Below are positions 1 to 64,000 of a DNA stretch of 64,000 nt, piece after piece. The first letter of the stretch is position 1, and each line of letters begins with the position of its first letter. Source of the stretch: an uncultured Rubrivivax sp. (GTDB lineage: Bacteria > Pseudomonadota > Gammaproteobacteria > Burkholderiales > Burkholderiaceae_C); NCBI GenBank assembly GCA_964454485.1, contig CAYVXO010000002.1, positions 2,218-66,217 of the forward strand, in the 5' to 3' direction. The notes under the pieces were generated by a model. The model saw nothing but the letters and a program-made list of their open reading frames with translations. It had not been told where the DNA came from and did not search any database. Position numbers and translations under genes: made by a program.

Positions 1-393
1 TGCGGCGCCGCCTTCGCCCAGGCCACGCCCGCCGGGCTGTGGAAGACCATCGACGACGAGACGAAGCAGGAGAAGTCCTTCGTGCGCATCGTCGACAACG
101 CCGGCGTGCTGGCGGGGAAGATCGAGAAGCTGCTCGACCCCGGCAAGCAGGACGCGAAGTGCGAGAAGTGCAGCGACGCGCGTAAGGACCAGCCGGTGAT
201 GGGCATGACCATCATCGAGAACGTGAAGAAGAACCCCGATGAAGCCTACTGGGACGGCGGCACCATCCTCGACCCGAACAACGGCAAGACCTACCGCGTG
301 CGCCTGACCCCCAAGGACGGCGGCAAGGCGCTCGAAGTGCGGGGCTTCATCGGCCCGTTCTATCGCAACCAGACCTGGCTGCGGGTCGAATAA
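1..393 (+). CDS. DUF2147 family secreted protein (5' end outside window)
   Basis: Frame open from base 1 (AFAQATPAGLWKTIDDETK...); has C-x2-C, WDGGTILDPNNGKTY and RNQTW motifs typical of DUF2147. Confidence 0.85.
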   Translation, partial: CGAAFAQATPAGLWKTIDDETKQEKSFVRIVDNAGVLAGKIEKLLDPGKQDAKCEKCSDARKDQPVMGMTIIENVKKNPDEAYWDGGTILDPNNGKTYRVRLTPKDGGKALEVRGFIGPFYRNQTWLRVE

Positions 394-396
394 GGA

Positions 397-2790
397 GTGA
401 GCCCCGTGAACCGATTCCCCGTGCGCAAGGTGGCCGTGCTCGGCGCCGGCGTGATGGGCGCGCAGATCGCCGCCCATCTGGTCAACTGCAACGTGCCCGT
501 GGTGCTGTTCGACCTTCCCGCGAAGGAAGGTCCCAAGAACGGCATCGTCACGAAGGCCGTGGAAGGGCTGAAGAAGCTCAAGCCCGCGCCGCTGGGCGTG
601 CCCGAGGACGCGGCGCGCATCCAGCCCGCCAACTACGAGGAGCACCTGGCGCTGCTGGGTGAATGCGACCTCGTCATCGAGGCCATCGCCGAGCGCATGG
701 ACTGGAAGCTGGACCTGTACCAGCGCATCGCCGGCGCGCTGGCACCGCACGCCATCGTGGCCAGCAACACCTCGGGGCTGTCGATCACGAAGCTCTCCGA
801 AGCGCTGCCCGACAACGTGAAGCCGCGCTTCTGCGGCATCCACTTCTTCAACCCGCCGCGCTACATGCTGCTGGTGGAGCTGATCAACACCCCGGCGACC
901 AAGCCCGAGGTGCTGGACCAGCTGGAAAGCTTCGTCACCAGCACGCTGGGCAAGGGCGTGGTGCGGGCGAAGGACACGCCCAACTTCATCGCCAACCGCG
1001 TCGGGATCGCCGGCATGCTGGCCACGATCAAGGAGGCGGAGAAGTACGGCCTCTCGTACGACGTGGTCGACGACCTCACCGGCAAGAAGATGGGCCGCGC
1101 CTCCAGCGGCACCTTCCGCACCGCCGACGTGGTGGGGCTGGACACGATGGCCCACGTCATCAAGACGCTGCAGGACAACCTGGCCGACGACCCGTTCTTC
1201 CCGAGCTACGCCACGCCGCCGGTGCTGAAGGGGCTGATCGAGAAGGGCGCGCTGGGCCAGAAGACCGGCGCGGGCTTCTACAAGAAGGTGGGCAGGGACA
1301 TCCTGCGCCTGGACCCGGCCAAGGGCGAGTACGTGGCCGGCGGCGGCAAGGCCGAGCCCATCGTCGAGCGCATGCTCAAGAAGCCGGCCGCCGAACGCCT
1401 GAAGCTGCTGCGCGAGAGCCCCAACCCGCAGGCGCAGTTCGTCTGGGCCATCCTGCGCGACGCCTTCCACTACGCCGCGGTGCACCTGGAAGCCATCGCC
1501 GACAACGCGCGCGACGTCGACTTCGCGATGCGCTGGGGCTTCGGCATGAAGCAGGGCCCGTTCGAGCTCTGGCAGGACGCCGGCTGGCAGCAGGTGGCGG
1601 GCTGGGTGAAGGAAGACATCGACGCCGGCAAGGCGCTGTCGACCGCGCCGCTGCCGGCCTGGGTGTTCGACGGCCGCAGCGGGGTGCACACGCCGGAAGG
1701 CAGCTGGAGCCCTTCGAAGAAGGCCTATGTGCCCAGGAGCGAGCTGCCGGTGTACTGCCGCCAGCACTTCCCCGAGGCCGTGCTCGGCTCGGGCGCGAAG
1801 GACGCATTGAAGAGCGGCACGGAGGTCTGGAAGAACGACGAGATCCGCCTCTGGACGCTGCACGGCGACGTGCTCGTCGCCAGCATCACCGCCAAGCTGC
1901 ACCTCATCAGCCCGGCCGTCACCGAAGGCCTGCTGAAGGCGGTGGAACTGGCCGAACAGTCTTACCAGGGCCTGGTGATCTGGAGCCCGGACGACGTGTT
2001 CTCGGCCGGCGCCAATCTCGAGTCGCTGATGCCGGTGTTCATGAAGCTGGGCGCCAAGGGCATCGCGCCCGAGGAGAAGAAACTGCAGGACGCGATGCTG
2101 CGCATCCGCTACGCGCAGGTGCCGGTGGTGAGCGCGATCCGCGGCCTCGCGCTGGGCGGCGGCTGCGAGCTGGCGGTGCACAGCGCGCGCCGCGTGGCGG
2201 CGATGGAAAGCTACGTCGGCCTGGTGGAAGTGGGCGTGGGTCTCATCCCCGGCGGCGGCGGCCTGGCCTACGTGGCGCGCCGCGCGGCCGAGATGGCGAA
2301 CGCGGCGAACGCGAACGCCGACATCCTGAAGTTCGCCTTCGACGGCCTGCTGAGCGCCGCGATGGCCAAGGTGGGCACGAGCGCGATCGAAAGCCGCAAG
2401 CTCGGCTACCTGGTCGACGGCGACGTCATCGTGCCGCACAAGGACGAGTTGCTGCACGTGGCGCTGACGCAGGCGAAGGCGATGGCCGAAAGCGGGTACC
2501 GTCCGCCGGCGAAGGCGCTGTTCCCGGTGGCCGGCCGCAATGCGATCGCCACCATCAAGGGCCAGCTCGCCAACATGCGCGACGGCGGCTTCATCAGCGC
2601 GCACGACTTCCACATCAGCACGCTGATCGCCGAGGTGGTGTGCGGCGGCGACGTCGACGCCGGCTCGCTGGTGACCGAGGACTACCTGATGGCCATGGAG
2701 CGCGAGCGCTTCTGCGCGCTGCTGGAACACCCGAAGACCCAGGAACGGATCATGGGCATGCTGCAGACCGGCAAGCCGGTGAGGAACTGA
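397..2790 (+). CDS. 3-hydroxyacyl-CoA dehydrogenase / enoyl-CoA hydratase fusion (FadN-like)
   Basis: GAGVMG Rossmann motif, SNTSG, HFFNPP; C-terminal crotonase domain (GGGCE). Confidence 0.93.
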   Translation: MSPVNRFPVRKVAVLGAGVMGAQIAAHLVNCNVPVVLFDLPAKEGPKNGIVTKAVEGLKKLKPAPLGVPEDAARIQPANYEEHLALLGECDLVIEAIAERMDWKLDLYQRIAGALAPHAIVASNTSGLSITKLSEALPDNVKPRFCGIHFFNPPRYMLLVELINTPATKPEVLDQLESFVTSTLGKGVVRAKDTPNFIANRVGIAGMLATIKEAEKYGLSYDVVDDLTGKKMGRASSGTFRTADVVGLDTMAHVIKTLQDNLADDPFFPSYATPPVLKGLIEKGALGQKTGAGFYKKVGRDILRLDPAKGEYVAGGGKAEPIVERMLKKPAAERLKLLRESPNPQAQFVWAILRDAFHYAAVHLEAIADNARDVDFAMRWGFGMKQGPFELWQDAGWQQVAGWVKEDIDAGKALSTAPLPAWVFDGRSGVHTPEGSWSPSKKAYVPRSELPVYCRQHFPEAVLGSGAKDALKSGTEVWKNDEIRLWTLHGDVLVASITAKLHLISPAVTEGLLKAVELAEQSYQGLVIWSPDDVFSAGANLESLMPVFMKLGAKGIAPEEKKLQDAMLRIRYAQVPVVSAIRGLALGGGCELAVHSARRVAAMESYVGLVEVGVGLIPGGGGLAYVARRAAEMANAANANADILKFAFDGLLSAAMAKVGTSAIESRKLGYLVDGDVIVPHKDELLHVALTQAKAMAESGYRPPAKALFPVAGRNAIATIKGQLANMRDGGFISAHDFHISTLIAEVVCGGDVDAGSLVTEDYLMAMERERFCALLEHPKTQERIMGMLQTGKPVRN

Positions 2791-2791
2791 G

Positions 2792-3991
2792 ATGAGCAAG
2801 CAAGTTCAAGACGCGTACATCGTCGCCGCCACCCGCACGCCCATCGGCAAGGCGCCGCGCGGCATGTTCCGCCACATGCGCCCCGACGACCTGCTGGTCG
2901 CCGCGGTGCGGCACGCGCTTTCGCAGGTGCCCACGCTGGACCCGAAGGCGATCGAGGACGCCATCGTCGGCTGCAGCTTCCCCGAAGCCGAGCAGGGCAT
3001 GAACATGGCGCGCGTGGCGATGGTGCTCGCGGGCCTGCCGCATTCGGTGGGCGGGGTCACCGTCAACCGCTTCTGCGCGAGCGGCGTCACCGCGCTGGCG
3101 ATGGCGGCCGACCGCATCCGCGTCGGCGAGGCCGACGTGATGATCGCCGGCGGCGCCGAGAGCATGAGCGTGGTGCCGATGGGCGGCAACAAGGCCAGCT
3201 ACAACCCCGAGATCTTCGCCAAGGACGAGAACGTGGGCATCGCCTACGGCATGGGCCTCACCGCCGAGAAGGTGGCGGCGCAGTGGAAGGTCAGCCGCGA
3301 GGCCCAGGACGAGTTCGCGCTCGGCTCGCACCAGAAGGCGCTGGCCGCCATCCAGGCCGGCGCCTTTGCCGACGAGATGACGCCGGTGCAGGTGGTCAGC
3401 CGCGTACCCAGCCTCGCGACCGGCGGGGTCGACATCCAGGCGCGCACGGTCGCCATCGACGAGGGCCCGCGCAAGGACACCACGCTCGAAGGCCTGGCCA
3501 AGCTGAAGCCGGTGTTCGCCGCCAAGGGCAGCGTCACTGCCGGCAACAGCAGCCAGACCAGCGACGGCGCCGGCGCGCTCATCCTGGCCAGCGAGAAGGC
3601 GGTGAAGCAGTTCGGCCTCACGCCGCTGGCGCGCTTCGTCAGCTTCGCGGTGCGCGGCGTGCCGCCAGAGATCATGGGCATCGGCCCGATCGAGGCCATT
3701 CCCGCGGCGCTGAAGTCGGCCGGTCTGAAGCAGGACGACCTGGGCTGGATCGAGCTGAACGAGGCCTTCGCGGCGCAGGCGCTGGCGGTCATCAACACGG
3801 TCGGGCTGGACCCGAAGAAGGTGAACCCGATGGGCGGCGCCATCGCGCTCGGCCATCCGCTGGGCGCCACCGGCGCCATCCGCGCCGCCACGGTGGTGCA
3901 TGCGCTGCACCGTCACCAGCTGAAGTACGGCATGGTGACCATGTGCGTCGGCATGGGCCAGGGCGCGGCCGGCATCATCGAGAGGGTTTGA
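2792..3991 (+). CDS. fadA: acetyl-CoA C-acyltransferase (3-ketoacyl-CoA thiolase)
   Basis: NRFCASG, NEAFAAQ, GHPLGATG and MCVGMG thiolase motifs. Confidence 0.93.
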   Translation: MSKQVQDAYIVAATRTPIGKAPRGMFRHMRPDDLLVAAVRHALSQVPTLDPKAIEDAIVGCSFPEAEQGMNMARVAMVLAGLPHSVGGVTVNRFCASGVTALAMAADRIRVGEADVMIAGGAESMSVVPMGGNKASYNPEIFAKDENVGIAYGMGLTAEKVAAQWKVSREAQDEFALGSHQKALAAIQAGAFADEMTPVQVVSRVPSLATGGVDIQARTVAIDEGPRKDTTLEGLAKLKPVFAAKGSVTAGNSSQTSDGAGALILASEKAVKQFGLTPLARFVSFAVRGVPPEIMGIGPIEAIPAALKSAGLKQDDLGWIELNEAFAAQALAVINTVGLDPKKVNPMGGAIALGHPLGATGAIRAATVVHALHRHQLKYGMVTMCVGMGQGAAGIIERV

Positions 3992-3995
3992 CACC

Positions 3996-4769
3996 GTGAG
4001 CATCAAGACCGCCACCCTGAACGGCGTCGCGACGATCGAGATCGCGCGGCCGGAGAAGAAGAACGCGCTCACGATCGCGATGTACGCCGACATGGCCGAG
4101 GCGCTGAACGCCGCCGTCGCCGACAACGCGGTGCGCGCGGTGCTGATCACGGGCCAGCCGGGCATCTTCACCAGTGGCAACGACATCGAGGACTTCATGA
4201 AGCGGCCGCCCGGCAGCGGCAGCGACGCGATGGACTCGCCGGTGTTCCGCTTCATGCGCGCGCTGCTGGAGTGCGACAAGCCGGTGGTGGCGGCGGTCAC
4301 CGGCGCGGCCATCGGCATCGGCACCACGATGCTGCTGCACTGCGACTTCGTCTACGTCTCCGACGAGGCGCGCCTGGCCATGCCCTTCGTCAGCCTGGGC
4401 CTGGTGCCCGAATACGCTTCCAGCCTGCTGGTGCCGCAGCTGATGGGCCACGCGCGCGCGGCCGAGAAGCTGCTGCTGGGCGACCCCTTCAGCGGCGAAC
4501 AGGCGGTGGAATGCGGCATCGCCAACGCGGTGCTGCCGGCGGCCGAAGTGGTGAACCATGCGCGCCGCGTCGCCGAGCGCTTCAACACGCTGCCGCCGGG
4601 CGCCGTGCGCGGCGCCAAGAAGCTGCTGCGCACGCCGCAGCGCGAGCAGATCCTGGCAACGATCAAGACCGAAGGCGAGCTCTTCGGCCAGCGCCTGCGC
4701 AGCCCGGAGGCGATGGAAGCCTTCCAGGCCTTCTTCCAGAAGCGCAAGCCCGACTTCAGCAAGTTCTGA
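3996..4769 (+). CDS. enoyl-CoA hydratase/isomerase family protein
   Basis: RPEKKNAL, FTSGND, AIGIG crotonase motifs; in operon with thiolase. Confidence 0.9.
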   Translation: MSIKTATLNGVATIEIARPEKKNALTIAMYADMAEALNAAVADNAVRAVLITGQPGIFTSGNDIEDFMKRPPGSGSDAMDSPVFRFMRALLECDKPVVAAVTGAAIGIGTTMLLHCDFVYVSDEARLAMPFVSLGLVPEYASSLLVPQLMGHARAAEKLLLGDPFSGEQAVECGIANAVLPAAEVVNHARRVAERFNTLPPGAVRGAKKLLRTPQREQILATIKTEGELFGQRLRSPEAMEAFQAFFQKRKPDFSKF

Positions 4770-5501
4770 ATGTCGCTGACCGCGAAGCTCGTCCTCAGCC
4801 CGGTGCTCGTCGCGCAGGCGCTCCGCCTGCGGGCGAAGCTGCCGCGGCTGCCCGAAGCCGAAGGCGAACGCCAGGGCGCGGTGGGCGAAGGGCCGCGGCT
4901 GAAGCTCTTGATCGCCGGCGACTCGTCGGCCGCCGGCGTCGGCGTGGTGCACCAGAAGGACGCCCTCGCCGGCCAGCTGGTGCCGCGGCTGGCCAAGGAC
5001 TGCGGCGCGCGCGTCGAGTGGCAGCTGGTGGCCGCCAGCGGGCTGACCACCGCGCAGACGCTGCACCGCCTGCAGCGCGAGAGCCTGCCCCACTTCGACC
5101 TGGCGCTGGTGGTCACCGGCGTCAACGACGTCATCGACCAGGTGCCCTCGCACCACGCCGTCTCGGCGCGCGAGGCGCTGGCCAACTGGCTGCGCAACGG
5201 GCTGGGCGTGTTTCACGTGGTGTTCGCGCCGCTGCCGCCGGTGCACCAGTTCCCCAGCCTGCCGCAACCGTTGCGCTGGGTGGCCGGCAGCGACGCGCGC
5301 CGCCACGACCGCGCGCTGGAGCGCTGGGCCGCCACGCGCGGCGACGTCACGCGCGTCGCCTTGCAGCTGAGCCTGAACCGCGGCGTGATGGCGGCCGACG
5401 GCTTCCACCCCGGCGCCAAGGCCTACCGCCAGTACGCAGGCGCCATCGCGCGCCACATCGCCACCGAGTTGTGGCCCCGCATCCGAGGAGGGACGACATG
5501 A
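4770..5501 (+). CDS. SGNH/GDSL hydrolase
   Basis: GDSS block I, GVND block III, DGFHP block V. Confidence 0.88.
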   Translation: MSLTAKLVLSPVLVAQALRLRAKLPRLPEAEGERQGAVGEGPRLKLLIAGDSSAAGVGVVHQKDALAGQLVPRLAKDCGARVEWQLVAASGLTTAQTLHRLQRESLPHFDLALVVTGVNDVIDQVPSHHAVSAREALANWLRNGLGVFHVVFAPLPPVHQFPSLPQPLRWVAGSDARRHDRALERWAATRGDVTRVALQLSLNRGVMAADGFHPGAKAYRQYAGAIARHIATELWPRIRGGTT

Positions 5502-6337
5502 CCGACCGCAGCCTCAAGGGCAGGACGCTCTTCATCACCGGCGCCAGCCGCGGCATCGGCCTGGCGATCGCGAAGCGCGCCGCCGCCGACGGCGCCAACA
5601 TCGTGCTGGTGGCCAAGACCACCGAGCCCAATCCCAGGCTGCCGGGCACGCTGTTCAGCGCGGCCGAAGAGATCGTCGCCGCCGGCGGCCAGGCGCTGCC
5701 GGTGCCCACCGACATCCGCGACGAGGACGCGGTGGCCGCGGCGGTGAAGGCCGGCGTGGAGCGTTTCGGCGGCATCGACATCCTGGTCAACAACGCCAGC
5801 GCCATCAGCCTCACGAACACGCCGATGACGCCGATGAAGCGCTTCGACCTGATGTTCGGCGTCAACGTGCGCGGCACCTACTGCTGCACCCAGGCCTGCC
5901 TGCCGGAGCTCGTCAGGAGCGCCCAGGCCGGCCGCAACCCGCACGTGCTGAACATGAGCCCGCCGCTGTCGATGAAGGAGCACTGGTTCAAGGGCCACGT
6001 GGCCTACACGATGGCCAAGTACGGCATGAGCGAGTGCACGCTGGGCCACGCCGGCGAGTTCCGCTCCAAGGGCATCGCGGTCAACAGCCTGTGGCCGCGC
6101 ACCGCCATTGCCACCGCGGCGCTGCAGATGATCCCGGGCGTGGACCTGAACCTGTGCCGCAAGCCGGAGATCCTGTCCGACGCCGCCTGGTGGATCCTCA
6201 CCAGCGACGCGAAGACCACCACCGGGCAGTTCTTCATAGACGACGAACTGCTGGCGAAGCACGGCGTGACCGACTTCGCCCGCTATGCGGTGGTGCCGGG
6301 CACGAAGAACCTGATCCCGGACTTCTTCGTCGACTGA
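5498..6337 (+). CDS. short-chain dehydrogenase (HSDL2-like)
   Basis: ATG overlaps upstream TGA with a GAGGAGG RBS; TGASRGIG, NNAS, YTMAK motifs. Confidence 0.9.
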   Translation: MTDRSLKGRTLFITGASRGIGLAIAKRAAADGANIVLVAKTTEPNPRLPGTLFSAAEEIVAAGGQALPVPTDIRDEDAVAAAVKAGVERFGGIDILVNNASAISLTNTPMTPMKRFDLMFGVNVRGTYCCTQACLPELVRSAQAGRNPHVLNMSPPLSMKEHWFKGHVAYTMAKYGMSECTLGHAGEFRSKGIAVNSLWPRTAIATAALQMIPGVDLNLCRKPEILSDAAWWILTSDAKTTTGQFFIDDELLAKHGVTDFARYAVVPGTKNLIPDFFVD

Positions 6338-6356
6338 GGCCCGGCGCGGGCGGCGG

Positions 6357-6770
6357 TCAGTCCCGGGGCAGCGGCCGCGGCCGGCCCTCCATGTCGATCG
6401 CCACGTAGGTGAGGTTGGCCTCGGTCACCTTCACCACCTGCGGCGCGGCTGGGTTGCGCTCGGCGTAGACCTCGACGTGCACCGTCACCGAGGTGGTGCC
6501 CACGCGCGTGATGAGCGCGTAGAAGCTCAGCAGGTCGCCCACCGAGACCGGCTGCTTGAAGACGAACTGGTTCACCGACACGGTGGCCATGCGCCCCTTG
6601 GCGATGCGCACCGGCAGCACCGCGCCGGCGAGGTCGACCTGGGCCATGATCCAGCCGCCGAAGATGTCGCCGTTGGCGTTGGCGTCGGCCGGCATCGGCA
6701 TCACGCGCAGCACCAGCTGGGCGCCGCTGGCCAGGGTGGCGGGCGCCAGTTCGAGGGTGCTGGGATCCAT
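6357..6770 (-). CDS. acyl-CoA thioesterase (YciA-like hotdog fold)
   Basis: MPADANANGDIFGGWIMAQVD motif; GGAGG RBS before MDPST. Confidence 0.9.
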   Translation of the reverse strand: MDPSTLELAPATLASGAQLVLRVMPMPADANANGDIFGGWIMAQVDLAGAVLPVRIAKGRMATVSVNQFVFKQPVSVGDLLSFYALITRVGTTSVTVHVEVYAERNPAAPQVVKVTEANLTYVAIDMEGRPRPLPRD

Positions 6771-6825
6771 GGTCTTCCTCCGGTCGTGACGCCCGCCATT
6801 GTGACGGCGGCGACAATGCAGCCCG

Positions 6826-7782
6826 ATGTGGCCGCGCTCCCGCCCCGACACGCAGCACGACATCGGCCGCCGGCTCCAGCGGCTGGCGCGCGTGTTCCCG
6901 CTCGAGCGCATGGCGCACGAACGCATGGGCCTGGCCGAGGTGGCGAGCTACTACGACGTCTGCTTCGAGGCCTACCGCCGCCACCATTCGGCCGAAGGCG
7001 CGGTGCACATGGCGCTCAACGAGGACGGCCGCTTCGACGCCGCGGGCTTCCGCGGCCAGCTCGAGCGCATCGAAGCCGCCTGGCGCGCCGAGCCGCCGCG
7101 CGACGTGCTGGAACTCGCCTTCGGCCAGGGCTTCAACCTCGCCTTCCTGGCGCCGCGCTTCCCGCAGGCGCGTTTCGCAGGGCTGGACCTCACGCCGCGC
7201 AACGTGGCGCACGTGCGTGACCTGCTCGCCGGCCGCGGCATCGCCAACGTGGTGCTGCAGGAAGGCGATTACCACTGGCTGCCGTACGCGGGCGCCTCGT
7301 TCGACCAGCTCTACTGCATCGAGGCGCTGTGCCACGCGCTGGACACGCCGCGCGCGCTGGCCGAGGCGGCGCGCGTGCTGCGCCCCGGCGGTGCGCTCAC
7401 GGTGTTCGACGGCTACCTCTCGCGCCCGCTCGAAGGCCTGCCCGAGACCGAGGCGCTGGCGGTGCGCCTGGTCGCCAAGGGCATGGCGATCGAACGCTTC
7501 CAGGTCGCCGACGAGTTCGTCGCCCAGGCCGCCGCCGCCGGCCTGAAGGCCGAATGCGTGCAGGCGCTGGACGCGCAGATCATGCCCAGCCTGAAGCGGC
7601 TGGAAAGGCTCACCGGCGCGGTCGTGCGCTGGCCCTGGCTGGGCCGGCGCGCGCTGGCGCGCCGCCACCCGATGCGCGGCCGCAACGTGCTGGCCGGCTA
7701 CCTGATGCGCAGCCTGGTCGCCCACGGGCTGCTGACCTACCGCCACCTCGTCTTGCGCAAGCCGCCTGCCGCCGCCACCTGA
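6826..7782 (+). CDS. class I SAM-dependent methyltransferase
   Basis: VLELAFGQG motif I, GLDL, EALCH, VLRPGG. Confidence 0.85.
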   Translation: MWPRSRPDTQHDIGRRLQRLARVFPLERMAHERMGLAEVASYYDVCFEAYRRHHSAEGAVHMALNEDGRFDAAGFRGQLERIEAAWRAEPPRDVLELAFGQGFNLAFLAPRFPQARFAGLDLTPRNVAHVRDLLAGRGIANVVLQEGDYHWLPYAGASFDQLYCIEALCHALDTPRALAEAARVLRPGGALTVFDGYLSRPLEGLPETEALAVRLVAKGMAIERFQVADEFVAQAAAAGLKAECVQALDAQIMPSLKRLERLTGAVVRWPWLGRRALARRHPMRGRNVLAGYLMRSLVAHGLLTYRHLVLRKPPAAAT

Positions 7783-7787
7783 CACCG

Positions 7788-9614
<1,827 letters not shown>

Positions 9615-9677
9615 CTGCGGGTTTCCCGCCATGCCGGGGCGGCTGTGGCCCGCCGGGGGCGGCGCCACAATCCCCGC

Positions 9678-10592
9678 GTGGACACCAAGTGGCTGGAGGA
9701 CTTCGTCGCCCTCGCCGAGACGCGCAGCTTCTCGCGCGCCGCCCAGATGCGGCACGTCACGCAGCCGGCCTTCTCGCGCCGCATCCAGGCGCTGGAGGCG
9801 TGGACCGGCATCGACCTCGTCGACCGCTCGTCGTTCCCGACCCGCCTCACGCCCGCCGGCGAGACCTTCCACGCCCAGGCGCTGGAGATCCTGGGCACGC
9901 TGCAGGCCACGCGCAACATGATGCGCAGCCACCAGGCGGCGGGGCAGGACATGATCGAGTTCGCGGTGCCGCACACGCTGGCCTTCACCTTCTTCCCGCA
10001 CTGGCTGATGGACCTGCGGGCGCACTTCGCGGGGCTGAAGTCGCGCCTCACGGCGCTCAACGTGCACGACGCCGTGTTGCGCCTCACCGAAGGCGGCTGC
10101 GACCTGCTGATCGCCTACCACCACCCGGCGCAGCCGCTGCAGTTGTCCAGCGACCGCTACGAGATGCTCACCCTCGGCCGCGAGACGCTGGCGCCCTACG
10201 CCAAGGCCGACGCCGACGGCCAGCCGATGTTCCCCCTGCCCGGCCCGCTGGGCGTGCGCGTGCCCTTCCTGGCCTACGCCTCCGGCGCCTACCTGGCGCG
10301 CCTGGTGGAAGTGATCCTGAAGGACGCCGACAAGCCCGCCGCGCTGGACGCCATCTACGAGACCGACATGGCCGAGGGCCTGAAGGCGATGGCGCTGGAA
10401 GGCCACGGCCTGGCCTTCCTGCCGGTGAGCTCGGTGCGCAAGGAGCTGAAGGCGCGCCGGCTGGTGCCGGCCGCGCCTTCGGGCAGCTTCGAGCTGACGA
10501 TGGACGTGCGCATCTACCGCGAGCGGCCCGAGCACGCGCGCCTCGTCAAGCCCCTCGCCCAGGCGGTGTGGGAGTTCCTCAGCAAGGGTTGA
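9678..10592 (+). CDS. LysR family transcriptional regulator
   Basis: GTG start; WLEDF...SFSRAA...TQPAFSRRI HTH. Confidence 0.92.
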   Translation: MDTKWLEDFVALAETRSFSRAAQMRHVTQPAFSRRIQALEAWTGIDLVDRSSFPTRLTPAGETFHAQALEILGTLQATRNMMRSHQAAGQDMIEFAVPHTLAFTFFPHWLMDLRAHFAGLKSRLTALNVHDAVLRLTEGGCDLLIAYHHPAQPLQLSSDRYEMLTLGRETLAPYAKADADGQPMFPLPGPLGVRVPFLAYASGAYLARLVEVILKDADKPAALDAIYETDMAEGLKAMALEGHGLAFLPVSSVRKELKARRLVPAAPSGSFELTMDVRIYRERPEHARLVKPLAQAVWEFLSKG

Positions 10593-10615
10593 GGCGTGGC
10601 CCCGGTGCACCGCCG

Positions 10616-10630
10616 ATGCGCGCCGCGCAT
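10616..10630. promoter_or_regulatory. candidate LysR-binding palindrome upstream of the amino-acid ABC operon
   Basis: ATGCGCGCCGCGCAT fits T-N11-A with dyad symmetry; -10-like TAGAAT at 10698-10703. Confidence 0.45.
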
Positions 10631-10769
10631 GGCTCGATTCCTGCTGTGCCGCAAAACGCACGGGCTTTCACGCAGGAGCCGGCCCCAGGGTGATCCCTAG
10701 AATGCCGGCTTCGCCCGCTGGCGGTGCACCGGCGGGTGTCGACGAGCCTCTCATCCCCCTGGAGTGAAC

Positions 10770-11657
10770 ATGAAGACCACGCTGATCGCGGCCGCCCTCT
10801 TGGCCGCCCTGGCCGCCCACGCCGACACCCTGGGCAAGATCAAGGAGTCCGGCGCCGTGACCATGGGCGTGCGCGAATCCTCCGGCGCACTGTCCTACAC
10901 GCTGGGCGACGGCAAGTACGCCGGCTTCCACGTCGAGGTCTGCCAGCGCGTGCTGGCCGACGTGCAGAAGAAGCTGGGCCTGCCCAAGCTGGACGTCAAG
11001 TACCAGGCGGTGACCTCGCAGAACCGCATCCCGCTGGTGCAGAACGGCACCGTCGACATCGAGTGCGGCAGCACCACCAACAACGCGGCGCGCCAGAAGG
11101 ACGTGTCCTTCGCCGTCACCACCTACGTCGAAGAGGTGCGCATCGCGGTGAAGGCCAATTCGGGCATCACCTCGATCGCACAGCTGAAGGACAAGAACGT
11201 CGCCACCACCACCGGCACCACCTCGGTCCAGCTGCTGCGCAAGCACGAGAAGGCCAACGGCGTGAACTTCAACGAGGTGTTCGGCAAGGACCACGCCGAC
11301 AGCTTCCTGCTGCTCGAATCGGGCCGCGCCGACGCCTTCGTGATGGACGGCCAGATCCTGGCCGGCAACATCGCCAAGGCCAAGAACCCGGCCGACTTCA
11401 AGATCGTCGGCGAGGTGCTCTCGGTGGAGCCGATCGCCATCATGATCCGCAAGGACGACCCGGCCTTCAAGAAGGCCGTCGACGACAGCATCGTCGCGAT
11501 GATGAAGTCGGGCGAGATGGCCAAGCTCTACGACAAGTGGTTCATGCAGCCCATCCCGCCGGCCAACACCCGGGTGGGCCTGCCGGCGAGCGAAGCCACC
11601 AAGGCCGCGTGGGCGAACCCGAACGACAAGCCGGTCGAAGAGTACGCGAAGAAGTAG
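10770..11657 (+). CDS. gltI: glutamate/aspartate ABC transporter substrate-binding protein
   Basis: Signal peptide; VTSQNRIPLVQNGTVDIECGSTTNN. Confidence 0.88.
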   Translation: MKTTLIAAALLAALAAHADTLGKIKESGAVTMGVRESSGALSYTLGDGKYAGFHVEVCQRVLADVQKKLGLPKLDVKYQAVTSQNRIPLVQNGTVDIECGSTTNNAARQKDVSFAVTTYVEEVRIAVKANSGITSIAQLKDKNVATTTGTTSVQLLRKHEKANGVNFNEVFGKDHADSFLLLESGRADAFVMDGQILAGNIAKAKNPADFKIVGEVLSVEPIAIMIRKDDPAFKKAVDDSIVAMMKSGEMAKLYDKWFMQPIPPANTRVGLPASEATKAAWANPNDKPVEEYAKK

Positions 11658-11663
11658 CGCGGC

Positions 11664-12401
11664 ATGGCAATGGAATGGCAGGTCTTCTGCAAGGAGACCA
11701 CCAGCGGTGAGGTCGTCGCCGGCTGCTTCGGCCGCGGCGGCGACGTCACCTACCTGAACTGGATCCTCAAGGCCTGGGGCTGGACGCTCTCGGTGGCCCT
11801 GCTGGCGCTGGTGGTGGCGCTGGTGGTGGGGTCGCTGGTGGGCATCCTGCGCACCACGCCGAGCCGCCGCCTGGTGGCGCTGGGCAACGCCTGGACCGAG
11901 CTGTTCCGCAACATCCCGCTGCTGGTGCAGATCTTCCTCTGGTACCACGTGCTGCCCTCGCTGTTCACCCCGCTGCGCGCGCTGCCCAGCTTCGTGCTGG
12001 TGGTGTTCGCGCTCGGCTTCTTCACCAGCGCGCGCATCGCCGAGCAGGTGAAGGCCGGCATCCAGAGCCTGCCGCGCGGCCAGCGCTACGCCGGCCTGGC
12101 GATGGGCCTGACGCTGCCGCAGACCTACCGCTACGTGCTGCTGCCGATGGCTTTCCGCATCGTCATCCCGCCGCTCACCAGCGAGTCGATGAACATCATC
12201 AAGAACTCCTCGGTGGCGTTCGCGGTGAGCATCGCCGAGCTCACCATGTTCGCCATGCAGGCGGGCGAGGAGACCGCGCGCAACGTCGAGATGTACCTGG
12301 CGGTGACGGTGCTGTACTTCGTCTCGGCCTTCGCGATCAACCGGGTCATGAAGGTGGTCGAGGAGAAGGTCCGCGTGCCCGGCATGATCGGCGGGAAGTG
12401 A
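11664..12401 (+). CDS. gltJ: glutamate/aspartate ABC permease
   Basis: FRNIPLLVQ, EAA-type loop, KNSS. Confidence 0.85.
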   Translation: MAMEWQVFCKETTSGEVVAGCFGRGGDVTYLNWILKAWGWTLSVALLALVVALVVGSLVGILRTTPSRRLVALGNAWTELFRNIPLLVQIFLWYHVLPSLFTPLRALPSFVLVVFALGFFTSARIAEQVKAGIQSLPRGQRYAGLAMGLTLPQTYRYVLLPMAFRIVIPPLTSESMNIIKNSSVAFAVSIAELTMFAMQAGEETARNVEMYLAVTVLYFVSAFAINRVMKVVEEKVRVPGMIGGK

Positions 12402-12408
12402 AGCCGCG

Positions 12409-13074
12409 ATGAACCTCGACTTCAGCTTCCTGAATGCGGACGTCATCGCGAACTTCGTCGCCAAGGGCTTCGTGTTCTCGGTGCAGCTCACGCTCGTCGC
12501 GATGGTCGGCGGCATCGTCATCGGCACCCTGCTGGCGCTGATGCGCCTGTCGGGCAAGCCCTGGCTGGTGATGCCCGCGGCGGCCTACGTGAACACGATG
12601 CGCTCGATCCCGCTCGTGATGGTGATCCTGTGGTTCTTCCTGCTCATCCCGCTGCTGATCGGCCGCCCGATGGGCGCCGAGCTGTCGGCCATGATCACCT
12701 TCACGCTCTTCGAGGCGGCCTACTACTCGGAGATCATGCGCGCGGGCATCCAGAGCGTGCCCAAGGGCCAGGTCCACGCCGGCTATGCCGTCGGCATGAC
12801 CTACGCGCAGACCATGCAGCTGGTGGTGCTGCCGCAGGCCTTCCGCAACATGCTGCCGGTGCTGCTGACGCAGACCATCATCCTGTTCCAGGACACCAGC
12901 CTGGTCTACGCCATCGGCGCCTACGACCTGCTGAAGGGTTTCGAGATCGCAGGCAAGAACTTCAACCGCCCGGTCGAGACCTACCTCGTCGCCGCGGTGC
13001 TGTACTTCGTGATCTGCTTCAGCCTCTCGATGCTGGTGCGGCGCCTGCAGAGCAGGATCCAGATCATCCGATGA
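12409..13074 (+). CDS. gltK: glutamate/aspartate ABC permease
   Basis: [26 protein letters not shown]. Confidence 0.88.
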
Positions 13075-13835
13075 AGCCGCTGCACGCCCTGTCCGCCGCG
13101 CTGCTGACGGGCGCCGCCCTGGCCCCTGCGGCGGCGGCGCCCGATCCCGCCCGCCTGCTGGCCGACGCGCCGCGCAGCGGCGCCATCACGATGATGCCGG
13201 GCGAGGTCTACATCGGACCCGGCCCCATGACGGTGGGCTACCTGGGCGCGAAGAAGCAGCTGGTGCTGCCACCCGGCCGCTGGACGCTGCTGGCGGTGGG
13301 CGAAAGGCCCAGCCGGCACCCGACGCCGGTGACCATCGTCTCGATGGTGTTCGCGCGCACCGAAGGCGCGGCGCCGAAGACCATGCTCTCGTTCGACTTC
13401 AACGGCCGCCCCGTGCCCGTGCGCAGCAGCTGGACCGAAACGCTGAACTGCGCCCGCGAAGGCGCCCCGAAGGACGGCCAGAAGGTGCAGCGCACGGCCG
13501 AGGACCGCCAGGGTTGCGGCTGGGTGCGCTGGGTGGCGCAGTGGCCCGACTTCGGGGACCCGGCCTGGGACCGCGCGCTCGCCGCGCTGGTGCGGCTGGG
13601 CCACGCGCCGTCGGCCGGGCGCATGAGCTACACGCGCGCCTGGGCCTGGGACCGCGGCAACGACTACCTCACCGTGCGCCGCCTCGACTTCCCGCAGCCC
13701 GGCGACCGCCTGCGTGTCGACTGGCTGGAGGCCTACCTCGACCCCATGGTCGAAGGCTTCCAGCGCCGGCTCACGGCCGAAGAACTGGAGCCCGGCCGCG
13801 AACCCGGCGGGGCGCGGCTGCAGATTCCCGACTGA
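13071..13835 (+). CDS. hypothetical secreted protein inside the glt operon
   Basis: ATGA overlap with gltK stop; signal peptide [12 protein letters not shown]...; host-like codon usage. Confidence 0.7.
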
Positions 13836-13849
13836 GACAGGGCAACGCC

Positions 13850-14584
13850 ATGATCGCCATCAACAACGTCAGCAAGTGGTACGGCAGCTTCCAGGTGCTG
13901 ACCGACTGCACCACCGCCATCCAGAAGGGCGAGGTGGTCGTGGTCTGCGGCCCTTCGGGCAGCGGCAAGAGCACGCTCATCAAGACCGTCAACGCGCTGG
14001 AGCCGTTCCAGAAGGGCGACATCGTGGTCGACGGCATCAGCCTCACCGACCCCAAGACCGACCTGCCCAAGCTGCGCAGCCGCGTGGGCATGGTGTTCCA
14101 GCACTTCGAGCTGTTCCCGCACCTGAGCGTGACCGAGAACCTCACGCTGGCGCAGATCAAGGTGCTCGGGCGCAGCAAGGACGAGGCGCTCAAGCGCGGC
14201 CTGAAGATGCTCGACCGCGTGGGTCTCTCGGCCCACAAGGACAAGTTCCCGGGCCAGCTCTCCGGCGGCCAGCAGCAGCGGGTGGCGATCGCCCGCGCGC
14301 TCAGCATGGACCCGATCGTGATGCTCTTCGACGAGCCCACCAGCGCGCTCGACCCCGAGATGGTGGGCGAGGTGCTCGACGTGATGGTGCAGCTGGCCAC
14401 CGAAGGCATGACCATGATGTGCGTCACCCACGAGATGGGCTTCGCGAAGAAGGTCAGCCACCGCGTGATCTTCATGGACGCGGGCAGGATCGTCGAGGAC
14501 TGCCGCAAGGAGGAGTTCTTCGGCAACCCGGAGGCGCGCACGCCGCGCGCCAAGGACTTCCTCTCGAAGATCCTGCAGCACTAG
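13850..14584 (+). CDS. gltL: glutamate/aspartate ABC ATPase
   Basis: [28 protein letters not shown]. Confidence 0.9.
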
Positions 14585-14979
14585 GCGCGGCGCGCCGCGG
14601 CCACCGCCGCGGTGTCGAAGAAGCCTTCGAAGCGCACGACCCTGCCGTCGCGCACGGTCCACACGTGGACCCAGTCGCATTCGAAGACGCCGCCGGTGGC
14701 GCGCACCTTGGTGCGCTCCCAGCCGAGCACGGTGACGTGCTCGCCGCCGGCCAGGAACTCGCGCGGCTCGAAGGCCTGGATGTCGTCTTCCTGCGCGACC
14801 TGGCCGAACCAGCGCTGCAGCGCTTCCTTGCCGACCGCGGTGCCCAGGTAGGGCACGCCCGGCAGGCTGCCGTGGAAGGTCCAGCGCACGTCGTCGCTCA
14901 CCAGGCCGAGCAGGCGCGCCATGTCACCGGCGCCGAAGGCGGCGTAGAGGGATTGGACGGTTTCGGTCGGGCTGGTCAT
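14581..14979 (-). CDS. SnoaL/NTF2-like protein
   Basis: [12 protein letters not shown]...DDVRW...[13 protein letters not shown] pattern. Confidence 0.85.
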
Positions 14980-15057
14980 GCGGGTTCTCCGGTGGTGCGG
15001 TCCCGAGCCATACGAAGCCTGCGCGGGCGCGGATGCACCGGGTGCGAGAATGCCCCG

Positions 15058-16092
15058 ATGCCCGAGACGCTCACGCTCACCCGCCCCGACGACTGGCACC
15101 TGCACCTGCGCGACGGCGCCGCGCTCGCCGCCGTGCTGCCGGCCACCGCGCGCCAGTTCGCGCGCGCCATCGTGATGCCCAACCTGAAGCCGCCGGTGAC
15201 GACGGCGGCGCAGGCGCTCGCCTACCGCCGGCGCATCGAGCAGGCGCTGCCTGCCGGCAGCGGTTTCCAGCCGCTGATGACGCTGTACCTGACCGACAAC
15301 ACGCCGCCCGACGAGGTGCGGCGCGCGCGCGAGGCCGGCGTCGTCGCCTTCAAGCTTTACCCGGCCGGCGCCACCACCAACAGCGACGCCGGCGTCACCG
15401 ACATCCGCAAGACCCACGCCACGCTGGAGGCGATGCAGCGCGAGGGCCTGCTGCTGCTGGTGCACGGCGAGGTCACCGACCCCGCGGTCGACGTGTTCGA
15501 CCGCGAGGCCGTGTTCATCGAACGCGTGATGCAGCCGCTGCGGCGCGACTTCCCGGCGCTGAAGGTGGTGTTCGAGCACATCACCACGAAGGACGCGGCC
15601 GACTACGTGACCGGCGCCGACGCGCACACCGCCGCCACCGTGACCGCGCACCACCTGCTCTACAACCGCAACGCGCTCTTCCAGGGCGGCCTGCGCCCGC
15701 ACTGGTACTGCCTGCCGGTGTTGAAGCGCGAACTGCACCGCCAGGCGCTGGTGCAGGCGGCCACCTCGGGCAGCCCGAAGTTCTTCCTCGGCACCGACAG
15801 CGCGCCGCACGCGGCGGCGCTGAAGGAGCAGTCGGTCTGCGGCGCCGGCTGCTATACCGCACCGGCCGCGCTGGAGCTGTATGCCGAGGCCTTCGAGGCC
15901 GCCGGCGCGCTCGATCGGCTGGAAGCCTTCGCCAGCTTCCACGGCCCCGACTTCTACGGCCTGCCGCGCAACCGAGGCACCGTCACCTTGAAGCGCGAAC
16001 CCTGGGCGCTGCCCGAGGTGCTGCCCTTCGGCGAAGCGACGATCAAGCCGCTGCGCGGCGGCGAGACCCTGGCCTGGAGGCTTTCCGCATGA
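15058..16092 (+). CDS. pyrC: dihydroorotase
   Basis: [28 protein letters not shown]. Confidence 0.96.
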
Positions 16093-16892
16093 CGTCGAAC
16101 AAGGTGATGCTGCTGATCGACGCCGACAACGTCTCGGCCGACGTGATGGAACAGGCGGTGGCGCTGCTGCTGGAGCTGCACGGCGCGTTGCACGTGCGGC
16201 GCGCCTACTGCACGGCCGAGAGCGCGCTCAAGAACCAGGCCCTCTTCAAGCGCCTTTCGATCCGGCCGATGGTGAACCTGGCGGCCGGCAAGAACTCGAC
16301 CGACATCGCGCTCGCGGTCGATGCGCTCGACCTGGTGCTGGCCGAGCGGCCCGACCTGGTCGCCGTGGCCTCTTCGGATTCCGACTTCGCGCCGCTGGTG
16401 AGCCGGCTGCGCGAGAAGGGCTGCCGCGTTGTCGGCCTCGGCCAGGCGGGCAAGACCGGCGACGAGACCCGCGGCGTGTACGACGAGTTCCACGAGCTCA
16501 CGCACCGGCGGGCAAAGGCGGCCGGGAAGGCCCACGAGAGGGCGCACGAGAAGGCGCCCGAGAAAGCGTCCACCAAGGCCCCCGCCGAAGCGCCGGCGGC
16601 CAAGACGCCGGCCGCGAAGAGGACTTCGCGCCGCAAGGCGGCCCCCGCGCCGGCGCCGGAACTGCCGGACGCGGTGCGCTCGATCGCGGCCGCGCTGCCC
16701 GAGCTGCTGCGCGGCGAAACGGTGGAATTGCGCGTCGCCGCGGAGCGGCTGCGCGAAGCCGGCGTCGTCGGCGCCAAGGCCAGCCCCACCAAGCTGCTGC
16801 GCGCCCACCCCGACCACTTCGAACTGGTGCCGGCGAAGGCGCCCAACCAGGTGCGCTGGCGGCCGGGCTTGAATCCGGCGCCGGCACCCTGA
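16089..16892 (+). CDS. NYN domain protein
   Basis: IDADN, GKNSTD, SSDSDF PIN-like motifs; Lys/Ala/Pro linker and helical C-terminal domain. Confidence 0.85.
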
Positions 16893-16941
16893 TATCGCCG
16901 ACATTGCCGTATCGTCGCGCCCGGAAGGAGGGCGTCCATCC

Positions 16942-17814
16942 ATGAAGCGCATCCTGCTGTTCGTCCTGACCAACCTGGCCGTGATGCTGGTGCTGGGCAT
17001 CGCCGCCAGCCTGCTGGGCGTGAACCGTTTCCTCACGGCCAACGGGCTCCAGATGGGCCAGCTGCTCGGCTTCGCGCTCATCATGGGCTTCGGCGGCGCG
17101 ACGATCTCGCTGCTGATGAGCAAGCCGATGGCCAAGTGGAGCACCGGCGCCCAGGTCATCAACGACTCGCCGGACCCCACCCACCGCTGGCTGGTCAACA
17201 CCGTTGCGCAGTTCGCGCAGAAGGCCGGCATCCGGATGCCCGAAGTCGCCCTCTACGACGGCGAGCCGAACGCCTTCGCCACCGGCGCGTTCAAGAACTC
17301 GGCGCTGGTCGCGGTGTCCACCGGTCTGCTGCACAGCATGAACCGGGAAGAGGTCGAGGCCGTCATCGGCCACGAGGTGAGCCACGTCGCCAACGGCGAC
17401 ATGGTGACGATGACGCTCATCCAGGGCGTGATGAACACCTTCGTCGTCTTCCTCTCGCGCGTGATCGGCTACTTCGTCGACAAGGTGGTGCTGCGCAACG
17501 ACCGCGAAGGTCCGGGCATGGGCTACTACATCACCACCGTGGTGCTGGACCTGGTGCTGGGCCTGGTGGCCGCCATCATCGTGGCCTGGTTCTCGCGCCA
17601 GCGCGAGTACCGCGCCGACGCCGGCGCCGCCGCGCTGATGGGCGACAAGCGCCCGATGATCAACGCCCTGGCGCGCCTGGGCGGCCTGGATCCGGGCGAG
17701 CTGCCGCAGAGCGTGGCCACCATGGGGATCAGCGGCAAACCCAGCGGCGTGATGGCGCTGTTCTCCAGCCACCCGCCGATCGAGGACCGCATCCGCGCCC
17801 TGCAGCAGGCGTGA
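16942..17814 (+). CDS. htpX: zinc metalloprotease HtpX
   Basis: [23 protein letters not shown]. Confidence 0.95.
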
Positions 17815-17869
17815 TGCGGCCCCGCCCCGCAGTCTTGGCAGGCCGCGGGGCGCGCCGCATACTCGGCGC

Positions 17870-18430
17870 ATGAACGGGTCGGGTCGTCTCTGGGCCGCGG
17901 GCTTCGTGCTTGCCGCGGCGGCGGGCATCGGCATTGCGCTGTGGCGCGCACCGCGCACGGTGGAGGTGCCGGCCGACGGCGACGAGCGCCCGGCCTCTTC
18001 CAGCCCCGCCCCGGCGGCCACGCCACCCAAGCCCGCCGGCCCCGTGATGCCGGCCCCGCCCGACCTGGCCCAGGCGCCGCCACGCGGCGTGAGCCCGGCG
18101 CAATGGGCCGCCTTGCGCACCGAACTGGCCGGCCGTCCCGAAGAGCTGCAGCGTGTTGCCGCCTACCTGGACTACAGCGCCGCGCTGCGCGAGTTCGGCG
18201 CGCTGCCGGCGGGGTCGGCCGAGAAGCGCCGCCTGGCCGCCCGGCTGGACGCCGGCCTCGACGAACGCCTGCAGCGGCGCGAGATGAGCGCCGGCGAAGC
18301 CCGGCTCGTGAAGACCGCGCTGCTCGAGACGCTGGAGCCCGACCCCGCGGCGCGCGACACCGCGCTCGCGCGCTGGCAGGACGCCTGGCGTGCCCGCCCC
18401 ACCGACAAGCCCCCGGGAGGAGACCGATGA
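17870..18430 (+). CDS. hypothetical membrane-anchored protein (N-terminal TM, Pro-rich linker, helical domain)
   Basis: TTGGCA-17-CATACT promoter directly upstream; ATGA-coupled to the next gene. Confidence 0.7.
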   Translation: MNGSGRLWAAGFVLAAAAGIGIALWRAPRTVEVPADGDERPASSSPAPAATPPKPAGPVMPAPPDLAQAPPRGVSPAQWAALRTELAGRPEELQRVAAYLDYSAALREFGALPAGSAEKRRLAARLDAGLDERLQRREMSAGEARLVKTALLETLEPDPAARDTALARWQDAWRARPTDKPPGGDR

Positions 18431-19689
18431 ACCCGTTCGCCTTCGTCCGCCGCGCGCTGCCGGCGCTGCTGCTGGCCGCTGCCACGCCCTGGGCCGCGGC
18501 CGGCTACTTCCAGTGGGAGATGGTGGAACTGCCGGCCGACAGCGGCGCCACCTGCGGCAACGGCTCACCGTACCGCTTCTTCGTCAACCGCACGCCGCTG
18601 TCGAAGAACCTGGTGATGGTCTACGAAGGCGGCGGCGCCTGCTGGGACCAGGCGGCCTGCCTGGGGCAGGGGCCGCTGTCGGCGGCCAACCCGGACGGCA
18701 TCCCGCCCGACTACATGCAGCGCCTGGACGGCGGCGCAAACGGGCTGGTGACGCCCTTCAGTGCCCGCACCGACCCGTTCCAGAAGGTGGCCACGCAGTC
18801 GTGGAACATCGTCTACCTGCCGTACTGCACCGGCGACGTGCACAGCGGCAGCAAGGTCACCGTCTACGACGACGCCGACCCCGCGCACCCGCGCACGCAG
18901 TACCACCGCGGGCAGGCCAACGTGCGCGGCGCCGCGCAGTGGCTGCGTGCCACGCTGGGTGCGCCGCAGGAGCTGCTGCTCACCGGGTTCTCGGCCGGCG
19001 GCGTGGGCGCGACCACCACCTACGCGCTGGTGCGCGAAACGCTGGCGCCCACCGGCCGCTCTTCGCTGATCGCCGACTCGGGCCTGCTGATGCAGGCGCC
19101 GCGCGGCGGCTCGCCGGCGCAGTACCCCTCGCTGCCGCTGCACGAGAAGATCCGCGTCGCCTGGGGGCTGGACGAACCCGGCGGCCTGGTCAGCTCCTAC
19201 GCCGGCCAGCTGCCCGGCTTCGACGCGAACAACCTGGGCAGCGTGAACGGCGCGCTCGCGCAGCGCTACCCGGCCGACCGCTTCACCTACCTGGCGTTCC
19301 AGGCCGACATGAACTTCTCGGCCTTCAGCTACGCCAAGTTCTACGACGACATCGCCAACGCGCCGAACGACCTGGTGCGGCGCGAGCGCATCCTCTCGCG
19401 CTGGCAGCCCGACCTGGCGATGCACGCGGCCGACGCCGACCCGCACGCCAACGTGGCGTACCACCAGGCCTTCTTCCGCAACTTCAACGACTCGCACTGC
19501 CTGACGATCATCGACTTCTCGGGCACCGGCATCGAGGAGCTGGGCATCGAGAGCATCGCGCCGGTGGTCGACGCCACGCTCGCGCGCGGGCCGGTCACCC
19601 GCAACGTCGAGCAGGACCACGTGAGCGACTTCTTCCGGCCGCTTTCCGACGCGATCCGCTTCTTCAAATTGCTGCTGCGCCTAGGCTGA
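18427..19689 (+). CDS. secreted pectin-acetylesterase-family hydrolase
   Basis: Signal peptide; [28 protein letters not shown] nucleophile motif. Confidence 0.85.
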
Positions 19690-20601
19690 AGGCAGGAAGC
19701 CCTCGATCGAGAGGTAGCGTTCGCCGGTGTCGTAGTTGAAGCCGAGCACGCGGGCGCCGGCGGCCACGTCGGGCAGCTTCTGCGCGATCGCCGCCAGCGT
19801 GGCGCCGCTGGAGATGCCCACCAGCAGGCCTTCCTCGCGCGCCGAGCGGCGCGCCATCTCGCGCGCGGCCTCGGCCTCGACCTGGATCACGCCGTCGAGC
19901 AGGTCCTTGTGCAGGTTCTTCGGGATGAAGCCGGCGCCGATGCCTTGAATGGGGTGCGGCGAAGGCTGGCCGCCGCTGATCACCGGGCTCTGCGTGGGCT
20001 CGACCGCGAACACGCGCAGCTTCGGCCAGCGCTTCTTCAGCACCTGGGCGCAGCCGGTGATGTGGCCGCCGGTGCCGACGCCGGTGATGAGCACGTCGAT
20101 GCCTTCAGGGAAGTCGCGCGCGATCTCCTCGGCGGTGGTCTTCACGTGGACCGCGATATTGGCCTCGTTCTCGAACTGCTGCGGCATCCAGGCGCCGGGC
20201 GTGGCGGCGACGATCTCCTCGGCGCGCGCGATCGAGCCCTTCATGCCCTTCTCGCGCGGGGTGAGCTCGAAGGTGGCGCCGTAAGCCAGCATCAGGCGGC
20301 GGCGCTCGACGCTCATGCTGTCGGGCATCACCAGCACCAGCTTGTAGCCCTTCACCGCCGCCACCATGGCCAGGCCGATGCCGGTGTTGCCCGAGGTGGG
20401 CTCGACGATGGTGCCGCCGGCCTTCAGCTTGCCGGAAGCCTCGGCCGCTTCCACCATCGAAAGCGCGATGCGGTCCTTGATCGACCCGCCGGGGTTGCTG
20501 CGTTCGGATTTGATCCACACCTCGTGCTTGCTGCCGAACAGGCGGTTGATGCGGATGTGCGGCGTGTTGCCGATGGTGGCGAGGACGTCGTTGGCTCTCA
20601 T
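19681..20601 (-). CDS. cysK: cysteine synthase A
   Basis: [12 protein letters not shown] lysine, PTSGNTG, GVGTGG, ERYLS. Confidence 0.95.
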
Positions 20602-20633
20602 GGGTGCTCTTCTCCTGGGATAATCGCCGTTGT

Positions 20634-20964
20634 GAAGCGGGCCAGACCGCCGCCGGTGCGAGCGTGGAAACACGGCACGGGAGGAAGGTCCGGACTGCAG
20701 AGGGCAGCGTAGCAGCTAACGGCTGTCCACCGCGAGGTGAGGATCAGAGCAACAGAGACGAGTCCCGGGGCTTTGTCCCGGGGGTGAAACGGGCAATCTC
20801 TACGCGCAGCAACACCAAATAGGCCGGCGACGATGCGGCCCGCGGAGCCGGCGGGTAGGTGGCACCGAGCCGGGCGAGCGATCCCCGGCCCAGATGAATG
20901 GCGGTCACGCTCCGCCTGCCGCAAGGCAGCGGGGTGCACAGAATCCGGCCTATCGGCCCGCTTC
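20634..20964 (+). ncRNA. rnpB: RNase P RNA (class A)
   Basis: GAGGAAGGTCCGGACT near the 5' end, ACAGAATCCGGCCTA near the 3' end; terminal helix GAAGCGGGCC/GGCCCGCTTC. Confidence 0.96.
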
Positions 20965-20982
20965 ACACTTTTCTCCCTCCCG

Positions 20983-22191
20983 ATGAACCCCGACGCCCCC
21001 CGACTCTGGCGCGGCCCGCGCTGGACGCTGGCCCTGCTGCTGGCCTGCCTGGGCATGCTGGGGCCGTTCGCGGTCGACACCTACCTGCCGGCGTTCGCGC
21101 GCATCGGCGAGTCGATCGGCGCCACGCCGGTGCAGATGCAGCAGACCCTGTCGGCCAACCTGCTGGGCTTCGCGGTGATGAACCTGTTCCACGGCGCGCT
21201 CTCCGACAGCGTGGGCCGGCGGCCGGTGGTGCTGTGGGGCATCGGCGTGTTCACGCTCGCCTCGGTGGGCTGCGCGCTCGCCGACAGCATCGGCACCCTG
21301 GTGCTGTTCCGTGCGCTGCAGGGCATGTCGGCGGGGGCCGGCATGGTGGTCTCGCGCGCCATCATCCGCGACATGTTCCCGCCCGCCGACGCCCAGCGCG
21401 TGATGGCGCAGGTGACGATCTACTTCGGCGTTGCCCCCGCGGTGGCGCCGATGGTGGGCGGCTTCCTGGTCGTGCACGCCGACTGGCACGCGATCTTCTG
21501 GTTCCTGGCCGCGGTGGGCGCGCTGCTGTGGTCGGCCAACTGGCGGCTGCTGCCGGAGACGCTGCACGCCGGCGCGCGCCAGCCCTTCCACGCGGGGTCG
21601 CTGCTGCGCGGCTACTGGCGGCTGGTGAAGAGCCCGCGCTTCCTGGCGCTGGTGCTGGCCAGCGGCATCCCGTTCAACGGCATGTTCCTCTACGTGCTGT
21701 CGACGCCGGTGTTCCTGGGCGAGCACCTGAAGCTGGAGCCGCAGCAGTTCTTCTGGTTCTTCGTGCTCACCATCGGCGGCATCATGGCCGGGTCCTGGCT
21801 GTCGGGCCGGCTGGCCGGGCGCATCCTGCCGCGCCACCAGGTGCGGCACGGGCTGGTGATCATGCTGGCGGTGTCGCTGGCCAACGTGGCGCTCAACCTG
21901 CTCTTCGAGCCGGCGGCCTGGTGGGCGATGCTGCCGATCGCGCTCTACGCCTTCGGCTGGGCGCTGATGGTGCCATCGGTGACGCTGATGGTGCTGGACC
22001 AGGCGCCGGACCGGCGCGGCATGGCCTCTTCGGTGCAGGCGTGCATCGGCAGCCTGGCCAACGCGGCGGTCGCCGGCATCGTGGTGCCGCTGGTGATGCA
22101 TTCGACGCAGGCGCTGGCCTTCACATCGCTGGCGATGCTGGGCATCGGCCTCGGGGCCTGGCTGTGGGTGAAGCCGCGGCTGCCGCGCTGA
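20983..22191 (+). CDS. Bcr/CflA family multidrug MFS transporter
   Basis: DTYLPAF, GALSDSVGRRPV, LPETL; many hydrophobic segments. Confidence 0.9.
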   Translation: MNPDAPRLWRGPRWTLALLLACLGMLGPFAVDTYLPAFARIGESIGATPVQMQQTLSANLLGFAVMNLFHGALSDSVGRRPVVLWGIGVFTLASVGCALADSIGTLVLFRALQGMSAGAGMVVSRAIIRDMFPPADAQRVMAQVTIYFGVAPAVAPMVGGFLVVHADWHAIFWFLAAVGALLWSANWRLLPETLHAGARQPFHAGSLLRGYWRLVKSPRFLALVLASGIPFNGMFLYVLSTPVFLGEHLKLEPQQFFWFFVLTIGGIMAGSWLSGRLAGRILPRHQVRHGLVIMLAVSLANVALNLLFEPAAWWAMLPIALYAFGWALMVPSVTLMVLDQAPDRRGMASSVQACIGSLANAAVAGIVVPLVMHSTQALAFTSLAMLGIGLGAWLWVKPRLPR

Positions 22192-22240
22192 GACTCAAGC
22201 CCGCGGCGACGGCGGCCGATAACGGGGGCGGAGCCCCGCC

Positions 22241-23293
22241 ATGCCCGAAGCACGCCTGCCCTTTGCCCTTGCCCTGCTGCCCCTGACGGCCGCCCTGCTG
22301 GTCGCCGCGCCCGCCTGGGCCGACGAAGCGCATGCGGCCGCCGCCAAGCCTGCCGCGGCGAAGGCTGAATCCAGGGCCGAACCGAAGGCCGAAGGCAAGG
22401 CCAAGGCGAAGGAAGAGCCCGCCGAAGAGGTCGACCCGCTGGACAAGGTGCGCGAACGCCTGGCCGAGAAGCTGGGTGCCAAGCGCGCGCCCGATGCCGG
22501 CCGCGCGAACGTGATCCGCGTCGCCGCGCGCGCCGAATCCGAACCCGCGCCGCGCCGCGCACCGGCCCATCGCGCCGAGAAGAAGCCCGAGAAGCCCGGC
22601 GTCGCCCCCGCCGGTCACGACGTGCACTGGGAATACCGCGGCGAAGCCGGCCCCGCCGCCTGGGGCGGCCTGAAGCCCGAGTTCGGCCTCTGCTCCACGG
22701 GCAAGCGGCAGAGCCCGATCGACATCCGCGACGGCATCGCGGTCGACCTGGAGCCGGTGCAGTTCGAGTACCGCGCCAGCAGTTTCAGCGTCGTCGACAA
22801 CGGCCACACGATCCAGGTCAACATGGCGCCGGGCAACTTCATCACCCTGGCCGGCCGGCGCTGGGAGCTGGTGCAGTTCCACTTCCACCGCCCTTCGGAA
22901 GAACGCATCGACGGCCGCCAGTTCGACATGGTGGCGCACCTGGTGCACAAGGACCTGGACGGCAACCTCGCCGTGGTGGCGGTGCTGCTGGACCGCGGCA
23001 GCGCGCACCCGATCGTGCAGACGGTGTGGAACAACCTGCCGCTGGAAAAGGGCGAGGAGGCGCAGGCCTCGGTGCAGATCGACCTGGCCTCGCTGCTGCC
23101 CGCCGACCGCCGCTACTTCACCTACATGGGTTCGCTCACCACGCCGCCTTGCAGCGAAGGCGTGCGCTGGGTCGTGATGCGCCAGCCGGTGCAGCTGTCG
23201 CAGCAGCAGCTGGACATCTTCACGCGCCTGTACCCGATGAACGCGCGCCCGATCCAGCAGGCGTCCGGCCGCCTGATCAAGCAGTCCCAGTAG
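22241..23293 (+). CDS. periplasmic alpha-class carbonic anhydrase with low-complexity N-terminus
   Basis: QSPIDI, QFHFH, HLVH, GSLTTPPCSEGV. Confidence 0.93.
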   Translation: MPEARLPFALALLPLTAALLVAAPAWADEAHAAAAKPAAAKAESRAEPKAEGKAKAKEEPAEEVDPLDKVRERLAEKLGAKRAPDAGRANVIRVAARAESEPAPRRAPAHRAEKKPEKPGVAPAGHDVHWEYRGEAGPAAWGGLKPEFGLCSTGKRQSPIDIRDGIAVDLEPVQFEYRASSFSVVDNGHTIQVNMAPGNFITLAGRRWELVQFHFHRPSEERIDGRQFDMVAHLVHKDLDGNLAVVAVLLDRGSAHPIVQTVWNNLPLEKGEEAQASVQIDLASLLPADRRYFTYMGSLTTPPCSEGVRWVVMRQPVQLSQQQLDIFTRLYPMNARPIQQASGRLIKQSQ

Positions 23294-23603
23294 GACCGCC
23301 GCCGCCGCCGCGCCGCCCCAGCAGCAGCGGCCACAGCCACAGGCTGGCGAACCACAGCGCCACGCGCCGCGCCGACAGCGGCTGCGTCTCGTGGCGCGCC
23401 ACCCTGGCGAATAGCACCACCGCGCCGACGATCACGTACAGCAGCAGCACGCCGTAGATCGTCACCCGCAACCCGTACGAATCGGCGAAGCGGTCGCCGA
23501 GCCAGCGTGCGGCCACCGCCGCCGTGGGCACCGAGAGCAGCAGCGCGAGCGCCACGCCGAGCAAAGCGTGACGGAGTTGCCAGAGCGGGTCGTTCGGCGC
23601 CAT
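23277..23603 (-). CDS. small hypothetical membrane protein
   Basis: MAPNDPLWQLRHALLGVALALLL...; three hydrophobic segments. Confidence 0.6.
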   Translation of the reverse strand: MAPNDPLWQLRHALLGVALALLLSVPTAAVAARWLGDRFADSYGLRVTIYGVLLLYVIVGAVVLFARVARHETQPLSARRVALWFASLWLWPLLLGRRGGGGGPTGTA

Positions 23604-23717
23604 CAGGCGTGGAGCCCGGTGGGGAATCCGCCCAATCTCACAAAGCACTTCATGAGCGTCGTTCAAGTCCTTCATTTTGAAGGACTTTTGACGCCGACCT
23701 GCTCGAAATTCGGGCGC

Positions 23718-23730
23718 TAAGTGCTTGATT
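23718..23730 (-). promoter_or_regulatory. IHF-consensus site upstream of the dcw promoter
   Basis: AATCAAGCACTTA matches WATCAANNNNTTR in an AT-rich intergenic stretch. Confidence 0.5.
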
Positions 23731-23757
23731 TGTCTGTTTTTTTTGCGAGCGCGTCCA

Positions 23758-23821
23758 TTGACCCGGCGGCCCCGACCTGGGCACAATGGTGGGGAAAAGT
23801 GGAATTGGGTGGGGATTCGTG
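23758..23821 (+). promoter_or_regulatory. dcw promoter with MraZ-binding direct repeats
   Basis: TTGACC-18-CACAAT, then GTGGG/GTGGA/GTGGG at 23789, 23799 and 23809 (10-nt period). Confidence 0.75.
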
Positions 23822-24262
23822 TCGCTATTCGTCTTCCGGGGCGGGCCGGTCTTGACGTTGGACGCGAAGGGGCGGGTGACCGTTCCTTCGCGCTGGCGCG
23901 ACGTGCTCATGGCCACCGTGAACGGGCAGCTGGTGATCGCGAAGGACCCCGCGCGCTGCCTCACGCTGTACCCGCGCCCGATCTGGGAAGCCTTCGAACG
24001 CGAGCTGGACAAGCTGCCGATGAAGGACGACGGCTGGCGGCGCCTGTTCATCGGCAGCGCGCAGGACGTGGAACTGGACAGTGCCTCGCGCGTGCTGGTG
24101 CCGCCCGAACTTCGGGCCTGGGCATCGTTGACGCGCGACGTGGTCTTCATGGGCGTGGGCGACCGCTTCGAATTGTGGGACAAGGACCGCCTGGCGGCGA
24201 GCGAGCTCATGGTCATCGGCGGCGGCCTGCCCGAAGGGCTGAGCAACCGGGTGCGCGCATGA
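23819..24262 (+). CDS. mraZ: division/cell wall cluster repressor MraZ
   Basis: [20 protein letters not shown]; start codon uncertain. Confidence 0.92.
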
Positions 24263-25191
24263 ACAGCGTCGCCTTCGAACACACCACCGTTCTGCTCGCC
24301 GAGGCGGTGGACGCGCTCGTCACCGACCCCGCCGGCATCTACGTCGACGGCACCTTCGGCCGCGGCGGCCATTCGCGCGCCGTGCTGGCACGGCTGGCGG
24401 CCGAAGGCCGGCTCATCGCCTTCGACCGCGACCCCGCGGCGGTGGCCGCCGCGGGCACGATCGACGACCGCCGCTTCGCGATCCGCCACGCCAGCTTCGC
24501 CGCCATGCGCGACGAACTGGCCGCGCTCGGCATCGCGAAAGTCAACGGCGTGCTGCTCGACCTGGGCGTGAGCTCGCCGCAGATCGACGACCCTTCGCGC
24601 GGGTTCAGCTTCCGCTTCGACGCGCCGCTGGACATGCGCATGGACACGACCCGCGGCGAAACGGCCGCGGACTTCCTGGCCCGCGCCGACGAGCGCACCC
24701 TTGCACAGGTGATCCGCGACTATGGGGAAGAACGGTTTGCTGTACCGATTGCAAAGGCGATTGCTGCTCGCCGGCAAGGCGGGCGTCCACTTCGAACCAC
24801 CGGCGAACTTTCCGCGCTCGTGGCTGGTGCAGTCAAAACCCGCGAGCCGGGCCAGGACCCTGCTACGCGCACATTTCAGGCTCTTCGGATTTTCGTCAAC
24901 GCCGAGCTTGAGGCGCTCGAACAAGGGCTGAAGGCCGCGCTCGAGCTGCTCGCGCCGCAGGGCCGGCTGGTGGTGATCAGCTTCCATTCGCTGGAAGACC
25001 GCATCGTCAAGACCTTCATCGCGAAGGAAAGCCGCGACGAGCCCGACCGCCGTGCCCCCTTCGCGCCGCCGCGCGCGCTGCGCCTGCATGCGCTGGGCCG
25101 CGTGAAGCCTTCCGCGTCCGAGCTGGCGGCCAACCCGCGGGCGCGCTCGGCCGTGATGCGGGTGGCCGAACGCACCGGGGTGGGCGCTTGA
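24259..25191 (+). CDS. rsmH: 16S rRNA m4C1402 methyltransferase
   Basis: [33 protein letters not shown]. Confidence 0.96.
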
Positions 25192-25475
25192 CCAAGCTGA
25201 ACCTGCTGCTGCTGCTCGCGCTCCTGGCCAGCGCGCTGCTGCTGGTGCGCACCTCGTTCGAGGGCCGCCGCGTCTACGCCGCGCTGGACCGCGCGCGCGG
25301 CGAAGAGGCGCAGCTCGAAGCCGAATACAAGCGCCTGGACGCCGAGCGCCAGTCGCAGGCCACCCACCTGCGCGTGGAGCGCGTCGCGCGCGAGAAGCTC
25401 GCCATGCGCAACGCCACGCCGGCGGTCACGCAGTACGTGCAAGACGTGCCGGCCGCTTCGGGAGCCGCGCGATGA
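25188..25475 (+). CDS. ftsL: cell division protein FtsL
   Basis: TM helix plus coiled coil; position in dcw. Confidence 0.88.
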
Positions 25476-27232
25476 GGAAGGCCGCGCGCCCGCTCGCCAG
25501 CCGCAGCGTCAACTACGCCACCAGCCCGCTGCTGGCGAGCAAGACGCCGCCCTGGCGCTCGCGCTTCGCGGTCGTGCTGGTGGCGGCGGCGTTCGCGGTG
25601 CTGCTCGGCCGCGCGGTGTGGATCCAGATCATCGACAGCGGCTTCTACCTCAAGCAGGGCGAGAAGCGCTACGCGCACCAGCTCGAGCTGCCGGCCAGCC
25701 GCGGGCGCATCCTCGACCGCAACGGGCTCGTGCTCGCCACCTCGGTGCCGGCACCTTCGGTGTGGGTGCTGCCGAAGGACTTCCAGGCCGACGCCGCGCA
25801 GCGCAAGGCGCTGCTGAAGCTGCTGGGCATCACGAATGCCGAGCTCGAGACGCGCCTCGAAGGCAACCCCAACTTCGGCTGGCTGCGCCGCCAGGTCGAC
25901 GAATCGGTGTGGGAGCAGGTGAAGGCGCTGAACATCAAGGGCGTCTACCAGGTGCGCGAGTTCAAGCGCCGCTACCCGGAAGGCGAGGCCGCGGCGCACG
26001 TGGTCGGCTTCACCAATGTCGAAGACAAGGGCCAGGAAGGCATCGAGCTGCGCTTCCAGAAGGAACTGCAGGGCCGCGACGGCCAGCGCGTCGTGGCCAA
26101 GGACCGCCTGGGCCGCGTGGTGGAGGAACTCGCCGACCAGACCGACGCCGTCAACGGCGAGGACGTGCAGCTCTCGATCGATTCGAAGGTGCAGTTCTTC
26201 GCCTACCAGCGCGTGCGCGACGCGGTGGCCGAGCATGGCGCCAAGGCCGGCAGCGTGGTGGTGCTGGACGTGCAGACCGGCGAGGTGTTGGCGCTCGCCA
26301 ACTACCCCAGCTTCAACCCGGCCGACCGCCAGAACCTGAACTTCCAGCAGATGCGCAACCGCGCGCTCACCGACATCTTCGAACCCGGCTCGACGATGAA
26401 GCCCTTCGTCGCCTCGATCGCGCTCGACAGCGGCCGCGTGACGCCGGAGACGCGCTTCGACACCAGCCCCGGCCGCATCACGATCACCGGCTCGACGATC
26501 AGCGATTCGCATCCGCACGGCGTGCTCTCGGTGCGCGAGATCATCCAGAAGTCCAGCAACGTCGGCACCGTCAAGATGGCGATGCAGATGCAGCCGCGCG
26601 AGATGTGGGAGATGTTCACCCAGGTCGGCCTGGGGCAGAAGCCGCAGATCGACTTCCCCGGCGCCATCACCGGCCGCCTGCGGCCGTACAAGACCTGGCG
26701 CCCGATCGAGCAGGCCACCATGAGCTACGGCTACGGCCTGTCGGCCAGCCTGTTCCAGCTGGCGCGCGCCTACACCGCCTTCGCGCGCGACGGCGAGGTG
26801 ATCCCGGTCTCCATCCTCAAGCAGGACCACGCCCAGCCCGGCGTGCAGGTGATGAAGCCCGACACCGCGCGTGCCGTGCGCGAGATGCTGCACCTGGTCA
26901 CGCTGCCCGGCGGCACCGCGCCCAAGGCGCAGGCCATCGGCTATTCGGTCGGCGGCAAGACCGGCACCGCGCGCAAGCAGGAAGGGCGCAACTACACCAA
27001 CAAGTACCGCGCCTGGTTCGTCGGCGTCGCGCCCATCAGCGCGCCGCGCATCGTGGTGGCGGTGATGGTCGACGAGCCCAGCAAGGGTTCGTTCTTCGGC
27101 GGCGACGTCGCCGCGCCGGTGTTCAGCCAGGTGGTGCAGAACACGCTGCGCATGATGGGCGTGCCGCCGGACATCGAGGTGAAGGCGCAGATCGTCGCCA
27201 AGCCGGTGGCCAGCGAGCCGGAGAGCTTCTGA
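25472..27232 (+). CDS. ftsI: peptidoglycan transpeptidase PBP3
   Basis: EPGSTMK, SSN, KTG. Confidence 0.96.
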   Translation: MRKAARPLASRSVNYATSPLLASKTPPWRSRFAVVLVAAAFAVLLGRAVWIQIIDSGFYLKQGEKRYAHQLELPASRGRILDRNGLVLATSVPAPSVWVLPKDFQADAAQRKALLKLLGITNAELETRLEGNPNFGWLRRQVDESVWEQVKALNIKGVYQVREFKRRYPEGEAAAHVVGFTNVEDKGQEGIELRFQKELQGRDGQRVVAKDRLGRVVEELADQTDAVNGEDVQLSIDSKVQFFAYQRVRDAVAEHGAKAGSVVVLDVQTGEVLALANYPSFNPADRQNLNFQQMRNRALTDIFEPGSTMKPFVASIALDSGRVTPETRFDTSPGRITITGSTISDSHPHGVLSVREIIQKSSNVGTVKMAMQMQPREMWEMFTQVGLGQKPQIDFPGAITGRLRPYKTWRPIEQATMSYGYGLSASLFQLARAYTAFARDGEVIPVSILKQDHAQPGVQVMKPDTARAVREMLHLVTLPGGTAPKAQAIGYSVGGKTGTARKQEGRNYTNKYRAWFVGVAPISAPRIVVAVMVDEPSKGSFFGGDVAAPVFSQVVQNTLRMMGVPPDIEVKAQIVAKPVASEPESF

Positions 27233-27238
27233 AGGGCC

Positions 27239-28729
27239 ATGGCGCTGACGAAACTCCAATCCCCCGAAGACGCCGCGCGCTGGCTGCGCGAGCGCGTCAC
27301 CGGCACGCTGCGCCAGGACAGCCGGCATCTTCAGCCGGGCGACGGCTTCATCGCCTGGCCGGGTGCCGCCACCGACGGCCGCCGCTTCGTGCCGCAGGCC
27401 CTGGCCGCGGGCGCGGCGGCCTGCCTGGTGGAGCACCACAAGGTCGACCGCTACGGCTTCGACGACCCGCGCATCGCCACCCTGGCGGGGATGAAGGCCG
27501 CCACCGGGCCGGTGGCCGACCTCTTCTTCGGCCAGCCCGGCGCGCGGCTGCAGAAGGTGGCCACCACCGGCACCAACGGCAAAACCAGCACCGCCTGGTG
27601 GACCGCGCAGGCGCTCACGCTGCTGGGGCGCCGCTGCGGCGTCGTCGGCACGCTGGGCATCGGCGTGCCGCCTGCGGACGTCAAGTCCACCGGCCTCACC
27701 ACGCCCGACCCGGTGACGCTGCACGCCGCGTTCCGCCGCTTCGCCGACGAAGGCTTTGCCGCCTGCGCGCTCGAAGCCAGCTCGATCGGCCTCGACGAGC
27801 AGCGGCTCGAAGGCGTGGCCTTCGACGTCGCCCTGTTCACCAACTTCACGCGCGACCACCTGGACTACCACGGCAGCATGGAAGCCTACTGGGCGGCCAA
27901 GCGGCGCCTGTTCTCGTGGCCCGGGCTGCGTTCGGCCGTCGTCAACGTGGACGACCGCGCCGGCGAACGGCTGGCGGCCGAACTGGCCGAACGACCCGGC
28001 AGCCCGGACCTGTGGACCGTGTCGGCGGCGCGCCGCGCCCGCCTGGTCGCCGAGGGCCTGCACTACGAAGGCGGCGGCCTGGCCTTCACGCTGCGCGAAG
28101 GCAGCGCCACCGTCTCGGTGAAGAGCTCCCTGGTGGGCGAGTTCAACGCCAGCAACCTGCTGGTGGTCCTGGGCGGGCTGCGCGCGCTGGGCGTGCCGCT
28201 GATCCATGCCGCCGCCGTGGTGCCGCGCCTGCAGCCGGTGCCGGGCCGCCTGCAGCGCGTGGGCGACGCCGCGCTCGAGGTGGTGGTCGACTACGCCCAC
28301 ACGCCGGACGCGCTGGAGAAGGTGCTGCAGGCGCTGCGCCCGCTGGCGCAGGCGCGGGGCGGCCGCCTGTGGTGCGTGTTCGGCTGCGGCGGCAATCGCG
28401 ACGCCACCAAGCGGCCGATGATGGGCGCCATCGCCGCCCGCCTGGCCGACCGCGTGGTCATCACGAGCGACAACCCGCGCGACGAGACGCCTTCGCTGAT
28501 CCTGGCGCAGATCCTGGCCGGCGTGGCCGGCCACGACGAGGTCGACGTCATCGAGGACCGGCGCGAAGCCATCGTCGAGGCGATCAACGGCGCCGCCGAC
28601 GGCGACGTGATCCTGCTCGCCGGCAAGGGCCACGAGGACTACCAGGAAGTGCGCGGCGAACGGCTGCCCTTCCACGACGAGACGGTGGCCCGCGCCGCGC
28701 TGGCGCAGCGGCGGAAGGCGGCCGCATGA
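27239..28729 (+). CDS. murE: UDP-MurNAc-dipeptide:meso-DAP ligase
   Basis: TGTNGKT, DNPR, GKGHE. Confidence 0.96.
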   Translation: MALTKLQSPEDAARWLRERVTGTLRQDSRHLQPGDGFIAWPGAATDGRRFVPQALAAGAAACLVEHHKVDRYGFDDPRIATLAGMKAATGPVADLFFGQPGARLQKVATTGTNGKTSTAWWTAQALTLLGRRCGVVGTLGIGVPPADVKSTGLTTPDPVTLHAAFRRFADEGFAACALEASSIGLDEQRLEGVAFDVALFTNFTRDHLDYHGSMEAYWAAKRRLFSWPGLRSAVVNVDDRAGERLAAELAERPGSPDLWTVSAARRARLVAEGLHYEGGGLAFTLREGSATVSVKSSLVGEFNASNLLVVLGGLRALGVPLIHAAAVVPRLQPVPGRLQRVGDAALEVVVDYAHTPDALEKVLQALRPLAQARGGRLWCVFGCGGNRDATKRPMMGAIAARLADRVVITSDNPRDETPSLILAQILAGVAGHDEVDVIEDRREAIVEAINGAADGDVILLAGKGHEDYQEVRGERLPFHDETVARAALAQRRKAAA

Positions 28730-30084
28730 GCGGCACGATGTTCACGCTGCGCGAGGCGGCTTCGCTGGTGCCGGGCGCGGTGGTCGTCGGTGACGGCAAC
28801 ACCGTGGTCTCGCGCGTCGCCAGCGACACCCGCACGCTGCAGCCCGGCGACCTGTTCGTGGCGCTGCGCGGCGAGCGTTTCGACGCCCACGACTTCCTGC
28901 CGCAGGCGAAGGCCGCCGGCGCCGCCGCGGCGATCGCCGAACGCGGGCTCGAAGCCGCCGGCCTGCCCGGTCTGCAGGTGCCCGACACGCTGCGCGCGCT
29001 GCAGCAGCTGGGCGCGGCCTGGCGCGCGCGCTTCGCGCTGCCGCTCGTCGCCGTCACCGGCAGCAACGGCAAGACCACGGTGACGCAGATGGTGGCGTCC
29101 ATCCTGCGCGCCGCCTTCGGCGACGCCGCCTTCGCGACGCGCGGCAACCTGAACAACCACATCGGCGTGCCGCTCACGCTGCTGCGGCTGGCGCGCATTC
29201 ACAAGGCCGGCGTGGTGGAACTGGGCATGAACCACCCGGGCGAGATCGGCGAGCTGGCCGCGATCGCGAAGCCGACCATCGCGCTCGTCAACAACGCGCA
29301 GCGCGAGCACCAGGAATTCATGACCAGCGTCGAGGCGGTGGCGCGCGAGAACGGCGCCGCGATCGAGGCGCTGCCGGCCGACGGCACCGCCGTCTTCCCG
29401 GCCGACGACGCCTACGCGCCGCTGTGGCGCACGCTCGCCGGGCGCCGGCGCGTGATCACCTTCGCGCTCGAAGCCGAGGCCGACGTCTGCGGCCACGCCG
29501 AGCCGCAGGGCGCCGGCTGGGCGCTGCACGCGGCCACGCCCACCGGCGAGTTGCGCACCACGCTGCACGTGGCCGGCCGCCACAACGCGAAGAACGCGCT
29601 CGCCGCCGCCGCCTGCGCGCTGGCGGCTGGCGTGGAGCTGCCCGCCATCGCGCGCGGCCTCGCCGACTTCCGCCCGGTCGCCGGCCGCTCGGCCGCGCAC
29701 ACGCTGAACTGGCGCGGGCGCGAGGTGGTGCTGGTCGACGACAGCTACAACGCCAACCCCGACTCGGTGCTCGCCGCCATCGAGGTGCTGGCCGCGCTGC
29801 CCGCGCCGCGCTGGCTGGTGCTGGGCGACATGGGCGAGGTCGGCGAACGCGGCCCCGAGTTCCACGCCGAGGTCGGTGCCTTCGCACGCCGGCGCAGCAT
29901 CGAAACCGTGTGGACCGCGGGCACGCTCTCGGCGCACGCGCAGGCCACGCGCCACTTCGCCGACGTGCCAGCGCTGCTGGCGGCCCTGCCCGAAGCGCCG
30001 GCCGCCGCGTCGGTGCTGGTGAAGGGCTCGCGCTTCATGGCGATGGAACGCGTCGTCAAGGCGCTGCAGCAGGAGGCCGCGTAG
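28726..30084 (+). CDS. murF: UDP-MurNAc-tripeptide:D-Ala-D-Ala ligase
   Basis: TGSNGKTT, NNHIGVP, DSYNANP, KGSR. Confidence 0.96.
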   Translation: MSGTMFTLREAASLVPGAVVVGDGNTVVSRVASDTRTLQPGDLFVALRGERFDAHDFLPQAKAAGAAAAIAERGLEAAGLPGLQVPDTLRALQQLGAAWRARFALPLVAVTGSNGKTTVTQMVASILRAAFGDAAFATRGNLNNHIGVPLTLLRLARIHKAGVVELGMNHPGEIGELAAIAKPTIALVNNAQREHQEFMTSVEAVARENGAAIEALPADGTAVFPADDAYAPLWRTLAGRRRVITFALEAEADVCGHAEPQGAGWALHAATPTGELRTTLHVAGRHNAKNALAAAACALAAGVELPAIARGLADFRPVAGRSAAHTLNWRGREVVLVDDSYNANPDSVLAAIEVLAALPAPRWLVLGDMGEVGERGPEFHAEVGAFARRRSIETVWTAGTLSAHAQATRHFADVPALLAALPEAPAAASVLVKGSRFMAMERVVKALQQEAA

Positions 30085-31266
30085 ATGCTGCCGGCGCTGG
30101 CGCAACTGCTCTATTCCGTCTCGCCCGACGGACTGGGTTTCCTGCGCGTCTTCCAGTACCTGACCTTCCGCGCCGTGATGGCGGCGATGACCGCGCTGCT
30201 CATCGGCCTGGCCTTCGGGCAGCTGGTGATCCGCCGCCTCACGGAGATGAAGATCGGCCAGCCGATCCGCGAGTACGGCGTCGCGGCCCACCTGGGCAAG
30301 CGAGGCACGCCCACGATGGGCGGGGTGCTGGTGCTCATCGGCATCGGCGTCTCGACGCTGCTGTGGTTCGACTGGAGCAACCGCTTCGTCTGGATCGTGA
30401 TGGTGGTGACCTTCGGCTTCGGCACCATCGGCTGGGTCGACGACTGGCGCAAGGTGGTCAAGAAGGACCCCGAGGGCATGCCCTCGCGCGAGAAGTTCTT
30501 CTGGCAGTCCATCATCGGCCTGGTGGCGGCGCTGTACCTGGCCTTCAGCGTCAGCGAGACCTCCAACCTGCGCGTGCTGGAGCTCTTCCTGCGCTGGGTC
30601 ACCAGCGGCTTCAGCAACGAGCTGCCGCCCAAGGCCGACCTGATGGTGCCGTTCTTCAAGACGGTGAGCTACCCGCTCGGCGTCTACGGCTTCATCGCGC
30701 TGTCGTGGTTCGTGATCGTCGGCGCCAGCAACGCGGTGAACTTCACCGACGGGTTGGACGGCCTGGCCATCATGCCGGTGGTGATGGTGGGCTCGGCGCT
30801 CGGCATCTTCGCCTACATCGTCGGCCGCGCCGACTACTCGCGCTACCTGCTGTTCCCGCACATCCCGGGCGCGGGCGAACTGCTCGTCTTCTGCGCCGCG
30901 ATGGCCGGCGCCGGGCTGGCCTTCCTGTGGTTCAACGCCAACCCGGCGCAGGTGTTCATGGGCGACGTGGGCGCGCTGTCGCTCGGCGGCGCGCTCGGCA
31001 CGGTGGCCGTCATCACGCGGCAGGAGATCGTGCTCGGGATCATGGGCGGCATCTTCGTCGTCGAGGCGCTCTCGGTGATGCTGCAGGTGAGCTGGTTCAA
31101 GTACACCAAGCGCCGCTACGGCGAGGGCCGGCGCATCTTCCTGATGGCGCCGCTGCACCACCACTTCGAGAAGAAGGGCTGGACCGAGACCCAGGTCGTG
31201 GTCCGCTTCTGGATCATCACCATGCTCCTGTGCCTGATCGGCCTGGCCAGCCTCAAACTGCGATGA
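30085..31266 (+). CDS. mraY: phospho-MurNAc-pentapeptide transferase
   Basis: [30 protein letters not shown]. Confidence 0.97.
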
Positions 31267-32771
31267 GCGACGACCTCCGCCACAACGTGCTGGTCCTGGG
31301 CCTGGGCGAGAGCGGCCTCGCGATGGCGCGCTGGTGCACGCGCTTGGGGCTGGCCGTGCGCGTCTGGGACTCGCGCGAGCAGCCGCCCGGCGCCGAGGCG
31401 CTGCGCGCCGAATGCCCCGAAGCGCTGCTGCTGAACGGCGAGCTGACGCGCGAGCAGGTGCAAGGCGTCGACCGCCTGCTCAAGAGCCCGGGCCTGGCGC
31501 CGCACGACGCGCGCATCGCCGCCGCGCTGGACGAGGCGCGCATGCGCGGCCTGCCGGTGCAGGGTGAGCTGGACCTCTTCGCGCAGGCGCTCGCGCACCT
31601 GAAGCGCGAGCGCGACTACGCGCCCCAGGTCGTCGCCATCACCGGCACCAACGGCAAGACCACCACCACCGCGATGACCGGGTTGCTGGTCGAACGCGCG
31701 GGTCGCAGCGTGGCGGTGGCCGGCAACATCGGCCCGACGATGCTGGACACGCTGGCCGCGCGCTGGGACGACCTGCCGCAGGTCTGGGTGCTGGAACTCT
31801 CCAGCTTCCAGTTGGACGGCATCACCGGCTTCGAACCCGACGCCGCCACCGTGCTCAACGTGACGCAGGACCACCTGGACTGGCACGGCTCGATGGCCGC
31901 CTACGCCGCCGCGAAGGCGCGCATCTTCGGCGAGCGCGCGGTGATGGTGATCAACCGCGACGACGAACGTGTCGAGCAGATGATCCCCGTGCCCGTGGCG
32001 CCGGTGAAGGGCAAGACCAAGCCGGTGGAGCGCAGCGTGATCCGCTTCGGGCTCGACGCGCCGAAGCGCCCGGGCGACTTCGGCCTCGTCGTCGAGAACG
32101 GCATGGCCTGGCTGGTGCGCGCGCTGCCCGCCGACGAGACGGTGAAGCGCAAGAAAGACGAGGAGGAAGAGATCCACCTCCAGCGCCTGATGCCCGCCGA
32201 CGCGCTGCGCGTGCGCGGCCGCCACAACGCGGCCAACGCGCTCGCCGCGCTGGCGCTGGCCACCGCCATCGGCTGCCCGCTGGCGCCCATGCTGCACGGC
32301 CTGCGCGAATACGAAGGCGAGCCGCACCGCGTGCAGTTCATCGGCAAGGTCGGCGAGGTGGAGGTCTTCGACGACAGCAAGGGCACCAACGTCGGCGCCA
32401 CCGTGGCCGCGCTGGAAGGCCTGGGGGCCGACAAGGCGCCGGCCAAGCTGGTCGTCATCCTGGGCGGCGACGGCAAGGGGCAGGACTTCTCGCCGCTGTC
32501 GCTGCCGGTGCAGCGCCACGCGCGCGCGGTGGCCACCATCGGCCGCGACGCGACGGCGATCGAGAACGTGCTCGGCGGCGTGCCGCTGGCGCGCCACGAG
32601 ACGCTGGAAGCCGCGGTGGCCTGGTGCTTCGAGCAGGCGCTGCCGGGCGACGCGGTGCTGCTGTCGCCGGCCTGCGCCAGCCTGGACATGTTCCGCAACT
32701 ACGGCCACCGCGCGCAGGTCTTCGCCGACGCGGTGCGCGCGCTCGCCGAAGACAGGGGGCAGGTCGCATGA
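31263..32771 (+). CDS. murD: UDP-MurNAc-L-Ala:D-Glu ligase
   Basis: [26 protein letters not shown]. Confidence 0.96.
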
Positions 32772-34012
32772 TCGGGATCGGCGCCCTCAAGGGCTGGTGG
32801 GCTGCGCGCGCCGAGGCGCGGCCGCGCGCGCTGCCGGTGCGCGACAACATCGACATCGCCGGCGCGCGGCCGACGCGCCTGTCCAGCTTCGACCAGCCGC
32901 TGGTGATGGTGGTGGGTGCGCTGCTGGCGCTGGGGCTGGTGATGGTCTATTCGGCCTCGGTCGCGATGGGCGACAACCCGCGCTTCGTCGCCTTCAGCCC
33001 CAACTACTTCCTCACCCGCCACCTGATGGCGCTGGCCATCGGGCTTGTCGTCGCGCTCGCCACGGTGCAGGTGCCGGTGGCCTTCTGGGAGAAGCGTGCG
33101 CCCTGGATCCTGGTCGGTGCGCTGGTGCTGCTGGTGGTGGTGCTGCTGCCCTTCGTCGGCAAGGTGGTCAACAACTCGCGCCGCTGGATCCCGCTTGGCG
33201 TCATGAACTTCCAGCCCAGCGAGCTGGGCAAGCTGGCGATCGCGATGTACGCCGCCAGCTACATGGTGCGCAAGATGGACGTGAAGGAGAACTTCTTCAA
33301 GGCCGTCTGGCCGATGGTGGTGGCGGTGGCCTTCATCGGCCTGCTGCTGCTGCGCGAGCCCGACATGGGCGCCTTCATCGTCATCGCCACCATCGCGATG
33401 GGCGTGCTGTTCCTGGGCGGCGTCAACGGCCGCATGTTCTTCCTCGTCGCGGCCGTCATCGTCGCGACCTTCGCGCTCATCATCGCCTTCGACGACCTGC
33501 GGCGCGAACGCATCCTGGCCTACCTGGACCCGTGGAACCCGAAGTGGGCGCAGGGCAAGGCCTACCAGCTCACGCATTCGCTCATCGCCTTCGGCCGCGG
33601 CGAGATCTTCGGCCAGGGCCTGGGCGGCAGCCTGGAGAAGCTGCACTACCTGCCGGAAGCGCACACCGACTTCCTGCTCGCCGTCATCGGCGAGGAACTG
33701 GGCTTCGTCGGCGTGGCCAGCGTGATCGTGCTGTTCTTCTGGCTCACGCGGCGCATCTTCTCGATCGGCCGCCAGGCGATCGCGCTCGACCGCGTGTTCG
33801 CCGGCCTCATGGTGCAGGGCATCGGCATCTGGTTCGGCGGCCAGGCCTTCATCAACATGGGCGTCAACCTGGGCGTGCTGCCCACCAAGGGCCTGACGCT
33901 GCCGCTGATGAGCTACGGCGGCTCGGCGATCCTGATGAACCTGGTGGCGATCGCGATGGTGGTTCGCGTCGATCTGGAGAACCGGGCGCTCATGCGCGGA
34001 GGGCGTGCGTGA
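32768..34012 (+). CDS. ftsW: SEDS peptidoglycan polymerase FtsW
   Basis: [17 protein letters not shown]. Confidence 0.95.
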
Positions 34013-34080
34013 GCCGGCGCCGGGCCGCCCCAAGCCGGCTCACCCCCTCGGGGGGCGGGTGCGCAGCGCCCTGGGGGCAC
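34009..34080. repeat. REP-like palindromic intergenic element
   Basis: GTGAGCCGGC/GCCGGCTCAC inverted pair and CCCCCTCGGGGG hairpin; only one copy seen in the window. Confidence 0.5.
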
Positions 34081-34082
34081 AC

Positions 34083-35152
34083 ATGAGCCATCTGGTGATC
34101 ATGGCGGCCGGCACCGGCGGCCACATCATCCCCGGCCTCGCGGTGGCACGCGAGATGGCGCGCCGCGGCTGGAGCGTGAGCTGGCTGGGCACCAAGACCG
34201 GCATGGAAAACCAGCTCGTGCCCAAGGCCGGCATCGTGCTGGACGCCATCGGCTTCAGCGGCCTCCGCGGCAAGGGATTCGTGCAGGCCATGACCGGCGG
34301 CCTGCGTTTGCTCAAGGCCTTCTGGGACTGCCTGCTCATCCTGCGCCGCCGCGGCACGAACGCGGTGCTGGGCATGGGCGGCTACGTGTGCTTCCCGGGC
34401 GGCATGATGGCCAGCCTGCTGGGCAAGCCGCTGGTGCTGGTGAACGCCGACGCGGCGATGCTGCTGTCCAACCGGGCGCTGCTGCCGGTGGCCGACCGCG
34501 TGGCCTTCGGCTTCGAAGGCGAGGCGGCGCGCAAGACGAAGAACGCCATCGTCACCGGCAACCCGGTGCGCGCCGAGATCGAGCAGATGCCCGAGCCGGC
34601 CGAACGCTTCCGCGGCCGCAGCGGCCCGCTGCAGCTGCTGGTGGTGGGCGGCAGCCTGGGTGCGAAGGTGCTCAACGAGAACCTGCCGAAGGCGCTGGCG
34701 CTGATCGACCCCGCAGCGCGCCCGGTGGTCGTCCACCAGGCCGGCGCCGCCCATGCCGACGCGGTGCGCGCCGCCTATGCCGAAGCGGGTGTGGCCGCCG
34801 AGGTGCTGCCCTTCATCGACGACATGCCGCGCCGCCTGGCCGACTGCGACCTGATGGTCTGCCGCTCGGGCGCCATCACGGTGAGCGAGCTGTGCGCGGC
34901 CGGCGTGCCTTCGGTGCTGGTGCCGCTGGTCATCAGCACCACGGCGCACCAGCGCGACAACGCCGAGTTCATGGCGCGCCAGGGCGCGGCGCTGCACCTG
35001 CCGCAAGGCGAGCTGACGCCGCACAAGCTGGCCGAGCTGCTGCGCGGCATGGACCGCGAGGCGCTGGTCGCGATGGCGACAAAGGCGCGCGCTTGCGCCA
35101 AGCCGCAGGCGGCGGCGCGCGTGGCCGACCTCATCGAGGGGCTCACCAAATC

Positions 35153-35156
<4 letters not shown>
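34083..35156 (+). CDS. murG: lipid II GlcNAc transferase
   Basis: AGTGGH, GNPVR, GGSLGA, HQRDNA. Confidence 0.96.
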
Positions 35157-36549
<1,393 letters not shown>

Positions 36550-36553
<4 letters not shown>

Positions 36554-37500
36554 CGAATCTCGGCAAGGTCGCGGTTCTCATGGGCGGCACGAGCGCCGAG
36601 CGCGAGGTCTCGCTCATGTCCGGCGGCGGCGTGCTGAAGGCGCTGCAGTCGCAGGGCGTGGACGCGCACGCCTTCGACCCCGCCGAGCGCCCGCTCGACG
36701 ACCTCAAGCGTGAAGGATTCGCGCGTGTCTTCATCGCGCTGCACGGCCGCCATGGCGAAGACGGCACCGTGCAGGGCGCGCTGGAACTGCTGGGCCTGCC
36801 CTACACCGGCAGCGGCGTGATGGCGAGCGCGATCGCGATGGACAAGGTCATGACCAAGCGCATCTGGCTCGCCGAAGGCCTGCCCACGCCGCGCTGGCAA
36901 TGGCTGGCACCCGACCGCCAGGCGCGCGAGGACCTGGTGCACGTGCCCGACGTGTTGGGCCTGCCGGTGATCGTGAAGCCGCCGCGCGAAGGCAGCTCGA
37001 TCGGCATCACCAAGGTCCAGGGCTACAGCGAGATGGCCGACGCGGTGAAGCTGGCCGCGCAGTACGACGCCGACGTGCTCTGCGAGGAGTTCATCGAAGG
37101 CGACGAGGTCACCTGCGCCGTGCTGGGCACGGGCGCCAGCGCGCGCGCGCTGCCCGTCATCCGCATCCAGGCGCCCGAAGGCAAGTACGACTACCAGCAC
37201 AAGTACTTCAGCGAAGACACCGGCTACCGCTGCCCGAGCGGCCTGCCGGCGGCCGAGGAAGCCGAAGTGCAGCGCCTCACGCTGGCGGCCTACCGCTTGC
37301 TGGGCTGCCGCGGCTGGGGCCGTGCCGACCTGATGATCCGCGCCAGGGACCGCCAGCCCTTCCTGCTGGAGATGAACACCAGCCCGGGCATGACCGGCCA
37401 TTCGCTGGTGCCGATGGCCGCGCGTGCCGCCGGCATGAGCTACGAGCAGCTGTGCGTTCACCTGGTCGAGCAGGCCGCGCTCGACTCGACGAGGGCCTGA
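36550..37500 (+). CDS. ddl: D-Ala-D-Ala ligase
   Basis: [24 protein letters not shown]. Confidence 0.96.
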
Positions 37501-37511
37501 GGCAGTCCACC

Positions 37512-38315
37512 ATGCCGCGCGCCGCCGCCACCCTGAACCCCGCACCCGCCGCCCTCCTGGGGCTGCCGGCCGACGTTCGGCTGATGAACGGCGTGGCGTC
37601 CGCTGTCTACCTGCTGGGCGCCTGCGCGCTGCTGGCGGCGGCGGCGCTGTGGCTGACGCGCGCGCCGGCGTTCACGATCCGCACCATCCGCCTGGAAGGC
37701 GAGCTCACGCGCAACAGCGTCAACACGATCCGCGCCAACGCGATGCCGGCGCTGGCCGGCAACTTCTTCAGCGTGAACCTGCAGAAGACGCGCGCCGCGT
37801 TCGAGTCGGTGCCCTGGGTGCGGCGTGCCACCGTGCGCCGCGTCTGGCCCGACCGCCTGGTGGTGCAGCTCGAGGAACACCGCGCCGCCGCCACATGGGC
37901 CGGCGAGGACGGCAACGACCGCCTGGTCAACACCCACGGCGAGGTGTTCGAAGCCAACCTGGGCGACGTGGAAGACGAAGGCCTGCCCGGCTTCGCCGGA
38001 CCGGACGGCACCTCGGCCCAGGTACTGGCGATGTACCGCCGCCTGCAGCCGGTGTTCGCGCGCATGGAACAGGAGATGGACACGCTCACGCTGTCGGGGC
38101 GCGGCTCGTGGAAGGTGGAACTGGACGGCGGCGCCACGCTGGAGCTGGGCCGCGGCAGCGAGGACGAGGTGGTGGCGCGCAGCGAACGCTTCGTGCGCAC
38201 CTTCCCGCAGCTGGCCGCGCGCTACCAGCGCCAGCCGCTGGCCTATGCCGACCTGCGCCACGCCGACGGCTACGCGGTGCGCCTGCGTGGCGTGACGACG
38301 AAGACGATCAACTAG
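37512..38315 (+). CDS. ftsQ: cell division protein FtsQ
   Basis: TM plus POTRA (PWVRRATVRRVWP), ADLRH. Confidence 0.92.
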   Translation: MPRAAATLNPAPAALLGLPADVRLMNGVASAVYLLGACALLAAAALWLTRAPAFTIRTIRLEGELTRNSVNTIRANAMPALAGNFFSVNLQKTRAAFESVPWVRRATVRRVWPDRLVVQLEEHRAAATWAGEDGNDRLVNTHGEVFEANLGDVEDEGLPGFAGPDGTSAQVLAMYRRLQPVFARMEQEMDTLTLSGRGSWKVELDGGATLELGRGSEDEVVARSERFVRTFPQLAARYQRQPLAYADLRHADGYAVRLRGVTTKTIN

Positions 38316-38330
38316 GACGAGAACCACCGC

Positions 38331-39563
38331 ATGGCCAAGGAATACAAGGACCTCGTCTTCGGACTCGACATCGGCACCGCGAAGGTGATGGTCGTGGCCG
38401 CCGAGGTGCTGCCCGACGGCGACCTGCGCGTGGCCGGGCTGGGCGTGGCCGGCACCCATGGCTTGAAGCGCGGCGTGGTGGTCAACATCGACGCCACGGT
38501 GCAGAGCATCCAGCAGGCGCTGAAGGAGGCCGAGATGATGGCCGCCTGCAAGATCACCAGCGTCTACACCGGCATCACCGGCAGCCACATCCGCGGCCAG
38601 AACAGCACCGGCATGGTGATCGTGCGCGACAACCGCGAGGTCACGCCGGTCGACGTGGCGCGCGTGGTGGAGACGGCCAAGGCCATTAACATCCCCAACG
38701 ACCAGCGGCTGCTGCTGGTGGAGCCGCAGGAATTCATCATCGACGGCCACGAGGTGAAGGAGCCGATCGGCATGAGCGGCAGCCGGCTCGAGGTGAAGGT
38801 GCACATCGTCACCGGTGCCCAGAGCGCGGCCGAGAACATCCTGAAGTGCGTGCGCCGCTGCGGGCTGGAAGTGGAACGGCTGGTGCTGAACCCCAGCGCC
38901 AGCGCCGCCGCGGTGCTGACCGACGACGAGAAGAGCCTGGGCGTGGCCGTGGTGGACATCGGCGCCGGCACGACCGACGTGCAGGTCTACACCGACGGCA
39001 GCGTGCGCCACACCGCGGTGATCCCGATCGCCGGCGACCTGATCACGAGCGACATCGCGATGGCGCTGCGCACGCCCACGAAGGACGCCGAGGAGATCAA
39101 GGTCGAGTACGGCGTGGCCAAGCAGCTGCTGGCGGATCCCGGCGAGCAGGTGGAAGTGCCCGGCCTGGGCGACCGCGCGCCGCGCATGCTCAGCCGCCAG
39201 GCGCTGGCCGGCGTGATCGAGCCGCGCGTGGAAGAGATCTTCAGCCTGGTGCACCAGGTCATCCGCGACAGCGGCTACGAGGAACTGCTGTCCTCCGGCA
39301 TCGTCATCACCGGCGGCAGCAGCGTCATGCCCGGCATGGTGGAGCTGGGCGAGGACATCTTCCTCAAACCGGTGAGGCGTGGCCTGCCGACTTACGGCGG
39401 GCCGCTCGGGGACATGGTGGCGAACCCGCGTTCGGCCACCGTGATGGGGCTGCTCGAGGAAGCGCGCATGGCGCGCCAGCGCGGGCAGAAGGCGGCGGCC
39501 CAGGCCGGCTCGGTGAGCAACCTGTTCACGCGCGCCAGGGACTGGTTTCTCGGCAATTTCTAG
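38331..39563 (+). CDS. ftsA: cell division protein FtsA
   Basis: LDIGTAK, DIGAGTT, TGG; amphipathic C-terminus. Confidence 0.97.
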   Translation: MAKEYKDLVFGLDIGTAKVMVVAAEVLPDGDLRVAGLGVAGTHGLKRGVVVNIDATVQSIQQALKEAEMMAACKITSVYTGITGSHIRGQNSTGMVIVRDNREVTPVDVARVVETAKAINIPNDQRLLLVEPQEFIIDGHEVKEPIGMSGSRLEVKVHIVTGAQSAAENILKCVRRCGLEVERLVLNPSASAAAVLTDDEKSLGVAVVDIGAGTTDVQVYTDGSVRHTAVIPIAGDLITSDIAMALRTPTKDAEEIKVEYGVAKQLLADPGEQVEVPGLGDRAPRMLSRQALAGVIEPRVEEIFSLVHQVIRDSGYEELLSSGIVITGGSSVMPGMVELGEDIFLKPVRRGLPTYGGPLGDMVANPRSATVMGLLEEARMARQRGQKAAAQAGSVSNLFTRARDWFLGNF

Positions 39564-39647
39564 GAGAGGGGTGGCAAAGGACAGATGGCAACGAAGCACA
39601 CCCCCGTCTTTTCACGGCAACTGCATCTCAATCAGTAGGAGGCTCTC

Positions 39648-40925
39648 ATGCCCATCGAAATGATCGAAGAGTTCCAGCAAGGTACGCAGATCAAGGTGAT
39701 CGGCGTCGGTGGCGGCGGCGGCAACGCGGTCGAGCACATGATCACCCAGGGCGTGCAGGGCGTGGACTTCATCTGCGCCAACACCGACGCCCAGGCGCTG
39801 GGGCGCAGCGCCGCCGGCACGCTGGTGCAGCTGGGCAAGAGCGGCCTCGGCGCGGGCAGCAAGCCCTCGGTCGGCCGCACCGCGGCCGAGGAGGCGGTGG
39901 ACAGCATCCGCAACGCGATCGACGGCGCGCACATGCTGTTCATCACCGCCGGCATGGGCGGCGGCACCGGCACCGGCGCCGCGCCGGTGATCGCGCGCGT
40001 GGCCAAGGAGATGGGCATCCTGACCGTGGGCGTGGTGACCAAGCCCTTCGAGTTCGAAGGCCGGCGCCGCGGCCAGCAGGCCGAGGACGGCGTGGCCGAA
40101 CTCGAAGCCAACGTCGACAGCCTCATCGTGGTGCTCAACGAGAAGCTGCTCGAAGTGCTGGGCGACGACGTGACGCAGGAGCAGGCCTTCGCGCACGCCA
40201 ACGACGTGCTGAAGAACGCGGTGGGCGGCATCAGCGACATCATCCACATCCCCGGCCTCGTGAACGTCGACTTCGAGGACGTGAAGACGGTGATGAGCGA
40301 GCCGGGCAAGGCGATGATGGGCACCGCCACTGCCGGCGGCCCGGACCGCGCCACCAAGGCGGCCGATGCGGCCGTGGCCTGCCCGCTGCTCGAAGGCATC
40401 GACCTGAGCGGCGCGCGCGGCGTGCTGGTGCTCATTGCCGCCAGCAAGGGCACCTTCAAGCTCGCCGAGAGCCGCAACGCGATGAACACGATCCGGCGCT
40501 ACGCCGCCGAGGACGCGCACGTGATCTACGGCACCGCCTACGACGACAGCCTGGGCGACCAGCTGCGCGTGACCGTCATCGCCACCGGCCTGTCTTCGGT
40601 GGCACGCGCGAAGGCGGCGGACCCGCGCGGCGCGGGCGGCCACCCGCCGCTGCAGGTGGTGTCGCACACGCCGCCGCTGCAGCAGCCGGTGCGCATGACG
40701 GGCACCGACAACCTGCCCATCCTGACGCAGCCGGCGCAGCTGCCGGCCAGCGCCGGCGCGCCGCAGGCGGCGGCGCCGCAGATGGCGACGGACTTCAACA
40801 CGCTGAACACGCCCAGCGTGTGGCGCAGCGCGCGCAGCCAGGCGGCGGCGAAGGTGGATGCGCTGGCCAGCAACGGGATGGACGAGATCGAGATTCCGGC
40901 GTTCCTGCGCAAGCAGGCGGATTGA
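39648..40925 (+). CDS. ftsZ: cell division protein FtsZ
   Basis: GGGTGTG tubulin signature; IPAFLRKQAD tail. Confidence 0.98.
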   Translation: MPIEMIEEFQQGTQIKVIGVGGGGGNAVEHMITQGVQGVDFICANTDAQALGRSAAGTLVQLGKSGLGAGSKPSVGRTAAEEAVDSIRNAIDGAHMLFITAGMGGGTGTGAAPVIARVAKEMGILTVGVVTKPFEFEGRRRGQQAEDGVAELEANVDSLIVVLNEKLLEVLGDDVTQEQAFAHANDVLKNAVGGISDIIHIPGLVNVDFEDVKTVMSEPGKAMMGTATAGGPDRATKAADAAVACPLLEGIDLSGARGVLVLIAASKGTFKLAESRNAMNTIRRYAAEDAHVIYGTAYDDSLGDQLRVTVIATGLSSVARAKAADPRGAGGHPPLQVVSHTPPLQQPVRMTGTDNLPILTQPAQLPASAGAPQAAAPQMATDFNTLNTPSVWRSARSQAAAKVDALASNGMDEIEIPAFLRKQAD

Positions 40926-40949
40926 GGCTCGAGTTTTGGGCCTGAAGGC

Positions 40950-40974
40950 AAGGGCGGCTGCGGCCGCCCTTTTT
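40950..40974 (+). terminator. Rho-independent terminator after ftsZ
   Basis: AAGGGCGGC-TGCG-GCCGCCCTT stem-loop followed by a T run. Confidence 0.85.
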
Positions 40975-41211
40975 CATGGGGGCGTGTAGGGGCGCTGTCG
41001 ACCCACTGCTGCCGTTCGAGGTTCTCCGAACCAGCCTGTCAGTCCAGCCTGAGCTCACAGCATCTCGCGACCAGGAAGCTGCCGCTCGTGGCCACCAGGA
41101 CTCGGCCATCAGCAGCCATTCCGGGCCGTCGGCTGGCGGTCCGTCATCGCGAATGCTCGCAGGCGGCACGCGCGCTGGGGCGCGAGCCGCGTGGCCCTGT
41201 CAGGAGCGTGT

Positions 41212-41634
41212 TCAGAAGGTCAACGTCTTCGTGTTGTCCTTGAAGAGGGCGCCTCCCACGAGATCTGGGTTGCCCATCTTGAATCCGGGCAACAGATCAG
41301 ACTCGGCGACATCGAGTTGCTTCATGCAGTACTGGCAAACCAGCACCGTGGCGCCCTTGCTCATCAGATCGGCCAGTTCCTTCTGGCGCGCGGCGTGCTT
41401 TTCCGTGTGCTTCTTGGAGGCGAGGAAGATCCCGCCTTCGTTCAACCAGATCGTCACTGGGTGACCCCTGGACATCTGCAGACCCGCGAAGTGCAGCACG
41501 TGGCCGACCCGATTGGCACCGTCGCTCGACAGCCCGATGAAGAGCGGGTCATTCGGTCCGGCGATCGCCGAGGTGGCGGCGAACCCGAGGACCACTGCAA
41601 GCAGCACGACAACCCGGTGGAAGAACTTGTTCAC
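41212..41634 (-). CDS. secreted DsrE/DsrF-like protein
   Basis: GAAAGG RBS, GTG start, signal peptide; GHPVTIWLNEGG and VLVCQYC motifs. Confidence 0.8.
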   Translation of the reverse strand: MNKFFHRVVVLLAVVLGFAATSAIAGPNDPLFIGLSSDGANRVGHVLHFAGLQMSRGHPVTIWLNEGGIFLASKKHTEKHAARQKELADLMSKGATVLVCQYCMKQLDVAESDLLPGFKMGNPDLVGGALFKDNTKTLTF

Positions 41635-41782
41635 GATAGACCTTTCATTGAACGCTGGACCGCAAGAGGCAGGCACAACCATGGGTGCCCACTGCGGCAT
41701 GGAGTGATGAATCGCGCGAAAAGGGACCGCCCTCACCGAAAGACGGCGGCAGTCTCGACGCCAAGAGACCGAGGCGAATCGG

Positions 41783-42163
41783 CTAGACGGGCGCGGGCGG
41801 CCCGCGCGGCCGCGTGTGGACCCATTCGCGCAAGGACTTGCCTGCGTCGGCGATCGCGGGTGCAATGCGCGACGATCGGTCCGACACCCGCGCCGTCACG
41901 CCAGCGCCCGACGGCGTTGGCAATGCCGCCATGCCGAGTGCGCAGAGCGCACAACAAGCCTGATGCTGGACGCCGTTTCGCGAGCCGGTCTCCCCGGCGG
42001 GGTCTTGCGACATCGGCTTCGTTGCCGAACAGATCTGCGGCAAGGACCACGAACCTTGCCCAGACACGGTGAGCCGCGACAACGTGGGCGCAGCGACGAG
42101 CGCCAGCATTGCCGCCAACACGAGCCAGCCGGCATACTGGCGCGCTCTCCGCAGTCGCTCCAT
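41783..42163 (-). CDS. DUF2946-type protein (CxxC, C-terminal RGPP)
   Basis: Hydrophobic N-terminus, QICS, CCALC, W...RPRGPP near the stop. Confidence 0.8.
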   Translation of the reverse strand: MERLRRARQYAGWLVLAAMLALVAAPTLSRLTVSGQGSWSLPQICSATKPMSQDPAGETGSRNGVQHQACCALCALGMAALPTPSGAGVTARVSDRSSRIAPAIADAGKSLREWVHTRPRGPPAPV

Positions 42164-42698
42164 AAGACCACTCTACGGTCCGGCCCTCGCGCCGGCCTTG
42201 ACTGAGCGCAATCGCGCGCCCGAGAGGGCTTTGGCGGGGAAACTGCCGCGACGGCGTGGAAAGCGTGCCGTGTCAGGTTCGGCACAGAAGCCCGTCGTCA
42301 TCACATCATCGGGACTCTGGACTCCACGCCATCGCCTTGAGTGCGGCCCGCCGATGTGTATGTGTGCCCTGCGCTGCTGGGTCTGCGACAAGTGAACGTG
42401 GTGAAGTCCGACCGGCGGCTTCAAGGCGGCGAGATCAGGGCAGCCAATGTCTCTTCGGGGCCGTGGGCTGCCTCACGCAGGCTGGATCGTTCAACCGCGA
42501 AGCTGCAGTTGGACTTCCTGGCAGCACAGTTGACGTTAGGGCCCTGGCCCCGAAACCGCCATGGGAAAGCGCCCCTTCATGTGGCCGGCGGTCGGCCTGT
42601 CGTGGGACGGCAGCACCGGCTCGACGTACCGCGCCGAGTACGACATGCTCGAGCGCATCGACCCCGCCAAGCTGCCGCGGAGCGTGGCCCTTGTGCGA

Positions 42699-43460
42699 TC
42701 ACCGCGTGGGTGCCGGCGTTGTTCGCGCCGGCGTTCGGTCCGACGCCGCTGGAGCCATCGCCGGCCGCAGCCGGCGTTCGAAATCGGGCGGTGCCACGTA
42801 CTGCAGCACCGCCTTGCGCCCCGGCTGCAGCGCGACTGCCAGGCCACGATCCGGGTAGAGCCAGGTCTGCAGGCCTTCGCCCCCGGCCTGCACCTCGGCA
42901 GGTGGGCCGAAGCGCTGCGACACGTCGTCGGCGCTCAGCGACAGGGACGGCACGAACGTGGCCCCCGCCAGCCGCATCGAGGCCGCCTCGCGCGCGCCGT
43001 CGGCCGACAGCGTGTAGCGGCGCGCGCCGGTGTCCATCACTTCGGACTTGGCGGCGCCTTCGCGCCACCGCGCCAGCGCGTCGGCCGGCGCGTCGAAGGC
43101 CAACACCAGCCGCCCGGTGACGAAGCCGGCGCTGAACGGGTCGACCAGCGCCTCCAGCGCCCCCGCCTCGCCACGCCGCGCGACGATGGCCGGCTGCAGC
43201 GCGTCGCCCAGCCGACCCTGCAAGCTGCCCAGCGTGTCGGTGCCCGGCTGGAGGCCCATCACGCGACTGGTCCCGTCGGCGCCCACGTCGATGCGCCATG
43301 GTTCCTTCGCCTGCGCAGCCGGCGGGCCCGGGGGCGCGGCCAGCATGTGCCAGGCCGTGGGCACGAAGGCCGCCACCAGCGACAGAGCGCCGGCGATCAG
43401 CGCCCAGGCGAACGGCGGCAGGCGGCGCCACAGCGGAAGTGAAGGGATTGGAGCCGGCAT
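42699..43460 (-). CDS. conserved-looking hypothetical membrane-anchored protein
   Basis: TM segment, EPWRI, RFGPP, WLYPDRGL, LQYVAP; host-like codons; CACAAT 7 nt before ATG. Confidence 0.7.
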   Translation of the reverse strand: MPAPIPSLPLWRRLPPFAWALIAGALSLVAAFVPTAWHMLAAPPGPPAAQAKEPWRIDVGADGTSRVMGLQPGTDTLGSLQGRLGDALQPAIVARRGEAGALEALVDPFSAGFVTGRLVLAFDAPADALARWREGAAKSEVMDTGARRYTLSADGAREAASMRLAGATFVPSLSLSADDVSQRFGPPAEVQAGGEGLQTWLYPDRGLAVALQPGRKAVLQYVAPPDFERRLRPAMAPAASDRTPARTTPAPTR

Positions 43461-43877
43461 GCCCCGCATTGTGGCCGTCGGCTCAGGGCCTGCCGCTGCT
43501 GCGGTGGCGCAGCCGCCTGTGTAACCGCTGCCAGGGCCGCCGTCGTCCAGTGCTGGCGGCTCTGCCCTTGTTGCAGGCGATGAACGGCTCATTGGCATCT
43601 CTGCTCTGGGATGCACCATGGTCTCTGCCAGCGGGCGCCCATTCGATAGCTGGAAACGGCGTGTCGAGCTGGCGCCAATGTTCCGTCTCACTGGCATGAG
43701 GACGGTTTGGGCGTCATGCCGCTAAGGCTGGACCAGAAGCCGCATGCGATGAAGGTCCCACGGCGTATGGTTCCAGCCGAAGTGAAGCTCACAATCGTCG
43801 CCGCAGACCTGCCACTCGCGGGCGCTTGGCGATCTGGTCTTCGAGCGCATCGCGGAAGTCGGCTCGTGGCCGACCAG

Positions 43878-44025
43878 TCAGTGCGCGGGCAGTGACTCCA
43901 GGTCGTGGGCCAGGTCCACGCGCAGTGCGGCGTCGGTCCTGCACGGCAGCGCCTGTTCGGCCACTTTGTCGTCCAGCGGCTCGCGCCTGAACATCATCCG
44001 CTCCAGGCGGCGGCACTCGACATGG
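43878..44025 (-). pseudogene. internal fragment of an ECF sigma factor
   Basis: ECRRLERMMFRREPLDD...DAALRVDLAHDLESLPAH* resembles the region 2 to region 4 linker; both ends missing. Confidence 0.5.
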
Positions 44026-44131
44026 CTTTCCCCTTCGATGGCCTCGGTTGCGAGGGGAACCCTCCATCGCCACGAGGCGCCAGCGCCGGCAGACGGTTCG
44101 CGCTCGCGCGCCACCCGGGCGGCGCGCTCTT

Positions 44132-44860
44132 CTAGAAGCGCGTGGTGAGCTCGGTCAGCCAGGCCGGCGAGACCTCGACCAGCCAGGCTTCCAGCGGCTT
44201 GTCGGCGCCGCTGACGATGAGCGCGGCGACGGCCAGCAACACGGCGCCCATCAGCAGCTTGCCGGTCTTGCCTGCCTGCAGCAGCCGCCCGCGCGCCTTC
44301 GTCATGGCGGCCCGCGACGCCAGCGCGAGCCCGGCCACCGGCAGCGCGGCTCCCAGGCCGAACAGCCCCATCAGCAAGGCGACCTGCGGCAGTTGCGTTC
44401 CCTGGCTCGCCAGCACGATGGCCGCGCCCAGCGTGGGCCCGACGCAGGGGCTCCACACGACGCCCAGCGCCAGCCCGATCACGAACTGGCCCGGCATGCC
44501 CTCCAGGTTCAGGCGCGAGACCAGCGCATTGCCGGCGTCGCCGATGCCCGAGGTGGCCGAGGCGAAGCGTTGCTGCAGCGTGCGCGACATCAGGACCAGG
44601 CCCAGCAGACCCAGCACCAGCGCCGCCGGGACCCGGAATGCCGTGGCATCGAAGCCCAGTGCGCCGCCCGCCCACGCCAGCAGCGTGCCGAGCGTGGCAT
44701 ACGACAGCGCCAGGCCCGCCGCCAGCGCCAGCGGCGCGCGCGGGTGGGCGGCGCTGGCCGAACCCAGCAGGATGGGAAGGATCGGCAGCACGCAGGGGGA
44801 GAGCGTCGACAGCAGCCCGGCCAGCAGGCCGAAGCCGTAGGTGCCGAGCCCGAAGGTCAT
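44132..44860 (-). CDS. CcdA/DsbD-beta family thiol-redox membrane protein
   Basis: SPCVLP and WSPCVGP motifs. Confidence 0.9.
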   Translation of the reverse strand: MTFGLGTYGFGLLAGLLSTLSPCVLPILPILLGSASAAHPRAPLALAAGLALSYATLGTLLAWAGGALGFDATAFRVPAALVLGLLGLVLMSRTLQQRFASATSGIGDAGNALVSRLNLEGMPGQFVIGLALGVVWSPCVGPTLGAAIVLASQGTQLPQVALLMGLFGLGAALPVAGLALASRAAMTKARGRLLQAGKTGKLLMGAVLLAVAALIVSGADKPLEAWLVEVSPAWLTELTTRF

Positions 44861-45246
44861 CGGTCGACGGCCTTCTTGAACAGCCCTTCGATGCCGCCGG
44901 CCGTGGTGTCGCCCACCGAGCGGGCGGCTTCCTTGCCGGCCTTGAACGCGATCAGCGTGCTCTGCATGCCCACCTTGAACTGCTTGAGCGCCGGCTTGTC
45001 GGCGTCGAAATCGACCGTCAGCACGGCCACGTCCTGGTAGGCCGGCAGCCGCGACAGCCGGTCGACGATGGGCTTCTGGGCCTTGCAGGTGGGGCACCAG
45101 GTGGCGGCCACGTCCACCACCACCGGCTTGCCTTCCCGGGCGAGGCGCTCGAAGTCCTGCTGGCTGAACGGCCGAGGTTCGGCGGCCGTGGCCAGGCTGA
45201 AGGCGAAAGACAGGGCTGACACGACAAGGGCGTGGCGCAGGTTCAT
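44857..45246 (-). CDS. secreted thioredoxin-family protein
   Basis: AGGAGA RBS, signal peptide, WCPTC, QST. Confidence 0.9.
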   Translation of the reverse strand: MNLRHALVVSALSFAFSLATAAEPRPFSQQDFERLAREGKPVVVDVAATWCPTCKAQKPIVDRLSRLPAYQDVAVLTVDFDADKPALKQFKVGMQSTLIAFKAGKEAARSVGDTTAGGIEGLFKKAVDR

Positions 45247-45732
45247 GGACTTCTCCTGAGTCGGTGGCGCAGCGGGTGCTGCAGTGATGAAGAGGCGAAA
45301 GGCGACCGAAAGGTTTCGCGCCGCCGCCGGGACTTCAACCGGATTGGTCGGCGACCGGGGGATTTCCTTGCATCGTTCTGCGCGGGCCGCATTGACCGCC
45401 GCCGACCCGGTCGAACGCCGAAGCGGCAGCGCTCGCGCGACGAAGCTGCATTCAATCGGCCGTGCGGTCCCTCTGCTTCGAGGGCCGACACGCGGCACTT
45501 GCGGGCCATCGGCTTCGGCGCCAGGGGCGTGCCGATCTCGCTGTTCACCGTGCGCTGGACGTGCTGTCGGAAGCCGCGCTCGGACCGGCCAGCCCGATGC
45601 GCTCAAGGAGCCGTGCCATGACAAGCGGCCGACGCGCGACACGCGCAATCGAACCGCAGATCGAAGTGCGGCAGCGCCAACGAAGCGCACCCTGCGATAG
45701 ACTTTCTAAGCGCCAGCGTCAGGTCGGAAACC

Positions 45733-46200
45733 ATGCTCACCATCCATCGCGCCATCGAGTCTGATGTGCCCGTGATGCACGGCATCCAGATGCGTGCGTT
45801 CGAGGAGGAGGGAAGAAGGTGCGGCACGCCCGACATCCCCCCGCTTCAAGAGACGCCCGGTTCCATCCTCGAGCATGTACGGACACACCTCGCGCTCGTC
45901 GCTCGAGATGGCACCACGGTCGTCGGCTGCGTTCGCGGCGTCATCGACGGCAAGGTCTGCACCGTTCGCGCGCTGGTGGTCGAGCCATCCAGGCATGGTC
46001 AGGGCATCGGGTCCCGGCTGCTTCGAGCACTCGAGGCCGAGCTTGGCCACATGGATCGCATCGATCTGACCACGAACACCCTCATGGAGAGCAACGTCCG
46101 GTTCTACGAGCGGCACGGCTACCGGATCTACGACCGAACCGAGCACATGCCCGGCGTCGAACTTGCTCACCTCACGAAGCCGGTCAACGGCGCCGCCTGA
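45733..46200 (+). CDS. GNAT acetyltransferase
   Basis: VEPSRHGQGIGSRLL acetyl-CoA motif, NVRFYERHGY; atypical codon usage. Confidence 0.88.
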   Translation: MLTIHRAIESDVPVMHGIQMRAFEEEGRRCGTPDIPPLQETPGSILEHVRTHLALVARDGTTVVGCVRGVIDGKVCTVRALVVEPSRHGQGIGSRLLRALEAELGHMDRIDLTTNTLMESNVRFYERHGYRIYDRTEHMPGVELAHLTKPVNGAA

Positions 46201-46243
46201 GGCTGCGCAGGAACTGCTGCCGGACACTGCGATCGGTCTCGAC

Positions 46244-46286
46244 TTGACTTGCAAATATGATGACCGTAATATTATGAACATCATGT
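46244..46286 (+). promoter_or_regulatory. tetR promoter with two overlapping 18-bp operators
   Basis: TTGACT-17-TAATAT; ATATGATGACCGTAATAT (46255-46272) and ATATTATGAACATCATGT (46269-46286). Confidence 0.7.
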
Positions 46287-46870
46287 CGACCGCCGCCACG
46301 CGCAAGGAGCTCAGCCACGAACGCATCGTCGACGTGGCGGCGCGGGCGATCCGGCGCGCGGGTTACCGCGGCGTGGGTGTCGCCGACATCATGAAGGAGG
46401 CGGGGCTCACGCACGGCGGCTTCTACGCCCACTTCGCCTCTCGTGACGCCCTGCTGGTCGAGGCCATGCAGCGGGCCAGCCGCGACAACCAGGCGGCACT
46501 GTCGGAAGCGATGGAACGCCGCATGGCGAAGGGCAGCACGCGTTTCGCCGCACTCGTGTGGGCCTACCTCCACGACACGAATCTCGATCGCCCCGATCAG
46601 GGTTGCGTCGTCGCCGCGCTCGCTTCGGAGATGACGCGCCAGGACGATGCGGTGCGGGAAGAGGCGCGCCGCAGGGTCACCGACCTGGTCGCGCTCGTGG
46701 GCGCGGCACTGCCGGCGGGCACCGAACCGGGCCAGGCGGCAGTCGTCGCCGCCACGATGGTCGGCGCGCTGCAACTGGCTCGCACGCTCGGCGGCAAGGC
46801 AGGCCTGGCCCTGCTGGCGCAGACGCGCGAAGCGCTCATCCGGCGTCACGATTCCCCGGCCGCAGCCTAG
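46283..46870 (+). CDS. TetR/AcrR family regulator
   Basis: GVADIMKEAGLTHGGFYAHF HTH; GC dipeptide in ligand domain; alternative start 46274. Confidence 0.92.
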   Translation: MSTAATRKELSHERIVDVAARAIRRAGYRGVGVADIMKEAGLTHGGFYAHFASRDALLVEAMQRASRDNQAALSEAMERRMAKGSTRFAALVWAYLHDTNLDRPDQGCVVAALASEMTRQDDAVREEARRRVTDLVALVGAALPAGTEPGQAAVVAATMVGALQLARTLGGKAGLALLAQTREALIRRHDSPAAA

Positions 46871-46913
46871 TTTCACCGGCGCGATGCCCCTCCCCGCAAA
46901 GGCTTGCGCACGA

Positions 46914-46931
46914 ATATGACACTCATCATAT
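46914..46931. promoter_or_regulatory. third copy of the TetR operator, upstream of the SDR
   Basis: ATATGACACTCATCATAT, same palindrome family. Confidence 0.7.
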
Positions 46932-46944
46932 CGAGGACCCGACC

Positions 46945-47646
46945 ATGAAGATCGCAGATTCGACCGTCCTGATCACCGGGGCCAACCGCGGCATCGGGCT
47001 GGCGTTCGCCCGGGCCTTCCTCGGCCGCGGCGCGCGCAAGGTGTACGCCGCGGCGCGCGACCCTTCGCGCGTGGCGCTGCCGGGCGTGACGCCGGTGAAG
47101 CTGGACGTCACCTCGCCGGGCGATGTCGAGGCCGCCGCACGGCTGGCCTCCGATGCGACCATCGTCGTCAACAACGCCGGCATCGCCAGCTTCGGCAGCT
47201 TCATGGCCGAAGACGCGGAAGCGGCGCTGCGCCGGCACCTGGAGACCAACCTGCTGGGCGTGCTGCGCGTGAGCCGCGCCTTCGCGCCCGTGCTGGCCCG
47301 CAACGGCGGCGGCGCGCTGCTCAACGTGGCCTCGGTGGCCAGCTGGATCAGCAACCCGCTGCTGGCCAGCTACGCCGTCTCGAAGGCTGCCGTCTGGAGC
47401 CTGAGCAACGGCCTGCGCCACGACCTGCGGGCGCAGAACACGCACGTGCTCACGCTGCACATGGGCTTCGTGGACACCGACCTCACGCGCGGCGTCGAGA
47501 TGCCGAAGGCCACACCCGAGGCGATCGTCGAGCAGGCGCTGGACGCGCTCGAAGCCGGTGCCGAGGAGGTGCTGGCCGACGAGCTGACCCGTCAGGTCAA
47601 GCGCGGGCTTTCCGCCGACCCGGCGGTCTATCTGGCGGCGCGCTGA
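46945..47646 (+). CDS. SDR oxidoreductase
   Basis: TGANRGIG, NNAG, YAVSK. Confidence 0.92.
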   Translation: MKIADSTVLITGANRGIGLAFARAFLGRGARKVYAAARDPSRVALPGVTPVKLDVTSPGDVEAAARLASDATIVVNNAGIASFGSFMAEDAEAALRRHLETNLLGVLRVSRAFAPVLARNGGGALLNVASVASWISNPLLASYAVSKAAVWSLSNGLRHDLRAQNTHVLTLHMGFVDTDLTRGVEMPKATPEAIVEQALDALEAGAEEVLADELTRQVKRGLSADPAVYLAAR

Positions 47647-47647
47647 G

Positions 47648-49063
47648 GTGGGCCTTCCCGCCGCCGCCGGGGCCTCGCCGGCCGAAACGCGGGCCGAGAC
47701 GCCGGCCACTGCCGCATCGCCCTGGCCGGCGTTCTGGATCGCCAGCAGTGCCGTCTTCCTGGTGTCGCTGGACTCGACGATGCTGTTCGCGGCCTTCGAC
47801 GCGCTGCGCCACAGCTTCGCCGGCAGTTCGGCCGCCACGCTGTCGTGGGTGCTCAACGGCTACACCGTGGTCTACGCCGCGATGCTGATCCCGGCCGGCG
47901 GGCTGGCCGACGCCCATGGGCGCAAGCGCGTCTTCAGGCGCGGGCTGGCCCTTTTCATCGCCGCGTCCGCGGCCTGCGGGCTGGCGCCGACGGTGGGCTG
48001 GCTGATCGCCGCGCGCGTGCTGCAGGCCCTGGGCGCGGCACTGCTGACGCCGGCCTCGATGTCGATCGTGCTCGCGGCCTTCCCGGCCGAGCGCCGGGCC
48101 GTCATCGTCAGCCTGTGGGGCGCGGTGGGCGGGCTGGCCGCCGCCGTGGGCCCCAGCCTGGGAAGCTGGGTCACCGCCCACGCCGGCTGGCCGTGGGCCT
48201 TCTACATCAACATCCCCGTGGGCCTGTGGGCGCTGTGGCGCAGCGCCTCGCGTGTCGAAGAGGCGGTCAAGCCGGCACAGCGCCGGCGGGTGGACGTCGT
48301 CGGCCTGCTGCTGCTGATGGCCGCCGTGGGGGCCGTGGCGCTGGCGATCGTCGAGAGCGGCTCGCCCGCATGGACCGCGGGCCGGATCGCCGCCGTGGCC
48401 GGCGGCGGCGTGCTCGCCAGCATCGCCTTCGTGCTGTGGGCGCGCTGGCACCCGGCGCCGCTGCTGGACCTGTCGCTGTTCGGCCATGCCACCTACCGCT
48501 ATGCCAACGCGGCGACGCTGGCCTTCGGCATCGCGTTCTCGATGATGTTCCTGGGCTTCTTCTTCTTCATGACGGGGGTCTGGCACTACACCTTGCCGCA
48601 GGCCGGCCTGGCCGTGACGCCCGGCCCGCTGCTGGTGATGCCGACGGCCATCGTCACCGGGCGGCTGGCGGGCCGCCTGGGTCACCGCCCGTTCCTCGTC
48701 GGCGGCTCGCTGCTGTATGCGTGCAGCGGTCTGTGGCTGCTGCTGGTGCCGGGAGCGCAGCCTGAGTACCTGCGCCACTGGCTGCCCGGGCTCCTGATGA
48801 GCGGCGTGGCGGTCGGTCTGGTGCTGCCTTCGCTGGCCGGCGCGGCCGTGAGCCGCCTGCCGGCGGCGCACTACGCGGTCGGCGCGGCCTTCAACCAGGC
48901 CACGCGCCAGATGGGCGGCGTGCTCGGCGTCGCGATCACGGTCGGCCTGCTCGGCCACGCCGGCCTGGTCCGTTCCGACTTCAACCCGCTGTACGGACTG
49001 CACGCCGCGCTCGCCCTGCTCACCGCGCTGCTGTGCTTGCCGGTGAGCACGAGGCCGCGCTGA
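47648..49063 (+). CDS. DHA2-type MFS efflux transporter
   Basis: WVLNGY, GGLADAHGRKR, WAFYINIPVG. Confidence 0.9.
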   Translation: MGLPAAAGASPAETRAETPATAASPWPAFWIASSAVFLVSLDSTMLFAAFDALRHSFAGSSAATLSWVLNGYTVVYAAMLIPAGGLADAHGRKRVFRRGLALFIAASAACGLAPTVGWLIAARVLQALGAALLTPASMSIVLAAFPAERRAVIVSLWGAVGGLAAAVGPSLGSWVTAHAGWPWAFYINIPVGLWALWRSASRVEEAVKPAQRRRVDVVGLLLLMAAVGAVALAIVESGSPAWTAGRIAAVAGGGVLASIAFVLWARWHPAPLLDLSLFGHATYRYANAATLAFGIAFSMMFLGFFFFMTGVWHYTLPQAGLAVTPGPLLVMPTAIVTGRLAGRLGHRPFLVGGSLLYACSGLWLLLVPGAQPEYLRHWLPGLLMSGVAVGLVLPSLAGAAVSRLPAAHYAVGAAFNQATRQMGGVLGVAITVGLLGHAGLVRSDFNPLYGLHAALALLTALLCLPVSTRPR

Positions 49064-49096
49064 GCGGCGAACCTCCCAACCGCAAAGGAACACTGC

Positions 49097-49672
49097 ATGG
49101 ACGCCCACGAGGTCCTCGAGCAATGGAAGTCGCAGGAGCAGGCGGTTCGCGCCCGGCTGCGGCCGGCCGACGCCCCGCGTCCCACGCTGCGGGTGGCCGG
49201 CTTGTCCGGCATGGAAATCCTCGACGCCATCTTCGCGGGCGACCTGCCGACGCCGCCCATGGGCGAGACGCTGGACTTCGTGCCGATCCGCATGGCGCCA
49301 GGACAGGCGGTGTTCCAGGGGCGCCCGCTGCGGCGGCACTACAACCCGCTGGGCACCGTTCACGGCGGGTGGTTTGCCGCGCTGCTGGACTCCGCGGTGG
49401 GGTGCGCGATCCACACCACCCTGCCTGCCGGTCGGGGCTACACCACCCTGGAACTCAAGATCAACCTGGTTCGTGCGCTGACGGAAGAAGTGCCCTTGGT
49501 GCGCGCCGAGGGCAAGGTCATCCACGTCGGGCGCCAGACCGGTACGGCGGAAGGCCGCATCGTGGGGCCGGACGGCAGGCTCTACGCGCATGCCACCACC
49601 ACCTGCCTGATCTTCGACGCCGCGGCGGCCACCGGGCGCCATCCCGCTGCGCAGGCCTCCACCCCCCACTGA
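49097..49672 (+). CDS. PaaI family thioesterase
   Basis: NPLGTVHGG...LLDSA motif. Confidence 0.9.
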
Positions 49673-49685
49673 AGCCGAGGTTCCC

Positions 49686-50492
49686 ATGTCCAGTTCCAGA
49701 GTCGTGTTCGTCACCGGCGTCTCCTCCGGCATCGGCCGCGCCACCGCCGAGCAGTTCGCACGGCAGGGCTGCACCGTCTTCGGCACGGTGCGCGACCTGC
49801 GCAAGGCCCGGCCCATCCCCGGCGTCGAACTCGTGGAGATGGATGTGCGCGACGAAGGCGCCGTCAAGCGCGCGGTGCAGGTCGTCATCGCCAAGGCGAA
49901 GCGCATCGACGTGCTGGTCAACAACGCCGGCGGCACCATGCTGGGTGCCGTCGAAGAGACCTCGGTCGCCGAGGCGCAGGCCCTGTTCGACACCAACGTG
50001 TTCGGGGCGCTGCGCACGAGCCAGGCGGTGCTGCCTCACATGCGCGAACAGCGCGCGGGGCGCATCGTCAACGTGAGCTCGGTGCTGGGCTTCCTGCCGG
50101 CGCCCTACATGGGTCTGTACGCGGCGTCGAAGCACGCCGTCGAAGGCCTGTCCGAGTCGCTGGACCACGAGGTGCGCCGCTTCGGCATCCGCGTCGTGCT
50201 GGTCGAGCCTGCGTACACCAGGACCCAGCTGGACCAGAACGCGCCGCAAACCGCGAGCAGGATGCCGGCGTACGAGGCCGACCGGGACCTCGCGTCCCGG
50301 GCCATCGTGAAGAGCGTGCAGAAGGCCCCGGCGCCGGAAACCGTGGCGGCGACGATCGTGGAGGCCGCCTTCGGTCGCTGGCGGATGCGCAAGACGCCGA
50401 AGGGCGAGGCGTCACTGCTCAGCAAGCTGCGCCGCTTCCTGCCGGCCGGCCCCGTGGATTCCGGCCTGCGCAAGACCTTCGGTTTGTCGTGA
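49686..50492 (+). CDS. SDR oxidoreductase
   Basis: [17 protein letters not shown]. Confidence 0.92.
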
Positions 50493-50648
50493 CGTGGCCG
50501 TGGCGCGACCGTGATCGCGCCGAACGCGCCCACCGGCCTGTCGGGACGCTGCCTTCGGCGGACGGGGCCAGCGCGTGAAGGCGGCCCGAAGCGCAGGAGC
50601 AGGTCGGGCACCCTGACGCCGGCCCAGACCCAAGGCGCGCCGCGCTGC

Positions 50649-50757
50649 CAGCGTTGGAACCACTTCCACAACTGGCACGGTCGAGAGCACGGCATCAACC
50701 TCAAGCCGCCAGTCTCACGCCTCCCGGTTCCTCGAAAGAACCTGTTGAGACTTCACA
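50649..50757 (+). mobile_element. IS481-family remnant (transposase C-terminus and right end)
   Basis: WNHFHNWHGREHGINLKPPVSRL...NLLRLHS; DNA ends AACCTGTTGAGACTTCACA. Confidence 0.7.
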
Positions 50758-50914
50758 GCCAGGTTCACGGCGGCATTCCACGCGCGGGTGCTGGCAGCCT
50801 TCGCAAGCTGAGACCTCGCCGGAGCGAACGCCTGCAGCGAGAGCGGTGGAGTCCACACGAGCCTTCGCGGCCCGTCGACACGCGTCGACAGCGGTCGGCC
50901 GCGGCCGCCGGGTC

Positions 50915-51316
50915 TCAAGCCGATGCGGCGCTCGCGCGGCGTCGGGCCGGCTTGCAGTCGGCGCAGCGCCCGTACAGCGTCAGTTCGTGGCGCTCGACCG
51001 TGAAGCCCTTGGGCGCCATCTGCGCGAGGTCGCCCGGGCAGGCGTGCACGTCGAACACCCGATGGCACGTCGTGCACTGGAAATGGTGGTGGTGGGCGTG
51101 GCCGGCGGGCTCGTAGCGCGGGCTGTCGCCAGGCAGGGTGACCGTGGCGATCTCGCCGGCGTCCTGCAGCAGCTTGAGGTTGCGATAGACCGTCGCCAGG
51201 CTCAGGGCCGGGACCTGCGCCTGCGCCGCCTCCAGCACCTCCTGCGGCGACATCGGCCGGCTCGCGGCATCGATGACCTGCCGGATGGCCGTGCGTTGGC
51301 GGGTGGATCGTTCCAT
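50915..51316 (-). CDS. Fur-family transcriptional regulator
   Basis: TRQR, SLATVYRNL, HHHHFQCTTC, CADC. Confidence 0.92.
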   Translation of the reverse strand: MERSTRQRTAIRQVIDAASRPMSPQEVLEAAQAQVPALSLATVYRNLKLLQDAGEIATVTLPGDSPRYEPAGHAHHHHFQCTTCHRVFDVHACPGDLAQMAPKGFTVERHELTLYGRCADCKPARRRASAASA

Positions 51317-51393
51317 GCGGTGAACGTGAGGCGTAGAGCGGGTGCGTGGCGGCAAGGCACCGACTCTAAGCGAGGTCGGCCGCATGCTATGCT

Positions 51394-51414
51394 GTTGAGA
51401 ACGAATTTGCATTA
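51394..51414. promoter_or_regulatory. Fur-box-like operator between the regulator and the metal ABC operon
   Basis: TAATGCAAATTCGTTCTCAAC on the minus strand; AT-rich imperfect palindrome. Confidence 0.6.
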
Positions 51415-51420
51415 GCAATC

Positions 51421-51555
51421 ATGAGGTCCGTCGCCCGCCGCCCACAGCGGTTCCCTTCCGGCAGCCTGTTGTTGTCGAACGCGTCGGCGCGCCTGCTCGG
51501 CGCCGCCGCTCTGAGCGGTCTGCTGTGGCTCGCCGTGCTGTGGGCCCTCGCCTGA
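51421..51555 (+). CDS. 44-aa membrane peptide leading the metal ABC operon
   Basis: MRSV...SARLLGAAALSGLLWLAVLWALA; TGATG overlap with the ATPase; below the ORF track cutoff. Confidence 0.6.
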   Translation: MRSVARRPQRFPSGSLLLSNASARLLGAAALSGLLWLAVLWALA

Positions 51556-52316
51556 TGGATGCCGCGGCAGACCGGCCCGCCGCGATCGGGCTGCACGACC
51601 TCACGGTCGCCTACGGCGGCCACCCCGCCGTGCACCACCTGACCGGCGCCTTCGAATCCGGTTCGCTGACCGCCATCGTCGGCCCCAACGGCGCAGGCAA
51701 GAGCACCTTGCTGGCGGCCATCATGGGCCGGATCCGCCCGGCGGGCGGCGAAGTGGCCAGCGCCGCCGGCCTTGCGCGCGAGCGCATCGCCTGGCTGCCG
51801 CAGCACAGCGAGATCGATCGCAGGTTCCCGCTGCGCGTGCTCGACCTCGTCGCGCTGGGTCTGTGGCGGCGCATCGGCAGCCTGCGCGGCCTGGACGCAT
51901 CGCACCACGATGCCATCCACCGTGCCCTCGATGCCGTGGGCCTGTCGGGTTTCGAGCGGCGCGGCCTCGGGGAGTTGTCCGCGGGCCAGTTCCAGCGCGT
52001 GCTGTTCGCGCGCGTGCTGTTGCAGGACGCGCCCGTGATCCTGCTGGACGAACCGTTCAACGCGATCGACGCGCGCACCACCGCGGACCTGCTGAGCATC
52101 GTCCACCGCTGGCACGGCGAAGCGCGCACGGTGATCGCCGTGCTGCACGATCTGGATCTGGTGCGCGAGCACTTCGATCGGACGCTGCTGCTCGCCCGCC
52201 GCTGCCTCGCCTGGGGCCCCACCGCCGAAGTGCTCCGGGCCGAGAACCTGTTGCGCGCCCGGCGCATGGCCGAAGCCTGGGACGACGATGCCCCGGTCTG
52301 CCGGGAGGCCGCATGA
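51555..52316 (+). CDS. Zn/Mn-type ABC ATPase (ZnuC-like)
   Basis: GPNGAGKST, LSAGQFQR, LLDEP, LHD. Confidence 0.9.
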   Translation: MDAAADRPAAIGLHDLTVAYGGHPAVHHLTGAFESGSLTAIVGPNGAGKSTLLAAIMGRIRPAGGEVASAAGLARERIAWLPQHSEIDRRFPLRVLDLVALGLWRRIGSLRGLDASHHDAIHRALDAVGLSGFERRGLGELSAGQFQRVLFARVLLQDAPVILLDEPFNAIDARTTADLLSIVHRWHGEARTVIAVLHDLDLVREHFDRTLLLARRCLAWGPTAEVLRAENLLRARRMAEAWDDDAPVCREAA

Positions 52317-53188
52317 CCGGTGGCCAGCTGCTGCTGCAGCCGTTCGCCGAGTACGGCTTCATGCGTCGCGGGCTGGTGGCCACGCTCGCGCTCGGTCTCG
52401 GCGGCGCGCCGGTCGGCACGCTGCTGGTGCTGCGCCGCATGAGCCTGACGGGCGATGCGATCGCGCACGCCTTGCTGCCCGGCGCGGCGCTGGGTTTCAT
52501 GGCCGGCGGCTTCTCGCTCGTCGCGATGGGCGGCGGCGCCTTTGCCGCGGCGCTGGCGGTGGCGCTGGCCGCCGGCTTCGTGACCCGCGCCACGCGGCAA
52601 AGCGAGGATGCGAATTTCGCCGCCTTCTACCTGATCGCCCTCGCGCTCGGCGTGCTGCTGATCTCGACCCATGGCACCAGCGTCGACCTGATGCACATGC
52701 TGTTCGGCAGCATCCTCGCGGTCGACGACGCCGCGCTGCTGCTGATGGCCGCCGTGGCCAGCCTCACGCTGCTGACGCTGGCCGTGGTCTACCGGCCGCT
52801 GGTCGTCGAGTGCGTCGACCCGGGCTTCCTGCGCAGCATGGGCGGGCCGGGCGCCCTGGTGCATGCGGTCTTCCTCGCGTTGGCGGTGGCCAACCTGGTG
52901 GCGGGCTTCCTGGCGCTGGGCACGCTGATGGCGGTGGGCGTGATGATGCTGCCGGCGGCCGCCGCGCGCTTCTGGGCCGCGGAAGTGTGGAGCCTGATGC
53001 TGGCCGCCGCGGTCATCGCCGTCCTGTCCGGTGCGATCGGCCTGCTGCTGTCGTACCACGGCCATTGGCCTTCGGGGCCGGCCATCGTGCTGGTGGCCGG
53101 CGCCATCTACCTGGCGTCGCTCGTCGCGGGCCCGCGCGAGGGGCTGCTGTGGCAACGCCTGCGGCGCTTGACCCACCGGGCGGCCTGA
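52313..53188 (+). CDS. Zn/Mn-type ABC permease (ZnuB-like)
   Basis: RRMSLTGDAIAHALLPG, LFGSIL, PSGP. Confidence 0.9.
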   Translation: MTGGQLLLQPFAEYGFMRRGLVATLALGLGGAPVGTLLVLRRMSLTGDAIAHALLPGAALGFMAGGFSLVAMGGGAFAAALAVALAAGFVTRATRQSEDANFAAFYLIALALGVLLISTHGTSVDLMHMLFGSILAVDDAALLLMAAVASLTLLTLAVVYRPLVVECVDPGFLRSMGGPGALVHAVFLALAVANLVAGFLALGTLMAVGVMMLPAAAARFWAAEVWSLMLAAAVIAVLSGAIGLLLSYHGHWPSGPAIVLVAGAIYLASLVAGPREGLLWQRLRRLTHRAA

Positions 53189-53189
53189 A

Positions 53190-54089
53190 ATGAAGCTGTC
53201 GCGTCGATCCTGCCTGGCGCTGACGCTGGCGGCGCCGGGCCTGTCGGCCCGGGCCGGGGCCGAGCGGCCGCTGCGCGTCGTGGCGAGTTTCTCCATCCTG
53301 GCCGACATGCTGCGCAACGTGGGCGGCGACGAGGTCGAAGTCTTTGCGCTCGTGGGGCCGGACGCGGACGCGCATGTCTTCGAGCCGCGCCCGGCCGACG
53401 CCGGGCGACTGGCGCAGGCCGACCTGGTGGTGGTCAACGGGCTGGGATTCGAAGGCTGGCTGGACCGCCTGGTGCGCACATCGGGCTACCGCGGCCCGGT
53501 CGTCGTGGCCAGCGAGGGCGTCGCCCCGCGCCTCGTCGCGGGGGCCCCCGACCCGCATGCGTGGCAGGACCTTCGCCTGGCGCAGCGCTACGTGCAGAAC
53601 CTGCGCGACGCCCTGGCCCGGGCCCGGCCCGCGCGGGCCGCGGCGTTCGAGGCGCGCACGCAGGCCTACCTCGGGCGCCTGGCCGCACTCGACGCGCAGG
53701 TCCGCCGCGCCCTTGGCGGCGTGCCGGCGCAGCGGCGCCGCGTGATCACCTCGCACGACGCCTTCGGCTACTTCGGCGCGGCCTACGGCGTGGAATTCCT
53801 CGCCGCGCAGGGGCGCAGCACCGACAGCGAGCCCTCGGCGGCCGACGTCGCCCGGCTGATCGAGCAGATCCGTGCACAGCGGGTGGGTGCGGTCTTCGTC
53901 GAGAACATCAGCGACCCGCGCCTGGTGCAGCGCATCGCGAAGGAGGCCCATGCCACCGTCGGCGGGCGTCTGTACTCGGACGCGCTGTCGGCACCGGGAA
54001 CGCAGGCCGACACCTACCTGAAGTTCTTCGCACACAACGCAGACACGATTGCGCGGGCGCTGAGCCAGGGCAACGGTCGCTCGGAGTGA
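53190..54089 (+). CDS. cluster A-I metal-binding protein (ZnuA-like)
   Basis: DAHVFEP, DPHAW, HDAFGYF, YSDAL; twin-Arg-like signal. Confidence 0.9.
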   Translation: MKLSRRSCLALTLAAPGLSARAGAERPLRVVASFSILADMLRNVGGDEVEVFALVGPDADAHVFEPRPADAGRLAQADLVVVNGLGFEGWLDRLVRTSGYRGPVVVASEGVAPRLVAGAPDPHAWQDLRLAQRYVQNLRDALARARPARAAAFEARTQAYLGRLAALDAQVRRALGGVPAQRRRVITSHDAFGYFGAAYGVEFLAAQGRSTDSEPSAADVARLIEQIRAQRVGAVFVENISDPRLVQRIAKEAHATVGGRLYSDALSAPGTQADTYLKFFAHNADTIARALSQGNGRSE

Positions 54090-54181
54090 GCGATGGCCCT
54101 TCGAAAGCCCAACCCTCTGGCACGGACCCTGCATTTCGCGCAAGATGTCCGCTGTCGTTGGAAGCGGCCGCAGGGCTGAGC

Positions 54182-54748
54182 ATGAAACGTCGTCTGGTTC
54201 TCGCGGGTGTCGCCTCGGTGCTGGGTGCAGGCGCCTTCGCCGGCCTGGTGGCGGCTGCCGCGGAACCGAAGGCTCCGGCGGGTGCGGCCAAGGAAACCTC
54301 CTGGGACGACCTCGTGCCCAAGGACTGGGATCCGACGAAGCGTTTTCGGGAACTCAACCTGGGCCTGCTCAACGACGGCGACCCGCGCGTGCTGCAGCTC
54401 ATGCGGGAGATGCGCGCCACCTGGGACAACGCGCCGACCAACAGCCGCCTGGACGGCACGACGGTGAGGCTTCCGGGCTATGTCGTGCCGCTGGAAGAGG
54501 TCAAGGGCCAGCTCAGGGAGTTCCTGCTCGTGCCGTACTTCGGCGCGTGCATCCACACGCCGCCGCCGCCGGCCAACCAGATCGTGCACGTGATCGTCGG
54601 CAAGGGCGGCGAGGGCCTGCGCATGATGGACGCGGTGTGGGCCAGCGGCACCCTGAGGACACACCGTCAGGACTCGGTGATGGGCATGAGCGGCTACGCG
54701 ATGGAAGGGGCCGCCATCGAGCGCTACAGCGCTCCGAAGCGGCCATGA
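54182..54748 (+). CDS. DUF3299 family protein
   Basis: WDDLVP, LPGYVVPL, LLVPYFGACIHTPPPPANQ. Confidence 0.88.
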   Translation: MKRRLVLAGVASVLGAGAFAGLVAAAAEPKAPAGAAKETSWDDLVPKDWDPTKRFRELNLGLLNDGDPRVLQLMREMRATWDNAPTNSRLDGTTVRLPGYVVPLEEVKGQLREFLLVPYFGACIHTPPPPANQIVHVIVGKGGEGLRMMDAVWASGTLRTHRQDSVMGMSGYAMEGAAIERYSAPKRP

Positions 54749-54749
54749 G

Positions 54750-55097
54750 ATGAACTCGCGTCGCTCCGCCCCGTTCAGCGGTTCATCGCTGCTGCGCTTC
54801 GGCCGGGCGCTGCTGCTGCCTTTGCTGCTGCTGTGCGTGCAGCAGGGCGCATTCCTGCACGAGCTGAGCCACTACAAGGCCGGCGAGACCCAGCACGAAG
54901 GCGACCGGCGGCCCGCCAACGGCCCCTGTGCCCTGTGCCTGGCCTTCGCGGACGTCCAGTCGGTCGCCAGCCCGGCGGTGCCGCCGCTCCTGCTGCTGGC
55001 ACGGCTGAGTTTCGTTCTCGTTCCCGTGGCCGTCGTCATCGCGCGTGCCGCCACGCCACCGCCGCGCCGCAGCCGCGGCCCACCCGCCCACCGCTGA
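54750..55097 (+). CDS. DUF2946-like leader protein (HxxxH, CxxC, RGPP)
   Basis: Signal-like N-terminus, HELSH, CALC, RSRGPP near the stop; directly upstream of a TonB receptor. Confidence 0.75.
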   Translation: MNSRRSAPFSGSSLLRFGRALLLPLLLLCVQQGAFLHELSHYKAGETQHEGDRRPANGPCALCLAFADVQSVASPAVPPLLLLARLSFVLVPVAVVIARAATPPPRRSRGPPAHR

Positions 55098-55179
55098 ACA
55101 ACCCGGTCAGTCGATCCGCCCGCGCGACGCCCTCGTCGCGACGGGCGGGCGCCCTTGTCCCGTTCAGAGGTGGTCACCG

Positions 55180-57381
55180 ATGTCCCGTCCCCAACCGCAT
55201 GGCCTGGCCATGGCCGTCGCCCTTGCATTTCCTTCCGTCGTTCCCTTGCTCGCCATCGCGGCGGAGCCCGCCGCCGTGCTGGCCCAGGCCAGCCCCGGCA
55301 CCACGCCGTCCGACACGGCACCGAAGGCGCAGACGCCCCAGTCGGTGACGATCACCGGCCGCCCGAGCGCGACGCAGCAAGGTGCGCTGCGCGACGAGAT
55401 CGTCAAGACCGAATCGATCAACGCCCAGGAGATCGCCAAGACCGGCGCCACCAACCTGACCGAACTGATGTCGCACCGCCCCGGCATCGACGTGCAGGTC
55501 GAGTGCTCGGTCTGCAACGTGCGCAACATCACGCTGAACAACCTGCCGGGCCGCTTCACGACGCTGCTGCTCGACGGCGTGCCGATCTTCTCGTCGGTCT
55601 CCAATGCCTATGGCCTGGACATGGTCGGCCTGAACGGCCTGGAGCGGGTCGACATCTCGCGCGGCGCGGGCACCAGCCTGATCGCGCCGGAGTCGCTGGC
55701 CGGCACGGTCAACCTGGTCACCAAGCGCCCTGCGAGCGACGAGGGGGAACTGGACCTGAGCGGCGGCAACTTCGGCTTCCGTCGCGGTGCCGCGTATGGC
55801 GCCAAGACCTTCGACGGCGGCGCGCTCACCTTCACCGGCACGCTGCAGAAGCAGGACAGCGTCGACGGCGTCGGCACCGGCATCTCGCAGTACACCGGCT
55901 ACGACCGCAAGCTGCTCGGGCTCGGGCTGTTCCTGGACGACGTGGGCGGCTTCAGGATCAAGTCGCGCTTCGACCACATCGACGAGAAGCGCATGGGCGG
56001 CCCGCTGGGCAGCGACTACGACGCCGTGCGCGCCAGCACCAGCGGCAACCCCTTCGACTTCAGCAAGGGACCGCACGCCTCCCCCGACCCCAACAGCTGG
56101 GTCAATCCGTCGGACGGCAGCCTCGTGGACCCGTACAACGACGGGCGGTTCGGCCTGGCGCAGATCATCTTCACCAAGCGCGACCAGTTCGCGGGCACGG
56201 CCGAACGCTCCTTCGGCGACACCAAGCTGCGCTTCGCGCTCGGTTATGCCGAGCACAAGCAGGACTCCTGGTACGGCGGCGATGCCGACTACTTCGGCAA
56301 GCAGAAGCAGTACTACCTGGAGAGCAGCGTGCAGGCGCCGGTCGGGCCGGCGCGCATCACCGCCGGGCTGAACTTCCGCTACGAGGACCTGCACAGCCGC
56401 TCGATCAGCGAGGACCCGTCGTCGCCGACCTTCGGCGTCGAGCGCTTCGATGCCGACGCCTACGTCTACCGCACGCCGGGCGTCTTCCTGCAGGCCTACC
56501 AGACCTTCTTCGACGAGAAGCTGGAAGCCAACGCGAGCCTGCGCTACGACCGCAACAACGTCTACGGCGGCATCACCACGCCCAGGTTGAACCTGCTGTG
56601 GCACCACACCGACAACATCTCCAGCCGGTTCGCCGTCGGCCAGGGATTCCGGCTGCCGACCTCGTTCTTCGAGCTCGAGCACGCCATCCTCGGGGCGCCC
56701 GCGGTCGACCGTTCGCAGGCCAAGGCGGAGAAGTCCGACAACCTGTCCTACGCCTTCAACTACGCCGACGACCGGGTGGCCGTGACGGCTTCGATCAACC
56801 ACACGCGCATCAAGAACCTGGCGCTGTTCGTCGACGACACCGCGAACTCGGGCAACTTCCTGCTCCAGCCCGCGCCCAGTGCCTACACCATCAACAACGT
56901 GGACCTGGTGGGCACCTGGCAGGTGACCGCGCGCGACGCCTTCACGGCCGGCTACGAGCGCTACCAGTACCGCTTCAACGCCACCGACTTCCAGGGCAGC
57001 CTGTTCGCGCGGCCGGACTACCGGGTGACGCTGGCGCTCGACCACGACGCCGGGCCGTGGGACCTGAACGCCCGGGCCACGTACACCGGCCCGCAGAACC
57101 TGGCCAAGTTCTACGACTACGTGGACAGCCCGCGCTACAACCTGGACGGCTCGCCCAAGCCCGACAGGAGCCCGGGCTTCTGGGTCGTAGACCTGCGGGC
57201 CTCGTACCAGTGGAACAAGACGGTCCAGACCTACATCGGGATCAACAACGCCTTCGACTACCAGCAGGCGAAGAAGGACAGCTTCCTCTGGCTCGATGGC
57301 GACGGTGCGCTGGACGTCACGCACATCTGGGGACCCAACATCGGCCGCACGCTGGTGGCCGGGCTCAAGCTGAGCTTCTGA
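55180..57381 (+). CDS. TonB-dependent receptor with CxxC in the plug
   Basis: SVTITG TonB box, ECSVC, LLDGVP, ERVDISRG, C-terminal Phe. Confidence 0.93.
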   Translation: MSRPQPHGLAMAVALAFPSVVPLLAIAAEPAAVLAQASPGTTPSDTAPKAQTPQSVTITGRPSATQQGALRDEIVKTESINAQEIAKTGATNLTELMSHRPGIDVQVECSVCNVRNITLNNLPGRFTTLLLDGVPIFSSVSNAYGLDMVGLNGLERVDISRGAGTSLIAPESLAGTVNLVTKRPASDEGELDLSGGNFGFRRGAAYGAKTFDGGALTFTGTLQKQDSVDGVGTGISQYTGYDRKLLGLGLFLDDVGGFRIKSRFDHIDEKRMGGPLGSDYDAVRASTSGNPFDFSKGPHASPDPNSWVNPSDGSLVDPYNDGRFGLAQIIFTKRDQFAGTAERSFGDTKLRFALGYAEHKQDSWYGGDADYFGKQKQYYLESSVQAPVGPARITAGLNFRYEDLHSRSISEDPSSPTFGVERFDADAYVYRTPGVFLQAYQTFFDEKLEANASLRYDRNNVYGGITTPRLNLLWHHTDNISSRFAVGQGFRLPTSFFELEHAILGAPAVDRSQAKAEKSDNLSYAFNYADDRVAVTASINHTRIKNLALFVDDTANSGNFLLQPAPSAYTINNVDLVGTWQVTARDAFTAGYERYQYRFNATDFQGSLFARPDYRVTLALDHDAGPWDLNARATYTGPQNLAKFYDYVDSPRYNLDGSPKPDRSPGFWVVDLRASYQWNKTVQTYIGINNAFDYQQAKKDSFLWLDGDGALDVTHIWGPNIGRTLVAGLKLSF

Positions 57382-57887
57382 TGAAGGCGCAGCGCGTGCG
57401 AGCGGCCCGCATGCTGTGGGCAGTGGTCGCGGCGGCGTCCTGCGGTCTGCCGGTCGCGGCAGCGCCGGCGATGGGCCTCGAACTACCGATGCTGGACGGC
57501 ACCACCTTCGTCACGCTGGACGACTACGCCGGCCGGCCCGTGCTGCTGAACTTCTGGGGCAGCGAATGCCCACCGTGCCTGGCCGAGCTGCCGCTGCTGT
57601 TCGCGCAGGCGGCGCGGCACCCGCAGGTGCAGTTCCTCGGCATCGCGGTGGACCAGCGGGCGGCCGCGGCGCGCTTTCTGGCGCGCCTGCAGCCCAGCTA
57701 TCCGCAGCTCGTCGCTTCGACCCGGCCCGAAGTGCTGCTGCGCCGCTTCGGCAACAAGGCCGGCGCGCTGCCGTACACGGTGGTGCTCGATGGCCGGCAC
57801 GAGGTCTGTGCCTCGCGCCTCGGCGAGGTCGACGCAGCCTGGATCGCCGCCGCCGCCCAGACCTGCGGCACGGCACCGTCGCGCTGA
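57381..57887 (+). CDS. TlpA-family disulfide reductase
   Basis: TGATG overlap; LLNFWGSECPPC, ALPYT. Confidence 0.88.
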   Translation: MKAQRVRAARMLWAVVAAASCGLPVAAAPAMGLELPMLDGTTFVTLDDYAGRPVLLNFWGSECPPCLAELPLLFAQAARHPQVQFLGIAVDQRAAAARFLARLQPSYPQLVASTRPEVLLRRFGNKAGALPYTVVLDGRHEVCASRLGEVDAAWIAAAAQTCGTAPSR

Positions 57888-57930
57888 ACCCCCCAGGCCC
57901 CGAACGCCTGCATCACAAGGAACGCCCCCC

Positions 57931-58455
57931 ATGAAGTCTTCGATCAGGACCGTCCTCTTCGCCCTCGGCCTGGCGCCCCTGCTGGCCTGCGCGGCCGGCA
58001 AGGCCCACGTGCACGGCGTCGCCAGGCTCGACATCGCGGTGGAGGCGAAGAAGATCACGCTGCAACTGGAGTCGCCGCTGGACAACCTGCTCGGCTACGA
58101 GCGCGCGCCGCGCACCGACGCCGAGCGCAAGCAGGCCGATGCCCTGGTGGCCAGGCTGAAGGCGGCCGGAACGATGTTCCGGATCGACCCCGCCGCGCAA
58201 TGCACGCTTGCCCATGTCGAGCTGGCGTCGTCGGCACTGAAGCTCGGGCAGCCGGATCCTTCGGAGGAAGGCCACGCCGACATCGACGGCTCGTTCGAGT
58301 TCGACTGCACCGATGCCACGCGAGCGGCCTTCGTCGAGGTCGGCCTGTTCGAGTTCGCGCGCCTGCAGCGCATCGAGGTCCAGGTGGCCGCCCCGCAGGG
58401 CCAGTTCAAGCGCGACCTGCAGCGACCGGCCCAGCGCATCTCGCTCGTGAAGTGA
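57931..58455 (+). CDS. DUF2796 / ZrgA-like periplasmic protein
   Basis: AHVHG, LESPLDNLLGYE, HADI...C. Confidence 0.85.
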   Translation: MKSSIRTVLFALGLAPLLACAAGKAHVHGVARLDIAVEAKKITLQLESPLDNLLGYERAPRTDAERKQADALVARLKAAGTMFRIDPAAQCTLAHVELASSALKLGQPDPSEEGHADIDGSFEFDCTDATRAAFVEVGLFEFARLQRIEVQVAAPQGQFKRDLQRPAQRISLVK

Positions 58456-58465
58456 GGGGCGCAGC

Positions 58466-59176
58466 ATGATCGAGGTCCGCCAGCTGCGTTTTGCCTGGCC
58501 GAAGGCCGGTGCCGACTGCGTCGCGATCGACGCGCTCGATGTCGCCGTCGGCCGCACGCTGTTCCTCCACGGCCCCAGCGGTGGCGGCAAGAGCACGCTG
58601 CTCGGCCTGCTGGCCGGCGTGCTGCTGCCGCGCGAGGGCAGCGTGAGCCTGATGGGGACCTCATGGTCGTCGCTGTCGGGCGCTCGCCGCGACGCCTTCC
58701 GCGCCGACCACGTGGGCTACATCTTCCAGCAGTTCAACCTGCTGCCCTACCTGAGCGTGCTGGACAACGTGCTGCTGCCCTGCCGCTTCTCCGCGCTGCG
58801 GCGCCAACGTGCGGCGGGCGACGCCGGCGCGCCCGCCGCGGCGGCCCAGGAATTGCTGCGGCAGGTCGGCCTGCCCGATCCGCTGTGGACGCGCTCCGCG
58901 GCACAGCTGTCGGTCGGGCAGCAGCAGCGGGTGGCTGCCGCGCGCGCCCTGATCGGCCGCCCCGAGGTCGTGATCGCCGACGAACCGACCTCGGCGCTGG
59001 ACGCGGCGCTGCGCGACGGCTTCATGGACCTGCTGCTGGACAGATGCCGTGCCGCGGGCAGCACACTGGTGTTCGTGAGCCACGACGAACGATTGGCCGC
59101 CCGCTTCGACACCCGGGTGTCGCTGGCCGACGTGAACCACGCCACGCAGGCGGCTGCGCTGGAAGTCGCGTCATGA
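58466..59176 (+). CDS. ABC ATPase (LolD/MacB-like)
   Basis: GPSGGGKST, FQQFNL, LSVGQQQR. Confidence 0.9.
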   Translation: MIEVRQLRFAWPKAGADCVAIDALDVAVGRTLFLHGPSGGGKSTLLGLLAGVLLPREGSVSLMGTSWSSLSGARRDAFRADHVGYIFQQFNLLPYLSVLDNVLLPCRFSALRRQRAAGDAGAPAAAAQELLRQVGLPDPLWTRSAAQLSVGQQQRVAAARALIGRPEVVIADEPTSALDAALRDGFMDLLLDRCRAAGSTLVFVSHDERLAARFDTRVSLADVNHATQAAALEVAS

Positions 59177-60447
59177 GGGCCATCCTGGCCGTGGCGCTGC
59201 GCAGCGCCTGGAACCGCCGCGGGACGCTGTCGCTGGTGGTGATGTCGGTGGCCTTGTCCTCCCTCCTGCTGCTGAGCGTCGAACGCATCCGGACCGACGT
59301 GCGCGAGAGCTTCTCGCAGTCGGTCAGCGGCACCGACCTGATCGTCGGCGCCCGCACCGGCTCGATGCAGCTGCTGCTGTACGCCGTGTTCCGCGTCGGC
59401 GGGGCGACCAACAACGTGCGCATGGACAGCCTGCAGGAGATCGCCCGGCACCGCGCGGTGGCCTGGATGGTGCCGCTGTCGCTGGGCGATTCGCACCGCG
59501 GCTTCCCGGTGCTGGCGACGACGACCGAATACTTCCAGCGTTTCCTGTACGGCGACCGGCAGCCGCTCGTGCTGGCCCAGGGCCGGCCCTTCGCGGGCAC
59601 GCTGGACGGGCTTTACGAGGCGGTCATCGGCGCGGACGTGGCCGGTGCGCTCGGCTACCGCCTGGGGCAGCGCATCATCCTGAGCCACGGCAGCGGCGTG
59701 ATCCCGGGCGCCGAACATGCCGACAAGCCGTTCACCGTGGTCGGCATCCTGGCGCGCACGGGCACGCCGGTGGACCGCACCGTGCACATCAGCCTGGAGG
59801 CGATGGAGGCGATCCACCTCGACTGGGTGGCCGGCGTGCCGATGCCGGGCATGAAGATCGCCCCGCAGGACGCGCGCAAGTTCGACCTGCGGCCCAAGCA
59901 GGTCACGGCGGCGCTGATCGGCCTCAAGAGTCGCGCGGCGGTGTTCGCGGTGCAGCGCGCGGTGGCCGACTACGCCGGCGAGCCGCTGATGGCCGTGCTG
60001 CCCGGGGTGGCGCTGGACGAGCTGTGGGACGTGGTCGGGGTCGGCGAGCGGGCCCTGCTCGCCATGTCGGCGATGGTGGCCTTCGTCAGCCTGGCCGGCC
60101 TGATCGCGGTGGTGCTGGCGGGGCTCAACGAGCGCCGGCGCGAACTCGCCGTGCTGCGTGCCGTCGGCGCTGCGCCGCGCCACGTCATGCTGATGCTGGC
60201 GCTGGAAGGCGGCTTCGTCACGCTGGTCGGGGTGGGCATCGGCGTCGTCGCCACGGTCGGCGTGATCGCCGTCGCCGGGCCGTGGATCCAGGCGCGGTTC
60301 GGCATCGCGCTCAGCGCGTCGGCACCGACGCCCGGCCAATGGGGGCTGCTCGGCGCCGTCATGGCGGCGGGCTTCCTGGCCAGCCTGGTGCCCGGCTGGC
60401 GCGCCTACCGGCTGTCGCTGGCCGACGGGCTGTCGCCGAGGACGTGA
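59173..60447 (+). CDS. FtsX/MacB-like ABC permease
   Basis: DLIVGAR, PLSLGDSH, ERRRELAVLRAVGA. Confidence 0.9.
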   Translation: MRAILAVALRSAWNRRGTLSLVVMSVALSSLLLLSVERIRTDVRESFSQSVSGTDLIVGARTGSMQLLLYAVFRVGGATNNVRMDSLQEIARHRAVAWMVPLSLGDSHRGFPVLATTTEYFQRFLYGDRQPLVLAQGRPFAGTLDGLYEAVIGADVAGALGYRLGQRIILSHGSGVIPGAEHADKPFTVVGILARTGTPVDRTVHISLEAMEAIHLDWVAGVPMPGMKIAPQDARKFDLRPKQVTAALIGLKSRAAVFAVQRAVADYAGEPLMAVLPGVALDELWDVVGVGERALLAMSAMVAFVSLAGLIAVVLAGLNERRRELAVLRAVGAAPRHVMLMLALEGGFVTLVGVGIGVVATVGVIAVAGPWIQARFGIALSASAPTPGQWGLLGAVMAAGFLASLVPGWRAYRLSLADGLSPRT

Positions 60448-60568
60448 GGGGCGAGGCGACGGCCGGGTGCCGTTCATCCTTTGCGCCCGCGCGTCGTGCC
60501 CGACGTCTTCACTGAAGGTTCGGGGGGTCACTGGCGGAAAGACCGCGGCAGGGTCTATCGTCGGCATC

Positions 60569-61570
60569 ATGCGATCGAAGTCCAGGAGCATGGGCCCCGC
60601 GGTCAGCGCCACGTCGCCGCTGTGCGCGCGGCACGACGGCATGATGCTCGGGTACCTGCTGTTCCTCCTGCGCTTCGAGTTCGCACGCGAGCGCTTCCCC
60701 ATCTACCGGCGGCGGCTGCACCAGATCCTCGACGCGATCTCCTCGGGCGTGGCATTGCCGGAGACCCATGAGGCATTCACGCGCGACTTCTCCGCGCTCT
60801 TCGACGGCGTCCTGCACGCCTTGAGCGTGAAGGACGGGGGCGTCAACCAGCCGCTCTTCCGCCCGTTCGTGATCGGCTGCGGATTCCTGGCCGTGGCGAT
60901 GGAGATGCCGAACCAGACCGACGAACCGATGCTGCGCGCGATCCTGGCGGAGTACGAGCTCCCCTATTCGCTGCTCGAGCGCCATGCGGCCGCCGTGCCC
61001 GAGATCGGCGACGAGACCGAGATCGACACCATCATGACGCCGGCGCTGGCCTTCCTGCGCGACCTGATCCTGCCGTTGGCGGCCGAGCCGGACACCTGCT
61101 TCGTGGCGATGCCTTTCTCGCTGCCCTACGACGATCGTTATGCGGCCCTCTACCAGCCCATGATGCGGAGGGTCGGTTACCGCACGCTCCGCGCGTGGGG
61201 CGGTCTGTCCAACGAGTTCCACTTCGACCTCCTGCTGACGCTGATCGACAAGTCGGGCGCCCTGCTCGCCGAGCTCTCGGGCCTGAACCCGAACGTGGTC
61301 CTGGAGCTCGGCTACGCGTACGGGCGGGACAAGGTCGTCATCCCGATGGCCGACGTCGCGAGTCCCATCCAGCTCGCCAACCTGTACGGCCTCGCCATCG
61401 TGCCCTACGACTCCTCGAAGACGGACTGGGCGCATGAGTTCGACGAGGGCCACATGGGGTGGTACATCCTGCGCGCCATGCTGAAGGTGGCGAAGGACGG
61501 AACCGCCGAGGACGCTCGCGATCCGCCGCGCGCTCCGGCCGGGCCGAAGAAGCGCCCGGCGAAGCGCTGA
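60569..61570 (+). CDS. hypothetical protein with a C-terminal nucleoside-deoxyribosyltransferase/TIR-like domain
   Basis: CFVAMPF...ELSGLNPNVVLELGYAYG; start uncertain. Confidence 0.7.
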   Translation: MRSKSRSMGPAVSATSPLCARHDGMMLGYLLFLLRFEFARERFPIYRRRLHQILDAISSGVALPETHEAFTRDFSALFDGVLHALSVKDGGVNQPLFRPFVIGCGFLAVAMEMPNQTDEPMLRAILAEYELPYSLLERHAAAVPEIGDETEIDTIMTPALAFLRDLILPLAAEPDTCFVAMPFSLPYDDRYAALYQPMMRRVGYRTLRAWGGLSNEFHFDLLLTLIDKSGALLAELSGLNPNVVLELGYAYGRDKVVIPMADVASPIQLANLYGLAIVPYDSSKTDWAHEFDEGHMGWYILRAMLKVAKDGTAEDARDPPRAPAGPKKRPAKR

Positions 61571-61681
61571 GAAGGCCGCGCCGGACGGCGCCGCAGCTCC
61601 GACGGGTGAAGGCCAGCGGACGGCCTCGGCGACGAGGGAGTCCTCTCGATGCGGCGCCCCGCCGCCGCGCCGACAACCGCC

Positions 61682-62175
61682 ATGCCCAAGACCCTGCGGT
61701 TCTCCGACATCGTCGACAGCACGCCATGGGCGCAGCGCGTCGGCGACGCCGAGGCCGCGCGCGTCTGGGCCGAGCACGACCGCCGCGCGCGCCAGGCGCG
61801 CCTGCCACGAGGCGGCACTCGAAATCTGCACCCGGCTCGGAGACCGCCACGGCGTGGGCTACGTCCGCGGCGGCCTGGCCATCCTCAACCGGCACATGGC
61901 ACGCGTCGACGAATCGCGCCGGCACTACGAGGCGGCGCTGGCCGTGTACCGCGAGGTGGGCGACCGGCGCTCCGAAGGCATCGCGCTGGGCAACCTGGCC
62001 AACCTGCCGATCGACCAGGGGCCCATCGCCGAGGGCGAGCAGCACCTGCTGGCCGCGCTGGCCATCATGGCCGAGCTGCGCAACGTCTGCCACGAAGGCG
62101 TGATGCTCGACGACCTGGCGACTCTGGAGCTGCAGCAGGGCCGCCTGGACGACGCGCGCCGATCCCTGGACCGGC
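61682..62175 (+). pseudogene. internally deleted cyclase-like/TPR gene
   Basis: FSDIVDST...WAEHDR N-terminus joined out of frame near 61795 to TPR helices (HYEAALAVYREVGDRRSEGIALGNLA). Confidence 0.7.
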
Positions 62176-62369
62176 CCCCTCGGCTCGCAAGCCGGGCGGC
62201 CTGCCTTCCCGCGCGATACCGCGCCCGCCCGTACCAGACTTGCCGCAAGGGCGGGGCAGGCATCGAGGGCCGCGCTCGATCGACGGACCGCACGCATCGG
62301 CGTGATGCCGGTGCCGGCCAGCGCGGATCGAAGTCGACCCTGGTGGCCGGCCGCGAAGTCCCGGCGGCC

Positions 62370-63485
62370 TCAGCCCGCGTCCGGCACGATCTCCGCCGGC
62401 GGGTAGTACGCGCGTTCGCCGAGCGCGTCCACGCGGTCCCAGAACGCGGCGCTCACGGCCAGGCCGCGCGCGTCCTTCGCGGCGGTCTGGCGCCACATCG
62501 CCCACGAATCGGGGTGCAGCGCGGTGGCCCTGGCGAACGCGGCCTGCGCCTCGGCGTCCTGGCCCTCGTGCTGCAGGTGCCGGCCCAGGCGGAACCAGGC
62601 GTGGGCCTCGGCGGTGGCGTCGCTGGCCCGCGGCAGGCGCGCGGCGGCCCGGCGCGCGTCGAGCGCGTTCGCGCTCGCGCTGCCGTGGCGCCCCCAGTGG
62701 CGCACCGCGTCGAAGTAGGCGGTCTTGCGGCGCTGCCGTTCGGCGAGCACCGCTTCAGGCATCGCGCCGGTGCTGCGGTCCATCGCCCGGAAGCCGTCGC
62801 TCGAGCCCGCGGTCTCGGGCGGGCGCACGATGCGGCCGCCCTCGTCGATCCACACCGCCTGCGGCACGTTGACCAGGCCGTAGAGCGCGGCCACGTGGTG
62901 GTCGGCGTCGATCAGGCAGGGGTACGAGGGCTTTGCGGCCTCGATCCAGGGGCGCGCGGCCTCGGCCGTGTCCAGCGCGACGGCGAGCACCGTGAACGGT
63001 GCGTCCTTCAGGTCTTCTGCCAGCGACTGCCACACGGGCAAGTCCAGCCGGCAGCCTCACCAGCTGGCCCAGGTGGCGAGGAAGACGCGGCGCCCGCGCA
63101 GGTCGCTCAGACGATGTGGCCGCCCGGCGAGATCGGGCAGCTCGAAGTCGGGCGCCTGCAGCGATTCCAGCGCGGCGCTGCGCTGCGCGGCGCCGGTGCC
63201 CAGCACCCAGGTGCGGCCGGCGCCGTCGTGCACCACCGGCTGGCCGCTGCGGCGCCACATCGCGGCGACGTCCAGCTGCGGTGCCTGGCCCGGCGGTGTG
63301 CGGACGTGTTCGGCACGTGCGGCCGGCGGCAACGGCACGCAGACCTCGCCGTGACACAGGCCTTCGGGCTTCCACTGCCAGCCGGTCGCGGCCTCGAGGG
63401 CGGGTGCGTCCAGCCACAGCGACCCGGCCTCCGCGGTCGCGTCGGGGTGCGTGGTGGTGCGTTGTTCGTGGAGGATCGTGATCAT
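62370..63485 (-). CDS. probable selenoprotein: TlpA/ResA-like thiol oxidoreductase with WASW-U-GC (Sec143), 371 aa
   Basis: AGGAAAGG RBS and ATG at 63485; in-frame TGA at 63059-63057 joins APDFELPD...FLATWASW to GCRLDLPVW...NVPQAVWIDE. Confidence 0.85.
63017..63056 (-). promoter_or_regulatory. bacterial SECIS hairpin
   Basis: Just 3' of the UGA: lower stem CUGCCGGC/GCUGGCAG, upper stem GAC(U)UGCC/GGCAGUC with bulged U, loop CGUGU. Confidence 0.8.
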
Positions 63486-63645
63486 CGGCGGCCCTTTCCT
63501 GCCTGCCGGACCATTGTGCCCAGCTCCGCCGGCCCTCGGCGGCATGGGGTCGCGGCCCCGGCGCTCCGGCACACGCCACGCTACGATCCGCAGCCGCGCG
63601 CCCGCGCCGCCCAGGCGGCCCGCGAGGGCGCCGCGGGGGAGGGGC

Positions 63646-64000
63646 ATGACCCGGCAGGCTCTGTTGTTCGCCGACGTGGTCGACAGCACGCAGCTCGGCG
63701 AACGGCTGGGCGACCTGCGTGCGGCGGCGCTGTGGGCCGAGCACGACCGCCAGGCGCGTGCGCTGCTGGCGCGCCACGGCGGGCGCGAGATCGACCGCGC
63801 CGACGGCTTCTTCCTGCTCTTCGACGACGTGGCCGGCGCGGCGCGTTTCGCGCTCGGCTACCACGAGGCGCTGGCCGCGCTCGGGCTCGCGGCCCGCGTC
63901 GGCATGCACGCGGGCGAGGTGGTGCTGCGCGAGAACGCGGCCGCCGACGTTGCGCGCGGTGCCAAGCCGCTGGAAGTGGACGGCCGCGCCAAGCCGATGG
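63646..64000 (+). CDS. class III adenylate/guanylate cyclase-like domain protein (runs off window)
   Basis: GGAGGGG RBS; LLFADVVDST, GGREIDRADG, RVGMHAGEV. Confidence 0.8.
   Translation, partial: MTRQALLFADVVDSTQLGERLGDLRAAALWAEHDRQARALLARHGGREIDRADGFFLLFDDVAGAARFALGYHEALAALGLAARVGMHAGEVVLRENAAADVARGAKPLEVDGRAKPM

Follow-up and report, generated by a model that had tools for sequence, protein, structure and literature searches.

Does the in-frame TGA that separates two open reading frames of an uncultured Rubrivivax sp. end a protein, or does it encode the catalytic residue of a single, longer one? The two ORFs (63057–63689 and 62370–63041) lie near one end of the 64,000-nucleotide stretch of DNA analysed here (the window), and an earlier note, made from the sequence alone, had joined them into a thioredoxin-fold selenoprotein of about 371 aa. 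The coordinates, frame and reading given there proved exact. Both ORFs belong to one frame, interrupted by TGA and five sense codons (GCRLD) ahead of a TTG at 63041, and the sequence around codon 143 reads FLATWASW-(TGA)-GCRLDLPVWQ, with WASW-U-GC as the active site. From the ATG at 63485, a start position shared by the homologues, to the stop ending at 62370 there are 372 codons with a single internal stop, yielding the 371-aa product (Table 1). Composition is coding-like on both sides of the TGA (GC3 of 0.89 upstream and 0.96 downstream). Codon 143 is spanned by contigs from three of four public runs (X7, X9 and X14) with no difference listed, the fourth run (X11) having only short pieces in this region. 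A scan for promoters and terminators found none.

Table 1. Features of the gene, in window coordinates
Feature	Position	Strand	Basis
Shine-Dalgarno-like purine-rich run 5' of ATG 63485	63492..63500	-	seen in sequence
Complete coding sequence (371 aa and stop codon) with a single TGA in frame	62370..63485	-	frame reading; NF041054 match; confident structure model
N-terminal beta-rich domain of ~97 aa, residues 1–97	63195..63485	-	confident model
GLCHGEVC motif (Cys44, Cys49) on predicted beta-hairpin	63339..63362	-	strands E42–45 and E48–51
TlpA/ResA-type thioredoxin fold, residues ~102–270	62676..63182	-	PF00578, 71.6 bits; Foldseek; structural alignment
TGA codon 143, predicted selenocysteine, immediately N-terminal of active-site helix	63057..63059	-	frame; homologue alignment; 3kcm alignment; model
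Cys145, second residue named of the U-G-C motif	63051..63053	-	kept in 83/83 loci
SECIS-type stem-loop (core 63044–63025, bulged U; apical loop CGUGU 63036–63032)	63017..63054	-	folding; cross-species pairing
N206-V207-P208, at conserved Pro loop of thioredoxin-like reductases	62862..62870	-	aligned to 3kcm GVP; NVPQA in 80/80
TPR-like C-terminal helices, residues ~289–334	62484..62621	-	TPR_2 23.1 bits, below cut-off 27

Relationship to the UGC-containing redoxins

The gene, so far not annotated as such, very likely belongs to a selenoprotein family that has been predicted since 2008, and is not a new kind of system. The 2008 GOS paper (PMC2398784) described a "Prx-like (UGC-containing)" family of 46 GOS sequences, and the present protein likewise has a UGC motif within a pfam00578/TlpA-like domain. 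By-eye comparison identified close relatives in Dataset S1 of that paper: the entries JCVI_READ_1095963304198 and 1095901943044 share with our protein the N-terminal Cys motif KPEGLC-x4-C, WSSWUGCR-x-DLPVWQ at the active site, VNVP-x-AVWIDE at the Pro loop, HPDSW, and DRVDALGE in the C-terminal part. We found no substantive difference between that family and our protein apart from the genome that carries it. Selenoprotein inventories of 2022 and 2026 include the family, the 2026 review placing it in the TlpA group (cd02966) with the status of predicted only, in agreement with the statement of the earlier note that no characterised function was known.

The note had also pointed to a database family for WAxxUGC ResA-like proteins. 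Such a family exists: NCBIfam NF041054 (WAxxUGC_long, "ResA-like WAxxUGC motif-containing protein") was by far the best model for our protein, covering profile positions 8–351 of 354 over residues 25–363 with the motif WASWUGC present, and the two halves of the gene match its successive stretches 8–115 and 117–351. Scored with C for U, the match reaches 287 bits against a curated cut-off of 300, therefore PGAP would not assign the name, and the protein is a close homologue of NF041054 and not a formal member. All 50 aligned homologues match this model, and a Myxococcus protein with 58% identity bears the name. Scores were 276–301 bits for close relatives and 276–326 for relatives. The family is widespread, 492 relatives having been confirmed in one genome-collection scan. 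Because standard gene calling splits the gene at the UGA, databases contain halves without the active site, the database copy of the present gene being a 221-aa half (P0018).

The term "WAxxUGC" was absent from the literature searched, which also yielded no experimental study of UGC redoxins (Haft and Tolstoy 2025 was outside this search). Moreover, the accessible portion of the preprint by Haft and Gwadz contained no mention of ResA, TlpA, UGC or NF041054, and the family is not named in the main text of PMC13326102 as far as it was available.

Conservation of the TGA codon

Whether homologues carry TGA or a sense codon at position 143 was determined at 83 homologous loci, consisting of three same-genus loci (the gene is present in 3 of 150 relatives) and the best 80 of the 492 relatives from the genome-collection scan. 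Only TGA (76 loci) and Cys (seven loci: six TGC and one TGT) were found; Trp or Arg, which would have pointed to a simple nonsense mutation, and other stops occurred in none of the 83 loci, which are 51–77% identical. One genome is represented twice (L094 and L032), and counting distinct loci gives 75 TGA and 7 Cys out of 82. The residues G-C-R continue after the Sec/Cys position in all 83. Two TGA-form paralogues (L063 and L076) occur within one genome.

When a quick tree of 81 rows was computed without the Sec site and rooted at its midpoint, the seven Cys forms appeared at least five separate times, nested in TGA clades; the rows were top matches to a Sec-form query, which limits inference on the direction and rate of Sec/Cys change. 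Six of the seven Cys forms come from selA-positive genomes. Sec-to-Cys substitutions in bacteria are called rare in the 2026 review. In the wider family, above the NF041054 cut-off, the active site of the proteins P0194, P0189 and P0226 deviates, with the forms WASWSEC, WATWCSC and WGSYCGC. Ser takes the place of Sec in P0194, and the nucleophile is therefore not universal across this wider family.

The hairpin downstream of the UGA

The 3' hairpin that the earlier note had invoked is present as a SECIS-type structure with codon-level constraint across species. Its loop lies 20 nt 3' of the UGA, the whole hairpin folds with −23.1 kcal/mol and the 20-nt core alone with −6.8, and the upper stem has 4 bp with U19 bulged, or 3 bp in the MFE drawing. 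The whole hairpin falls within the bSECIS limits (loop of 3–9 nt, G in its first two positions, 16–37 nt from the UGA, upper stem of 4–16 bp, MFE ≤ −7.5), a loose model that is poorly specific in GC-rich DNA. It also agrees with the bSECIS consensus given in PMC13188914. As a single sequence the hairpin was not significant: 11.9% of 2000 synonymous shuffles fold equally well and 64% satisfy the loose model, which makes the hairpin of one sequence weak evidence. Support for it derives from cross-species constraint.

All 75 TGA forms can make the four upper pairs, compared to 4/7 Cys forms. Of these 75, 67 have CGUGU as the loop and eight have GGUCU; the latter (L085, L087, L088, L090, L092, L096, L097 and L100) form one clade, mostly of Rokubacteria/Methylomirabilota, and their loop appears to be a lineage-specific SECIS variant. 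The constraint is visible in codon choice as well. In 74 TGA-form genes, Val151 is encoded by GTG in 66, the most codon-constrained of 16 Val columns, and Pro150 by CCC in 40 of 48, the most constrained of 18 Pro columns, while Leu149 is TTG in 30 of the 74 vs 9% at other positions. The exchange of Pro for Ser at residue 150 retains a C-G or U-G pair, and a T at +34, linked to the TTG of Leu149, is always accompanied by a T at +19 (28/28 sequences). Covariation was computed on a 49-row subset, of which one row (L031) was cut 4 bases off. It did not exceed shuffles for the bulged-U register, and for an alternative lower-stem register it was above all 500 shuffles, a signal that relatedness alone can yield.

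Selenocysteine machinery in the genome

The genome, 97.5% complete, carries all four genes for selenocysteine synthesis and insertion that were sought. Matches to selA and selD scored 568.6 and 429.3 bits, selB is divided between two contigs, with one piece at an end of C322 and one at an end of C195, and the tRNA-Sec gene selC (84 bits) follows directly after the 3' piece of selB. A formate dehydrogenase in the same genome has its own in-frame TGA. Across the 80 loci from the genome-collection scan, which correspond to 79 genomes, selA was detected in 65 of 72 TGA-carrying genomes vs 57 of 150 relatives taken as background (56/149 without one unpublished genome, G116); kin are non-independent, so no P value is given. 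All three same-genus carriers have selA.

Some neighbours of these genes are recorded as side observations. An FdhE-like ORF precedes selA on C322, and between selA and selB (G000:C322:980-4294, minus strand) there is a small thioredoxin-like match (a weak NF041054 match, 2193–2519), together with a 397-codon ORF that we take to be a transglutaminase-family protein. At the selD locus, a glycosyltransferase-like ORF overlaps (G000:C117:13425-15373), an arrangement presumably akin to selenoneine/selenosugar gene clusters.

Protein architecture and structure model

A structure model built from a 50-row alignment with C for U was confident (pLDDT 95.1, pTM 0.92) and showed a central thioredoxin fold flanked by an N-terminal domain and C-terminal helices. 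The central part matched ResA in Foldseek (E 3e-11), and structural alignment placed it closest to ResA/DsbE-type reductases (3gl3: Z 15.0, rmsd 2.1, 138 aligned residues; ResA 2f9s: Z 14.7, rmsd 2.2, 136 aligned residues). Besides the fold, it has in common with ResA/TlpA/DsbE proteins the Pro loop and the WAxW that precedes the attacking residue. The earlier note had placed the TGA at the nucleophilic Cys of TlpA/ResA, and the 3kcm alignment agrees, as Sec143 is aligned to the first, attacking Cys of the CxxC with one residue of that motif absent. In contrast to these proteins, however, our protein has UxC instead of CxxC, carries extra N-terminal and TPR-like domains, and scores far under the cut-offs of the ResA/TlpA/DsbE models. 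An N-terminal membrane anchor or export signal is a feature of ResA/TlpA, whereas a hydropathy scan of our protein detected no hydrophobic signal or membrane stretch (19-aa maximum 0.89, N-terminal maximum 0.44); the highest N-terminal value among 80 homologues in the same type of scan was 1.01.

The N-terminal domain had no Pfam match, none being common to 42 members, and no Foldseek match at E ≤ 0.001, and its Atlas matches at ≥ 0.9 were solely to unnamed clusters. Structural alignment gave weak matches, the best being a Synechocystis hypothetical protein (5h3k: Z 6.1, rmsd 3.5, 86 aligned), followed by residues 7–80 of 1d6u, the N-terminal stalk of copper amine oxidase (Z 3.4, rmsd 3.4, 57 aligned), and by 8imd (Z 3.2). 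Its two cysteines, Cys44 and Cys49, are invariant in the 50 aligned proteins, and GxCxxxxC occurs in 80/80 close homologues (three of the 83 loci, lacking a start, being left out of the 80-homologue counts) and in 143/150 distant matches. At the other end, the model has helices at 289–306, 310–323 and 328–334, with profile matches to consensus TPR proteins. The UxC motif, the N-terminal Cys domain and the TPR-like pair, which the earlier note had considered unusual, are thus real but common to the family. Of 7996 longer candidates searched for fused forms, a single one matched, over 34% of the query, which is weak evidence either way.

Genomic neighbourhood

No conserved operon was detected in flanks of up to 5 kb, where the commonest neighbour family occurred at 12 of 80 loci and adjacent same-strand genes were common to at most three, and conserved neighbours point to no substrate. 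In the window, the gene sits between two related sequences on the opposite strand, 61682–62200 (+) and 63646–64000 (+). The right-hand one is the beginning of a long ORF that we assume, on motif labels, to have a cyclase-like N-terminus and a P-loop; the left-hand one is a short remnant, in which one frame has an N-terminus similar to that of the right ORF and a different frame has TPR repeats, and is likely a decayed paralogue. Further away, 51525–60447 (+) contains a run of what we take, again by motif labels, to be metal ABC-transporter-like, TonB-receptor-like and small thioredoxin-like genes. A Pfam scan of the neighbouring window ORFs identified an ABC permease in this run as FtsX/MacB and named nothing else. 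The run is not conserved beside the homologues.

Decoding of the UGA and alternative readings of the protein

It appears very improbable that the TGA is a true stop, with the gene a pseudogene or its two halves made separately, or that read-through inserts Trp or Cys. Such a reading could draw on the 37 of 120 database matches that lack the motif and begin after the UGA, on the 30 of 150 N-domain matches that end at WxxW, and on the seven of 72 TGA genomes in which selA was not matched, every one titled MAG with no completeness given, which weighs against recoding. Against it, the interruption is always TGA, at a single catalytic codon, across Pseudomonadota and Rokubacteria, uninterrupted Cys forms exist, and the SECIS element is constrained; moreover, the gene itself ends with a TGA, which excludes a code-wide reassignment. 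Recoding of the UGA as Sec via SelB and the SECIS is predicted with near certainty.

The chemistry of the selenoprotein is less firmly settled, as the peroxiredoxin 5enu (Z 12.9) scores close behind the best match and therefore the fold does not fix it. We consider it unlikely that the protein acts as a peroxidase in which peroxides would be reduced by Sec143, with Cys145 as the resolving residue and the N-terminal Cys pair recycling the enzyme. AhpC-TSA is indeed the best Pfam match, BCP/Prx structures align at Z 11–13, and the family was named Prx-like in 2008, but the placement under TlpA in the 2026 review goes the other way. The peroxidatic motif of peroxiredoxins is PxxxTxxC. This motif is not present in our protein, which has WASW-U at the site and retains the reductase-type Pro loop, and Prx models score only 19–24 bits against cut-offs of 140–260, far below the ResA/TlpA models (64.7 bits vs 24.3 for the best Prx model). 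Binding or reduction of a metal or metalloid through U-G-C and the invariant GxCxxxxC seems less likely still. The two invariant cysteines on a predicted hairpin would suit such a role, and so would the genes at 51.5–60.4 kb of the window, presumed from motif labels to be metal ABC/TonB-like; these genes, however, are about 2 kb away on the opposite strand, in a neighbourhood with no family common to more than 12 of 80 loci.

The reading that we prefer is that the gene makes one 371-aa cytoplasmic selenoprotein, probably a thioredoxin-type disulfide reductase or isomerase, as the best structural matches suggest. On analogy with CGC bacilliredoxins, Sec143 would more likely than not be the nucleophile for disulfides or mixed disulfides, with resolution by Cys145 or by a small thiol. 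SelB loaded with Sec-tRNA would bind the hairpin and allow insertion of Sec143, which, from fold and alignment, may then attack a substrate disulfide or a glutathione mixed disulfide at the site of the attacking Cys of TlpA/ResA. For this intermediate, either Cys145 or a low-molecular-weight thiol could serve as the resolving partner, as in the bacilliredoxins BrxA/BrxB (UPF0403), which have a CGC active site in a thioredoxin fold and, according to PMC5444506, reduce S-bacillithiolated proteins. The Brx family was absent from the Pfam and NCBIfam results for our protein, and the parallel is a mechanistic analogy only. More speculatively, the TPR-like helices might bind a partner, and Cys44/Cys49 might relay electrons or bind metal. 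A bolder version, conceivable if rather doubtful, is a self-recycling three-module cytoplasmic selenoenzyme in which the Cys-x4-Cys hairpin would reduce or metal-prime U-G-C and the TPR-like cap would select a protein client, with recurrent Sec-to-Cys swaps.

The annotation of this locus is thereby corrected from two split ORFs to a very likely selenoprotein. Its UxC site, the orphan Cys domain and the natural Sec/Cys pairs make the protein a reasonable biochemical target, and those pairs in particular offer material for testing why selenium is retained.
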